This document shows, piece by piece, positions 1 to 64,000 of a stretch of 64,000 nt of DNA. The DNA comes from Mobula hypostoma. Taxonomy: Eukaryota. The DNA lies in NCBI RefSeq assembly GCF_963921235.1, contig NC_086108.1:10664001-10728000 (forward strand), read 5' to 3'. A program made the position numbers and the translations under genes. The notes below the pieces were generated by a model, which was given only the letters and a program-made list of their open reading frames with translations, had not been told where the DNA came from and made no database searches. The stretch's first letter is position 1, and each line of letters starts with the position of its first letter.

Positions 1-420
1 TAACCTTTGATGCCCTGACTAATCAAGAACCTATTAACCTTCACCTTAAATACACTCAATGATCTGGCTGCTACAGGCACCTGTGGCAACAAATTCCATA
101 GATTTATCACCCTCTGGCTAAAGAAATTCTTCCTCATCTCCGCTCTAAACTTACGTCCCTCTATTCTGTGGCTGTTCTCTCTGGTTCTGGACTTCACCAC
201 TATTGAAAATACCCTCCCCACGTCCACTTGATCTAAGCCTTTCAACATTTGATAGGTTTCAATCAGATTACCCCCTTCATTCTTCTAGACCCCAGTGAGC
301 CATTAGACTCCTCATACAATAAGTCCTTCCTTTTCAGAATCATTCTTGAGCTCTCTCCAATGTCAGCAAATCCTTTCTCAAATAAGGCTCCCAAAACTGC
401 TCCCGACAATCCCTTGCCAG
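1..420 (-). mobile_element. CR1 LINE 3' fragment (decayed)
   Basis: Reverse strand resembles the CR1 ORF2 C-terminus/3' end seen in better copies in this window (e.g. 57590-58070). Confidence 0.7.
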
Positions 421-497
421 CAGGGCACGGAGATGTGCCCTGAATACAAACTGCATGATTAAGCTCTTGAAAAGGAAATGGAGTTGTTTTGTTACAG

Positions 498-613
498 ACT
501 GTCACTTGGATCCCCAGCTCCAGAACAGAACTCCTGATGGAAGTTCTCAGCAATTATCAGAGAAGCCATCGACAGAACCTAGCCTGAGTACCAATGGGCA
601 TGGTATCAAATGA
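498..613 (+). CDS. Possible terminal coding exon of an upstream plus-strand gene: (x)CHLDPQLQNRTPDGSSQQLSEKPSTEPSLSTNGHGIK*
   Basis: Acceptor ttgttttgttacag| at 497, open phase-1 frame to TGA 611-613 in non-repetitive sequence; AATAAA at 3861. No homology recognised. Confidence 0.3.
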
Positions 614-1090
614 ATGGTTTTAGATTAGAGTCTAAGTGCAATTACAGGACTAAAAGCTATTTTTCAGCAAAGTAGCTGTGTCAGGGAACATTAATATGAT
701 ATATCAAAGCAATTCCCGACACCTTCAGTATCCCCACGTCTTAGATCTCTCTGTGTAGTACCCAGTAATTGTTTCAGTCCCCACATAGTATCTGTTGGAT
801 GTCAACATGACTTGGGTTTTAAAGCGTGCCTAGGATTCTGAAATTGCACTGGGAGAACTATTTTAAAAATGCATTCAGGAAGGCAGAGGAAGACAGGCCT
901 GATTATTTCTCAGAGGAGGAAGGCTCGAGGCTCACAGCGCATACTGTATACAGACTGTTGCTGGTAATACACTGAGCTGTTGTTCTCCCAGGTAACAAAC
1001 CCTCGGGTATCAGCTTCCCAGCTGATGCATGCCCTGGTGTCGATGCTTTCAAAGGCAACAGTCCCTCAGAAATCCATTTCCTCTGGAACA

Positions 1091-1250
1091 TGTCTGTTTC
1101 CCAGGTGATGGACACTAAAGTGACCGTGTCCAAGGTAACATCTCTCAGGTGTCTGTTTCCCAGGTGACTGACAGTCAGGTGACCGTATCCTGGGTAACAT
1201 CTCTCAGGGATTTGTAACTCAGGTTATGGACCCTCAGGTGACTCTGATCA
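1091..1250. repeat. About 59-bp degenerate tandem repeat (~2.7 copies)
   Basis: tgtctgtttcccaggtga...ggtaacatctctcagg at 1091 and 1150, decayed third copy. Confidence 0.6.
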
Positions 1251-1397
1251 TTGGGAATAGATAATGTCTTCCAGATCACTGCGAGGACACCCTAACCTTA
1301 CATCACAAGATCTGTAAGATCCAAGAAATTGCTGAGATCTTAATTCATACTTTGCTCTCTCAATCCACGATCCAGAGGCCTAGTAATGAATAGGAAA

Positions 1398-1915
1398 GGA
1401 TATGAGTTTGATGCTGTGGTGCTCGCCGAGCTTGGCGATTAGCTTGCAGACGTTTCATCTCCAGTCGAGGAGACATCCCCAGTGCACAGTTGTTGGTGTT
1501 TCAGTCTGGGAGTGCTCACATTTATATAGGCCCCCATTTGCTTGCCTCAGTACAGATTGGCTACCCCTCCGGTTGACCTTTGAATTCTATTGGCTCGCAT
1601 TTCTTTGGTCTTTAGGGATATGAGTGCTACGAGTGGATAAGTCGTGACTTATTTTGAGAACCTTCTTGAGCAACACACACAAGATGCTGGAGGAACTCAG
1701 CAGATCAGACAGCATCCATGGAAATGAATAAACAGTCGACGCTTCAGGTCTTGCGAAGCTCTTGCCATATGGGCGATGAAGTCAAATTCCTGGTCTGCGT
1801 TACCAATATTGAACTCCCAGCATGCTCCTGTACAATGGACCATGGGATTTTCCTCTGGATTTCCTGTTCTGCGTGTGGGAGTTTAACATCTTCACTTGAG
1901 TTTGTGGGAATGGGG
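1398..1915 (-). mobile_element. Penelope-like element remnant, interrupted by a second PLE fragment (~1672-1750)
   Basis: 1400-1620 closely matches the PLE end at 27150-27370; decayed hammerhead-like motif ~1445-1485. Confidence 0.6.
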
Positions 1916-2170
1916 AGAGTATGAAATCTTTAGAAAGCCACGTGGCATCAGGGAAGGCGTGGAGAAAATTTGTAGGAAACAGCTTGGATTAGAGAGCATG
2001 TTTCATGAGGAACTAATGAGCAAGCTAGATCTTTTCTCTTTGAAGCAAAGGAGGACGAGAGGTGACTTGAAAGTGGTGTACAAGATGATAAGAAGCACAG
2101 ATCAAATAGACAACCAGAGACTTTGCCCTAGGGGCAAATCATTCCAAAGAAATGGCAAATACCAGGGAGA

Positions 2171-2384
2171 CAACAGGAATTCTGCAGATGCTGGAAATTC
2201 AAGCAACACACATCAAAGTTGCTGGTGAATGCAGCAGGCCAGGCAGCATCTCTAGGAAGAGGTACATTCGACGTTTCAGGCTGAGACCCTTTGTCCTGAC
2301 GAAGGATCTCGGCCTGAAACATCGACTGTACCTCTTCCTAGAGATGCTGCTTGGCCTGCTGCGTTCACCAGCAACTTTGATGTG
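2171..2384. mobile_element. Palindromic non-autonomous PLE-derived mini-element inserted in an old CR1 fragment
   Basis: 14-bp TSD aaataccagggaga (2157-2170 / 2385-2398); inverted arms ~2209-2295 and ~2297-2384. Confidence 0.85.
2293..2326 (+). ncRNA. Minimal type I hammerhead ribozyme motif (slightly decayed)
   Basis: GUC-CUGACGA-AGGAUCUCGGCCU-GAAA-CAUC-GAC; stem I GUC/GAC. Confidence 0.55.
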
Positions 2385-2489
2385 AAATACCAGGGAGATT
2401 AATTTTAAGGTGTTCATAGAAAAGCACTGTACTTAGAGTATTGTGAGTAGTTCTGGGCCATTATATAAGAAACGTTGAACTGGCATGAG

Positions 2490-3140
2490 AACCATAGATC
2501 CATAGAACACTACAGCACAGAAAATAGGCCATTCAGCCCTTCTAGTCTGTGCCAAAACATTATTCCGCTAGTCCCATTGACCTGCATCCAGTCCATAAGC
2601 CTCCGGACCTCTCCTATCCATGTACCTATCCAATTTATTCTTGAAACTTAAGAGTGAGCCCACATTTACCACGTCAGATGGCAGCTCGTTCCACACTCCC
2701 ACCACTCTCTGAGTGAAGAAGTTCCCCCTAATGTTCCCCCTAAACCTTTCCCCTTTCACCCTAAAGCCATGTCCTCTCGTATTTATCTCTCCTAATCTAA
2801 GTGGAAAGAGCCTATTCACATTTACTCTGTCTATATCCCTCATAATTTTGTAAACCTCTATCAAATCTCCCCTCATTCTTCTCCGCTCCAAGGAATAAAG
2901 TCCTAACCTGTTCAATCTTTCCCTGTAACTCAACTCCTGAAGACCCAGCAACATCCTAGTAAATCTTCTCTGCACTCTTTCAATCTTACTGATATCCTTC
3001 CTATAATTAGGTGACCAGAACTGTACACAATACTCCAAATTTGGCCTCACCGATGTCTTAAACAACCTCCCCATAACGTCCCAACTCCTATACTCAATAC
3101 TTTGATTTATGAATGCCAGGGTGCCAAAAGCCTTCTTTAC
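2490..3140 (-). mobile_element. CR1 LINE 3' fragment
   Basis: ORF 2568-3074 VRPNLEYCVQFWSP...FFTQRVVGVWNELP is CR1 ORF2 C-terminus; (tctatgg)-type tail near 2490-2505. Confidence 0.9.
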
Positions 3141-4180
3141 AAAGAGATGGTCCAGAGGAGGCTCACAAAAATGAAAGCAGGAATGAAAAAGTTAATGTAT
3201 GAGGAGCGTTTGATGACTCTGGGACTGTATTCATTGCATTTTAGAAGAATCATGAAATGCCTAGATGGAGTAGATATGGAGAGGGCATTTCCTAATGGTC
3301 AAGTCCTAGATTCCCCCCACTCTAGGAAACTGTCTCTCAAAGTCCACTCTATCCAGGCCTTTCAATATTCAATATTGCTTTTGCCTAACATTACTTTTGC
3401 CTTTCTCGCCACTGACTCAACCTGCAATTTAACCTTTAGGGACTCCCAAGTCACACTATATGTGGAAAGTCTAATGTGCTGGAGAAGAACTTCAGCCCTA
3501 AGTTTCCCAAAAGCCTTCATCAGTGAGGGTTTCCTTTCCCCTAGGCTGGGGGCATTGTGGGCTAGTCATCATGATGCTTCCGAGATATTTTGTCCTCGTG
3601 TATTTGGAGAAGGTGCACTCCTTGCATCACCACTTCTCAGTGTCTGCAGCCCTTATCCCTCCCTGAACCAGGACAGAAACTGCTCAGAGTCATTAATATT
3701 TACCTCAAGCATACGTTGAGTCCGCCTGATAGGAGTTGACATTTCACTGTTCCTTGTGAGAAAGACTAATTCATTCTTCGTCCTCATGAAAACTTCAGCA
3801 TGTTTTTAAATCATTCATACTGCCTTCTCCAAGAGGCAGAATATTGGACTGTCAGAATTTAATAAATGTTTTGAAAGTTCTACATTAATCAGCAAGAGCC
3901 ATCATTACTTAGGGTCTGAAATAGTGCTTTGAAACTGATTCTTTTTTGGTCGGACGATATCCCAACAGTAATGAAGGTTCTGCTGATGAATTGGTTGGGC
4001 CATGTTTTCATTTTGTGCAGATTTCAACTTCCAAATTTCTGAATGATGGATAGTTGTATCGTCTTCAAGTTACATGTAACTTTGTGCCCTCTCAGAGACC
4101 ATGGACATGACGAACAGGTCTTTATGTCAAAGTTCATCTCTAGTTGGGTTGAATTGTTCTCCAGTCTTGGCAATTTACTA

Positions 4181-4220
4181 GCAAATGTTTCATCACCATA
4201 TGAGGAGACATCATCAGTGC
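4181..4220 (-). ncRNA. Minimal hammerhead motif of second PLE family
   Basis: Minus strand GCA-CUGAUGA-U-GUCUCC-UCAUAU-GGUGAU-GAAA-CAUU-UGC; mirror copy on + at 5053-5094. Confidence 0.55.
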
Positions 4221-4406
4221 GCTGTTAATTGTGCTATGTCCTCCAAATGCTTGGCCTTATCAATCGGCTGATTGATTATCATTACAGAAGCTCAGTTGTG
4301 ATGTGGGGAGGAAATCTCAATGCTGATTTGTTGTATGGTGAACTTATTGTGTTCTGGTCTGGAATTTTGCCCACATCGGCTCTTAAGTGGGATCGCAGTT
4401 TACATG

Positions 4407-4630
4407 CAAACAACAGGAATTCTGCAGATGCTGGAAATTCAAGCAACATACATCAAAGTTGCTGGTGAACGCAGCAGGCCAAGCAGCATCTATAGGAAGA
4501 GGTACAGTCAACGTTTCAGGCCGAGACCCTCCTGACGAAGGGTCTTGGCCTGAAACGTTGACTGTACCTCTTCCTATAGATGCTGCTTGGCCTGCTGCGT
4601 TCACCAGCAACTTTGATGTATGTTGCTCGA
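4407..4630. mobile_element. Palindromic PLE-derived mini-element nested in the fold-back PLE
   Basis: 10-bp TSD agtttacatg (4397-4406 / 4631-4640); same family as 2171-2384; core ctgacgaagggtcttggcctgaaacgtt ~4532-4559. Confidence 0.85.
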
Positions 4631-5341
4631 AGTTTACATGTCTGTTTACAGAATTATTTGCTGAAAACCACACTTCTAGGAATTCTCTTGCATGCCGCAT
4701 GTTTGCTTGCGCCACAGCTTTCACTGATGCCCACTCGAATTTGTGCCCCTTTCAACCTTCATGGGTAGAGATGAAAGGGGCACAAATTCGGCTGGGCATC
4801 AGTGAAAGTTGGGGCGCAAGAAAACAAGAGAATTCCAGGAGTGTGGGTTTTCCTTGAACAATTCTGTAAACAAACATGTCGACCCTGATCCTATTTATGA
4901 GCCGATACGGGCAAAATTCCAGACCACAAGGCACAGAGTTCGCCACACAAACGATCAGTGATGAGGTCCCCTCCCAAGATCACAACCGAGTTTCCGTAAT
5001 GATTGATGAATATGTAAAGATCAAGCAATTGGAGGGCATATCAGAATTAACAGCACTCTGACGATGTCTCCTCAAATGGTAATGAAATGTTTGCAAGTGA
5101 ATTGTCAAGATCAGAGAACAGCTCAACGCAACCGTCGATCACCCGAGCTACAGAGTTTATGAATTATTTCCCAGGTCCATCTCTTCCTGGTCCTGAGTGA
5201 AGTCACGTGTGTCCGGAACGCACTGATAATTCTATATCGGTGGGGTGGAGATGGAGGGGGTGAGTTCTCCAGAAATGCGATGCGCCAGCACAGCTCTGGA
5301 GTAGATCTCCAATGGGACAAGCATAATGTGATGGCAAATTT

Positions 5342-5406
5342 TCAGACTTTGAGCTCCTCTGCTCCTTGCCTTGCTAATTTTTTTTTGTACTGTGTTGGTG
5401 CTACAT
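5342..5406 (-). CDS. Putative last coding exon of SPATA9-like gene: (D)VAPTQYKKKLARQGAEELKV*
   Basis: Acceptor ctccccttcag|, phase 1 matches previous exon, ends in TGA. Confidence 0.45.
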
Positions 5407-5419
5407 CTGAAGGGGAGTC

Positions 5420-6800
5420 ATTGTAAGTTCAAAGTAACTTTACTATCAACGTACATATATGTTACCATAAATAACCCTGAGATTGATTTTCTTGTGGGCA
5501 TACTCAATAAATCCAATAGCCATAATAGAATCAATGAAAGACCACACCAGTGGGGGTGGACAACCAGTATGCAAAAGACAACAAACTGCAAATACAAAGA
5601 AAAGAAAGAAAGAACAATAAATAAATAAATAAGGAATAAATATCGAGAATATGAGATAAAGAGTCCTTGAAAGTGAGACCATAGGTTGTGGGAACAGTTC
5701 AGTGATGGGCAAGTGATGTTGAGTGAAGTTATCCCTTTTTGTTCCATAGCCTGATGGTTGAGGGATAGTATCTGTTTCTGAACCTGGTAGTTCATGTCCT
5801 GAAGCTCCTGTACCTCCTTACTGATGGTAGCAGTGAGAAGGGAGGATGTCCTGGGTGGTGGGAGTTGCTGATGATGGATATTGCTTTCTTGTCACAGCGC
5901 ACCATGTAGCTGGCACACTGCAACACAGGCACTTACAGTAGAACGAAGAAATACAATAGAATCAATGAAAAACTACTGACAAACAATCAAAAGGCAAAAG
6001 AAGACAAACTGCAAATACAAAATAGAATCACTGAATAATAATTAATCTATAAGTAAATAAATAATACTGAAATCATGAGTCGCAAAGTCCTTGAAAGTCC
6101 ATAAGTTGTGTTCAGAGATCAGTTCAGTGTTGAGGTGAGTGAAGTTATCCACACTGGTTCAGGAGCCTAATGGTTGTGGGGTAATAACTGTTCCTGAACC
6201 TGGTGGTGTGGGACCTGAGGCTCATTGTGGTGAGTGAAGTTATCCACACTGGTTCAGGAGCCTGATGGTTGTGGGGTAATAACTGTTCCTGAACCTGGTG
6301 GTGTGGGACCTGAGGATCATTGTGGTAAGTGAAGTTATCCACACTGGTTCAGGAGCCTGATGGATGTGGGGTAATAACTGTTCCTGAACCTGGTGGTGTG
6401 GGACCTGAGGCTCATTGTGGTGAGTGAAGTTATCCACACTGGTTCAGGAGCCTGATGGTTGTGGGGTAATAACTGTTCCTGAACCTGATGGTGAGGGACC
6501 TGAGGCTCTTGTACCTTCGTCCTGATGGTGACAGTGAGAAGAGAGCTTGCCCAGGATGGCGAGGCTCCTTAATGATGGCTGCTGCTTTCTTATGGTAGCA
6601 CGTCTCATAGATGTACTCATTGGTGGGGAGGGGATTTTCCTGTGGTAGACTGGGTTATATCCAGCACTTTTTGCAGGCATTTCTATTCTTGGACATTGGT
6701 GTTTCCATACCAGGCCGTGGTGCATCCAGTCAGAATACTCTCTACTGTGCATCTATAGAAGATTTTCAAAGTTTTAGATGACATCAAATCAAGTGAGTGT
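5420..6800 (-). mobile_element. Rex1/Babar LINE 3' fragments
   Basis: Motifs ESILTGCTTAWYGN and RSHTTRFRNSYYPTTIRLLN; (ttgaact)-type tail. Confidence 0.75.
6135..6508. repeat. 95-bp tandem repeat (~3.9 copies) derived from Rex1 ORF end
   Basis: Units start 6135, 6230, 6325, 6420; near-identical. Confidence 0.9.
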
Positions 6801-8529
6801 ATACAATCAAACAAGACAACATTTCTCTGAACCAGGGTACAAAGCACAGTAGTACACAGAACACACAATAACTTTGGAAAGGAGGATAAAATCTCAAAAT
6901 GAGTTACGCATAGATAAACAAAGTAAAGTGCATTAACTAAATATTGCAGGGTACAGTAGAAGTTATCCAGTGACATTTCGAATGTGATGTGGCAGGGAGT
7001 TCAGAACCCTCATGGCCTGAGGGAAGAACCTGTTTCCCACCCGGACTGTTCTTGTTTTTATATATTGGATGGTAGAAGGTCAAAGAGGATGCTGGCTGGA
7101 TGGGTGGCATCTCAGAAATTCTATGAATCTTGGAAGACTTATGTGGCATGTTTCTTACACAGAGTGGTATGTGTCTGAAATGCACTGCCAGAGGGACGGG
7201 GAAAGCAGGTATGATTAGAAAGTTTAAGAGGCTGTTAACAGACACCTGGACAGGTAGGTAATGGAAGGATATGGACCAGAGGCAGCAGATATGCAGTTTA
7301 AATTGGCATCATGTTAGGCACAGACGTGGTGGGTTAAGGTCAGCTCTTGTTCTGTGTTAGGCCATAAGATATAGGAGCAGGCTTATGCCATTCAGTCCAA
7401 TGAGCCTGCTCTGCTATTCCATCATGGCTGATTTATTATCCTTCTCAACCTCATTCTCCTGCCTTTTCTTCGCATACTGATCAAGAACCTGTTCTACACA
7501 GGTTGATTGGTCTTTGAGAAGGAGAAGAGTAAATCTGTGGTCAGACAACCAAATGATTCTCACTGTATGGGTTTACCAGTCTGGAGTTTCACAGATAGGG
7601 AACTCATTGGAAAGAAAACCGCAAACAAGCCCTGTGTCTTGGACTGTAATGGGGTCTATAGAACTATGTGCAGATACAGAAAGTGTGCAAAGACAACAGC
7701 ACCCCTCAAATCTGCCCCACCATTCATATCTGATCATAGCTGCTCTAACTGGGTGAGGAGGAGGAGGAATATTTAGGAGGCAGAAAGGGTTATAGAGAGG
7801 TCTTTCAGGCAAGCGGTCCCATCAAAGGTTCAGTCAGGCAGATAAGAGGGAGAGCAGGGGAGTCCTGCGGTTGTCCCCCTCAAAGAAATAATACTGTGTT
7901 GGAAGAGTGGAATGGCCTCTGGAGAGAAAATGACAGCGGCTTCCAGATCGCTGGCAATACGACTGGATCTGTTGCACAGCAGAGTAGGGCAAGGAGTTTT
8001 GGAATTACAACTGGTTGAATAGTTTCATGTTTCATTGGGCATATTTAAGGCAGAGGTTGATAGATTCTTGATTCGTTCTGTTATGAAGGGATAGAGGGAG
8101 AAGGCGGAAAATAGGCGCTCAGAAGAAAAATGGATCAGCCATGATGAAATGGCGGAGCAGACTTAAAGGGCCAAATAGCCTAATTCTGCTCATATATCTT
8201 AAGGTCTTATTATCTTATGGTACCAAGATACACTGAGAAGCTTGTCTTGCATACTGTTCACACAGACTGGGTCATTACATTGTTCATTGAGGTAGAACAA
8301 GGTAAAACAATAACAGAATGCAGAATAAAGTGTAACAGCTACAGAGAAAGTGCAGTGCAGGTAAATATAACATACAAGATCATTACGAGGCGCATTGTGA
8401 GGTCAAGAGACCATCTTATCGTACCAAAGAATCCAGATCATAGTCAGAGCAAAAATAAATCAACCATAATTGAATGGAGGAGCAGTTCGATGGGCTGAAT
8501 GACTTCTGGTATTATTTTAGCAGTCATGG

Positions 8530-9115
8530 GTGGCGGGGTAGAGATATGTCTCTAGCAAATGAGGTGTAAGGCATTCCTTCCTTCCGCTAGCCTGCAGGTT
8601 ATCCTTGGGGAAGATGTAGTACCTGCTTAGCCCCCCCAAACCTCTCCCTCACCCCGATCAGGGTCACATGATGCCTGGAATGCACTACCTGGTATGGTGG
8701 TTGAGGCAAATACATTCGAGGCTTTTAAGAGATGTTTAGATAGGGACATGGATGTGAGGAAGATGGAGGGATATGGACATGGTGTAGGTAGGAGGGATTT
8801 GTGTTTGTGTGCTTTTGATTTGCTTTTTAGCTGGTTGGGTACAACATTGTGGGATGAATAGCCTGTTCCTGTGCTGTATTGTTCAATGTTTTCAGCAGGT
8901 GGTGGATGGCCGTAGGTCCTGGTTATGCAACCACTGACGCCAGGCAGACAATCTCTGAAGAGTGTTGATAATGGCTGGGGTCACCTGTCTTGTAAAGATA
9001 CTGCCCAGGAGCAGACAATGACAAACCACTTGTGTATAAAAATTTGCCAAGAACAATCATGGTCCTGGACCATGATTGCTCATGTCGTGTAACATAACAC
9101 ATAATGATAATGATG
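8530..9115 (+). mobile_element. Unclassified SINE-like non-autonomous retroelement with (ATG)n-like tail, interrupted by CR1 fragment ~8676-8890
   Basis: Homologous copies at 46820-47150 (+), 56560-56755 (-), 58612-58990 (-). Confidence 0.6.
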
Positions 9116-9369
9116 GTGTACCTCCATCAATCCCATCTACTGCGTGACACTTCCAGGTAGAGGAGTGAAATTGCTCTGGCCCTGGCGTACTTTAATAGAC
9201 TTCCCTGACTTGTCTTTGGGATGACTGTCCACACTGCCTTCAGCGACGTCCCGTTGCTGATCTTCAACAGCATGGCCTGTTGCTTTGATATTTGTGCTTG
9301 CAGATTGATGGTTTGCTCTGGGAGATATTACACACTGCTCCCATGTCAGACTGAGAGGCTGCTGTTCAC

Positions 9370-9401
9370 CTGAGGTGAGAAACATGTACTCCGTGTTCCT
9401 T
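9370..9401 (-). CDS. Putative SPATA9-like micro-exon: (G)RNTEYMFLTS
   Basis: Acceptor gttctccag|, donor CAG|gtgaac; phase 2 to 1 fits both neighbours. Confidence 0.35.
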
Positions 9402-9499
9402 CTGGAGAACTGACCTCATTTGTCACTCGGTACAGTGTGTTCGGAATCCAATCGTCTGTCTCATCTTCTCAGCTCCAGAGGCCTGTCACCCCCTCTTAT

Positions 9500-10230
9500 A
9501 GAACACAGCCTAGCATGATTTTTTAACTTACTCTAAGAGCAATCTAACCCTTCCTTCCCACATATTCCTCCATTTTTGTTATCATCCATGTGCCTATTTG
9601 TGAGTATTTTAAATATCCCTAATGTATCTTCCTCCACCACACCCCTGACACTGGTTTCCACAGACTCATCACACTCTGTGTAATAAACTTGCATCTAACA
9701 TCCCCCACTATACTTTCCTCCAGTCACCTTAAAGTCATGCTCCCTTGTACTAGCCACTGACACCGTGGCAAAAACCCTCTGGCTGTCCACTTGATCTTAC
9801 CTCTTATCATCTTGCACACCCCGATTAGGTTACCTCTCACTCTTCTTCATTTCAAAGCGAACAGCCCTATCTCGGTCACTCTCTCCTCAGAAGACATGCC
9901 TTCTAGTCCGGACAGTATCCTGGTAAATCCCCTCTGCTCCCTCTCTAAAGCTTCCACGTCCTTCCCATAATGAGGTGACCAGAGCCAAACACAACCAAGT
10001 CTGGTCTAATCAAGGTTTTATAGAGCTGCAACGTTACCTCGTGAACTCAATCCCCCAACTAATGAAGGCCAACTCACTGTACACCTTCTTAACAACCCTA
10101 TCATCTTGCTGGGTAATTTTGAGAGATGTATGGACATAGACCCCAAGAACACCCTGTTCCTCTATACCATTAAGAATCATGCCATTAACCCCATACTTCA
10201 CCTCCAAATTTAACTGTGTCTTCATCATGG
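9500..10230 (-). mobile_element. CR1 LINE 3' fragment (decayed)
   Basis: Remnant LGVYVHTSLK...VVKK...LAFISWGIEF. Confidence 0.75.
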
Positions 10231-10245
10231 TTTGTTCATCTAAGG

Positions 10246-10989
10246 CAGGGGTCCCCAACATTTTTGCACCGCAGACCGGTTTAATATTGACAATATTCTT
10301 GCGGACCGACTGACCGGGGGGCGGGGGGGTGGTGTCCAAGTAGGGTTAAACTTACCTGAACATGTCTTTTACAGTTAGGGTTGCCAACTTTCTCACTCCC
10401 AAATAAGGGACAAAAGTAGCAGTCAAATCCCAGGACACTTTACCCCAGGAAAGACTACCATGACCATGAAGCCTTGTGCGGGCACCTGTGTGCGCATGCG
10501 CATACGTGCCGAATTTTTCCCCACAAATCGGTTTTGCTTTCATCTTCCTGACTATACTGTACATACATTATTTCTACTTTATATAGGCTGTGTATTTATC
10601 ATATCATTCCTGCTTTTACTATATGTTAGTGTTATTTATTTTCGGTTTTATGTGTTATTTGTTATGATTTGTTAGGTTATTTTTTGGGTCTGGGTACGCT
10701 CAAAAATTGTTCCCATATAAATTAATGGTAATTTCTTCTTTGCTTTACGCCATTTTGGCACAAAAGGTTTCATAGGAACGCTCTACCTTAGCGGGGGAAA
10801 TATGGGACAAGGGCGGCCCCATATGGGACAAACCAATTTAGCCCAATATACAGGATGTCCCGGCAAATACGGGACAGTTGGCAACCCTATGTTCAAGTGA
10901 CAGGGAATGAGGAAAGTTGCAGCTGACTCATATTGTTTCCTCACGGCCCGGTAGCACATGCTTTGTGGCCTGATGGTTGGGGACCGCTG
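10246..10989. mobile_element. hAT (Charlie-like) non-autonomous DNA transposon
   Basis: TIRs caggggtccccaac / ggttggggaccgctg; 8-bp TSD atctaagg / atctaatg; internal inverted pair tagggttgccaac...gttggcaacccta (10376-10889). Confidence 0.85.
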
Positions 10990-10999
10990 ATCTAATGCA

Positions 11000-11375
11000 C
11001 TCACGTGTGCCCTTTTGCGTGCACACACAAACAGACACACACACACTTACATACAGTACATGCACACATAGTCACATACACACGCACATGTACCCACACA
11101 CATATATACACACATGCACACACAGACATACCCACACAGATGTACGTGCACTCACACACATGCATTGCGTGCACGCACACACAAACACACACACAAAAAC
11201 ATATACACAAACATACATACACACCACACACACGCAAACACACACACACATACACACCACACACACACCACACACACACACAAAAACACACACAAAAACA
11301 CACGCGCGCACACACAAACACACACACAAAACACACACACAAACACACACACAAACACACACACACACACACACA
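11000..11375. repeat. CA-rich compound microsatellite
   Basis: Imperfect (CA)n; source of His/Thr and Cys/Val pseudo-ORFs. Confidence 0.95.
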
Positions 11376-11661
11376 CCCTGTCCACAATAGCCAAAACAAC
11401 TAAAAAACCCCAGCTGAACTCTCCCTGCTCTCGCACTTCATCGTGATGATTTCCTGCCCTTGGCCATCCTGACCACAGACAACTCTACAGTGCTGTGTGT
11501 CTGTAAAAGGCTAAACTGCATTCATTTCACACTGCAAACTGTCCCTCAGCTGCTTTCCCACTCCACAAATAATCTGATTTCTGATAACTGAGTTCATCAG
11601 ATCGGTGGATCTGGTATTACCTGCTAACGATCTTCAGCAAACCTCAAACTCTTCTCCTCAC

Positions 11662-11789
11662 CCCAGGTTGTCAGGAAGGAGAGCATAATGATCAAATATT
11701 TCATTCACAGGTAGGGTGGAAACTGCCTGTGGTGTGCTCAACACATTCTCTGGAGTCTCATTTGAGAGCTTGATGCACGTTCTAATTGT
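11662..11789 (-). CDS. Putative SPATA9-like exon: TIRTCIKLSNETPENVLSTPQAVSTLPVNEIFDHYALLPDNL(G)
   Basis: Polypyrimidine tract ttttctttgccataag|ggcag| (alternative start 11794); donor GG|gtgagg; open frame. Confidence 0.45.
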
Positions 11790-13214
11790 CTGCCCTTATG
11801 GCAAAGAAAATACAATAACATTCTTGCTTTCATCGGGTCTGGTTTATCTTCTATTGCAATGTTTATAATGTAAAATTTGTCCCCGTTATTTTGGTTGATT
11901 ATTTGAAAGCCCAAATTGTGTTGGCATCTCTCTTTCAAGGACTCCTTACAAGGCATGCTCTCAGTATTATTTTTTGCCCATATTGTCTTCTAAGTTTTTT
12001 TTTGTCAGTCTTTGTTTATCTATCATTTTTCATCAAATCAAACGTGTTTCTTTATTTTTCTTGAACATGTCTGTAAGAAAATGAATCTCAGGATTGTATA
12101 TGGTAACGTGCATGTACTTTAAAATAAATTTACTTTGAACTTTGGACTTTGCTACGTGATGTAGACTCTCACTTGATGCACACAGTTCATTCAACCAGTC
12201 ATGAATACAGCCAAACGAAACAGCGATCCCCTGGAGCCAAATTGCAAAACATACACAGCACATTCAAAATAGTGAGCAACAAAATATAGTCATACAAAAA
12301 AATACATATATTATTTAGTCCAAGACCTTGAGTGACATGTCCTGCAAATTGATTGTACAGCCACTGCAATCCAGCCTGTCATTCCACTGATTGAACACTG
12401 GGAGGCAGCACCAACAGGAGAGGCCAGCCCCAAAACAAGAAGGGATGCCACACTATACTGCCTCTGACGTCTCTGCCCTGGACTGAAGCAGCAGGCAAGC
12501 CCATGGCTTGAGCTCTAGTTCCCGCTACAACTGAGGCTACACAGCTCTCGTGCTGCCTGTCACCCCACCAAACAAGGGAAACAGGCCGAAAGCTTCTGAC
12601 ACTATCAATGCCAACAGGGTCTTGTGATTGCAAGAGAAATGATCCTAATGAGCATCTAGTTTGCTTCATAGGTAAAGGGGCTGAATGGCACGGTTGCTGT
12701 ACATTAAACATCTTTGCTATAATTATGCCTCCTGCTGTCTCTCTATACTTAGGGTTAGGGTTAGACCATAACCCATGGTTTATACTGACCATGGAGAGCA
12801 TTCTGACTGGCTGCATCGCCATTAGGTTAGGTACCTCTGCACAGGGTTGAAATAAGCTACAGAAAGTTCACGGGAATAATCGGATGGCAGAGGGGAAGAA
12901 GCCGTTCCTGAATTGTTGAGTGTGTGCCTTCAGGCTTTTGTTCCTCCTTCCTGATGGTAGCAATGAGAAGAAACATAGAAACATAGAAAATAGGTGCAGG
13001 AGTAGGCCATTCGGCCCTTCGAGCCTGCACTGCCATTCAGTGCGATCATGGCTGATCATCCAACTCAGAACCCTATACCTGTCTTCTCTCCATACCCCCT
13101 GATCCCTTTAGCCACAAGGGCCTTATCTAACTCCCTCTTAAATATAGCCAATGAACTGGCCTCAACTGTTTCCTGTGGCAGGGAATTCCACAGATTCACC
13201 ACTCTCTGTGTGAA

Positions 13215-13401
13215 GGAACACTCACAATGAGCTGGAGGAACTCAGCAGATCAGTCAGCATCAGTTGAAAAGATTAGTCGACGTTTCGGGCCGAAACCCTT
13301 CGTCAGGACTGATGCTAATGCTGACGGACTGACCTGCTGAGTTCCTCCAGCGCATTGTGAGTGTTCCTTTGACAACAGCATCTGCAGATTATTTTGTGTT
13401 A
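13215..13401. mobile_element. Palindromic PLE-derived mini-element inserted in the young CR1
   Basis: 12-bp TSD tctctgtgtgaa (13203-13214 / 13402-13413); inverted arms ggaacactcacaatg...cattgtgagtgttcc. Confidence 0.85.
13275..13310 (-). ncRNA. Intact minimal type I hammerhead ribozyme motif
   Basis: Minus strand AGUC-CUGACGA-A-GGGU-UUCG-GCCC-GAAA-CGUC-GACU: full core, stem I AGUC/GACU, stem II with UUCG loop, palindromic ACGU helix III, GUC site. Confidence 0.75.
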
Positions 13402-15089
13402 TCTCTGTGTGAAATAGTTTTTCCTTACCTCGGTCCTAAAAGGCTTCCCCTTTATCCTCAAACTGTGACCTCTCATTCTGGACTTCCCCAACATCGGGAA
13501 CAATCTTCCTTCATCTAGCCTGTCCAATCCCTTTAGAATTTTATACGTTTCAATAAGATCCCCCTCAATCTTCTAAATTCCAGAGAGTATAAGCCTAGTC
13601 GATCCAGTCTTTCATCATATGAAAGTCCTGCCATCCCAGGAATCAATCTGGTGAACCTTTGTACCCCCTCTATGGCAAGAATGTCTTTCCTCAGATTAGG
13701 GGACCAAAACTGCACACAATACTCCAGGTGTGGTCTCACCAAGACCTTGTACAACTGCAGTAGTACCTCCCTGCTCCTGTACTCAAATCCTCTCGCTATA
13801 AATGCCAGCATACCATTCACCTTTTTCACCGCCTGCTGTACCTGCATGCCCACTTTCAATGACTGGTGTACAATGACACCCAGGTCTCGTTGCACCTCCC
13901 CTTTTCCTAATCGGCCACGATTCAGATAATAATCTGTTTTCCTGTTCTTGCCACCAAAGTGGATAACCTCACATTTATCCACATTAAATTGCATCTGCCA
14001 TGAATTTGCCCACTCACCTAACCTATCCAAGTCACCCTGCATCCTCTTAGCATCCTCCTCACAGCTAACACTGCCACCCAGTTTCGTGTCATCCGCAAAC
14101 TTGGAGATGATGCATTTAACTCCCTCATCCAAGTCATTAATATATATTGTAAACAACTGGGGTCCCAGCACTGAGCTTTGCGGTACCCCCCACTACTCAC
14201 TGCCTGCCATTCTGAAAAGGTCCTGTTTATTCCCACTCTTTGCTTCCTGTCTGCCAACCAATTCTCTATCCACATCAATACCTTACCCCCAATACCATGT
14301 GCTTTAAGTTTGCACACTAATCTCCTGTGTGGGACCTTGTCAAAAGCCTTTTGAAAATCCAAATATACTACATCCACTGGTTCTCCCCTATCCACTCTAC
14401 TAGTTACATCCTCAAAAAATTCTATGAGATTCGTCAGACATGATTTTCCTTTCACAAATCCATGCTGACTTTGTCTGATGATCTCACCGCTTTCCAAATG
14501 TGCTGTTATCACATCTTTGACAACTGACTCCAGCAGTTTCCCCACCACCGATGTCAGGCTAACCGGTCTATAATTCCCCGGTTTCTCTCTCCCTCCCTTT
14601 TTAAAAAGTGGGGTTACATTAGCCACCCTCCAATCCTCAGGAACTAATCCAGAATCTAAAGAGTTTTAAAAAATTATCACTAATGCATCCACTATTTCTT
14701 GGGCTACTTCCTTAAGCACTTTGGGATGCAGACCATCTGGCCCTGGGGATTTATCTGCCTTTAATCCCTTCAATTTACCTAACACCACTTCCCTACTAAC
14801 ATGTATTTCGCTCAGTTCCTCCATCTCACTGGACCCTGTGTCCCCTACTATTTCTGGAAGATTATTTATGTCCTCCTTAGTGAAGACAGAACCAAAGTAA
14901 TTATTCAATTGGTCTGCCATGTCCTTGCTCCCCATAATCAATTCACCTGTTTCTGTCTGTAGGGGACCTACATTTGTCTTTACCAGTCTTTTCCTTTTTA
15001 CATATCTATAAAAGCTTTTACAGTCAGTTTTTATGTTTCCTGCCAGCTTTCTCTCATAATCTTTTTTCCCCTTCCTAATTAAGCCCTTT

Positions 15090-16270
15090 GTTCTGGGTGA
15101 TGGGGATCCTTTTTGAGGCATCATTTCTTGAGGATGTCCTGGATACTACAAAGATTAGTGATGGAGCTGACTAAATTTACAACCATCTGCAGTTTACTTT
15201 GATCCTGTGCTGTAGCCTCCTGCATACCAGACAGTGATGCACCCAGTTAGAAAGCTCTCCACAGTACATCTGTAGAAATTTAAGTGTTTTAGGTGACAAA
15301 CCAAATCTTCTCAAACTCCTAATGAAATGTAGCCACCGTCTTGCCTTCTTTGTAGTTACATCGGTATGTTGGAATCAGGTTAGATCCTCAGAGATATTGA
15401 AACCCAGGAGCTTGAAATTGCGCACTCTCTCCACTTCTGATCCCTCTATAAGGACTGGTCCGTGTGTGTTCCCTCGTCTTATCCTTTAGCCTTACTGATA
15501 TTGAGTGCAAGGTTGCTGCTGTGACACCACTCAACTACCTGAAATATCCTGCTCCTGTACGGCCTCTCAGCACCATTTGAAATTCTGCTAACAATGGTTA
15601 TATCGTCAGCAAATTTATTTGAGCCACACAGTCATGGGTATAGAGAGAGTAGAGCAGTGGGCTAAACACATGCCCCTGAGGGCATTAGTGTTGATTGTCA
15701 GTGAGGAGGATATGTTATCGCCAATCCGCACAGACTGTGGTCTTCCAGTTAGGAAGCTGAGGATCCAGTTGCAAACGGAGGTACAGACGACTAGGTTCTG
15801 CAGCTTTTTAATCAGAATTGTTGGAATGATTGTATTGAACACCAAGCCGTAATCAATAAACAGCATCCTGACGTAGGTATCTGTATTGTCCAGGGCTGCG
15901 TGACGAGCCAGTGAGATTGCATCCACGGCAGACCTATTGTGGTGATAGGCAAACTGCAGTGGATCCAGGTCCTTGCTGAGACAGCAGGAAGTTCAAGCCA
16001 TAACCAACATCTCAAAGCACCTCATCAGCATAGATGTGAGTGCTACTGGACAATACTCATCAAGGTAGAGCACCCTGTTGTCCTAGGGCACTGGTATAAT
16101 TGTTGCACTTCAGCAGGTGGGAACTCCTGACCGTAGCACTGAGGTTGAAAATGTCTCTGAATACTCCCACTGGTTGATTGACTCAGGTTTTCAGAGCCCC
16201 ACGAGGTACTCCAGCGGGCCCTGTAGCCTTGCAAGGTTTCACCCGACAGCCTGATGTCAGCCTCTGAGAC
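15090..16270 (-). mobile_element. Rex1/Babar LINE RT remnant
   Basis: ORF 15615-15926 [11 protein letters not shown]...YVRMLFIDY...[18 protein letters not shown]; continues to 3' part at ~12870-12967. Confidence 0.85.
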
Positions 16271-16619
16271 TGAGATCGCAAGGAGGGGAGAGGGTATCAG
16301 GAGAGTGGAGGGTGGGTACCAGGATGGAAGCGGAGGGTAGGAAAAAGGAGGACAGGTGTGGCTGGAGGGAAGTTAAACAAATGTATACTCCAAGATAATC
16401 AGGAAAAACACACACACACACACACACATACACACCCTCAAACTAACTCATAGAACATGGACCTTGCGGTCATCCCACAGATCATGTGACTACCTCTGAA
16501 TCATGTGACAGTCCAATCGATCACATGGGCATCCTGAGATCTTTAATTTTTCCTCTGAAGGGACAGCCAGGTCTGAGGGGCTGAATGGCCTTCCTCTGCT
16601 GCTGTTGTGTACCACTAAC

Positions 16620-16934
16620 CAAGCAGGTGGAGACTGCTTGCCACAGAGAACCCAGCACGTGAGCAGATGAGAATGACTTCCTTCTCAACGTGTAGTTCAG
16701 CAACATAAATGCTCCAATATTCATCGCCATGACGATAACAATAACATCAAACACTGCATCAAGGAACAAAGGGGCCCCACTGATAGGTGGTGAAAGAAAT
16801 ATTGGCATGTGAAGGTATATGATGAGTGCAGAGTGGCTACACACCAGAACCATCTGAATTATTGAACGGACCTGAAGGCTCTTTCTGCAGAGAATAGACA
16901 CAATGCATCTCCGATCCCACACAGACTGTGACTG
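16620..16934 (-). CDS. Putative SPATA9-like exon with two hydrophobic (TM-like) segments: QSQSVWDRRCIVSILCRK...SHSALIIYL...FDVIVIVMAMNIGAFMLL...AVSTCL
   Basis: Strong acceptor cttctcctttgctccgttctgtattcag|CAG (NAGNAG), 315-nt open frame within ORF 16521-16976, donor TTG|gttagt (alternative end 16613). Confidence 0.55.
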
Positions 16935-17259
16935 CTGAATACAGAACGGAGCAAAGGAGAAGCTCGTTTCTCTCACTGGCTTCTTGTAGTTAGTCCAGCC
17001 CCTGCATTCCTTCCATATCTCCCAGCAAACACTCCTTCCCCGGGAAGGTCACACCCTGATCTGAGGCATTGTCCCTTGCACCACACACAATCAATGTTCA
17101 CAGGAGTTAGGAAACTGGAATGGGCATTGGCTGGGAGGTGTCACCAAATCAGAGTCGGATTTAATATCACCAGCATACGTCACAAGTTTTTTTGTTTTTG
17201 TGGCAGTGGTACAAAGCTATACCTGTACATAATAATAGAGAAAAAAAACATTATATATA

Positions 17260-17990
17260 GTCATCTGTGAATATTTTACACTAGGTTTCCCATGAACATC
17301 CGGTGTGCTAAACAGGTTTCGAGGCAGCGGCCTTCCTTCTGTGATCCAGGCCAGTAGTAACGGCACTACTCGCCGGCCGTACGAGGTGACCGGTTACCCG
17401 AGGCTAACCATTGATCCCTGGCGCTAGGGTATCACTGCGCTTAGGCAGAATTCTGACTTAAAGGCTTTTAGGCATAACCTTGCAGGCGGTAGCTTCGCAC
17501 AGTTGGCTCCTCAGTCAAGTATATACACCTAATGTCCGAACCCCAGTGTGTGCGGTTCCTCTCGTACTGAGCAGGATTACTGTCGCAACAACACTTTATC
17601 AGTAGGGTAAAACTAGCCTGTCTCACGACGGTCTAAGCCCAGCTTGCGTTCCCCATTAGCGGGGAATTCTGGTGAATTCTGCTTCACAATGACAGGCAGA
17701 GCCGACATCGAAGGATCAAAAAGTGAGGTCACGATCAACGCTTGGCCGCCACAAGCCAGTTATCCCTCTGGTAACTCTTCTGACACCTCCTGCTTAAAAC
17801 CCAAAAGGTCAGAAGGTTCGTGAGGCTCCACTTCCGCGGTCCGTATTCTTGCTGAAATTCAAGATCAAGAGAGATTTTGCCTTTCCACCCAATGGAAGGT
17901 TTATGGGAGCTCTGTGGGAGCTCGACGTCCTCCCTGAACTCACAGCCGCATTAGGTGTACCGCTCCAGTCAAACTCCCCACGTGCCTGAT
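17260..17990 (-). pseudogene. Degenerate 28S rRNA fragment (3' portion, domains V-VI)
   Basis: Minus strand contains GGGGAGTTTGACTGG, GGGATAACTGGCTTGTGGCGGCCAAGCGTT, GATCCTTCGATGTCGGCTC, AGACCGTCGTGAGACAGG and sarcin-ricin loop AGTACGAGAGGAAC, with many substitutions and indels. Confidence 0.92.
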
Positions 17991-17994
17991 GGGG

Positions 17995-18745
17995 AGTTCC
18001 GTGCAGCTGCATGGCAGTGGAAGGAGGCAAGACTGAAGGAGTTAAGTTACGGGACAGCTACAAATACTTGCGGGGGGGGGTGGTGTGTGCTCGGGGTCCT
18101 GCAGGTGCATGGAAGCCACGATGAGGACTACAGGAGGGCTGCAACATCGAAGTACCTCCAAAGAGCGAGCCAGGTCCTAAAAAGCAAGCTGAATGGGAAG
18201 AACAAGATCAGAGACATCAACCAATTTGCCCTACCAGTTGTCAGGTATCCAGCCACAATAGCATGTTGGCCAAGGAACAAACTGGAAGCTGATGACTTTA
18301 AGGTCTGGAAACTACAAACAATTCATTCAGGATTCCGTCCAAGGTCCAACATCGAGCCAACCGACCAGACGTAGTAATACTGGGCAAGGAACTGAAGAAA
18401 GCAATCATGATACAGATGTAGCAATCCTGAGTGACAGTAACATCAGGAAGAAAGAATATGAGAAGCTGGAGAAATACCAGGGCTTGAAAGAACAGATAGA
18501 AAGGATGTGGAGGGTCAAAGCCAGAGTAATCCCGGTGGTGATAGGAGCACCTGGAACTGTGACACGTGCACTGGGAGAGCGGCTTCAACAAATCCCGGGA
18601 ACACCTGAGATCTCAGTCCAGAAGAGCGCACCCTAGGAACAGCGAGGATATTGTGTTGAACCCTTAACCTCCCAGGCTTCTGGGAGACGACCCGAAATGG
18701 AGGAAAAATACACATACACACCACCCTTAAGGGGTGAGAAAAAAA
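17995..18745 (+). mobile_element. R4/Dong-clade (restriction-like endonuclease) non-LTR retrotransposon, 5'-truncated and internally deleted
   Basis: YKYL, VLKSKLNGKNKIRDINQFALPVVRY, DVAILSDSNIRKKEYEKLEKYQGLKEQIERMW, VIPVVIGA, ISVQKSA; ends in A-run then (TA)-rich tract. Confidence 0.8.
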
Positions 18746-19278
18746 TATATATTTACATATATATGGTGAATCTGTAGAATTCATTGCCACTGGTGACTAT
18801 GGAGACCAAATCACTGGGTATACTCAAGGCAGAGGTTGATAGACTCTTGATTAGTCAGGGCATGAAGAGATACAGAGGAGAGGGCAGAAAACTGGGGCTG
18901 AGAGGGAAAATAGATCAGCCAAGATGAAATAGCCAAGCAGACTAATTCTGCTCCTATATCTTATGGTATATATTTTAAAAAATTAAATTAAGTAAGTAGA
19001 GCAAAAATTTAAAAAAATTTAAAAAAATTTAAAAAGTAGTGAGGTACTGTTCATGACTTCAATGCCATTCAGAAATCTGATGGTAGAACTGAGAACAAGG
19101 CATGACCTCGGTAATGGGGTTCCTTAATGATGGATGCCATCTTTTTGAGGCATTGCTCCTTGAAGATGTCCTGAATGTTGGGGAGGATAGTGTCCATGAT
19201 GGAGCTGAATAAGTTCACAGTTTTTGGACTTACGTTGGTCCCGTGTAGTAGCACCCACCCCTTCCCATACCAGACAGA

Positions 19279-19578
19279 GATTGGTTGGGAGATGTCACCT
19301 AATGAGGATTGGTTCGGAGATGTCACCTAATGGGGATTGGCTGGGAGATGTCACCTAATGGGGATTGGTTGGGAGATGTCACCTAATGGGGATTGGTTCG
19401 GAGATGTCACCTAATGGGGATTGGCTGGGAGATGTCACCTAATGGGGATTGGTTCGGAGATGTCACCTAATGGGGATTGGTTGGGAGATGTCACCTAATG
19501 GGGATTGGTTCGGAGATGTCACCTAATGGGGATTGGTTCGGAGATGTCACCTAATGGGGATTGGCTGGGAGATGTCAC
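19279..19578. repeat. 28-bp minisatellite (~10.7 copies)
   Basis: Unit ggggattggtt(c/g)ggagatgtcacctaat; period 28 (gatg at 19291, 19319...). Confidence 0.95.
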
Positions 19579-19989
19579 TTGTTCTTATCTGAGAGCAGGA
19601 CCAACCAGACGTGTCACCCCTTCTCTTAAAGGGAATGGGACACGGGGCATCAGATGGCAAATATTGGCCACCCTCTTCAGACACAGGGCCCAAATGTATC
19701 AAATGTAAATGTATTTTTTCAGCAATACAGTATGGAGGAGGGCCTTCTGGCCTTTTGAGCTATGCTGCCCCAGCACTCCCCACAACACTGATTAATCATG
19801 GGGCAATTTACAGTGGCCAGTTAAATCACCTGGTACATTTTTAGGCTGTGGGAGGAAACTGGAGCACCACGCATTCCACAGGGAGGATTTACAGAGAATG
19901 GCACCAGAATCGAGCTCCAAACTCCAGAATGCCTCGCCCTATCCGATGCACTACCATCTGCAAGAAACAACACCTCGCTCCAGAGTTAC

Positions 19990-20062
19990 CTTAGGCCTCA
20001 GTAACCGGTTCAGCTCAGTGGCCTGGGTTCTGACACTTGTGTCAAGTTTCGACATCGCTGCT
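19990..20062 (-). CDS. Putative SPATA9-like exon: (R)AAMSKLDTSVRTQATELNRLLRPK
   Basis: Acceptor ccctgtacag|, donor AAG|gtaact; only one open frame, phase 2 to 0. Confidence 0.55.
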
Positions 20063-21129
20063 CTGTACAGGGTCAGGATGGGGGATGGGAGTGGGAAACT
20101 GGCTCACAGAGGAAACCCTCAGATGGGATCCTTCACATCCAGATTGTCCTGTGTGTCTGTGTCTCCCACATAGTAGTGCCCACGGGGGGGTGGCGACACC
20201 ACGTTCACAGTCAGGTGAAAAACAGAGGCCTATCGAGTGTTAGCCATAGGTCTTCACATTGAACAGATCTGGATGGCTGATATGATCTCTTAGAGTTCAT
20301 GCGGTTCTGAATGACTGAGACAGTTCACTCTACCCTGTAGCCACCACTGTCAACACTGGAATAAAGATCACTCCATCGAGTCTGCCCTGCCATTTCATCA
20401 TGACTGATCCATTTCCCTCTCAGCCCCAATATCCTGTCTACTCCCCATATCCCTTCACACCCTGGCCAATCAAGAATTTACCCTAACTCTACCCAAAGAC
20501 GGCCTGTTGCAATGAATTCCATGCATTTACCACTCTTTGGCTAAAGAAATTCCTCCTCCTATCCATTCTCAATGGACATCCCTCTATTCTGAGGCTGTGT
20601 CCTCTGGTCTTAGACTCTCCCATCATAGGAAACATCCTCTCCACATCCACTCTATCAAGGCTTTCTGGTCTCATCAACTCCTCAGGCATTTCTGTTACTT
20701 ACTCTTTAAGGTCTTGCATAGTTCTTTCTGCCAGTAAGTGCCCTCGCCCCCAGTGCAGCTCATCTGAACTGCCCATCCTCTACATGCCTCCCTTTCCCGC
20801 ATCTCCTCATCACCCATCTACACCACTGAGCTTTCTGGAGCCAACTCGGGAAAACACTGAGTGAAGCTAATTAAACACAGGAGATGCTGGAAATGTTGAG
20901 AAACAAACACACAAAATGCTGGAGGAACTCAGCAAGTCAGGCAGAGTGTATGGAACGGAATTAAACAGTTGATGCTTTGAGGCGGGTCACTATAGGTGTT
21001 GCCTGACTTGTTGAGTTCCTTCAGCTTTTAGTGTAAGAAAATAGTTGCGTACTCTTTTTTTCCCTCCGACGACTGACTATGTAGTGCCCCCCTTGTGATT
21101 CTGGGGTACCTCTGATGGCTGTGTACCTT

Positions 21130-21625
21130 AATGGAACAGAGTATTGAGTACAGAGGTTGTGTTGTCCTGTTGAAATTGTTTAAGACCTTGGTGAAACCTA
21201 ATTTGGATTATTGTGTGCAGTTTTGGTCACCTATCTACAAGAAGGATGTAAGTAAGGTTGAAAAGTACAGAGAAAATTTACAAGGATGTTGCTGGGACTT
21301 GAGGATCTGAGTTACAGGGCAAGGTTGAATAGGTTAGGACCTTATTCCTTGGAATATAGAAGATTGAGGGGAGATTTAATAAAGGTATGCAAAATTATGA
21401 GAGGTATAGATAGGGTAAGTGCAAACAGGCTTTTTCCACTGAAGTTGGATGGGACTAAAATAGAGGTCATAGGTTGAGAGTGAAAGGTGAAATGTTTAAT
21501 GGGAACCTGAGGGGGAACTTCTTACTCAGAGTGGTGAGAGTGTGGAATGAGCTGCCTGTGAGCTGCATGGACTAGATGGACTGAAGGGCAAGTTCTTAAG
21601 CTGTGGTGTTCTGTGAATCTATGAG
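21130..21625 (+). mobile_element. CR1 LINE 3' fragment
   Basis: ORF 21286-21477 LEDLSYRARLNRLG...RRLRGDLI. Confidence 0.8.
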
Positions 21626-21704
21626 GTCTTGTCGTCAGGACCCACATCATTGATCTGTACTGAGTGCCACAGATGAGTGGCCAGTGGTTAGACTACTCCC
21701 ACAC

Positions 21705-21739
21705 CTCTGCAGTATCTGCACCAGCTCCCGTGCCAATAT
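21705..21739 (-). CDS. Putative SPATA9-like micro-exon: ILARELVQILQ(R)
   Basis: Acceptor attccttcag|, donor AG|gtgtgg; phase 0 to 2. Confidence 0.5.
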
Positions 21740-22199
21740 CTGAAGGAATAGTCATGAAATATTCTGGATTACACTGGCAGACTGCCAAGAGAGAACTTCT
21801 ATGTAAACTTGACTGGAGTGTATAAATCTAACAGGCTCTCAGCTGCCATTGCATTCACCCTGTTTGCTTCAATCCTAATATGATGTAAATCAATAGCTTC
21901 CATAGATTGAGATATTCAGAACAACCTCTATCCTGGGCCAGTAGGCAAATTTTCCAATTTGAAAACCCATTGTCAGCAGCCTTGAAATGCTATTAAACCG
22001 TCAACAAGTTTGAAGTCTACAGACAGTGACTGATGATGAGCCAGGACAGGCCACATTGATGCTCCACACTGACCATTTGCAGCAGCACATCCATGGCAGA
22101 AAGTCCAAGGGGAGAGGGAGCTCAAATGTCAAAGTACAATGTGCGAGCTTCCACCACAAAAAATAGACAATTCCTTTCCTGCTGAGCTCCTCCAGCATA

Positions 22200-23335
22200 G
22201 ACATGAGAGATTCTACAGATGCTGGAAATCCTGAGCAACAGACACAAAATGTCAGAGGAACTCAGCAGGTCAGGCAGCGTCCATAGAGGGGAATAAACAG
22301 TCAATGTTTTGGGCTGAGACCCTGGCTTCTTTCCATCTTCCTTTTCAGTCGTGATGAAAGGTTTCAGCCCAAAACGTCTTCTGTTTATTCCTCTCCACAG
22401 ATGCTGCCTGACCTGTTCAGTTCCTCACAGACATTCCCAACTGAGGTCCACGGACCCCTCAGTTAATGGTAGGGGTCCGTGGCATAAAAAAGGTGGGGGA
22501 GGGGTAGGAGGCTAGCTGGAAGGTGATAGGTGAAGCCAGGGGGGGTGGGAAAGGTCAGAACGGGAGAAGAGGGAATTTGATAGGAGAGGAGAGTGGACAG
22601 GAGGAGAAAGGGAAGGAGGAGGGGACCCAGGGGGATGTAACAGGCAGTAATAGACATGGAGCATAGACCAGAACAGCACAGATACAGGCCTTTGGCCCAT
22701 GATGTTGTGTTGAACCAAATAAATTAGCAATCAATAGCCAACTAAGCTAATCATTTATGCCTACACAACGTCAATATCCTTCCATCGCCTTCACGTTCAT
22801 GTGCCTATCTATCACACTCCCCCTCCCACTAATCTCCCCCCAGGCACTTATCTCTGTGAGCAGTTTAAGTGCTACACCTTCCGATTCACCTCTTCCCTCA
22901 CTTCTTTTCAGGCCACAAACGGTCCTTCTGCATGAGGCAACACTTCACCTGCAAGTCTGCTGGGGTTGTCTATTGTGTGTTCGGATCCTGATGTAGCCTC
23001 TCCTACATTGGTGAGACCCGTCATAAATTAGGGGACCTCTGCGTCACCTGCCACAAGCAGGACTTCCTAATGGCCAAACATTTTAATTCCCATTCCCGTT
23101 TCTGTTATGATGTGTCGATCCATGACCAAGATGAGGCCACCCTCAGGGTAGAGGAGAAACCCTTTATATTCTATTTGGGTATCGTCCAACCCGATGGCAT
23201 GAATATCAATTTCTCCTTCCAGTGAACAAATTTCCCTCCCAAACTTCCTCTATTCCCCTCTCTGACCTTTCACTTCTTCTAATCTGCCTATTATTTCCCC
23301 CTGGGTCCCCTCCTCCTTCCTTTTTTCCTCTTTTT
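22200..23335. mobile_element. Cluster of PLE remnants incl. palindromic mini-element (22200-22430) and GIY-YIG endonuclease remnant (~22900-23225, +)
   Basis: Decayed VYCV...YIGETR and DEATLRVEEKPFIFYLGIVQPDGMNINFS; short hAT-like MITE ~22430-22500. Confidence 0.7.
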
Positions 23336-23344
23336 TAAAAATTT

Positions 23345-25640
23345 CTGCAGCACATTACAGGCCCTTTGGCCCACAATGTTGTGCCAACCATGTAACCTAC
23401 TCTAGAAACTGACTAGAACTTCCCTACTGCATAGCCCTCTGTTTTCTTAAGCTCCATGTACCTATCTAAGAGTCTCTTAAAAGACCCTGTTGTATTACAG
23501 GCAATGCATTCCACATAGCCACCACTCTCTGTGAGAAAAACTTACCTCTAACATCCCCCTTGTACCTACTTCTAAGCTCCTTAAAACTATGCCCTCTCAT
23601 GTCAGCCATTTCAGCCCTGAGAAAAAGCCTCTGACTATCCACACGATCAATCCCCCTCATCACCTTATACACCTCTATCAGGTCACCTCTCATCCTCTGT
23701 CGCTCCAAGGAGAAAAGGCCAATTTCACTCAACCTATTCTCATAAGGTACACCCTCCAATCCAGGCAACATCCTTGTAAATCTCCTCTGCACTCTCTCTA
23801 TAGTATCCACATCCTTCCTGTAGTGAGGTGACCAGAACTGAACACAGTACTCCAAGTGGGGACTGACCAAGGTCTTGTATAGCTGTAACATTACCACACG
23901 GCTCTTGAACTCAATCCCATGGTTGATGAATGCCAACACACCAGATCCTCCACACTGCCAAGAATCTTACCATTAATATTGTATTCTGTCTTCAAATTTG
24001 ACCTACTGAAATGAAACGGCCTACTGAACTTATCTGGGTTGAACTCCATCTGCCACTTCTGAACACAGTCTGCATCCTATCAATCTCCCGCTGTAACCTC
24101 TGACAACCCTTCGGACTATCCACAACACCCTCAAATTTTGTATCATCAGCAAACTTACTCTTAACTTCCTCATTCAGGTTATTTATAAAAATTGCAAGAG
24201 GAGGGGTGCCAGAACAATTCCTTGTAGAACACCACTGGTCACTGACCTCCATGCAGAATATGAACCATCTACAATGACCCTGTGCCTTCTGTGGGAAAGC
24301 CAATTCTGGATCCACAAAGCAAGGTCTCCTTGGATTCCATGCCTCATTACTTCCTGAATGAGTCTTACATGAGGTACCTTATCAAATGCCTTACTGAAAT
24401 CCATTTACACTACATCCACTGCTCTACCTTCATCAATGTGTTTTGTTACATCCTCAAAGAATTCAATCAGGCTTGTAAGGTATGACCTGCCCTTGACAAA
24501 GCCATGCTGACTATCTCTAATCAGATTACGTCTCTCCAAATGCTCATAAATCCTGCCTCTCAGGATCTTCTCCAACAACTTGCCCACCACTGAAGTAAAG
24601 AACTACAATTTCTTGGGTTATCTCTACTCCCCTTCTTGAACAAGGGAAGAATGTTGCAACCCTCTAATCCTCTGGTACTTCTCCCGTTCCTATTGACGAT
24701 GCAAAGATCGTTGCCTGAGGCTCAGCAATCTCTTCCCTCGCTTCCCACAGCAGTTTGGGGTATATGATGTCTGGCCCTGTCTACTTATCTGACTTACTAC
24801 CTTTAAAAAGCTCCAGCACATCCCCTTTCTTAATGTCTATACACTCTTGCAATTCAGTCCACTGTAATTCATCCCCACAATTGCCAAGGTCCTTTTCCCT
24901 GGTGAATACTGAAGTGAAATATTCATTAAGTACCTCTGCTACCTCCTCCGGCTCCACGCACACGTTTCTGCTATAACTTCATGCTCCTGCTCTTCACAAA
25001 CCCTCTTCAACCTTAGGGTTTTCCTTAATCCTGCTCACCAAGGCCTTCTGACGGCCCCTTCTAGCTCTCCTAATTTAATGGCTCCATCCTTCCCCCTCCT
25101 GTCTTCTCCTGTCATTTTGGATCTCCCCCTCCCCCTCCCACTTTCAAATCTCTTACTAGCTCTTCCTTCAGTTAGTCCTGACGAAGGGTCTCGGCCTGAA
25201 ACGTCGACCGTACCTCTTCCTAGAGATGCTGCCTGACCTGCTGCGTTCACCAGCAACTTTGATGTGTGTTGCTTGACTCTTTCGTAAGCTTTTCTTTCCT
25301 TCCTAACTAGATTTATGACATCATTTGTACACCATGGTTCTTTTACCCTACCATCATTTCCCTGTCTCTTTGGAACATACCTATGCAGAACACCATGTAA
25401 ATGTTCCCTGAACGTTTGTCACATCTCTGCCGTGCATTTCCCTGAGAACATCTGCTCCCAATTTATGTTCCCAAGTTCCCGCCTAATAGCATCGTATTTC
25501 CCCCCCACCCCAATTAAATGCTTTCCTAAATTGTCTGCTCCTATCTCTCTCCAGCACCACGGTAAAGGAGATAGAGTTATGATCATTACCTCCAAAATGT
25601 TCTCCCACCAAGAGATCTGTCACCTGATCAGATTCATTTC
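23345..25640 (-). mobile_element. CR1 LINE (5'-truncated, frameshifted) interrupted by a PLE fragment ~25081-25276
   Basis: ORFs 23466-23939, 24183-24404 (DFSKAFDKVPH), 24405-24590 (SQHGFVKGRS), 24781-24963. Confidence 0.9.
25174..25209 (+). ncRNA. Minimal hammerhead motif
   Basis: AGUC-CUGACGA-A-GGGU-CUCG-GCCU-GAAA-CGUC-GACC. Confidence 0.65.
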
Positions 25641-26094
25641 CCGCTTATCCACCTTCCTCTTCTAGCAGGTTCTTTCTTCTCCAGGCCTTGACCTTTCCCA
25701 TCCACCTGGATTCACCTATCACCTTTCATCTACTCTCTCCCCCCCAACCTTTTAGTTCAAGTATTTCCGCCCTCCCCCCCCCCCGTTTCTCTCTCAGTCC
25801 TGAGGGAGGATCTCGGCCTGACACGTTGATAGTTTATTCCGCTCCATAACTGCTGCCTGACCTGCTGAGTACCTCCAGTATTTTGTGTGTGCTGCTCTGG
25901 ATTTCCAGCCTCTGCAGACTTTCCTGTGTTTGCTAATCTCAATGTCTCTTAAAGGTTGCTAATATATCTGTGTCTGCTAGGCAGTTTAAATGGCTTGTCA
26001 CAGGCAGGGCTGTAGTTTTCTATGGCTCTATGGATTGGTGATGGAAATAATGGTTGATTTATGAAAAACTGTGCACGCCATGTCAAAGCTGATC

Positions 26095-26925
26095 TACGAC
26101 CATAAGGTACTGGAACAGATATGGGCCATTAAGTCTGATACGCCTTTTCATCATGGCTGATCCATTTTCCTCTCAGCCCCAATCTCCTGACTTCTCTACG
26201 TATTCCTTCATTCCCTAACCAATCAAGAATCTAGCAACCTCTGCCTTAAATATACCCAGTGACTTGGCCTCCACAGCTGACTGTAGCAACAAATTCCACA
26301 GATTCACCACTCTCTAGCGAAAGAAATTCCTCCTCATCTCCATTCTAAAAGGACATTCTTCTACTCCGAGGCTGTGTCCTCAGTTCTGGCACTCTCCCAC
26401 CACAGGAATCATCCTCTCCCTATTTCACTCTTTCGAAGCCTTTCATCATTTGATAGGTTTCAATTAGGTTCTTCTGAATTCTAGAACTATCACTCTTCAT
26501 ATGACAAGCCATTCAATCCTGGAATCATTTTTTAGTGAACCTCCTTTGAACCCTCCTTTGAACCCTCCTGTGCTGTCAGCACATTCTTTCTAAGTTAAGT
26601 GGTCCAAAACTGCTCACAGAACTCCAACTGAGGTATCACCAGTGCTTTATAAAGCCTCAGCCTTCCATCCTTGCTTTTATATTCTAGTCCTCTTGAGACG
26701 AATGCATGTGCCTTCCTCGCCACTAACTCAACCTGCAAATATAACCTTCAGGGAATCCTGCACAAGGACACCCAAATCCCTTTGCACCTCAGATTTTTAA
26801 ATTTTGTCTCCATTTGGAAAATAGTCTACCCTTTTATTTCTTCTACCAAAGTGCATGACCATATACTTCACTACACTGTACTCCACAGTTCTTTGCCTAT
26901 TCTCCGAATCTGTCTATGTCCTTCA
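26095..26925 (-). mobile_element. CR1 LINE 3' fragment (decayed)
   Basis: Similarity to other CR1 3' copies in window. Confidence 0.75.
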
Positions 26926-27079
26926 GTGGTCCAGCTAATATGGTACAGGTTTTAAATTCTCAGTTGACGAGATTACCAGTTTATCTGTTTGATAGCAGAA
27001 TGATGGTGTCAGGAAGACATAATTAAGTAACTGACTTGTCCTGATTGCAGAATAAAATGTTTATCCACGGGACTAACAG

Positions 27080-27860
27080 TCAATCCAGCAACAATGGATG
27101 CATTCTGGAACATCATTCGTGATTAGGATGGTGGTGAATATCGGTAGCTCGGGTTGAGGAGTTTGATGTTGCAATGTCCGCCAAGCTTGACGATTATCTT
27201 GCAGATGTTTCTTCACCAGTCGAGGTGACATCCTCAGTGTGTAGTGGTTGGTGTTTCTCTCTGGGAGTGCTCGCATTTATATAGGCCCTCATTTGCATGC
27301 CTCCGTCGGATTGGCTACCCCTTCTGTTGACCTTTGAATTCTATTGGCTCACATTCTTTGGCTCTTTGAGGTTCATAAATGGCGTCTCTTTCAATATGTT
27401 TGTTTACGGAGTTATCAGAAGAGAACCATGCTTCTTAAAAATTCCTTGTGCCTGCTTCATGTTTGCCTGCACCTGAAGCTCTGCGATGTCCTGGTTAAGG
27501 TCGTGTCCTTCTCGGTCTTCACGTACTGAGATCAGCGACAGTGGATCATGTCTCCATAACACCGATCTGCGTTCCCGTAATCAAGCTGAGAGTTTGCATC
27601 CTGTCTGTCCAACGTAGTTCTTGTTGCAGTCTCCACAGGTGTTCCTGTACACCACACTGCTTTTGTGAGTTGTCTTTACTGGTACCTTGCTTCTTGATAC
27701 AAGCTTCCTTGATGTCGTCTTTAGTTTGTGAGTGATTGTGATGTCGTGAGGTTCGAGCAGTCAAGCTGTCATTCCTGATATATTCCTGATGTAGGGCAAG
27801 GTCACGCGTTTCAATGTGCGTTGGGTAAGGTCTGCGTGATGATGAATGAGAGTTTGCTGC
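27080..27860 (-). mobile_element. Penelope-like element 3' part with GIY-YIG remnant and hammerhead motif (27201-27240)
   Basis: TLPYIRNI, decayed C-x2-C/YVGQT-like region, HDPLSLISV; ACA-CUGAGGA-U-GUCACC...GGUGAA-GAAA-CAUC-UGC. Confidence 0.75.
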
Positions 27861-29329
27861 TGATTCTCGAGTCAGGGGAAGCTCAAAGTAAAAGCAATGC
27901 TACAGGCTGTAACAGACTGTAACATCGAAACAGCGACTGTTTGTGGAAAGAGTGATATCTCCCTCTCCCTTGTGAGTGAGAGAGAGGGTCTGAGGGATGA
28001 CAAACTGCTGGGATGAGCAGTAGTTTTTGATGTACTGTAGACCATGGGAGCTTGCTGTTGCTTGCCAGGTGAGTGGTGGGGAGTGCTGATGCTTTCTGCT
28101 AGACTGTCGAGGGAGGGTTGATGCTGTCTGTGCGTGGCGGCGGGGAGGGGGCTCTGTGATTCTTATGTTTTACTGTCATTCATTCATTCTGTTTCATGGA
28201 TGTCTGTGAAGAGTAAGAATTTCAGGTTGTATACTGTATACGTTCTCTGATATTAAATGTTGAACCATTAAATTATTGAACTTTCTCTCCTTAGTCATTA
28301 GTAATTACTGAAATTCTGTAAGGTTTGGTGTCATCACTCATGCGTTCCATATCTCTAATAGCCTTTGTCATCAGTTCCCTGACACCACATTAGCACAAGC
28401 TACATCACTATTTATCAGTTATTAGCTTTCACTGTTCTTTCTTCTAAAACACAATAACCCTTGAGCAGAGATCTTCACTCGGAGGGTCATGAGAGTGTGG
28501 AATGAGCTGCCAGTGCAAGTGGTGCTTGCAAGCTCGATTTCAATGTTTAAGAGAAGTTTAGATAGGTACGTGGATGGGAGGATATGGAGGGCTATGGTCC
28601 TGGTGCAAGGCGATGGGACTAGTGGTCTGCATGGACCAGATGGGCCAAAGTTCTGTTCTTTTCTGTTACTCTGTCTGGAGGTGTGAAGACAAGGAGTTTC
28701 TGGAGGAGGATGAATTTAGGACCATGACTGGATAGTGAAAGCGGATGGTGGGTAAACTCCCTCTCATGCTTCCCGTCAGTAAGGCTTGTGTTCAAAGTTC
28801 AAAAGTTCAAAGTACATATCTGCCACATATATATATTGTCCATTGTGTCTGATGATGACAGACCCTGGGCGGGAGAGTTTTTAAAGTGGGAAAGCCATTG
28901 TACTGGGGCAGTTCCACTCTCTCGATCTTGGAGGTCAGGGTCCAGTTGTACGTACAAGTATCACAGACTGGAGTCTTCCCTGGTTGCAGTGGATAACCGT
29001 GATGTTTTCTGTGTCTTGTCATACCCGTCGTCTCCACAGAGCGTAGCAGAACTGCCTTCCTGGCCGTTGGATCTCACTGTAGATCTCATCTGCGCAGTCC
29101 GCCAGAGCTGATTTTGCGTGCTAGGACAGGCCTGTCCCTAGCTCTCTGGGATATGAATCCCATCGGCTACTCTCACCTGGTTTAGCCCACCTGTCAAAGC
29201 AGCGTGGCCGCTATTGCAAGTAAACAGCTACCTGGAGCCACGGGTGAGTGAGATGGCCCAGAATAGACACGATAAGCCCCTTTAACCGAGGTGCTGCCCC
29301 TCCCTGGACACCTCATAACACCATATTAT

Positions 29330-29356
29330 ATATGTCTGTGTGTGTTTGAGTGTCTC

Positions 29357-29404
<48 letters not shown>

Positions 29405-30089
29405 AGTGTGTGTGTGTGTGTTGTATGAGTGTGTGCGTGTTTGAGTGTGAGCGTCTGTGTGTGTGTGTGTGTGTCTGTGTGTTTGTGTGTCTTTGTCCGC
29501 ATGAGTGTGTGTTTGTGTGTGTGGGTGTGTGTGTGTGTGTGTCTGGGTGTGTGTGCGTCTGGGTGCATGTGGGTGTGTGCTTTTGTGTGGGAGTGTGTGG
29601 GGGTGTGTATTTGTGTGTGCATGTATGCAGGTGTGAGTGTGTGTCTGTGTGTATTTGTGTGTGTTTGTATGTATGTGCGTATCTTTGTGTATGTGTGTCT
29701 GTGTGTTTGTGCGTGTGTCTATGTTTGTGCATGTGTGTGTGTGTTCGTATGTGTGTGTGACTGTGTGTGCGTTTGTGTGTATGCATGGGTGTGGGTACGT
29801 GAATATGTCTGTGTGTGTTTGTGTGTGAGTGTCTGTGTGTGTGAGTATGTGCTTGTGTGTGTGCATGTCTGTTTGTGTGTGTGTGTTTGTATGTGTGAAT
29901 GTGTGTGTGTCTGTGTCTGTGGGTCTGGGAGTGAGTGCATGTGTCTGTGTGTGTGTTTGTATGTATATGTTTGTATGTGCGTGAGTACATATGTTTGAGA
30001 GTGTGTGTCTGTGTGAAAGTGTGTGCATGTGTGTTTGAACGTGATCTCTGTGTGTCTGTGTTTGTGCATGTGTGTGTTTGTGGTTGTGG

Positions 30090-30124
<35 letters not shown>

Positions 30125-30432
30125 TATGAGTGCCTGTGTGTGGGTGTGCATGTCAGCATGTGTGTGTGTGTGTGTGTGTCTGTCTGTCTGTGTATGGGTA
30201 TGGGTGTGTGTTTGAGTGTGAGTATGTGTGTATGTCTGTGTGTGTGAGTATGAGTGTCTGTGAGTGTGTATCCGTGTCTGTTTGAGTGCATGTGTGTGTG
30301 TTTGTGTTTTTTGAGTGGGTGTGAGTGTGTGTGTGTGAGACTGTGTTTATATGTGTGTGTGTGTTTGTAAGTGTGCCTGTGTGTGAGTGTATGTGTGTTT
30401 GAGTGTGATCTGTGTGTATGGCAGTCTTTGTG

Positions 30433-30470
<38 letters not shown>

Positions 30471-30660
30471 GGGGGGGTGTTTGAGTGTGAGTGTGTGCGT
30501 GTATGTGTGTGTGTCTATGGTGTGGGTGTATGTTTGAGTGTGTGTGTTTGTGTGTGAGTGGGAGTGTTTTTGTGTTTGCATGTGCATGAGTGCGGGTGTT
30601 TGTATGAGTGTGTGCCTATGTTTGTGTGCCTTTCTGCGAGTGTGTGAGTGTGTGTGTATA
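29330..30660. repeat. TG-rich compound microsatellite block
   Basis: Imperfect (TG)n, ~1.3 kb. Confidence 0.95.
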
Positions 30661-31256
30661 CAGTGGCATGCAAATGTTTGGACACCCCAGTCAAAATTTC
30701 TGTTACTGTGCTAAGCGAGTAAAAGATGAACTGATTTCCAAAAGGCATAAAGTTAAAGATGACACATTTCTTTAATATTTTAAGCAAGATTACTTTTTTA
30801 TTGCCATCTTTTACAGTTTCAAAATAGCAAGAAAGGAAAGGGGCCTGAAGCAAAAGTTTGGGCACCCTGCATGATCAATACTTAGTAACACCCCCTTTGG
30901 CAAGTATCACAGCTTGTAAATGCTTTCTATAGCCAGCTAAGAGTCTTACAATTCTTGTTTGGGGGATTTTCGCCCATTCTTTCTTGCAAAAGGCTTCTAG
31001 TTCTGTGAGATTCTTGGGCCGTCTTGCATGTACTGCTCTTTTGAGGTCTATCCACAGATTTTCGACAATGTTTAGGTCGGGGGACTGTGAGGGCCATGGC
31101 AAAATCTTCAGCTTGCGCCTCTTGAGGTAGTCCATTGTGGATTTTGAGGTGTGTTTAGGATCATTATCCTGTTGTAGAAGCCATCCTCTTTTCATCTTCA
31201 CACATAAAAATTGTGGTGAACGCAGCAGGCCAGGCAGCATCTCTAGGAAGAGGTAC

Positions 31257-31292
31257 AGTCGACATTTCGGGCCAAGGCCCTTCATCAGGACT
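31257..31292 (-). ncRNA. Minimal hammerhead motif in PLE fragment (~31201-31364)
   Basis: AGUC-CUGAUGA-A-GGGC-CUUG-GCCC-GAAA-UGUC-GACU. Confidence 0.65.
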
Positions 31293-31364
31293 AACTGAAA
31301 GAAGAGATAGTAAGAGATTTGAAAGTGGGAGGGGGAGGGGGAGGTCCAAAATGATAGGAGAAGA

Positions 31365-33590
31365 CTATCTTATCGCATCCCACAACAGCCAGAGAAAACA
31401 GAACTGGACAAGATTCCAACCCGACAAGAGACAATCGAGGCCATAGAGCAGCTGAAAGGTGGCAAGGCAGCGGGAGTTGATGGAATCCCACCTGAGATTT
31501 GGAAGCATGGGGGCCCAGCGTTACACACCAAACTCCATGAGTTCTTTGTCTGCTGCTGGGAACAAGGCAAACTACTACAGGACCTCCGAGATGCAGTCAT
31601 CATCGCCCTGTATAGGAACAAGGGAGAAAAGTCCGACTGCTCCAACTACTGGGGGGATAACTCTTCTCTTTATCGCAGGAAAAATCCTCGCAAGAGTACT
31701 CCTGAACAGATTGGTGCCCATCATTGCAGAAGAACACCTCCCAGAGAGCCAGTGTGGCTTCAGAGCCAACAGGAACACCGCTGACATGGTGTCTGTTCTC
31801 AGGCAGCTCCAAGAGAAATGCAGGGAATGCTACAATCCCTTACTTTCAGCTTTTTTTGTGTAAGTTTTACAGTTTTTTGTTGTGAATTACATTATATTTT
31901 TGGTAGTCGGCATAATATTTTCTTTTTTCTAATATATATTTACAGCTCTGTGTGGTTGAACGCTCTGATTAATTTTTTTCTTTTATACACAGAAATGGTT
32001 GGCCTGGGTTTTTTTTCAGTGGGAGGTTGGGGTGGATACTAATCTTACATGATTTTATTTTCAGTGCTTTTTTTATTGTTATGAACTATATATTGGACTT
32101 GTTTGTTTTGCACTGTATAAATCTCCATTTTGTCGATGGTTTTTTCTGTAGCTATTGTAGCAATGCATAAAAAAATTAATAAAAAGATTAACAAAAGAGA
32201 AATGTAGGGAACAGAACAAAGGATTGTACGTGACGTTTGTCGACCTTACCAAAGCGTTCGACACCGTGAGCTGGGAAGGTCTGTGGCAAATCATGGAACG
32301 ACTGGGATGCCCCCAAAGTTCCTCAGCATGGTCATCCAGCTACACGAAGATCAGCGTGGCCAAGTCAGACACAATAATGATCTCTCAGCACCCTTTCCAA
32401 TAGGCAACAGCGTCCAGGCTGCATCCTCGCGCTGACTCTCTTCACCATCTTCTTCAGCATGAAGCTCGGAACGTCCACAGAAGACCTTGATGAAGAGGAT
32501 GGTGTCTACATCCAATACTGCACCGATGGCAGCCTGTTCAACCTGAGGCGACTACAGTCGCACACCAAGACACTGGAGCAACTCATCCGAGAGCTACTCT
32601 TCGCCGATGATGCTGCCCTTGTTGCCCACACAGAGACAGCCCTGCAGCGTACAACATCCTGCCTCTCAGAGGCTGCCGAGCTCTTTGAACTGGAAGTCAG
32701 CTTGAAGAAGACAGAAGTTCTCCATCAGCCCGCACCTCAGGAAGATTACCACCCTCCCTGCATCACCATTCGTGAGGTAGAGCTGAAGACAGTCCACCAG
32801 TTCAGCTACCTGCGGTGCACCATCTCGTCAGATGCCAAGATCGACAGAGATTGACAACAGACTGGCAAAGGCAAACAGCACATTCGGCAGGCTGTACAAA
32901 AGAGTCTGGAACAACAAGCATTTGAAGAAAGGCACAAAGATCAGCATGTACAGAGCCGTTGTACTGACCACCCTCCTGTACGGCTCCGAGTCGTGGGTCA
33001 CCTACCGTCACCTCCCACGACTGCTTGAGTGTTTCCACCAGCGCTGCCTCCACACCATCCTCAGCATCCACTGGAGTGACTTCGTCACCAACATCGAAGT
33101 CCTCGAACAGGCAGAGGTCACCAGCATTGAGGCCATGCTGTTGAAGACCCAGCTGTGCTGTGCTGGGCACATCTCCAGGATGGAGGATCATCGCCTGGCC
33201 AAGATTGTGCTGTATGGTGAACTCTCTACTGGCCACCCTGACAGAGGGGCACCGAAGTAGAGGTACAAGGACTCTCTGAAAAAATCCCTTGGTTCATGTC
33301 ACATTGATCACCGCCAGTGGGCTAATCTAGCCTCCGATCACGAGGCCTGGCGACACACCATTCACCAGTCTGTCTCCTCCTTCAAGAACGCACACAGGGC
33401 TGGCATTGAGGACAAAAGGAGAAGGAGGAAGAACCGTGACACAGCAGCATCAAACCTAGAACAGAATTTCCCTTGCAGCCACTGTGGCCGGGCCTGCCTG
33501 ACCCGTATTGGCCTCGTCGGCCACCAGCGAGCCTGCAGCAGACGTGGGCAGCCTCCTTCCTAAATCTTCATTCGCGAAGCCAAGCCATGA
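31365..33590 (+). mobile_element. RTE-clade LINE (5'-truncated) nested in Tc1
   Basis: GKILARVLLNRL, LPESQCGFR, FVDLTKAFDTV, ELLFADDAAL, LLYGSESW, KIVLYGEL; ends gcgaagccaagccatgatga. Confidence 0.92.
31828..32194 (+). mobile_element. L1/Tx1-like 3' UTR fragment inserted in RTE
   Basis: 17-bp TSD aagagaaatg(c/t)agggaa (31811-31827 / 32195-32211); T-rich body, AATAAA and A-rich end. Confidence 0.7.
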
Positions 33591-34029
33591 TGAACTAGCA
33601 ATCCTACGAGCAGCTCTCTCGGAAAGTTTTCTTGGTCTTCCAGACCTCAATTTGACCTTCACTGTTTCTGTTAACTGCCATTTCTTAATTACATTACGAA
33701 CTGAGGAAACAGCTACCTGAAAACACCTTCCTATCTTCTTATAGCCTTCTCCTGCTTTGTGGGTATCATTTATTTTAATTTTCAGAGTGCTGGGCAGCTG
33801 CTTAGAGGAGCCCATGGCTGCTGATTGTTGGGACAAGGTTTGAGGAGTCAGGGTATTTATAATGCTTTGAAATTTGCATCACCTGGCCTTTCCTAACGAT
33901 GACTGTGAACAAGCCATAGCCCTAACAAGCTATTTAAGGTCTGAGACCTTGGTAAAAGTTATCTGAGATCTCAAATCTCTTTACGTGCCCAAACTTCTGC
34001 ATGATGCTCCTTTCCTTTTTTTCACCCTA

Positions 34030-34790
34030 ACTGTGTGTGTGCTTGTAGCTGTGTTTGTCTATGTGTGTGTGTTTGAGTGTGAGTGTCTGTGTGTGTATCT
34101 GTGTCTGAGCGCATGTGTGTGTGCTTGTCTTTGTGATTGGGTTTGTGTGTTTGTGTTTTTGTGTGGCTGTAAGTGTGTGTGTGTCTGTGCGTGTGTATGT
34201 GTGTGTGTTTGTATGTGTGTGTGAGTGTGTGTCTTTGTGAGTGTGGATATGTGTGTGAGTGTGTGTGTGTCTGTGTTTGTACATGTGTTTGTGAGTGTGG
34301 ATATGTGTGTGAGTGTGTGTGTGTCTGTGTTTGTACATGTGTTTGTGAGTGTGGATATGTGTGTGAGTGTGTGTGTGTCTGTGTTTGTACATGTGTTTGT
34401 GTCTGTTTGAGTGTGAAGATGTGTGTTTGAGTGCATGTGTATATGTTTGTGTTTGTGTGTGTTTGAGTGTGCATGTGTCTGTGTTTGTGTGTATATGTGT
34501 GTGTGAGTATGAGTGTCTGTGAGTGTGTATCTGTGTCTGTTTGAGTGCATGTATGTGTTTTGTTGTTTTTGTCTGGGCGTGAGTATGTGTGTTTGAGTGC
34601 AAGTGCCTTTGTGTGTGAGTGTGTGTGCATTTGTATGTGTGAGCGTGTGTGTGTGTATGTGAGTGTGTGTGTGTGTCTGTCTTTGTGCATGTGTGTGTTT
34701 GTGGTTGTAAGTGTATGTGTTGTGTTTGAGTGTGATCTGTGTGTGTGTCTGTCTTTGTGCATGTGTCTGTGTGTGTGTGTGTTTGTGGTT
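34030..34790. repeat. TG-rich compound microsatellite block
   Basis: Imperfect (TG)n sharing submotifs with 29330-30660. Confidence 0.9.
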
Positions 34791-36705
34791 GTGTGTGTGG
34801 TTGTGACTGTGTGTGTTTGTGTGTGCTAGTTTGTGAGTGTCTGTACTGTGCTGTAGGTTTTCTATGTTTCATTAGATGGGCCAAAGGTCCTGTTTTTGTG
34901 CATATGTGTGTGTGTGTGTTTGTGGTTGTGTGTGTGGTTGTGACTGTGTGTGTTTGTGTGTGCTAGTTTGTGAGTGTCTGTACTGTGCTGTAGGTTTTCT
35001 ATGTTTCATTAGATGGGCCAAAGGTCCTGTTTTTGTGCATATGTGTGTGTGTGTGTTTGTGGTTGTGTGTGTGGTTGTGACTGTGTGTGTTTGTGTGTGC
35101 TAGTTTGTGAGTGTCTGTACTGTGCTGTAGGTTTTCTATGTTTCATTAGATGGGCCAAAGGTCCTGTTTTTGTGCATATGTGTGTGTGTGTGTTTGTGGT
35201 TGTGTGTGTGGTTGTGACTGTGTGTGTTTGTGTGTGCTAGTTTGTGAGTGTCTGTACTGTGCTGTAGGTTTTCTATGTTTCATTAGATGGGCCAAAGGTC
35301 CTGTTTTTGTGCATATGTGTGTGTGTGTGTTTGTGGTTGTGTGTGTGGTTGTGACTGTGTGTGTTTGTGTGTGCTAGTTTGTGAGTGTCTGTACTGTGCT
35401 GTAGGTTTTCTATGTTTCATTAGATGGGCCAAAGGTCCTGTTTTTGTGCATGTGTGTGTGTGTGTGTGTGTTTGTGGTTGTGTGTGTGGTTGTGACTGTG
35501 TGTGTTTGTGTGTGCTAGTTTGTGAGTGTCTGTACTGTGCTGTAGGTTTTCTATGTTTCATTAGATGGGCCAAAGGTCCTGTTTTTGTGCATGTGTGTGT
35601 GTGTGTGTTTGTGGTTGTGTGTGTGGTTGTGACTGTGTGTGTTTGTGTGTGCTAGTTTGTGAGTGTCTGTACTGTGCTGTAGGTTTTCTATGTTTCATTA
35701 GATGGGCCAAAGGTCCTGTTTTTGTGCATATGTGTGTGTGTGTGTTTGTGGTTGTGTGTGTGGTTGTGACTGTGTGTGTTTGTGTGTGCTAGTTTGTGAG
35801 TGTCTGTACTGTGCTGTAGGTTTTCTATGTTTCATTAGATGGGCCAAAGGTCCTGTTTTTGTGCATATGTGTGTGTGTGTGTTTGTGGTTGTGTGTGTGG
35901 TTGTGACTGTGTGTGTTTGTGTGTGCTAGTTTGTGAGTGTCTGTACTGTGCTGTAGGTTTTCTATGTTTCATTAGATGGGCCAAAGGTCCTGTTTTTGTG
36001 CATGTGTGTGTGTGTGTGTGTGTTTGTGGTTGTGTGTGTGGTTGTGACTGTGTGTGTTTGTGTGTGCTAGTTTGTGAGTGTCTGTACTGTGCTGTAGGTT
36101 TTCTATGTTTCATTAGATGGGCCAAAGGTCCTGTTTTTGTGCATATGTGTGTGTGTGTGTTTGTGGTTGTGTGTGTGGTTGTGACTGTGTGTGTTTGTGT
36201 GTGCTAGTTTGTGAGTGTCTGTACTGTGCTGTAGGTTTTCTATGTTTCATTAGATGGGCCAAAGGTCCTGTTTTTGTGCATGTGTGTGTGTGTGTGTGTG
36301 TTTGTGGTTGTGTGTGTGGTTGTGACTGTGTGTGTTTGTGTGTGCTAGTTTGTGAGTGTCTGTACTGTGCTGTAGGTTTTCTATGTTTCATTAGATGGGC
36401 CAAAGGTCCTGTTTTTGTGCATGTGTGTGTGTGTGTGTGTGTGTTTGTGGTTGTGTGTGTGGTTGTGACTGTGTGTGTTTGTGTGTGCTAGTTTGTGAGT
36501 GTCTGTACTGTGCTGTAGGTTTTCTATGTTTCATTAGATGGGCCAAAGGTCCTGTTTTTGTGCATATGTGTGTGTGTGTGTTTGTGGTTGTGTGTGTGGT
36601 TGTGACTGTGTGTGTTTGTGTGTGCTAGTTTGTGAGTGTCTGTACTGTGCTGTAGGTTTTCTATGTTTCATTAGATGGGCCAAAGGTCCTGTTTTTGTGC
36701 ATATG
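34790..36705. repeat. 137-143-bp tandem array (14 copies) combining TG microsatellite and CR1-like 3' tail sequence
   Basis: attagatgggccaaagg recurs 14 times; periods 137,137,137,137,141,137,137,137,141,137,141,143,137. Confidence 0.95.
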
Positions 36706-37135
36706 CACTTCTATGACCCTGTGACTCCATACACTGAGAGCATGACTTGTAGAGTCCTCGAAAATTAGTCCATAGGTTGTGGAATCAGTTCTGAGATGGG
36801 GTGAGAGAAGTTATCCACACTGATTCAGAAGCCTGATGGTTGAGGGGTAATAACTGTTCTTGATACTGGTGTTGTAGGTCCTGAGGCTCTTGTACCCCTT
36901 CCTGATTGCAGCAGTGAGATGAGGGCGTTGCCTGGATGGTGGGGTCCGTAATGGATGCAGCTTTCTTTCTTTACCGCTGCACGGATCAGCCATTGCTCTG
37001 AGGAGGAAATTTTTACATGGCTTATAAACTGAGTGGCACTTTAGATTAACGTTACAGAAGAGAAAATTCCTGTTACACGGCAACGACGGCTATGTGAGCA
37101 GGAGCATTTCAGTTACAGTGTGGCTGCGTACTCAC

Positions 37136-37164
37136 ACAACCTAGAGGGAATGTTGTGTTTGTTC
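37136..37164 (-). CDS. Putative SPATA9-like 29-nt micro-exon: (G)TNTTFPLGC
   Basis: Strong acceptor tctgctctgtccttcag| and donor |gtgagta; phase 1 to 0. Confidence 0.45.
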
Positions 37165-38884
37165 CTGAAGGACAGAGCAGAGCAGACCAGGATACCAGCA
37201 TGCAGGAAATTCAACTGAGATTTATTGATAGCTCTGCTTGTACTGGATGTGAACTCCTCCCATATCGGGGTGGCTAACTGAGTGACAGAGGAACAGCACA
37301 GTCAACTACCATGAAAGGGTCCAGTGGTGGGGAGGGCATTTCTGTGTGTACATTCTCCCTGTTTAGCTCACCCAGGATTCAGGCTCACCCTCTCCCTGAG
37401 CTTCGCAATTACCCACAAGCAGACACATAAAATAAACTATTTCTGGCTTCGTTATCTGTCATCCTCCAGTAACGTAGACAATAAAATTAATCCTTTGCTT
37501 CAAAATAGATTTGTTTATTGTGACAAATTACAGAACCAGGTGTTCAAACCATCAAAAGGATTAGGGAGCTTTTATGAAATGTGTTCGGGGAAAGGTACTG
37601 CTGATAATTCCCGCTGCTGGTGGACGCTGATTCACTGAATTTAAACTGAGCTGTTTGATAAAAGGTTTGCTAAAAGCTGGTGATTATGCCATGCAAAGCT
37701 ACTCTTATGAGTCGTATGTGGTTCTATAAAGAATATTCAAATTTTAACGATCCTAATAACTCTGTACAAGTGGGATGTCAATGTCCCTTTTACTCAATGG
37801 ATCACTCGCAGGCTAGAATTTTATAGAGTCATAATCATTTTGTTTATTATAAGTGTTAGGGTGTATTCTGGAGTTATGGTATATAGCAAACATTAATTTC
37901 AGCAGCAACCAGTCTACAGATCTGAAAGTGGACTGTGGATTGAATTTAAAATGCAGTTCTGAACGACGATTCTCCTGAAGCTGCTGACTAGGGATGATTG
38001 CAAACCCTTTCAACAGAGATGTCTGCATAAGTATGAATGCATCTAGAGAGACAATGGTGATTAACATTCAAACAAGGGTGTCTGGAGTGTTGGTGTGAAG
38101 ATTTCTCCTCTGCTGAATAAATCTTCCTCTATTCTCCACTCTGACATTTCACTTCTTCACACCTGCCTATTACTTCCCCCAGGCTCCCGTCCTCTGTTAC
38201 AATACGCACCAGCCTTCTGAGGTTTAGTTGCCCCACCTCTCTGGAATATGGACAGCTGGTGCAGATGCTTTAAAGATTCAAGGCCGTCCCGCTAATTGGC
38301 AGCCATGTTTTGGCGCCAGGATTTTAATATTTAAAGAGCACCTGAACAATGTTTGGTGCTCAATCATCCATTCTACTTTGGATTCTCATCTTGCGTCATT
38401 TAGTCCCCTGCCCTCATTTCAGTCTCGACTCATCCTCCTTCTCTTTCTCCTATGGTTCACTTTCCTCTTCTCCAGCCCTTGACTTTTCTCACCTTCCAGC
38501 GAGGCTCCTCCCCCTCCCACCACTTTTTTATTCGGGCATCCTCCCCCTTCCTTCTCAGTCCTGATGAAGGGCCTCAGCCCGAAAGGTCAACTTTTCCATA
38601 GGTGCTGCCTGACCTGCTGAGTTCCTCCAGCATTTTAAGTGTATGTTGCTGAAAATTTAGGTGTTTGAAATTACATGTAACTTAAATGAAGCTCTGTCAA
38701 ACCAAAATATTGAAATAAATGATGTCATTGTAATTATTGGAACTATATAGAGTTACCATTCATCTTAAGGGTATAAAACTTTGATGTACTTTGAGTTCAG
38801 GGGCCTCTTTGTCCAAGAGTGTCTCCAGTATGATGCCTCCTGCTTGTTTTGCCGAATAAAGACTGATATACTTCTACTTACTTC

Positions 38885-39500
38885 GTAAAGAAAGCTTTTA
38901 ACACATTGGCCTTCATAAATATTGGATACAGGAGATGGGATGTTATGTTGAAGTTGTATAAGACATTGGTGAGGCCAAATTTGGAGTATTATGTGCAAAT
39001 TTGGTCACCTGTCCACAGGAAAGATGTAAGCAAGGTTGAAAGAGTGCAGAAAAAATTTACAAGGATTTTGCCGGAACTGGAAGACCAGAGTTATAAAGGA
39101 AGATTGAATAAGTTAGGATTTTATTTCTTAGAATGTAGAAGATTGAGAGATTTGATAGAGGTATACAAAATCATGAGGAATATAGATGAGGTAAATGCAA
39201 ACAGGCTTTTTCAACTGAGGTTGGGCAGGACTACAACTAGAGATCATGGTTAGAGGTGAAAGTGAAAAGTTTAAGGGGAACATGAGGGGAAAATTCTTCA
39301 CTCAGAGGGTTGTAAGAGTACGGAATGAGCTGCCAGCGCAAGTGGTGCATGTGAGCTCGATTTTAACATTCAAGAGAAGCTTGGATAGGTACGTGAGTGG
39401 TAGGGGTATGGAGGGCCATGATCCTGGTGCGGGTCGATGGGAGTAGGCAGTTTAAATGATCAGATGGGTGAAGGGCCTGTGTCTGTACTTTCCTGTGACT
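38885..39500 (+). mobile_element. CR1 LINE 3' fragment
   Basis: ORFs 38906-39253 and 39246-39446 (LYKTLVRPNLEY, FFTQRVV). Confidence 0.85.
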
Positions 39501-39859
39501 CTATACCCACCAGGGTCAGTGTCTCTCCAGTGACTTCCTTCACAGTTGCAACAATAAGGGGAGAATGCGGAGCAGGCAAAAGCAGTGGAAACCTTCCAGT
39601 ATCAACATGGAACACATTGACAGCAGGAGGGGAGGATTACCAGCAGCATGTTCCAGCTCCGTTTTCCTGTGTACTGGCAGTGCGCTTTGTGGCTCAGCAA
39701 GCCAGTCTGCCTGGCGCAGTGTGCACACATTCTGAGAGACTGTCACTCCCACGGTCTGGCGGCCCTGGCGGTCACCGTGAGACAGAGAGAGCTGCATGGT
39801 CAGACTCCCAGGATGGGGATCTTTGTTTCCTCATCAGAAGCAGGTTTTGCCGTGTACAC

Positions 39860-40365
39860 AGACACAGGAGGATCTGCAGATGCTAGAAATCCGGAGCCAG
39901 GCACACAAAATGTTGGAGGAACTCAGCAGGTCAGGCAGCTTCTATGGAAAAGAGTAAACTGTCAACCTTTTGAGCCAAGACCCTTTATCAGGACTGGAAA
40001 AGAGGGGGGAAGATGCTATAATTAGGTGGGTGGGGAAGGGGTAGGAGTACAAACGCGAAGGTGATAGGTGAAGCCTGGTGAGTGGGGAAGGGGAGATGAA
40101 GTAGGAGGCTGGGAGCAGATAGGTAGAAAGGGCTGGAGAGGAGACTGTACCGTAGGAGAAAGGGAAGGAGGAGGGGACCCAGGGGGAGGTGATAGACAGG
40201 TGAGAAGAGGTAAGAGGCCAGAGTGGGGAATTGAGGAGTAGGGAAGGGGGAGTTGGAAAAAAATTCTAAATTTGGAGAAATCTATGTTCATGCCATGAGG
40301 TTGGGGGCTACCTTGATAGAATATAGGGTGCTGCCCCTCCAATCTGAGAGTGGCCTCATCGTAGC
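39860..40365 (-). mobile_element. PLE 3' fragment with GIY-YIG C-terminus and decayed hammerhead (~39960-39995)
   Basis: ORF 40022-40480 contains DEATLRLEGQHPIFYQGSPQPHGMNIDFS; directly links the mini-element sequence to a PLE ORF. Confidence 0.75.
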
Positions 40366-41093
40366 AGGAGATGTACGGACATATCAGAAGATGATACACA
40401 AAACTATTGCTCGCTTTGTTATGGGCAGGGGTTATTTTTGTGGACAGAAGGCTATGTCGGTGTCGGTAGTGTGGCAACACCTGTGGGCTGCTCCTAGTAT
40501 ACCCTCAGACTGTGCTGATCTCTAATGCAAAAAGACACATTTCATTGCTTCAGTGTTTCAGCATACATGTGGTAAATAAATCGAATCGTTAATCTTGTCA
40601 GAGTGGTCTGGAGAGGGAGCTGCAGAGACAATGACCGGGAATAGGGATCCGTCTGTAAGAGAGCACGGTACGTGACTTGGAGGGGAACTTGCAGATGGTG
40701 GCTGTACCTTCCTCGCTGAGGTGTCGTAACATCAAGTGGACAGTCAGCCAAACTCCACTGAAAAATGACGGGAGTCAGGGTGTAGTCTCTGAGCTCCCTG
40801 GGTTTATTGCAGACTCAGTGACATGATATAGTGCATAAGGAGAGAAACTGAAAAACAACAAATACAGAGCAATTACCATGTTGTTCTATTCACACAAGGA
40901 AATATACACAGGTAAGTAGGAACTTCGTTATGTTTCCTGTAAGTAAATATTATAGTATTCTGACAGGTAAATACTATAGGTGAATGGTATGTAGAGACCA
41001 TTAGTGTATAGGTAAATGTCCAATAAACTCAAAAATAACATTTTATTTCAGCAAAACCTTATTGATATCTTTAGATTAACATCAACTTACAAG

Positions 41094-41844
41094 TGTGATG
41101 CCCTGGTTAAGGTTTCTGCTGCTATGCTGTAGGTATTTCATTTTAGCAGTTTTCTACAAAAGCAGTGTGTCCTGCAGAATGTTCTGATTTCAGCGGAAGA
41201 CAAGAAGCCTGTTGTTCAACTTTAGGAATGTTGTGTCAGCCAAGCAGGAGAGGTTCCTAGAGAGAATGGGGCAGATTGAGTTTTCTGAAGGGCAGTAGTC
41301 TGGTTTGGGGTCTTTTGGAGGGAGCCAGAGGGAAGGTATCTTCCACCATTGGAGAAAGAGTCCCCGTTGCAAGAAGGGCTTTGTGCAGATGAGTGGCTCC
41401 AAGAAGGAAGGACAATACTCCAGAGAGAGAGAGAGAGACAGATGGTTATAGAGGTGTTTTCGTGGGTCCAGCACGTGGGAAAGTACACCCCGAATACTCC
41501 AGCAGTTATGTTCACACTGGATTGGTTTCACTGTAATGGACCTTTCTCTTCTCTTTTCTTTTTCTTATTAGCTGCATGATAAAGCTGAAATATGCAAATA
41601 CACTTTCTTTATAATTTTATGCGATGTTATTTCTTGCTGACAGATAATTGTATATGGGCAGTATTTACACAGCATTTTTCAATCGAGATTCTGTTAATTG
41701 AAACATCCCAACTTTGCTGATTAATTGAATCCCAAATCATATTGACCCTAGATGCATATTGTTTATAAAAGTGGTCCTCTCACCGCTGAGTCATGTGGCT
41801 GTTAGCCGAGTTATTGAGCCAAGTTTGCATGTGAGAGGGTCACA
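41094..41844. mobile_element. Probable solo LTR
   Basis: Termini TGTGA...TCACA, imperfect 4-bp flanks caag/caat, no ORF. Confidence 0.5.
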
Positions 41845-42059
41845 CAATTAATGCTTCTGCTGGGGAAATAACAGGACGGCTTTAAATAGAAACTTCTTTA
41901 GCTCCTGGCATTAACCTCCAGCCTTCTGCCAGCCAATGTGCTTTTCTACTTCCTACTTCCTGACTGCAAAGGAAGTGATCTCATATAGATGTGAAACTGC
42001 TTATTTCAAAGTAAAAGTTGAATGTGCTTAATCACATAGTGAAAACTGCCCGAAGTTAT

Positions 42060-42525
42060 ATTCAGAGGGTGGAAGGTCTCATGCTACCCATTCGAAGTAA
42101 GCTGCCGTGGGTTCATTGTATTCCCTTTCCAGAAGTAGCTGCGTGACCTTGGCTTCACTAGAAGAGAGATCAAGTCAACCAGCAGGGCTGTAGCTGAGGC
42201 AGCAGAGAAAGGATCAGCATGGGTGTGGACCAAGTACGTCCAGAGGGGCAGATAGTCAGACAGTGTATCCATCTTTTGCAAATCCATCAGTAGGTGCATA
42301 GACACCTGAAGAGCAGACTATCTGTTGGATGGAAGCGACCAACAACTCTGATAGAGGCAGATGCTAAGTTTTTAAGCTCACCAGTGGGAGGTGGTGCTTT
42401 AGCACTGCTGGCCCACCACCTCGAGGGAGTCTTGATCATAAACGGGCCGAAACTCCTGAAGACAGGTGGCAGATCAACTGATGACCCCACTGGTGATAGC
42501 ACAGGACAGTTAACATCTTAGTCCA
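42060..42525 (+). mobile_element. Hero-clade non-LTR retrotransposon 3' end
   Basis: Frame from 42061: RGWKVSCYPFEVSCRGFIVFPFQK*LRDLG...AVAEAAEKGSAWVW, matching the EVGCRGF / EAAEKxSxWxW C-terminus of Hero-type elements. Confidence 0.7.
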
Positions 42526-42613
42526 TGTGTATTTTTAACCCCTGCACTAGATGCCTCTCTATCAGTGTCAGAGGTGGCAGGTTTTCAAGCAGTTGTTAGA
42601 TTATCACATAGAT

Positions 42614-43038
42614 CAGGGGTTCAAAGTTCAAAGTAAATTTTATTATCAAAGTACCTGTATATCACCATATACAACCCTGAGATTCATTTTCCTGAGGGCA
42701 AACTCAGCAAGTCTATAACAGGATCAATGAAAGATAACCAATCAGCCGAAGACAGCAAATTGTGCAAATGAAAATATAAATAAATAGCAATAAATAACAA
42801 GAACATGAGTTAATGAGATAAAGAGTCCTTAAAGTGAGATTATCGGTTGAGGGAACATCTCGATGGATGGGCAATTGAATGTAGTTATCCCCTTTTGATC
42901 AAGAGCCTGATGGTTGTGGGGTAGTAACTGTTCTTCAACCAGATGGTGCGAGTCCTGAAGCTGGGTGGGGTGGAGGGGGTTCCCATGGAGCCCTGCCATT
43001 AATTGAGAGCTCCGCGGAGTCCAGGTTGGGAACACCTG
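42614..43038. mobile_element. Short hAT MITE with nested Rex1 3' fragment
   Basis: Ends caggggtt / aacacctg; perfect 8-bp TSD acatagat (42606-42613 / 43039-43046). Confidence 0.75.
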
Positions 43039-44029
43039 ACATAGATTATTGAGATAGGTAGAAAGGGGAAGTGCAGGATTCCCTGAAGGTTAACTTGCAG
43101 TTTCAATCAGTGGTCAGGGGAAGGCAATTGTAATGTTAGCATTGATTTTCATTCCCAGTGGCCTGAGGGGATAGGGGTCTATCTGTAAGGTGGGAAAAAG
43201 AATGAAAAAAGTAAGGCAGCACCCATCATTATGGGTCCCCATCACCCAGGACATGCCCTCTTCTCTCTGCTACCATCAGGGAGGAGGTACAGGAGCCTGA
43301 AGACACACATTCAATGATTCAGGATCAGCTTAATCCCCTCTGCCATCAGATTTCTGAATGGACATTAAGACTAGCTCACTACTCTTTTTTGAGCTACATA
43401 TTTAATTTAACTATTTTAACTGTTATTCTCTGTTTTTGTTATTATATATTGCATTGTACTGTTGCTGCATAACAACCAATTTCACAACATATGCCGATGA
43501 CATTAAACCTGATTCTCATTCTCTCTCGATACTCGAGTTATTGTCACTTTATATTTCTGTTTGCCCTACCGCAGAAAGCTCTGCTGTACTTGGCACTGTT
43601 CTGCCGTCTTCTGCCTGTTGTATTTAACATCACCTTGAACACCGTTTATATCGTGAACTTCACGCCAGCAAGGGACTTCATTTCACCCTGGTGTGTACGG
43701 TAAGCTGATCTGAATCTGACGGTTGCGTGGTATCCACCTGTGGACAGTGACACAGCGTCCCCCTGGAGACGGTGACAAGTGTCCACTCGCAGAAGGTCAC
43801 TCAGTGCCCACCCAGGACAGTCACATGGCATCCGCCCACAGTGTCCACCTGCAGGTGGTCATGCAACCTCCAACAGTGGACATTGACACAGTTCGTGCCT
43901 GTCTCATCACTTCTTTCAGCCCACGACCAAGTGTGGGGTGTACCCAGTAACCTGTCCCCACTAACACCTAGCCATCCCTGATGAGCAGGTTAGTTACATT
44001 AGCCACAAATTAGAGGATGATGATTCGGT

Positions 44030-44400
44030 TAAGTGGTCCTCCGATCTTGGCAATTTATTTGCAAATGTTTCGTCACCATACGAGGAGGCATTGCCAGCAC
44101 GCTGTTGATTGCGGTGTGTCCTCTGAATGCTCGGCCTTTATATGCTCACCAATCAGCTGATTGGTTGTGGAGGGGAAATCTTGTTGCTGATTGGTTACAT
44201 GGCAAACTCTGCGTTGTGGTTCGGAATCTTGCCCGCGTCAGCTTATAAGTAGGACTGAGGTGTGCGTGTCTGTTTTCAGGATTGTTTGCGGAAAACCACG
44301 CTTCGAGGAATTCTCTTGCATGTGGCATGTTTGCTTGTGCCACGGCCTTCACCGCTGCCCAGTCGAATTTGTGCCCCTCTCGATCTTCATGGCTTCATCA
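44030..44400 (-). mobile_element. Penelope-like element 3' fragment
   Basis: AREFLEAWFS remnant; same family as 4120-5165. Confidence 0.7.
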
Positions 44401-45569
44401 GAGGCTGACATTTTAATTCCCATGTTCTAATTGTTGGAAACTACACTATCTCCACTGTTTGTGAGTAAAAACCCGTGTGTCTGCAACCTATTTGTTGTTG
44501 ATGGAGAAAGAGAGTGAAGTATATTTCCTGGTATTAAATGACCTTAAAAGCTCCTTGGCTTCAATGCAGTGCTTGTTGTAGTGTGCAGAAACTGATTGGA
44601 TTATAGTTGCATAACTCCTTCCACACCATCACTTACTATCTCCAGTCACCTCCAGCATACACACCAAGGAAGATTACTGACTACAGGCCTGGAGCTGATC
44701 TATCTCCAGCAAAGATCTTCTCTTCAAACATTCCTCTGATGTCAGGGGCTGCACTGAGGAAGTCTATCAGCATACATGGCAATCAGTCAATCCGGATCTC
44801 GAAAGAGCACAGATGTGCGTTAAAAGATTAAAGGCTATCTTTACTTGTAGCATGTGCATCAAGTCACGAGAGTCAACTGCGTCATTGATCAACACAGTGC
44901 GAGATGTGCTGGGGGCAGTCTGCAAGCGTGGCCAGGTTTAATGCACCAACGCAGTGTGACCTCAATTCACTAATACGAACAGTCTGCCTTTTTGGAATGT
45001 GGGAGGAAATTGGAGCACTCAGTGAACACAGGGAAACGATACAAACTCTGCAGGGACAGTGACGAGTTGAAGCCCAATCTCACAGCCAGTGCTGTAAAAG
45101 GCTACATTTACCATGCTCAGTGGAAGCTGTGTTTTTAGCTGGTGCAAAGGCTGTTCATCCAGATGCCCATTACAACCAGAGGTGCTGTCAAAGGTATTCA
45201 CGTTTCATCCTGTTGTCCAATGAGTTGAAGCTGATAAATAGAGGAGCAGAATTAGGCTATTCGGCCCATCAAGTCTGCTCCACCATTTCATCATGACAGA
45301 TCCATTTTCCCCCTCAGCCCCAATCTCCTGTCTTCTCCCCGTATCCCTTCATATCCTGACTAATCAAGAATCTACCAACCTTAAATATACCCAATGACTT
45401 GGTCTCCATGGCTGCATGTGGCAGTGAATTCCACAGATTCACCACTCTCTGCCGAAAGAAATTCCTCCTCATCTCTGTTCTAAATGAGTGTCCTCTATTC
45501 TAAGGCTGTGTCTTCTGGCCCTAAACTCTCCCACCATAGGAAACATCCTCTCCAGATACACTCCAACTT

Positions 45570-46219
45570 GCTTTCTTCTTGAAGATGTCCTGGTGAGGCT
45601 TGTGCCCATGATGGAGCTGACTGAGGTCATACCTTTTTCTGCAGCTTCTTTTGGTCCTGTGCAGTGGCCCCTCCACACCAGACAGTGATGCAGCCTGTTC
45701 GAATGCTCCCCATGGTGCATCTGTAGAAATTTGTAAGTGTCTTTGTTTATATATCAAATTTCCTCAAACTCTTAATGAAATATACTTCATTAGGAGTTTG
45801 CTGAGATTTGGTATGTCAACAAAAATATTCAACAATTTCTATAGATGTACCGTGGGGAGCATTCGAACAGGTTGCATCACTGTCTGGTGTGGAGGGGCCA
45901 CTGCACAGGACCGAAAGAAGCTGCAGAGGGTCATAAATTTAGTTGGCTCCATCTTGGGTACCAGCCTACAAAGTACGCAGGACATCTTTAAGGAGCACTG
46001 TCTCAGAAAGGCAGCGTCCATTATTAAGGACTCAGGACATGCCCTTTTCTCACTGTTACCATCAGGTAGGAGGTACAGAAGCCTGAAGGCACACACTCAG
46101 CGATTCAGGAACAGCTTCTTCCCCTCTGCCATCCGATTCTTAAATTGACATTGAACCTGCGAACACTACCTCACCTTTTTAATATATATTATTTCTGTTT
46201 TGCATGATTTTTAATCTAT

Positions 46220-46251
<32 letters not shown>

Positions 46252-46370
46252 GATAGTCATTTATTTATTTTTACCTTTTTTCTTCTATATTATGAATTGC
46301 ACTGAACCGCTGCTGCTGTTAACAAATTTCCCGACAGATGCCGCTGATATTAAACCTTATTCTGATTCTG
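45570..46370. mobile_element. Head-to-head pair of Rex1/Babar fragments forming a palindrome
   Basis: Centre ~45783 (caaactcttaatgaaa tata cttcattaggagtttg); right arm ORF ends LLPSGRRYRSLKAHTQRFRNSFFPSAIRFLN. Confidence 0.85.
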
Positions 46371-46819
46371 AAATATAGCCAGGAGAGGGGGATAACACAG
46401 TAACCCCACCGGGAAGGGGATGTGAGAGAGGTGTCTGGTGACAGCGGTGTGGAAGGAATTGTTCTTGAGTGTGGCTCATGTATCTTCTGCCAGAAGGTGG
46501 ATGAGAGAAAAGGGAATGGCCAGGGTGCCAGGCATCCCTGACGATACGGTCAGCCTTCCTGAATCAACACGTGGTGAAGATGGTCTGGATGGAAGGGTGT
46601 AAAGAGCCTGTGAAGCACTGGTCAGTGTTCACTGTTCTCTGCAGCTTCCGTTTGTCCAAAGCAGAACAGTTGCTGTACCAGGAAACCAGCAAACTGTCAG
46701 GATATTGTCCTACAAGGATCTGTCCTTCCTTCTACCTTCTCTGAGAAGATACAGGATCTTGATCTGTCCTGACCACAGCCACCTTCAATCTGCTAAAATC
46801 TGTCCTTCAATGATATCTT

Positions 46820-47150
46820 TGGTGGAGATATGTCTCTACCAAAGGAGGTGTAAGGTGCTCCTTCCCTCCGCCAGCCTGCAGGTTACCCTTGGGCAAGGTG
46901 TAGCACCTCCTTAGCCTCCACAGCCCCCAGATCATGGCCACGTGAAGCCATGGAAGCAGGTGGACAAATATCGTACGAGCAGCCGGTGCAGATCACAAGT
47001 CCTGGTTATGCATCCACTGACGCCAGGCAGACAGTCTCTGAAGAGTATTGATAATGGCTGGGCATCACCCGTCTTGTAAAGACACTGCCCAGAAGAAGCA
47101 ATGACAAATCACTTCTGTAGAAACATTTGCCGAGAACAATCCTGGTCGTG
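46820..47150 (+). mobile_element. Unclassified SINE-like element (same family as 8530-9115)
   Basis: Shared head ggagatatgtctctaccaaaggaggtgtaagg... Confidence 0.6.
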
Positions 47151-47347
47151 AGACACGGCACCCATGGTCATTCAGCCAATGCAGCTATTCCCACCTTCAG
47201 CCTGACTCTCTGCACCCAGTTTCCTGCTGCATGTCCATGCGTCACTCAACAGTAAAATGTTCCACCCTTGTCCATTAGATCAACAAAACCAAAAAACTTT
47301 GGTGGAGAAAATCCCGAGCGTTTCACTGTCCCGTATGTGTATGAGTT

Positions 47348-48877
47348 AATAGTGGATGCATTAGTGATAATTTTTCAAAACTCGTTAGATTCTGGACTAG
47401 TTCCTGAGGATTGGAGGGTGGCTAATGTAACCCCACTTTTTAAAAAAGGAGGGAGAGAGAAACCGGGGAATTATAGACCAGTTAGCCTAACGTCGGTGGT
47501 GGGGAAACTGCTGGAGTCAGTTATCAAAGATGTGATAACAGCACATTTGGAAAGCAGTGAAATCATCGGACAAAGTCAGCATGGATTTGTGAAAGGAAAA
47601 TCATGTCTGACGAATCTCATAGAATTTTTTGAGGATGTAACCAGTAGAGTGGATAGGGGAGAACCAGTGGATGTGGTATATTTGGATTTTCAAAAGGCTT
47701 TTGACAAGGTCCCACACAGGAGATTAGTGTGCAAACTTAAAGCACACGGTATTGGGGGTAAGGTATTGGTGTGGGTGGAGAATTGGTTAGCAGACAGGAA
47801 GCAAAGAGTGGGAATAAACGGGACCTTTTCAGAATGGCAGGCGGTGACTAGTGGGGTACCGCAAGGCTCAGTGCTGGGACCCCAGTTGTTTACAATATAT
47901 ATTAATGACTTAGATGAGGGAATTAAATGCAGCATCTCCAAGTTTGCGGATGACACGAAGCTGGGTGGCAGTGTTAGCTGTGAGGAGGATGCTAAGAGGA
48001 TGCAGAGTGACTTGGATAGGTTGGGTGAGTGGGCAAATTCATGGCAGATGCAATTTAATGTGGATAAATGTGAAGTTATCCACTTTGGTGGCAAAAATAG
48101 GAAAACAGATTATTATCTGAATGGTGGCCGATTAGGAAAAGGGGAGGTGCAACGAGACCTGGGTGTCATTATACACCAGTCATTGAAAGTGGGCATGCAG
48201 GTACAGCAGGCGGTGAAAAAGGCGAATGGTATGCTGGCATTTATAGCGAGAGGATTTGAGTACAGGAGCAGGGAGGTACTACTGCAGTTGTACAAGGCCT
48301 TGGTGAGACCACACCTGGAGTATTGTGTGCAGTTTTGGTCCCCTAACCTGAGGAAAGACATCTTTGCCATAGAGGGAGTACAAAGAAAGTTCACCAGATT
48401 GATTCCTGGGATGGCAGGACTTTCATATGAAGAAAGACTGGATGAACTGGGCTTGTACTTGTTGGAATTTAGTAGATTGAGGGGGGATCTGATTGAAACG
48501 TATAAAATCCTAAAGGGATTGGACAGGCTAGATGCAGGAAGATTGTTCCCGATGTTGGGGAAGTTCAGAACAAGGGGTCACAGTTTGAGGATAGAGGGGA
48601 AGCCTTTTAGGACCGAGATTAGGAAAAACTTCTTCACACAGAGAGTGGTGAATCTGTGGAATTCTCTGCCACAGGAAACTGTTGAGGCCAGTTCATTGGC
48701 TATATTTAAGAGGGAGTTAGATATGGCCCTTGTGGCTACGGGGATCAGGGGGTATGGAGGGAAGGCTGGGGCGGGGTTCTGAGTTGGATGATCAGCCATG
48801 ATCATAATAAATGGCGGTGCAGGCTCGAAGGGCCGAATGGCCTACTCCTGCACCTATTTTCTATGTTTCTATGTTTC
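47348..48877 (+). mobile_element. Young 5'-truncated CR1 LINE with uninterrupted RT-to-C-terminus frame
   Basis: ORF 47268-48782 with YRPVSLTS, DFQKAFD, GVPQGSVLGP, FADD; (tttctatg)n tail; 8-bp TSD tatgagtt (47340-47347 / 48878-48885). Confidence 0.95.
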
Positions 48878-49139
48878 TATGAGTTTCACTCCACAATGAT
48901 CCTGAAGGTCTTTGGGGATGGGACTGGGCATTTTGGCACCACTTTGTCCTCAGGTGTCTGCTTATAAACCCTTGTTGATAGTCGTACCCGAGGGTTTGGA
49001 AAGGTTGGTCTGTATGGCTGCCCTCAATGTCTGGCAATAACTGGGATTAATGTAGAAATTCCTCGTGGTCAGCATGGACATGTGGGCTGAGCGGCTGCTT
49101 TGGTGCTGTGTGATTGTACGATATGTTTACTGCCATCGT

Positions 49140-49760
49140 TTCTCTGTAAAACCCTGGTTAGACCACACTTGGAACATTGGGTTCAGTTCTGGTTACCTCA
49201 TTAAATGGAGATTTAGAGAAGGTGCAGGGGAGGTTTACCAGCATGCTGCCTGGATGTCATTCAAGGTCAGCATGTCATGGACCCCTCAGTTAATAGTATC
49301 GATCTGTGGCATAAAAAAAGGTTGGGACCCTGTCTTAACCCCTGTCTTATGAGGATAGGTTGAGCGAGCTAGGGTTTTTCTCTTTGGAGAGAAGGAGGAT
49401 GAAAGGGAACCTGAAAGAGCTGTACAAAATGACAAGTGGTGTAGATCAAGTGGACAGAGAGAGACTTTTTCTCAGGCTGGAAATGGTTAATATAATAGGG
49501 CATAATTTTAAGGAGATTTGTGGAAAGTATAGGGGAGGATGTCAGAGGTAAGTTCTTTACACAGAAAGTGGTGGGTGCATGGAACACGTTGCCAGGGGTG
49601 GCATTAGAAGCAGATACATTAGGGATAGTTGACAGACTCTTAGAAAGGTACATGGATGATAGAGAAATGGAGGTTTATGGGGGGAGGGGTAGATTAATCT
49701 TAGAGCAGATTGAAAGGTTGGTACACTGTCATGGGCTGGAGGACCTGTGATCTGTATTTT
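49140..49760 (+). mobile_element. CR1 3' fragment with short hAT-like MITE (~49265-49332)
   Basis: LGFFSLERRRMKG, FFTQKVVGAWN. Confidence 0.75.
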
Positions 49761-50944
49761 CAACATTACATCGGTGATTGAGTTTCATTAGCCTTTTCAA
49801 AGTCAGCCAAAAGATCTAGAGAATTTCAAACTGCCTCCCTTTATCTGAAAGCCCACAAGGAGTGACATAAGCCCACTACTGGCATGATCTGTGGGTACAT
49901 CGGTGGTGACTGGAGCTATACTGAGCTGGAGCCGTGGAAGATGAAAATAGGTGGCCTATCACCCTCAGTATGGGACAGAAAGCAGATGGATGATACTCTT
50001 TATTGGGAGAAATTGGAGAAAGACACAGGAGCAGAATTAGGCCATTTGGCAAAGTGAATTGTCTCCACCACATCTTATAATGAAGGTTGAGCAAGATAGG
50101 GCTTTTCTTTTTGATGCAGAGGAGGGTAATATGATGGCTGAAGGGCCGGGACTGTGCTGTAATGTTCCAAAAGCAAAGATTTTCTCTGCACCTCAGTACA
50201 TGTGATGAGAATTTCCAGCCGCTGCTCTGAGTGGGATCCTGGTGTGGGGTGGGGGTGGTGGGGGGTTGCAACTCAGTAGGCCGCTTACTGATCTATAAAA
50301 TGCTGCTTGAACAACCAATGGAATCAGAGACCAGAGGAGCTTTCAAAAGGAAAGCTGGCTAAAAACTAATACAGGAGAACTGTGCATGGCTGTGGGTAGA
50401 GGGGTAAAGCACAGACAAAATGGTCCGAGTTATCTCTCCCTGCATCTTCGAGCTCTCTGATCTCTGATCACACAGTGACAGCTATTTCACTTGCTGATGC
50501 ACGCTCTGTTGCAATAAATTTTTCACAATGGTGGTGAATTTTTCATTAAGGTGAATTTACAAATGCTTCATCAGATAATTCCAGAAAAAGCACAAAATAA
50601 ATGTTAAAAGACTCAAATGGAGCATGTACAAACCTTGCCTGGGGATGAGATACGTCAAAGTTTCACTAGGGAACAGGCAGACGGAACAAGAAGGGTAAAG
50701 AATTTTGTAAGGATTTAATATAAAAATTCAAAATTTTTCAAATATTTAATGTCTCTTGATGTTCAGAACATCCAGCAGACCTGGATTTACCTGGTCCCTG
50801 AGTCACAGGGAATACCAGGATGGGTTTTGTGTGCTGAAGGAGGGCCAGTATTAAGGGACAGTCACAATGTAGGAGAGGTGATACCGAGGGAGGGTCACAC
50901 TGTGGGAGGGGTAGTATTGAGGGAGGGTAACACTGTGGTACTCA

Positions 50945-51565
50945 GAGGTTCCCAGTAGAAATCTCTTTATGCAATGGTGCTTCCCCTGTACATTGGGGAC
51001 CTGGGGAGGAAGGTGTTGCATCAGGCAGTACCGGACAACAGGTTTTTGAGCAGGTTCACTGACACCCCGTCCAGCTGTCCATTCTGTGGCCGGGAGAAGT
51101 CAGTGGACCATGCCTACACAGAATGTGAGAGGTTGCAGCCCCTGTCTGAGTATCTGAAGGGGCTGCTGCTGAGGTTCTGGTTGCATTCCAGCCCCGTGCT
51201 CCTCATACACGGGCACCCAGTTTGGAAAGGGGCCGGTCGTGAGGAAGATCTGCTGGTGGGCATGCTCCTGGGCCTGGCCAAGATGGCCACCATGGGTCAA
51301 GGCGGCAGATGGCTGAGGGCTCTGCCAGGGCCGACAGCCTGCCCCGTTTCCGAGGATATATTCATGCCCAGTTGCCCTTGGAGAGGGAGAATGCGGTCCC
51401 AATGGATACAGTGGCAAATTTCCAGGAGTGATAGGCCCTCCAGGGTATTTACTTTTTTACAGACAGTAATACAGATATTATAATTTTGAATTTATTCACT
51501 GTCTTGTAAAGGCTCAATGTTTGTACTTTGTGTATTTTCGGTGTAAATAAACATTCGTAGTTTTT
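50945..51565 (+). mobile_element. Tx1/L1-clade LINE 3' end
   Basis: ORF 50974-51483 with CPFCG...H...C zinc knuckle, AATAAA at 51546; flanked by ~30-bp degenerate tandem units (gagggtcacactgtgggagggg). Confidence 0.75.
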
Positions 51566-52039
51566 GGGAAAAGGAGGAGAGATACTGAGGAAGGATCACA
51601 CTGTGGGAGGGGCAGTACGTGTCACAACTAGGAGTCAATTTAAAAAACAAGAGATTTTTTTTTGTCAGTGTTGTATATGGGCTGTATTTTCCTGGAGTTA
51701 CCTGGTGGGTGTAGAGTGTTCCTTAGATTGTTTGCCCATGTCTAATTGTTTGTTTTTGGACTTGTTCTGGGTTTTTACTTTGCTTTGCATGTGTTGCATT
51801 TGGGATCATGGGGATTGTTAAGATCTCTGTATTTAGCACTTTTATTCAATTTGGGATAATATAGTCAGCGTGGTATTTTCAATGTCTTGTATTGCGGTTG
51901 TTGGCTTTGGGGATTATTGCTTTGTCTGGACACTGGGGCTGTCTGATTGACCCTGAATTCCTCCGGGATTTCGGGGGGGGGGCATGTCAACCCCTTGTTG
52001 ATCAGTCATTGTGTTTCCTTGTCGGTGAAACTCAGACCC

Positions 52040-52560
52040 AGTCCAAGAACCGTGAGGTAAGGTTGCAGCTATATAACTGTAGAGTACCACGTTCAGTCCT
52101 GGTCACCTCACTACAGGAAGGATGTGGAAACTATAGAGAGAGTGCGGAGAAGATTTACGAGGATGTTGCCTGGTTTGGAGGGTGTGCCTTATGAGAGTAG
52201 GTTGAGTGAACTTGGCCTTTTCTCCTTGGATTGACAGAGGATGAGAGGTGACCTGATAGAGGTGTATAAGATGATTAGGGGCATTGATTGTGTGGATAGC
52301 CAGAGGCTTTTTCCCAGGGCTGAAATGGCTAACGTGAGGGGGCATAGTTTTAAGGTGCTTGGAAATAGGTACTGAGGGAATGTCAGGGGTCAGTTTTTCA
52401 CACAGAGAATGGTGGGTACGTGGAATGCACTGCTGGCGGCAGTGGAAGTGGATACAATGGGGTCTTTTAAGAGCCTCTTAGATAGGTACATGGAGCTTAG
52501 AAAAATAGAGGGCTATGTGCTAGGGAAATTCTAGGCCTTTTCTGCTCCTATATCTCATGG
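52040..52560 (+). mobile_element. CR1 LINE 3' fragment
   Basis: Highly similar to 23345-23940 in opposite orientation. Confidence 0.85.
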
Positions 52561-52839
52561 TCATAAAACAACAAATTTCATGACCTCTGCCAGAGACATT
52601 AAACCTGATTGTGATTCTCGTTCATTTGAATGAGATCACACTTGTCTTAACTCAGAACTGATAGAAGGTCAGGTCAATCTCTCCACATCCTCACAGAAGT
52701 CAGACTAATGAAACAGAGACCAACATTGTCCTCAGTTCCTCAGATGCTATGAAACATTTAGCATTATGGCACAGTACAGGCCCTTGGACCTACGACCTTT
52801 TAGCTCACTCTAAGTTCAATCTAACCCTTCCATCCCTTA

Positions 52840-53540
52840 CATCAGTCACTGAAAGCAAGCATGCAGGTACAGCAGGCAGTGAAGAAAGCTAATGGCATGC
52901 TGGCCTTCATAACAAGGGGAGTTGAGTATAGGAGCAAAGAGGTCCTTCTGCAGCTGTACAGGGCCCTGGTGAGACCACACCTGGAGTATTGTGTGCAGTT
53001 TTGGTCTCCAAATTTGAGGAAGGACATTCTTGCTATTGAGGGAGGCAGCGTAGATTCACAAGGTTAATTCCTGGGATGGCGGGACTGTCATATGTTGAAA
53101 GATTGGAGCGACTGGGCTTGTATACACTGGAATTTAGAAGGATGAGAGGGGATCTGATCGAAATATGTGAGATTATTAAGGGATTGGATACGCTGGAGGC
53201 AGGAAGCATGTTCCCGCTGATGGATGAGTCCAGAACCAGAGGCCACAGTTTAAGAATAAGGGGCAGGCCATTTAGAACGGAGTTGAGGAAAAATTTTTTC
53301 ACCCAGTGAGTGGTGGATATGTGGAATGCTCTGCCCCAGAAGGCAGTGGAGGCCAAGTCTCTGGATGCTTTCAAGAAAGAGATGGATAGATCTCTTAAAG
53401 ATAGCAAAATCAAAGGTTATGAGGATAAGGCAGGAACTGGATACTGATTGTGGATGATCAGCCATGATCACAGTGAATGGCGGTGCTGGCTCGAAGGGCC
53501 GAATGGCCTACTCCTGCATCTATTGCCTATTGTCTATTAT
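52840..53540 (+). mobile_element. CR1 LINE 3' fragment
   Basis: ORFs 52861-53067 and 53076-53309; (tattg)-type tail. Confidence 0.9.
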
Positions 53541-53844
53541 CCCACAGAGCCCTGCATTTTTCTATCATTCGTGTATCTATATAAAGGTCTCTTAAATCTC
53601 CTAATGTATCTGCCTCTATCAACACTGCCAGCAGGGCATTCTATGCACCCACCACTCTCTGTGTAAGAAACTTATCTCTGACATGCCCCCTCCCCCCAAT
53701 ACTCTTCTCCAATCTCTTTAAAATTGTACCCCCCCATATAAACCATAACCCTGAAACCCCTTTATAAATGCAACAAGATCTCTATAATCACCTTTTCCTT
53801 CCCTCTACCCTCCCTTCTGTATGTCTGCTTTCTATGATTGGATT

Positions 53845-53975
53845 ATAAGGATGACGAATTGTGCCAATCTATTTTCACTGACCTCTCATAGGATGATGAA
53901 TTATGTCAATCTATTTTCACTGACGTCTCATTGGATGACACATTGTGCCAATCTAATTTCACTGACCTCTCCTCT
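53845..53975. repeat. About 42-bp tandem repeat (3 copies)
   Basis: ggatga..aattgtgccaatctattttcactgacctctc x3. Confidence 0.8.
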
Positions 53976-54089
53976 TTGAATTGTCTCTGGAAAGCACCTG
54001 TCTGGCCATCTGGGGTTCCAGAGTCATTCCCAGTATTGTCCCAGCCAGCCAAACACCAAACATCCAACTGCTGTAATATGGACCAATAG

Positions 54090-54888
54090 CACTGGACAAC
54101 AACGTTTTTAAAAATGTTGCTCCCTCAGAATTTTTTTGTTTATGATAGACCGCTTGAAGCTGAACACAAACATAATTTTAGACTACCTGTATCATGAAAG
54201 AATTTGGAGAAACAAGAAATTAATTTTTATTGAATGTCTCTAATTGCATGACGGTGCTGATGCTTTGTAATAATTCATCTAAGCTAAAAGTGTTTTGGTG
54301 ATGATTTTCATTTGTACTCGGTGTCTGAGGCTTCTTACTTAAGTGTCCAACAATAATCAGCCAGCATTGATGGATTCCAGTTGCCCTGATACCGTTTCTC
54401 CATGACCACAATGTCCTGGTGAAACCTTTCACCACGCTCATCACTGACAGCGCCAGGATTGACAGGGAAGAAGTCTAAATGGGAATGCAGAAAATGAATC
54501 TTTAGTGACTTGTTGCACTTCGTGGTTTTGTATGCTTAAAATATGTTGTCAACCAGCCGCATGTAGTTTGACGCTCTGTGGTTGCCAAGAAGATTTTTGA
54601 CAAAATCCTTGAATGCCTTCCATGCAATTTTCTCTGATCCAGAATTAGAAGTTCTTTAAATTTCCTGTCATTGATGACTCATTCGGTTTGTGGATCAACA
54701 AAAGTGCCTTCCTTAATCTTGGCATCAGTTATTCTCACTTGAATTATGAATTAAAATAACAAATATAGGTGGTTTAAAAAAATGGTGTGTGACAGGGAAA
54801 TTTCATGGACATTCTCATGATCAGCAGCCCAAAATCCATAAGATACACCCCAAAGTATTCAGGGAGCAAAATCTTTGTTGTCCAAAGT
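54090..54888 (-). mobile_element. Chapaev3-like (CMC) DNA transposon deletion derivative
   Basis: Ends cactggacaacaa / ttgttgtcca; minus-strand remnant SLKIHFLHSHLDFFP...SDERGERFHQDI...MLADYCW. Superfamily assignment from recall. Confidence 0.65.
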
Positions 54889-55779
54889 ACTCCAGCTTTT
54901 AACCTCTGAAGCATATCAAAATCAGAATCAGGTTTAATATCACTGGCATATGCTGTGAAGTTTGTTAACTTTGCGGCCGCAGTACAATGCAATACATGAG
55001 AAATACAGATTTAAAAACTGAATTACAGTAATTATATATATGTATCTCAAGTAGTTAACCTAAAATAAATAATACAAAAAAACAGAAATAAATAAATAAA
55101 AGTAGTGAGGTAGTGTCCGTGGGTTCAATTGCCCATTTAGGAATCAGATGGCAGAGGGGAAGAAGCTGTTCATGAATCACTGAGTGTGTGTCTTCAGGCT
55201 TCTGCACCTCCTTCCTGATGGTAGCAATGAAAAGGGGGCATGTCCTCTTTTTCACCAATCCACTTGTTTGGGATCAAAATGCTAATTCAAACTGCATGGT
55301 TAAGTCCACTGTCTTCACCTTTCTCAAACGTTGTCAAGTAACACATACATATATTTCAGAAGGACTTCCAAAACACTTAGTGGAATATTTGATCGACTAC
55401 CATCACTTCACCCTTAATAGCAAAGAGGTGCACGGCTGGTGCCACAAAGCTACCAAGCTCCTTAGCTGTTGTGTGAATTATTTAGTAGAAAGTAGACAGA
55501 TATAATGACTATTGTTATGGGTAAATGTTTTCCTATCACTAGATGTCAGTTTATATATTTTGCTCCAGCCTTCATTAGTATGCATCTTATCTCGGAACAG
55601 GAAAACCTCTGAGAAGGGAATATGGTAATCCCTAAATTGAATTATTAATGGAAACCTATTAAAATTTCTGAAGTGTCTTGCATTTCTGATGAATAGTCCA
55701 AAGACGGAGAGTTTAACCTCATCCTAGATCCCACTGTTAACTCAGCAAGATTTCCCTTGATTTTAATTTCACAACTGAC

Positions 55780-55870
55780 CAGATTTGCTCCTTAAATTGG
55801 TTGTCATGTATTTCTGATTAGTAAAGAAGTTCAGGAGGAGCTCTTTGGCTCCATTGTGCCTTGGGACAAA
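55780..55870 (-). CDS. Putative SPATA9-like exon: FVPRHNGAKELLLNFFTNQKYMTTNLRSKS(G)
   Basis: Acceptor gtccccctcag|, donor G|gtcagt; phase 0 to 1. Confidence 0.4.
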
Positions 55871-57589
55871 CTGAGGGGGACGTTGCAGAGGTGGGGGGGG
55901 GAACACAAGAGACTGCAGTAACTGGAATCTGGAGCAGCACATAAGATGCTGGTGGAATGCAACAGGTCAGGCAGCCTCTAAGGACGGAAATAGACAGTTG
56001 ACAACTTGTGCTTAGACACAACTCAATCAAGTTGTGAAACTCAACTTGTCCACACACAAGCTATGCTGACTATTTTTGACTTTCCAAATGTAGGTGGGTG
56101 TTTCTCATAGATGGTCCTCTTGGAATCACAAGACCCTGTTGGACATTGATAATGTAAGTTGCTGCTGGCCTCTTTCACTTGTTTGCAGTGAGACAGGTGG
56201 CATGGGATCTACTTAGCCTCGGTTGAAACATGGACTAGGCCTCAGGGAGTGGGCTTGCCTGCTGCTGCAGTCCAGCCGAGGAGGCTCCAGAGGCCTTGCA
56301 GTGCGGTGTCTGTGCTCAGCTGGGGGCCGGCCTCTCCCATCACTGCTGCCCTCCAGAGTTTGATTGGTGGAATGACAGACTGTAATGCATGTGCTACACC
56401 CTGCCGGAGGACTGTACCATCAATTTGCAGGACATGTTGCTCAGGGTCTTGGATTATATATGTGTTTTTTTATGTACAATGTTTTTATCTTTGCTCACTA
56501 TTTTGAATGTGCTGTGTATGTTTTGCACCTTGGCCTCTTCAGAGACTGTCTGCCTGTGTCAGTAGTCACACAACCAGGACTTGTGATATGCACCAGCTGC
56601 TTATACAACCATCCACCGCCTGCTCCCATGGTTTCACGTGACGCTGATCAGGGGTCTAATCTGGTGCTACACCTTGTCCAATGGTGACCTGCAGGCTTGT
56701 AGAGGGACGTGACGCCTTACACCTTCCTTGGCAGAAATGAGTCTCCACCTCGCTACCAAGATGTCAGGCTTACCGGCCTATGGTTCCTTGGTTACACTTT
56801 GCAGGCCTTCTTAAACAAAGGCATAACATTTTTCACCCTCCGGTCTCCAGTACCTCATTCCTGCTTCAGGATGATGCAGGTATATGTGCCAGAGTCCCAG
56901 GACCTTTTCCCCTAGCTTCCTACAACATTCCAAGTACACTAACTGGGATTTGTTAAGGATCAATAGTTCAATAGTTCCATTAAATATCAGAGAAAGTATA
57001 CAGTATCCAACCTAAAATTCGTACTCTTCGCAAACATCCACAAATAGAGAGAAAAAATCCGGAAGAATGAATGACAGAAACATCAGGATCCCAATGCCCC
57101 CCTTCCCCTCCCACACACAAGGAGCAACGAAAGCCCCAGAGACCATGATCTCGAGTCCACCAAAAACTACTGTCCATCCTAATACTTCAATGTCTCAGAC
57201 AGGCTTTCCCTCTCTCACTAGCGAGGGTGAGAGAGTTATCACTCTTGCCACAACGAGAGTAGAGACCAACAGCTCGTTGTTTCGATGTTACAGTCTACGC
57301 GTTGCTGATTTTGAGTTCCACCGACTTGAGGGCCAGTAGACTTTCACTCACTGTCGAGGGAGAGAGAGAGAGAGAGATCATTTGAGTGCCTTCTTTCTAC
57401 AGCAGTTTATGCTGCCTGCCTCCTGTCTTGATGCTTCATTCTCCTGCGGTAAATTCAGTCAGTGATCACAGAGGATCAAGGATCAACTTTATTCACCCTA
57501 GATATTTACATCTATGAGGAGTTTGATGTGACGTGTTGGCGTGACATGCAGCAATAAAGCAACATCCAACAATGAACAACATTAATTAA

Positions 57590-58070
57590 TTCATGAAAAT
57601 GATTCCAGGGTTGAAAGGCTTGTCATATGAAGAGCATTTGATTGCTCTGGGCCTGTACTCACTAGAATTCAGAAGAATGAGGGGGTAACCTCATTGAAAC
57701 CCATCGAATGGTGAAAGGCCTCGATAGAGCGGATGTGGAGAGGATGTTTCCTATCATGGGGGAGTCTAAGACCAGAGGGCAGAGCTGTAGAATAGAGCGA
57801 TGTCTATTCAGAACAGAGATGAGGAGGAATTTCTTTAACCAGAGAGTAGTAAATCTGTTGAATTCATTGCCACAGGTGACTGTGGAGGCCAAGCCTTCAC
57901 ACATGTTTAAGGCAGAGGTTGATAGATTCTTGATTAGTCAGGGCATGAAGGGACACGGGGAGAAAGCAGGAGACTGGGGCTGAAAGAGAAAAATGGATCA
58001 GCCCTGATGAAATGGCAGAGCAGGTTCAATGGGCCAAATGGCCTCATTCTGCTCCTAGATCTTATGGTCT
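57590..58070 (+). mobile_element. CR1 LINE 3' fragment
   Basis: ORF 57708-57983 FFNQRVVNLLNSLP. Confidence 0.85.
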
Positions 58071-58611
58071 GATTAAAGAAAGAAGAATTACATAAAATAT
58101 AAGCTTAGAGGTGAAAGTATGGATATGGAATAAAATTTGCATAATACATAAATACCAGCATAAGATATTATCCACTTTCGTATGTTTTATGACCACCAGT
58201 GCCTCTTTTGTTGTAATGGGGATATATTCCAATACATTGCTATTCATTTCCCTTGCTTTCTCTAACTCCCATGACCTCCCCTGCAGTAAATACAGATGAG
58301 AAGTATTCATTTAATACATCACACATCTCTGTGGCTCCGCACTTGCAAACCACATTCTGGTGGTCTGTTCTTCCCCTACTCACCCTCCGGCTCTTAATGG
58401 ACCTGTAGAATTCTCTATCACATCTTCCTTCAAGTTACATTTCTACACAGTAGGAGCAGAGGGAACAGAATCAGAATTCTGGGACATCGCTTTAGAACAG
58501 AGACTTCTTCAGTCAGAGTGTGGTGAATCTGTGGAATTCATTGCCACAGGCAGCTATGGAGGCCAAGTCATTGGGTATATTTAAGGTAGAGGTTTATAAA
58601 TTCTTGAATAG

Positions 58612-58990
58612 TCGTCATCATCATCATCATCATCATGTGCCATGTGGTATGACGTAGGCGATCATCATCTTTTTATGATAATGATTGTTCTTTGCAATCT
58701 TTTCTACAGAACTGGTTTTCCATTGCCTTCTTCTGGGCAGTGTCTTTACAAGACAGGTGACCCCAGCCATTATCAATACTCTTCAGAGATTGTCTGCCTG
58801 GCATCAATAGTCACATAACCAGGACTTGTGATCTGCACCAGCTGCACATATGACCACCCATCATCTTCTCCCACATGACCCTGATCGGGTGAGGGCTAAG
58901 GAGGTGCTACACGTTGCCCAAGTGTGACCTGTAGGCTAGCGGAGGGAAGGAGCACCTTACACCTCCTTTGGTAGAGATGTATCTCCACCC
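58612..58990 (-). mobile_element. Unclassified SINE-like element, near full length, (ATG)n tail
   Basis: (cat)n at 58616-58636; reverse complement of 46820-47150. Confidence 0.65.
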
Positions 58991-59958
58991 TGTCACCCTT
59001 GACTATTAATAAGGGTGTCAAAGGGAAAAGGCAGAAGAATAGGGTTGAGCGGAAACATAAATCAGCCATGATGGAATGACAGAGCAGACCCAATGGTCTA
59101 AATAGCCTCATTCTGCTCCCACGTTTTATGGACTTTCTGGCCTTGTGACTACAATCTCAACGAACTGTAAAGCTGAATCACCTAGTCACAGATCAGGTAT
59201 CTGTGACCAGATGTGACCTAAGTCTACTGGCTCACTCCGCTCTGAAAGGCCTGGATAGAGTGGACATGGAATAGAAGGTTCAAAGGTTCAAAGTTCAAAG
59301 GTCAAGTTTAATGTCAGCGAAACGTATACAATATGTAGCCTGAAATGCTTCTTCTTCGCAAAGCAGAATAAAATAGAATAGAACTTTATTGTTGATGCAA
59401 TACTTGATCTGCTATTAAGGGATGAGACAAGCAGAGACAAAAGTTTGCATAGGGGAACGCTTTGCATCACATGATCCCAATGCCCCCTATTTCAAAGTAA
59501 ATATATAAAAAGATAGACCTGGTCCACAGGGATGAGATTCTAAATTGGAGAAAGTCCAGTTTTGATAGTATCAGAAATTATCTGGCAAGTGTAGATTGGG
59601 ATATGCTGTTTTTACTGGTAAGAGTGTACTTGGTAAGTGGGAAGCCTTCAAAAGAGACATTTTGAGAGTACAAAGCTTGTCAGAATAAAAGGTAAAGATA
59701 ACAAGTGTAGGGAATCTTGGTTTTCAAGAGACATTGAGGCCAGGATTCAAAAAAGGAGGTGCAGAGCAGGTATAGGCAGGTAAAGAGAAATGAGGTGCTT
59801 ATGGAGTACAAGAAATGCAAGGGAACACTTAAATCAGGAGAGCAAAAAGAAGGCCTAAGGATGCCCTAGCAGGCAAGGTGAAGAAAAATCCCAAGGGATT
59901 CTACAGATATGTGAAAAGGATCAAAAGGATTGCAAGGGACAAAATTGGCCCTCTGGAA

Positions 59959-61178
59959 CAGGGGTCCCCAACCTTTTTTGCACTGCAGACCAGTTTAATA
60001 TTGACAATATTCTTGCGGACCGGCCGACCCGTGGGGTGGGGGGGACGGGTTATGGTTGCCAACGGACAAGAGTAGCAGTCACATACATTGTGTTTACCCG
60101 GAAAAGACTACAATGACCATGAAGCCTTGCGCGGGCACCAGTGCGCATGCGTGACTTGCGCATGCCTGCACGTGCAAATTTTCTTTCCGCAAATCGTTTT
60201 TGGCGATTCTGTTCGGGGGGGGGGGGCGGTGTTAATCATGACCGGAATATAGGTGATAAGTGGCTAATACACTCAATTTCGTTTCTAAAAAGGTTTATCT
60301 AATGAATTTAATATTAAACACACAGCACACATTTTCCTCGCATGAATATAGCGATAAGTCAATTATCCGGGAGGACAGGGGAGCTTGAAGTAAGGATTTA
60401 TCGAACTTCCAGTAGAAGTGGTAAAGGTAGGTTTGATATTATCATTTAAAGTTAAATTGGACAGGAAAGGAATGGAGGGTTATGGGCTGAGTGCAGGTCG
60501 GTGGGACGAGGTGAGAGTAGCGTTTGGCACGGTCTAGAAGGGCAGAGATCGCCTATTTCCGTGCTGTAATTGTTATATGGTTATAGAAGTCACTTATAAT
60601 CAATAGTATCATAACATTTTAAGTAACTTTTGGATATTAAGCACACAGCACATATTTTCCTCGTATGAACATATAAAATCATTGCAACACACCAGTATCG
60701 CTGAATCAGTGGGAGCCCTGGGCTTGTTTTCCTGCAACGAGACGGTCCAATCGAAGGGTGATGGGAGACAGCGATACTCGAAGGAGGTTCCTTATGTCCG
60801 GTCTATTCCACAATTTAGTTTTCGTTGCGTTCATTGCAGAGATATGTTGGAAATGGAAGCAATGTTTTCAGTGCTTCCGTGGCTATCTCAGTATACTTAG
60901 CCTTGACTTTGATCCGGAATGCCGGCAGAGATGTTATGACAAACATACTTTTCAGCCCGTCGTCATTTGCAAGAGAGGAGTTGATCTCCTTCCCGTTCTG
61001 ATATGGATCACGCGCCGGTAATGACCTCGTGTGCATAATGGTTTAACAGTGAGCGTGACAGGGAATGTGGAAAGGTGCAGCTGACTCATATCGCCAAATC
61101 ATATCGTTTCCTCGCCGCCCGGTAGCGCATGCATTGCAGCCCGGTACCAGTCCGCGGCCCAGTGGTTGGGGACCGCTG
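59959..61178 (-). mobile_element. hAT Charlie/Buster-like element with transposase C-terminal remnant, inserted in a CR1
   Basis: Perfect 8-bp TSD ctctggaa (59951-59958 / 61179-61186); same TIRs as 10246-10989; ORF 60815-61036 EIATEALKTLLPFPTYLC. Confidence 0.9.
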
Positions 61179-61499
61179 CTCTGGAAGATCAGAATTGTGG
61201 TGCATGTGAGCTCAATTTCAAGTGCAGTTCGGATTGGTACATGGATAGTAAGAATATGGAGGACAATGGTCCTGGAGCAGGTCGATGGGAATGGGCAGTT
61301 TAAATTGTTTCAGCATGGTCTAGATGGGCCGAAGGACCTGTTTCTGTGCTGTACTTTTCTATGACTGTGCTCAAGGCAATGAGATTGCAGTGTTAATCCA
61401 GTCTGTGCAAAACAGATATTTACAATGAATGCAGTACTGCTTAATTAGTAAAAAGAGTTCCCATTTTTACATGCAAGAAGTGACTTCGGTAGTCCGTAA

Positions 61500-62460
61500 C
61501 ACTCAAAGACCACTGGCAAGCCGGGGTGTAGCATTATTCAACTACATAACAGCCCTTGGGAAGAAACTGTTTTTCAGTCTCACTGTCATGGCTAAGACGT
61601 TTCTATATCTCCTACCAGATGGCAGGAGGTTCAACAGATAGTGTCTGGGACGGGATGGGATGATGCTATAAGTTGCCTTAGGAATCAAGACTTGCAGATT
61701 GTCTCCAAGTCCGGTAGTTGAGTCCCAGTGATGTGCTTAGCCATCTTAATCACCCACTGGAGTGCTTTGTGATCTGTCTTACTGCAGCCAGAGTACCACG
61801 CGGTCTTTCCCTAAGTGTCAGTATGCTCTCTGTTGCACATCGATAAAAGTTGGCCAGCAATTTTTTGGGGCAGATTAGCTCTCCTTAAGCACCTCAGGTA
61901 GTATAGTTGCTGTTGTGTCTTCCCTAATATTGAGGTTGCGTTGTCAGACAAAGAGAGCTCCTCAGTGGTGTTCATCCCCAAAAACTTGAAACTGGAGACC
62001 TTTTCCGCTACCTCACCATTTATGAATAGCCGGGCTTGTTCAGGGCCTCATGCTTTCCTAAAGTCAATTATCATTTCTTTTGTATTCTTAAATTTGAGAG
62101 GTAGCCGTGGTTCCTGCACCAATCCACCAGTTTCAGAACCTCCTTTCTATATGTAGATTAATTTTTGTTTGTGTTCAGGCCAATCACAGTTGTGCCATCT
62201 GCAAATTTGATGACTGAGCTTGTAGTAGGAGCAGGAGTGCTGTCATAGCTGAAGAGAGAATAGAGAAGTGCTCAGTACACGCCCCAGCGGGGCACCAGTG
62301 TTCAGGGTTGGGTGGCAAGGTGGGGGGCTGTTGATGTGCATTGGCCTAGTTTCACTGTCTGATTACGATTAATGAGGAAGTTTCAAGATCCAATTACAGG
62401 TTGATGTGCTGAGACCTAGACTGTGGAGATTGATTGTCAGCTTGTTTGGTAGTATGGTGT
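61500..62460 (-). mobile_element. Old Rex1/Babar-like LINE RT remnant
   Basis: Minus strand decayed KFADGTTVIG, TGAP, LPSGRRYR motifs. Confidence 0.65.
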
Positions 62461-62600
62461 TGGCCAGAAAGAACTACAGTCTACAAATCAGTGAATTCGA
62501 ATGAATCAAGGACAGTGGAAGTAGATAAACAAGTTGCCTTTGTTCTTGCCATGTGATTAAAGGAGATGGAGGCTGCCAATTTGTGAAACTGTTCTGTTAC

Positions 62601-62637
62601 CTCCATCTTCTGAACTGTTTGAGAACCAGTTCTTGCT
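62601..62637 (-). CDS. Possible start-codon exon of SPATA9-like gene (ATG at 62606; ME)
   Basis: Acceptor attatcccag|, donor GAG|gtaaca, aagATGG Kozak context; phase 0 joins exon 55780-55870. Confidence 0.28.
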
Positions 62638-64000
62638 CTGGGATAATCTAATCTGAGCAATTGCACGTGGACTCTGAGTTTCTGCTAATCCTGAGATCAT
62701 TCTCAGAGAAGCTGTGCATTGTGTACAGTGGCAAATCTGCCATTAACCTCATTACCTTGGCCCACTGTCTGAGTGATGTAGTTTAACTGGTTTGAGTTGA
62801 AAAGAACAAAAGTCACCTACGGCGTGAAGTTGTGTACCTTGGACCTTGAAGGTGTTATAGGTCAGTCACCAATAACACTGAAATGCAACATTTGAGCTGG
62901 TAAGAAATGAATTTAATAGCAGACACTTTGAATGCAAGATAGCGACAACTCTCTAACAATCAGAGAGCAACCACTGTGGATGTGGAGTACCCTACATGCA
63001 CGTGGAGACTGCAGTGTCACCATGAGGAACACATGACTCCTTTTACTGGGATTACCTTTTCTATTCTTTGACTATTCCTGGAGGTTCAGGAAGATGTAGT
63101 GGGTGTGCACATAAATATTCATGTGTGAATTCAAGAGCGCTTCCATTGAGATAATAAATGTACTGTTAGTAATTTCAGATTCTCCCTGTGCCTCTCTGAT
63201 CATTATTACCTAGCGGCAGATTATTGTAACGAAGGTGTTAAAGGCCAAGCTGTAATCATGGAGAGATTGTTTTGATCAGCAAGACAATCTATGTATCCCT
63301 TTAAAATCAATCAATCTATCAATCAATCAATCAAATGTCTGTTACACTGCTGGTGTTTAGGGTAGCAGTGAAGTCTATCACATTGCACCCAGCTATAGAA
63401 GTATTCTTCATGGCTGTTCCTGTAATAATTGTTTTTGAACAGTCAGGATTGTCAACCCTGAGCAGGAGGACTGGTGGACAACTCTTAGTCTGGCCTCTAC
63501 CCTTTAACCGGTTTGGCAAGGGGGACTCTACCGAGAGCCAAGGCACTGGCTCCAGCCGGCATAGCTCTCTGGGTCACTGAGGCATGTAAGCCTCTGAATT
63601 CTGTGACAAGATTGTGGTCCTCCTGGAGGTTTAAAAATGAGCTGAGGAGGAATTTCTTCATAGAGGGTGTTCAATTTGTAGAACTTGTTGCCGCAGAGAC
63701 CAGCCACTTGTGTGTTTAAGGCAGTAAAAGATAGATTTTGATTGGTAAGGAGGTTAAGGGGTTATGGTTAGAAGCAGGAGAATGGGGTTGAAAGTTAAAA
63801 ATATCAGCAAGGATTGAACAGCAAAGCAGACTTGAGAAACCAAATGACCTAATTCTGCTCCTGTGTTGTACCATAGCTCTTACACTATGTTAAGCCAGAT
63901 AGGGCAGCAAGTGAATAATTTAAGTTGTGAATCCTTAATGTCACGTTCAGAACACCACAGCCAATTCCTCTCCATCTCTTATAGTATGCAGAGAATTTGA

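What the first reader, a model, noticed from the sequence alone, without database searches (positions are those of the whole stretch)
42410..42490. Hero LINE 3' UTR holds hammerhead core segments in a non-canonical, pseudoknotted order
Seen: GGAG-U-C-UUGAUC (42426-42437), GGGCC-GAAA-CUCC (42444-42456), GAUCAA-CUGAUGA-CCCC (42472-42488). GGAGU/ACUCC forms stem III, GUC is the cleavage triplet, and UUGAUC/GAUCAA forms a perfect 6-bp stem I directly before CUGAUGA. An extra helix CCACCU (42416-42421)/AGGUGG (42464-42469) ties up the long linker. Established: hammerhead types I-III are circular permutations of one strand order (III-UH-I, I-CUGANGA-II, II-GAAA-III). Here the last two strands are swapped, which needs a pseudoknot or a dimer. 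Inference: stems I and II lie side by side in the folded ribozyme, so the 6-nt linker could bridge them; this may be an overlooked topology used in 3'-end processing or RT recognition. Stem II is weak in this copy, and I cannot confirm novelty.
Basis: partly seen in the sequence, partly recalled or inferred. Interest (0 to 1): 0.8.

Follow-up and report, generated by a model that had tools for sequence, protein, structure and literature searches.

The report
Rewired hammerhead ribozyme in retrotransposon tail
The tail of a widespread family of jumping genes folds into the active site of a hammerhead self-cutting RNA, wired in an arrangement not found in the papers searched; if it cuts, it is a new ribozyme layout and a new step in how these elements copy themselves.

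Summary
The motif lies in the 3' UTR of a 5'-truncated Hero-like non-LTR retrotransposon. The strand after CUGAUGA does not pair with the strand before GAAA: their first pair forms in 7 of 43. Stem II is instead made with an upstream strand (42410-14 with 42444-48), which restores the G10.1-C11.1 pair. The strand after CUGAUGA pairs further upstream, and a hairpin fills the gap exactly, giving a four-way junction with the backbone open between A9 and G10.1. This is a circular permutation of the type-SGC hammerhead (Eckert 2023) and lies outside that paper's six-order scheme. Variation follows catalytic rules: N7 is free, position 17 is G in only 1 of 43, and a sister family carries the compensatory U3-A8 core pair. 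Cleavage is untested. Genomic copies span the predicted cut intact, with no pile-up of copies starting there. Best reading: a slow or protein-gated self-nicking ribozyme (0.6). Main rival: a non-cutting docking fold for the reverse transcriptase (0.28).

The parts
42062..42538 (+). 5'-truncated copy (about 480 bp) of a Hero-like non-LTR retrotransposon family, full length about 3.6 kb
   Evidence: BLAST against 20 fetched copies starts at about 42062 and ends at about 42538; long copies align over 3.5-3.6 kb; 1483 first-look candidates in the genome
42063..42255 (+). C-terminal end of the RT/restriction-like endonuclease ORF, with one in-frame stop in this copy; terminal TAG at 42253-42255
   Evidence: translation matches the end of P0001; the family profile hits R2 proteins in the PDB, E about 1e-5
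42378..42389 (+). P1, 5' strand; pairs with 42485-42496
   Evidence: 11 of 12 pairs here, 12 of 12 with the family's T42485; pair probability about 1; covaries
42390..42409 (+). hairpin that exactly fills the gap between P1 and stem II; fourth arm of the junction
   Evidence: 8 of 8 pairs, three of them G-U; junction found in 32 of 43 relatives against 5% in shuffles
42410..42414 (+). stem II, 5' strand; G42410 is hammerhead G10.1
   Evidence: 5 of 5 pairs with 42444-48; held-out test in exact register in 27 of 32
42416..42421 (+).
   Evidence: 6 of 6 pairs; 93% of cells paired, 6 of 6 pairs with two-sided changes
42425..42430 (+). stem III strand ending in U16.1
   Evidence: 6 of 6 pairs; 97% paired
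42431..42431 (+). C17; predicted cleavage on its 3' side (not shown)
   Evidence: structural analogy; position 17 is C 17, A 15, U 10, G 1 of 43
42432..42437 (+). stem I, 5' strand
   Evidence: 6 of 6 pairs; covaries
42444..42448 (+). stem II, 3' strand; C42448 is C11.1
   Evidence: C in 40 of 43 relatives
42449..42457 (+). G12-A13-A14-A15.1 and the stem III partner strand
   Evidence: A15.1-U16.1 in 43 of 43
42464..42469 (+). P3, 3' strand
42472..42477 (+). stem I, 3' strand
42478..42484 (+). C3-U4-G5-A6-N7-G8-A9 core
   Evidence: N7 is U 28, A 8, C 4, G 3 of 43; a sister family has U3 with A8
42485..42496 (+). P1, 3' strand, directly after A9 (not stem II)

Best explanation
The 3' UTR folds into a complete hammerhead active site whose strands come in the order: stem II 5' strand, interaction helix, S block, G block, C block. 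It is a type-SGC hammerhead opened between A9 and G10.1 and re-closed by a four-way junction made of P1, a hairpin, stem II and the core. SHOWN by comparison: the six helices, the junction geometry and the G10.1-C11.1 pair. INFERRED: it is catalytically competent and nicks the RNA after position 17, about 105 nt from the element's 3' end, slowly or only when the element's own protein is not bound. The two pieces would stay joined by about 28 base pairs (P1, II, P3, III), so the nick could re-seal. MOST LIKELY USE (inference): a gate on the template. Transcripts captured by the element's protein stay or become continuous and are copied. Free transcripts are nicked, lose the covalent link between ORF and tail, and decay. 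The same fold probably doubles as the docking site for the reverse transcriptase.
For: Stems I and III with the core letters parsed in 48 of 80 metagenome loci of the ORF's relatives, and in 40 of the 60 with at least 300 nt of 3' flank. A helix-only search using no core letters lands on the same GUH/GAAA/CUGANGA place in 39 of 54 parsed loci. Held-out test: with the junction located from P1 and the hairpin only (32 of 43; 5% in shuffles), stem II then pairs in exact register in 27 of 32 (2% when slid), with G-C at 10.1-11.1 in 27 of 32. On a plain MAFFT alignment of 23 relatives, 84% of cells pair and 35 of 38 pairs have two-sided changes; 0 of 500 shuffles reach that. The same scoring passes 25 of 43 relatives and 0 of 80 phage stretches that carry the same anchor letters. 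Variation matches catalytic rules: N7 free, G17 in 1 of 43. G17 slows natural hammerheads 8- to 100-fold (PMC3884650 passages). A sister family has fixed U3 with A8: 43 of 65 matches U3/A8, 20 C3/G8, 1 U3/G8, 1 A3/A8, none C3/A8, with the fold otherwise whole in L138 and L146. U3-A8 is the known active covariation of the C3-G8 core pair (PMC3088659, PMC4209133 passages). Type-SGC RNAs with the same helices cleave at 0.007-0.13 per min (PMC10085705).
Against: No cleavage assay. No validated hammerhead in what I read has the backbone broken between A9 and G10.1; Eckert et al. state that known alignments allow at most one or two inserted bases there. Genomic copies run through the site intact (606 matches across it). 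None of 27 copies truncated between 42432 and 42471 starts at the cut (the pattern captures about a third of such copies). RNA-like contigs of related organisms also span the site. The U3-A8 change is one evolutionary event, with a possible second sighting in decayed L124. CUGANGA and GAA were required by my first parser, so their invariance among the 43 is not independent. 14 of the 18 unparsed long loci that I read show no motif. Pseudoknot-free folding of this copy prefers a competing helix over the hairpin, stem II and P3.
Confidence: 0.6

Rival explanations
1. The fold is a non-cutting docking structure for the element's reverse transcriptase, like the pseudoknot in the R2 3' UTR. It keeps hammerhead geometry because the protein reads that shape, but the broken A9-G10.1 link disables chemistry.
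For: Position at the 3' end of an R2-related element; R2Tg binds a pseudoknotted 3' UTR element to start reverse transcription (PMC12222951 abstract and passages). Copies are intact across the site and none starts at it. Two earlier unchecked notes on this genome took this view.
Against: The conflict those notes cite is resolved by the upstream stem II strand, which restores G10.1-C11.1. If cutting were unwanted, simple inactivating changes such as G17 should have fixed in some of 43 lineages; G17 appears once, in a copy that also lacks C11.1. The one family-level core change seen is the activity-preserving U3-A8.
Confidence: 0.28
2. One reading: an ordinary type-SGC hammerhead, as monomer or dimer, with stem II formed by the strand after CUGAUGA, perhaps as an alternative state that competes with P1.
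For: The strand order S-G-C is present, and type SGC is a proven active topology. In a few families a G after A9 could pair with C11.1 (7 of 43).
Against: The in-register first pair forms in 7 of 43 (shuffle mean 8.3) and none of the first four positions beats its shuffle. 47% paired, 442 of 500 shuffles as high. That strand is held in P1 with probability near 1.
Confidence: 0.05
3. The core letters form some other conserved module, for example a box C/D-like kink-turn of tandem G-A pairs or a protein-binding loop, and the hammerhead likeness is coincidence.
For: CUGAUGA resembles box C and GA steps form kink-turns (recalled, no call).
Against: Free N7, U-H at the stem I/III joint, G10.1-C11.1 and U3-A8 together are specific to the hammerhead core. 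No Rfam family matched at this place at E up to 10.
Confidence: 0.04

Closest known systems
Type-SGC non-circularly permuted hammerhead ribozymes (HRIMA-1 and variants; Eckert et al. 2023, PMC10085705)
   Same: S, G, C blocks in that order; short linker from stem I to stem II; an interaction helix whose one strand follows the stem II strand after one base and whose other strand precedes stem I (SGC-1/2 oligos); full core consensus.
   Different: In SGC the stem II strand follows CUGANGA directly or after one U. Here that strand and the interaction strand sit at the 5' side, the backbone is open between A9 and G10.1, and P1 plus a hairpin close a four-way junction. SGC was found in metatranscriptome contigs and none in genomes of known organisms. 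The published search patterns required CUGAUGA(U)G followed by stem II and would miss this form.
Hammerheads of Penelope-like elements and retrozymes (PMC4209133; review PMC6155905)
   Same: Hammerhead core carried by a eukaryotic retroelement; the U3-A8 variant is also seen there.
   Different: Those are type I or III circular permutations in terminal repeats, often needing dimers. This one is single, multiply pseudoknotted, and in the 3' UTR of a restriction-like-endonuclease LINE.
R2 element RNA structures: 5' HDV-like ribozyme and 3' UTR pseudoknot (PMC12222951)
   Same: Related protein architecture; a structured, pseudoknotted 3' UTR next to the start of reverse transcription.
   Different: R2's ribozyme is HDV-like and at the 5' end. 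Its 3' element is described as two helices with a pseudoknot; no catalytic core is mentioned in the passages read.

Membership tests
Hammerhead ribozyme | CUGANGA, GAAA and UH core letters | tested here: met
   N7 free, position 17 not G in 42 of 43, A15.1-U16.1 in 43 of 43; helix-only search finds the same place in 39 of 54
Hammerhead ribozyme | Stems I and III flanking position 17, with covariation | tested here: met
   90% and 97% of cells paired; 6 of 6 and 5 of 6 pairs with two-sided changes
Hammerhead ribozyme | Stem II closing on G12 with a G10.1-C11.1 pair | tested here: met
   formed with an upstream strand: 27 of 32 in register in the held-out test; 92% paired
Hammerhead ribozyme | A9 joined to the stem II strand directly or through 1-2 bases (block C of Eckert et al.) | tested here: not met
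   A9 continues into P1
Hammerhead ribozyme | C3-G8 tertiary pair | tested here: met
   compensatory U3-A8 fixed in a sister family, 43 of 65 matches, no C3/A8; one event only
Hammerhead ribozyme | Site-specific self-cleavage after position 17 | not testable with these tools
   no raw RNA reads were offered; genomic copies show no trace of a cut
Type-SGC hammerhead (Eckert 2023) | Order S-G-C with a short stem I-stem II linker and an interaction helix | tested here: met
   compared
Type-SGC hammerhead (Eckert 2023) | Stem II 5' strand 3' of CUGANGA | tested here: not met
   so it works like SGC but is not a member
Hero clade of non-LTR retrotransposons | Single ORF with RT, zinc knuckle and C-terminal restriction-like endonuclease | tested here: met
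   weak RVT_1 and zf-RVT hits below their cut-offs; PD..E..K and CCHC columns in alignment A1; R2 proteins as PDB hits
Hero clade of non-LTR retrotransposons | RT groups with named Hero elements | tested here: inconclusive
   by eye only, P0002 is about half identical over some 150 residues to HERO-1_BF as printed in the supplement of PMC7650587, and unlike the R4 row beside it; no tree with named references was built

The most novel reading that the evidence does not exclude
Hero-type LINEs across deeply diverged lineages carry in their 3' UTR an active hammerhead ribozyme of a seventh topology: non-circularly permuted, split at A9/G10.1 and assembled through a four-way junction. It nicks, and may re-seal, the retrotransposition template near its 3' end as part of the element's life cycle. 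That would place more than a thousand copies of a multiply pseudoknotted ribozyme in this one genome and put a non-circular hammerhead in chromosomal DNA.
Probability: 0.55. Interest if true: 0.9.

Novelty: new variant of a known kind. Interest (0 to 1): 0.8.

Why it matters
It breaks the assumption behind the current catalogue of hammerhead permutations, that CUGANGA and its stem II strand cannot be separated. Descriptor searches built on that assumption miss a large natural class. It would place a non-circularly permuted hammerhead in chromosomal retroelements and a ribozyme at the 3' end of an R2-related LINE, where a cut should be fatal to copying. How the element avoids, uses or reverses that cut is a directly testable question about template choice and 3'-end handling in target-primed reverse transcription. 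Even if it does not cut, it defines the likely RNA handle of Hero proteins.

Tried and rejected
Rfam scan of 38000-46000 at E up to 10: 10 matches, none at the motif. MAFFT on all 44 sequences misaligned the 5' half, so the pair counts used 23 of similar length chosen by me. Because I derived the structure from these sequences, the slid controls are biased in its favour. ORF search in viral contigs: no relative. Sequencing runs: no holder on record as RNA, only contigs. In three RNA-guess runs (two studies) the summed contig depth is much higher 3' of about 42441 than just 5' of it: 177 to 4241 in X2, 55 to 547 in X7, little step in X1, and none in the large run X19. The tool states that contig depth cannot rank parts of a gene, the step lies 10-30 nt past the predicted cut, and contigs span the site, so I count it neither way. 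A variant seen in those runs (changes at 42444, 42448 and N7) was not found in this genome, and its pairing partners were not displayed. 5' truncation at the cut: none of 27 (10 further matches of the 37 were indel copies, set aside by eye). The protein tree is the quick one: the motif is spread over it and absences cluster, but I draw no order of events. ARAGORN found no tRNA in 13 loci. PMC2632901 passages held nothing on the A9/G10.1 site. Three papers were not held: two ids were recalled, meant for a survey of site-specific retrotransposons and the full-length hammerhead structure, and one was a hammerhead review from a reference list. They may bear on novelty and mechanism. No covariance model and no R-scape-type phylogenetic test were run. 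Repbase and Dfam are not available.

Full report
OBSERVATION. Stem III, stem I and the extra helix each pair 6 of 6. The anchor pattern occurs once in the window against 0.01 expected, and 1157 times in the 3.48-Gb genome against 135 for the reversed control. The proposed stem II fails. In register its first two pairs are C.C, and the C at 42485 is private to this copy (T in 44 of 45 other copies).

CONTEXT. The motif lies in the 3' UTR (42256 to about 42538) of a 5'-truncated copy, about 480 bp of a 3.6-kb element. The ORF has RT, zinc-knuckle and restriction-like endonuclease features, and its profile hits R2 proteins in the PDB. By eye its RT end is about half identical to HERO-1_BF as printed in the supplement of PMC7650587. 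'Hero' is therefore well supported but was not tested by a tree with named references. Named protein relatives come from amphioxus, a brittle star, sea slugs and a fish; their UTRs were not examined.

RELATIVES. I fetched 80 metagenome loci (the best 80 of 557 confirmed) through the protein alone, and 16 copies of other families from this genome. A parser that required CUGANGA, GAA and two pairs each of stems I and III succeeded in 54 of 98 3' regions: 48 of the 80 metagenome loci, and 40 of the 60 with at least 300 nt of flank. Of the 20 long failures I read 18. Four carry the motif with core changes (L081, L089, L115, L124) and 14 show none. Clustering at 80% left 44 sequences; one lacking 3' flank was dropped, leaving 43.

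THE REAL TOPOLOGY. The strand before GAAA pairs with an upstream strand, at least 5 bp in 37 of 43 (26% in shuffles). The strand after CUGANGA pairs further upstream (P1), at least 7 bp in 29 of 43 (15%). A hairpin fills the space between P1 and stem II exactly. As a held-out test I located the junction from P1 and the hairpin alone (32 of 43; 5% in shuffles). The next bases then pair with the strand before GAAA in exact register in 27 of 32, against 2% when slid, and the first pair is G-C in 27 of 32. That pair is hammerhead G10.1-C11.1. On an unfitted MAFFT alignment of 23 of the sequences, the six helices pair in 84% of cells and 35 of 38 pairs show two-sided changes, with 0 of 500 shuffles as high. 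A search on helices alone lands on the core letters in 39 of 54. The combined score passes 25 of 43 relatives and 0 of 80 phage stretches carrying the same anchors. The order is: P1 5', hairpin, stem II 5', P3 5', stem III, H17, stem I 5', stem II 3', GAAA, stem III, P3 3', stem I 3', CUGANGA, P1 3'.

COMPARISON. Eckert et al. 2023 (PMC10085705; I read main-text parts 1 and 3-6 of 8 and supplement parts 1 and 8 of 42) define blocks S, G and C and six possible orders. They show that type SGC cleaves at 0.007-0.13 per min, and found it in metatranscriptomes, not in genomes of known organisms. In their SGC-1/2 constructs the stem II strand and the interaction strand follow CUGAUGA. Here those two strands, with the same one-base spacing, stand at the 5' side. 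The RNA is thus a circular permutation of SGC opened between A9 and G10.1. This breaks their stated assumption that block C is indivisible and escapes their search patterns. That a single extra base is tolerated at this site is seen in their SGC constructs. The related viroid work I know by title only (reference list) and by recall.

IS IT CATALYTIC? For: N7 varies freely (U 28, A 8, C 4, G 3), position 17 avoids G (1 of 43), and A15.1-U16.1 is kept in 43 of 43. G17 slows natural hammerheads 8- to 100-fold (PMC3884650, passages). G12 and the 2'-OH of G8 are the proposed general base and acid (PMC6155905, passages). A sister family in this genome has fixed U3 together with A8 (43 of 65 matches; 20 are C3/G8 from a neighbouring family; no C3/A8) while keeping stems I, II, III and the hairpin in L138 and L146. 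This is the known activity-preserving swap of the C3-G8 pair (PMC3088659 and PMC4209133, passages). It is one event, with a possible second sighting in L124. Against: no assay; the break at A9/G10.1 has no precedent in what I read; 606 genomic matches span the site; none of 27 copies truncated in the next 40 nt starts at the cut, which bounds such copies at roughly ten or fewer among more than a thousand; and pseudoknot-free folding of this copy favours a competing helix. The templates that were copied were therefore uncut, re-sealed, or read through without a scar.

MECHANISM. Shown: the fold and the junction. Inferred: a competent but slow or protein-gated ribozyme that nicks about 105 nt from the 3' end. 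The halves would stay paired by about 28 bp, so re-ligation is plausible; natural tertiary-stabilised hammerheads reach a cleavage-ligation equilibrium. The most likely use is to discard transcripts not captured by the element's own protein, while the same fold serves as the docking site (0.6 for catalytic competence with such a role). The main rival is a purely structural docking site like the R2 3' UTR pseudoknot (PMC12222951, abstract and passages), at 0.28. Two earlier unchecked notes on this genome preferred that rival because P1 holds the strand after CUGAUGA. I confirm the P1 helix, but the conflict disappears once the upstream stem II strand is seen.

NOVELTY. Ten full-text searches listed no paper joining Hero elements with a hammerhead. 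'type-SGC' occurred only in Eckert et al.. Most listed papers were seen as search listings only. Rfam 15 has no match here. Subscription journals, Repbase notes and unseen supplements may hold it. Verdict: a real, deeply conserved RNA structure; a new variant of the hammerhead kind; cleavage likely but unproven. Interest 0.8.

Noticed in passing
L068, L096, L106 (3' UTR, about 65-125 nt upstream of the predicted cut): One clade carries a B-box-like motif (3 of 43), in two cases with an A-box-like motif, just upstream of the fold. This hints at an internal polymerase III promoter that could transcribe the tail alone. ARAGORN calls no tRNA.
   Followed up: partly
L051, L052, L059, L065: In this group a G directly after A9 can pair with C11.1, and the junction sits one base pair further out: a possible intermediate between plain SGC and the split form.
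   Followed up: no
L131-L146 (G000): At least three further Hero-like families exist in this genome, each with its own version of the fold. Two sister families differ by a compensatory U-A/C-G swap in stem II as well as the C3-G8/U3-A8 swap.
   Followed up: partly
L168, L169, L182, L190, L191, L192, L211: Seven phage-contig stretches look like canonical type II hammerheads.
   Followed up: no
window 45661-45904: Long inverted repeat (about 60-bp arms) that scores below threshold against several microRNA models; probably an inverted piece of a LINE copy.
   Followed up: no
window 47256-48782: Open 508-codon frame of a reverse transcriptase that looks CR1/L2-like (label recalled).
   Followed up: no
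window 34000-36500: Long TG-rich tandem repeat with strong strand skew.
   Followed up: no
3' ends of L001-L020: Family copies end in variable short repeats after a T-run, some CAAT-like and some AACT-like, and an ACATC motif lies near the end in 12 of 43 relatives.
   Followed up: no
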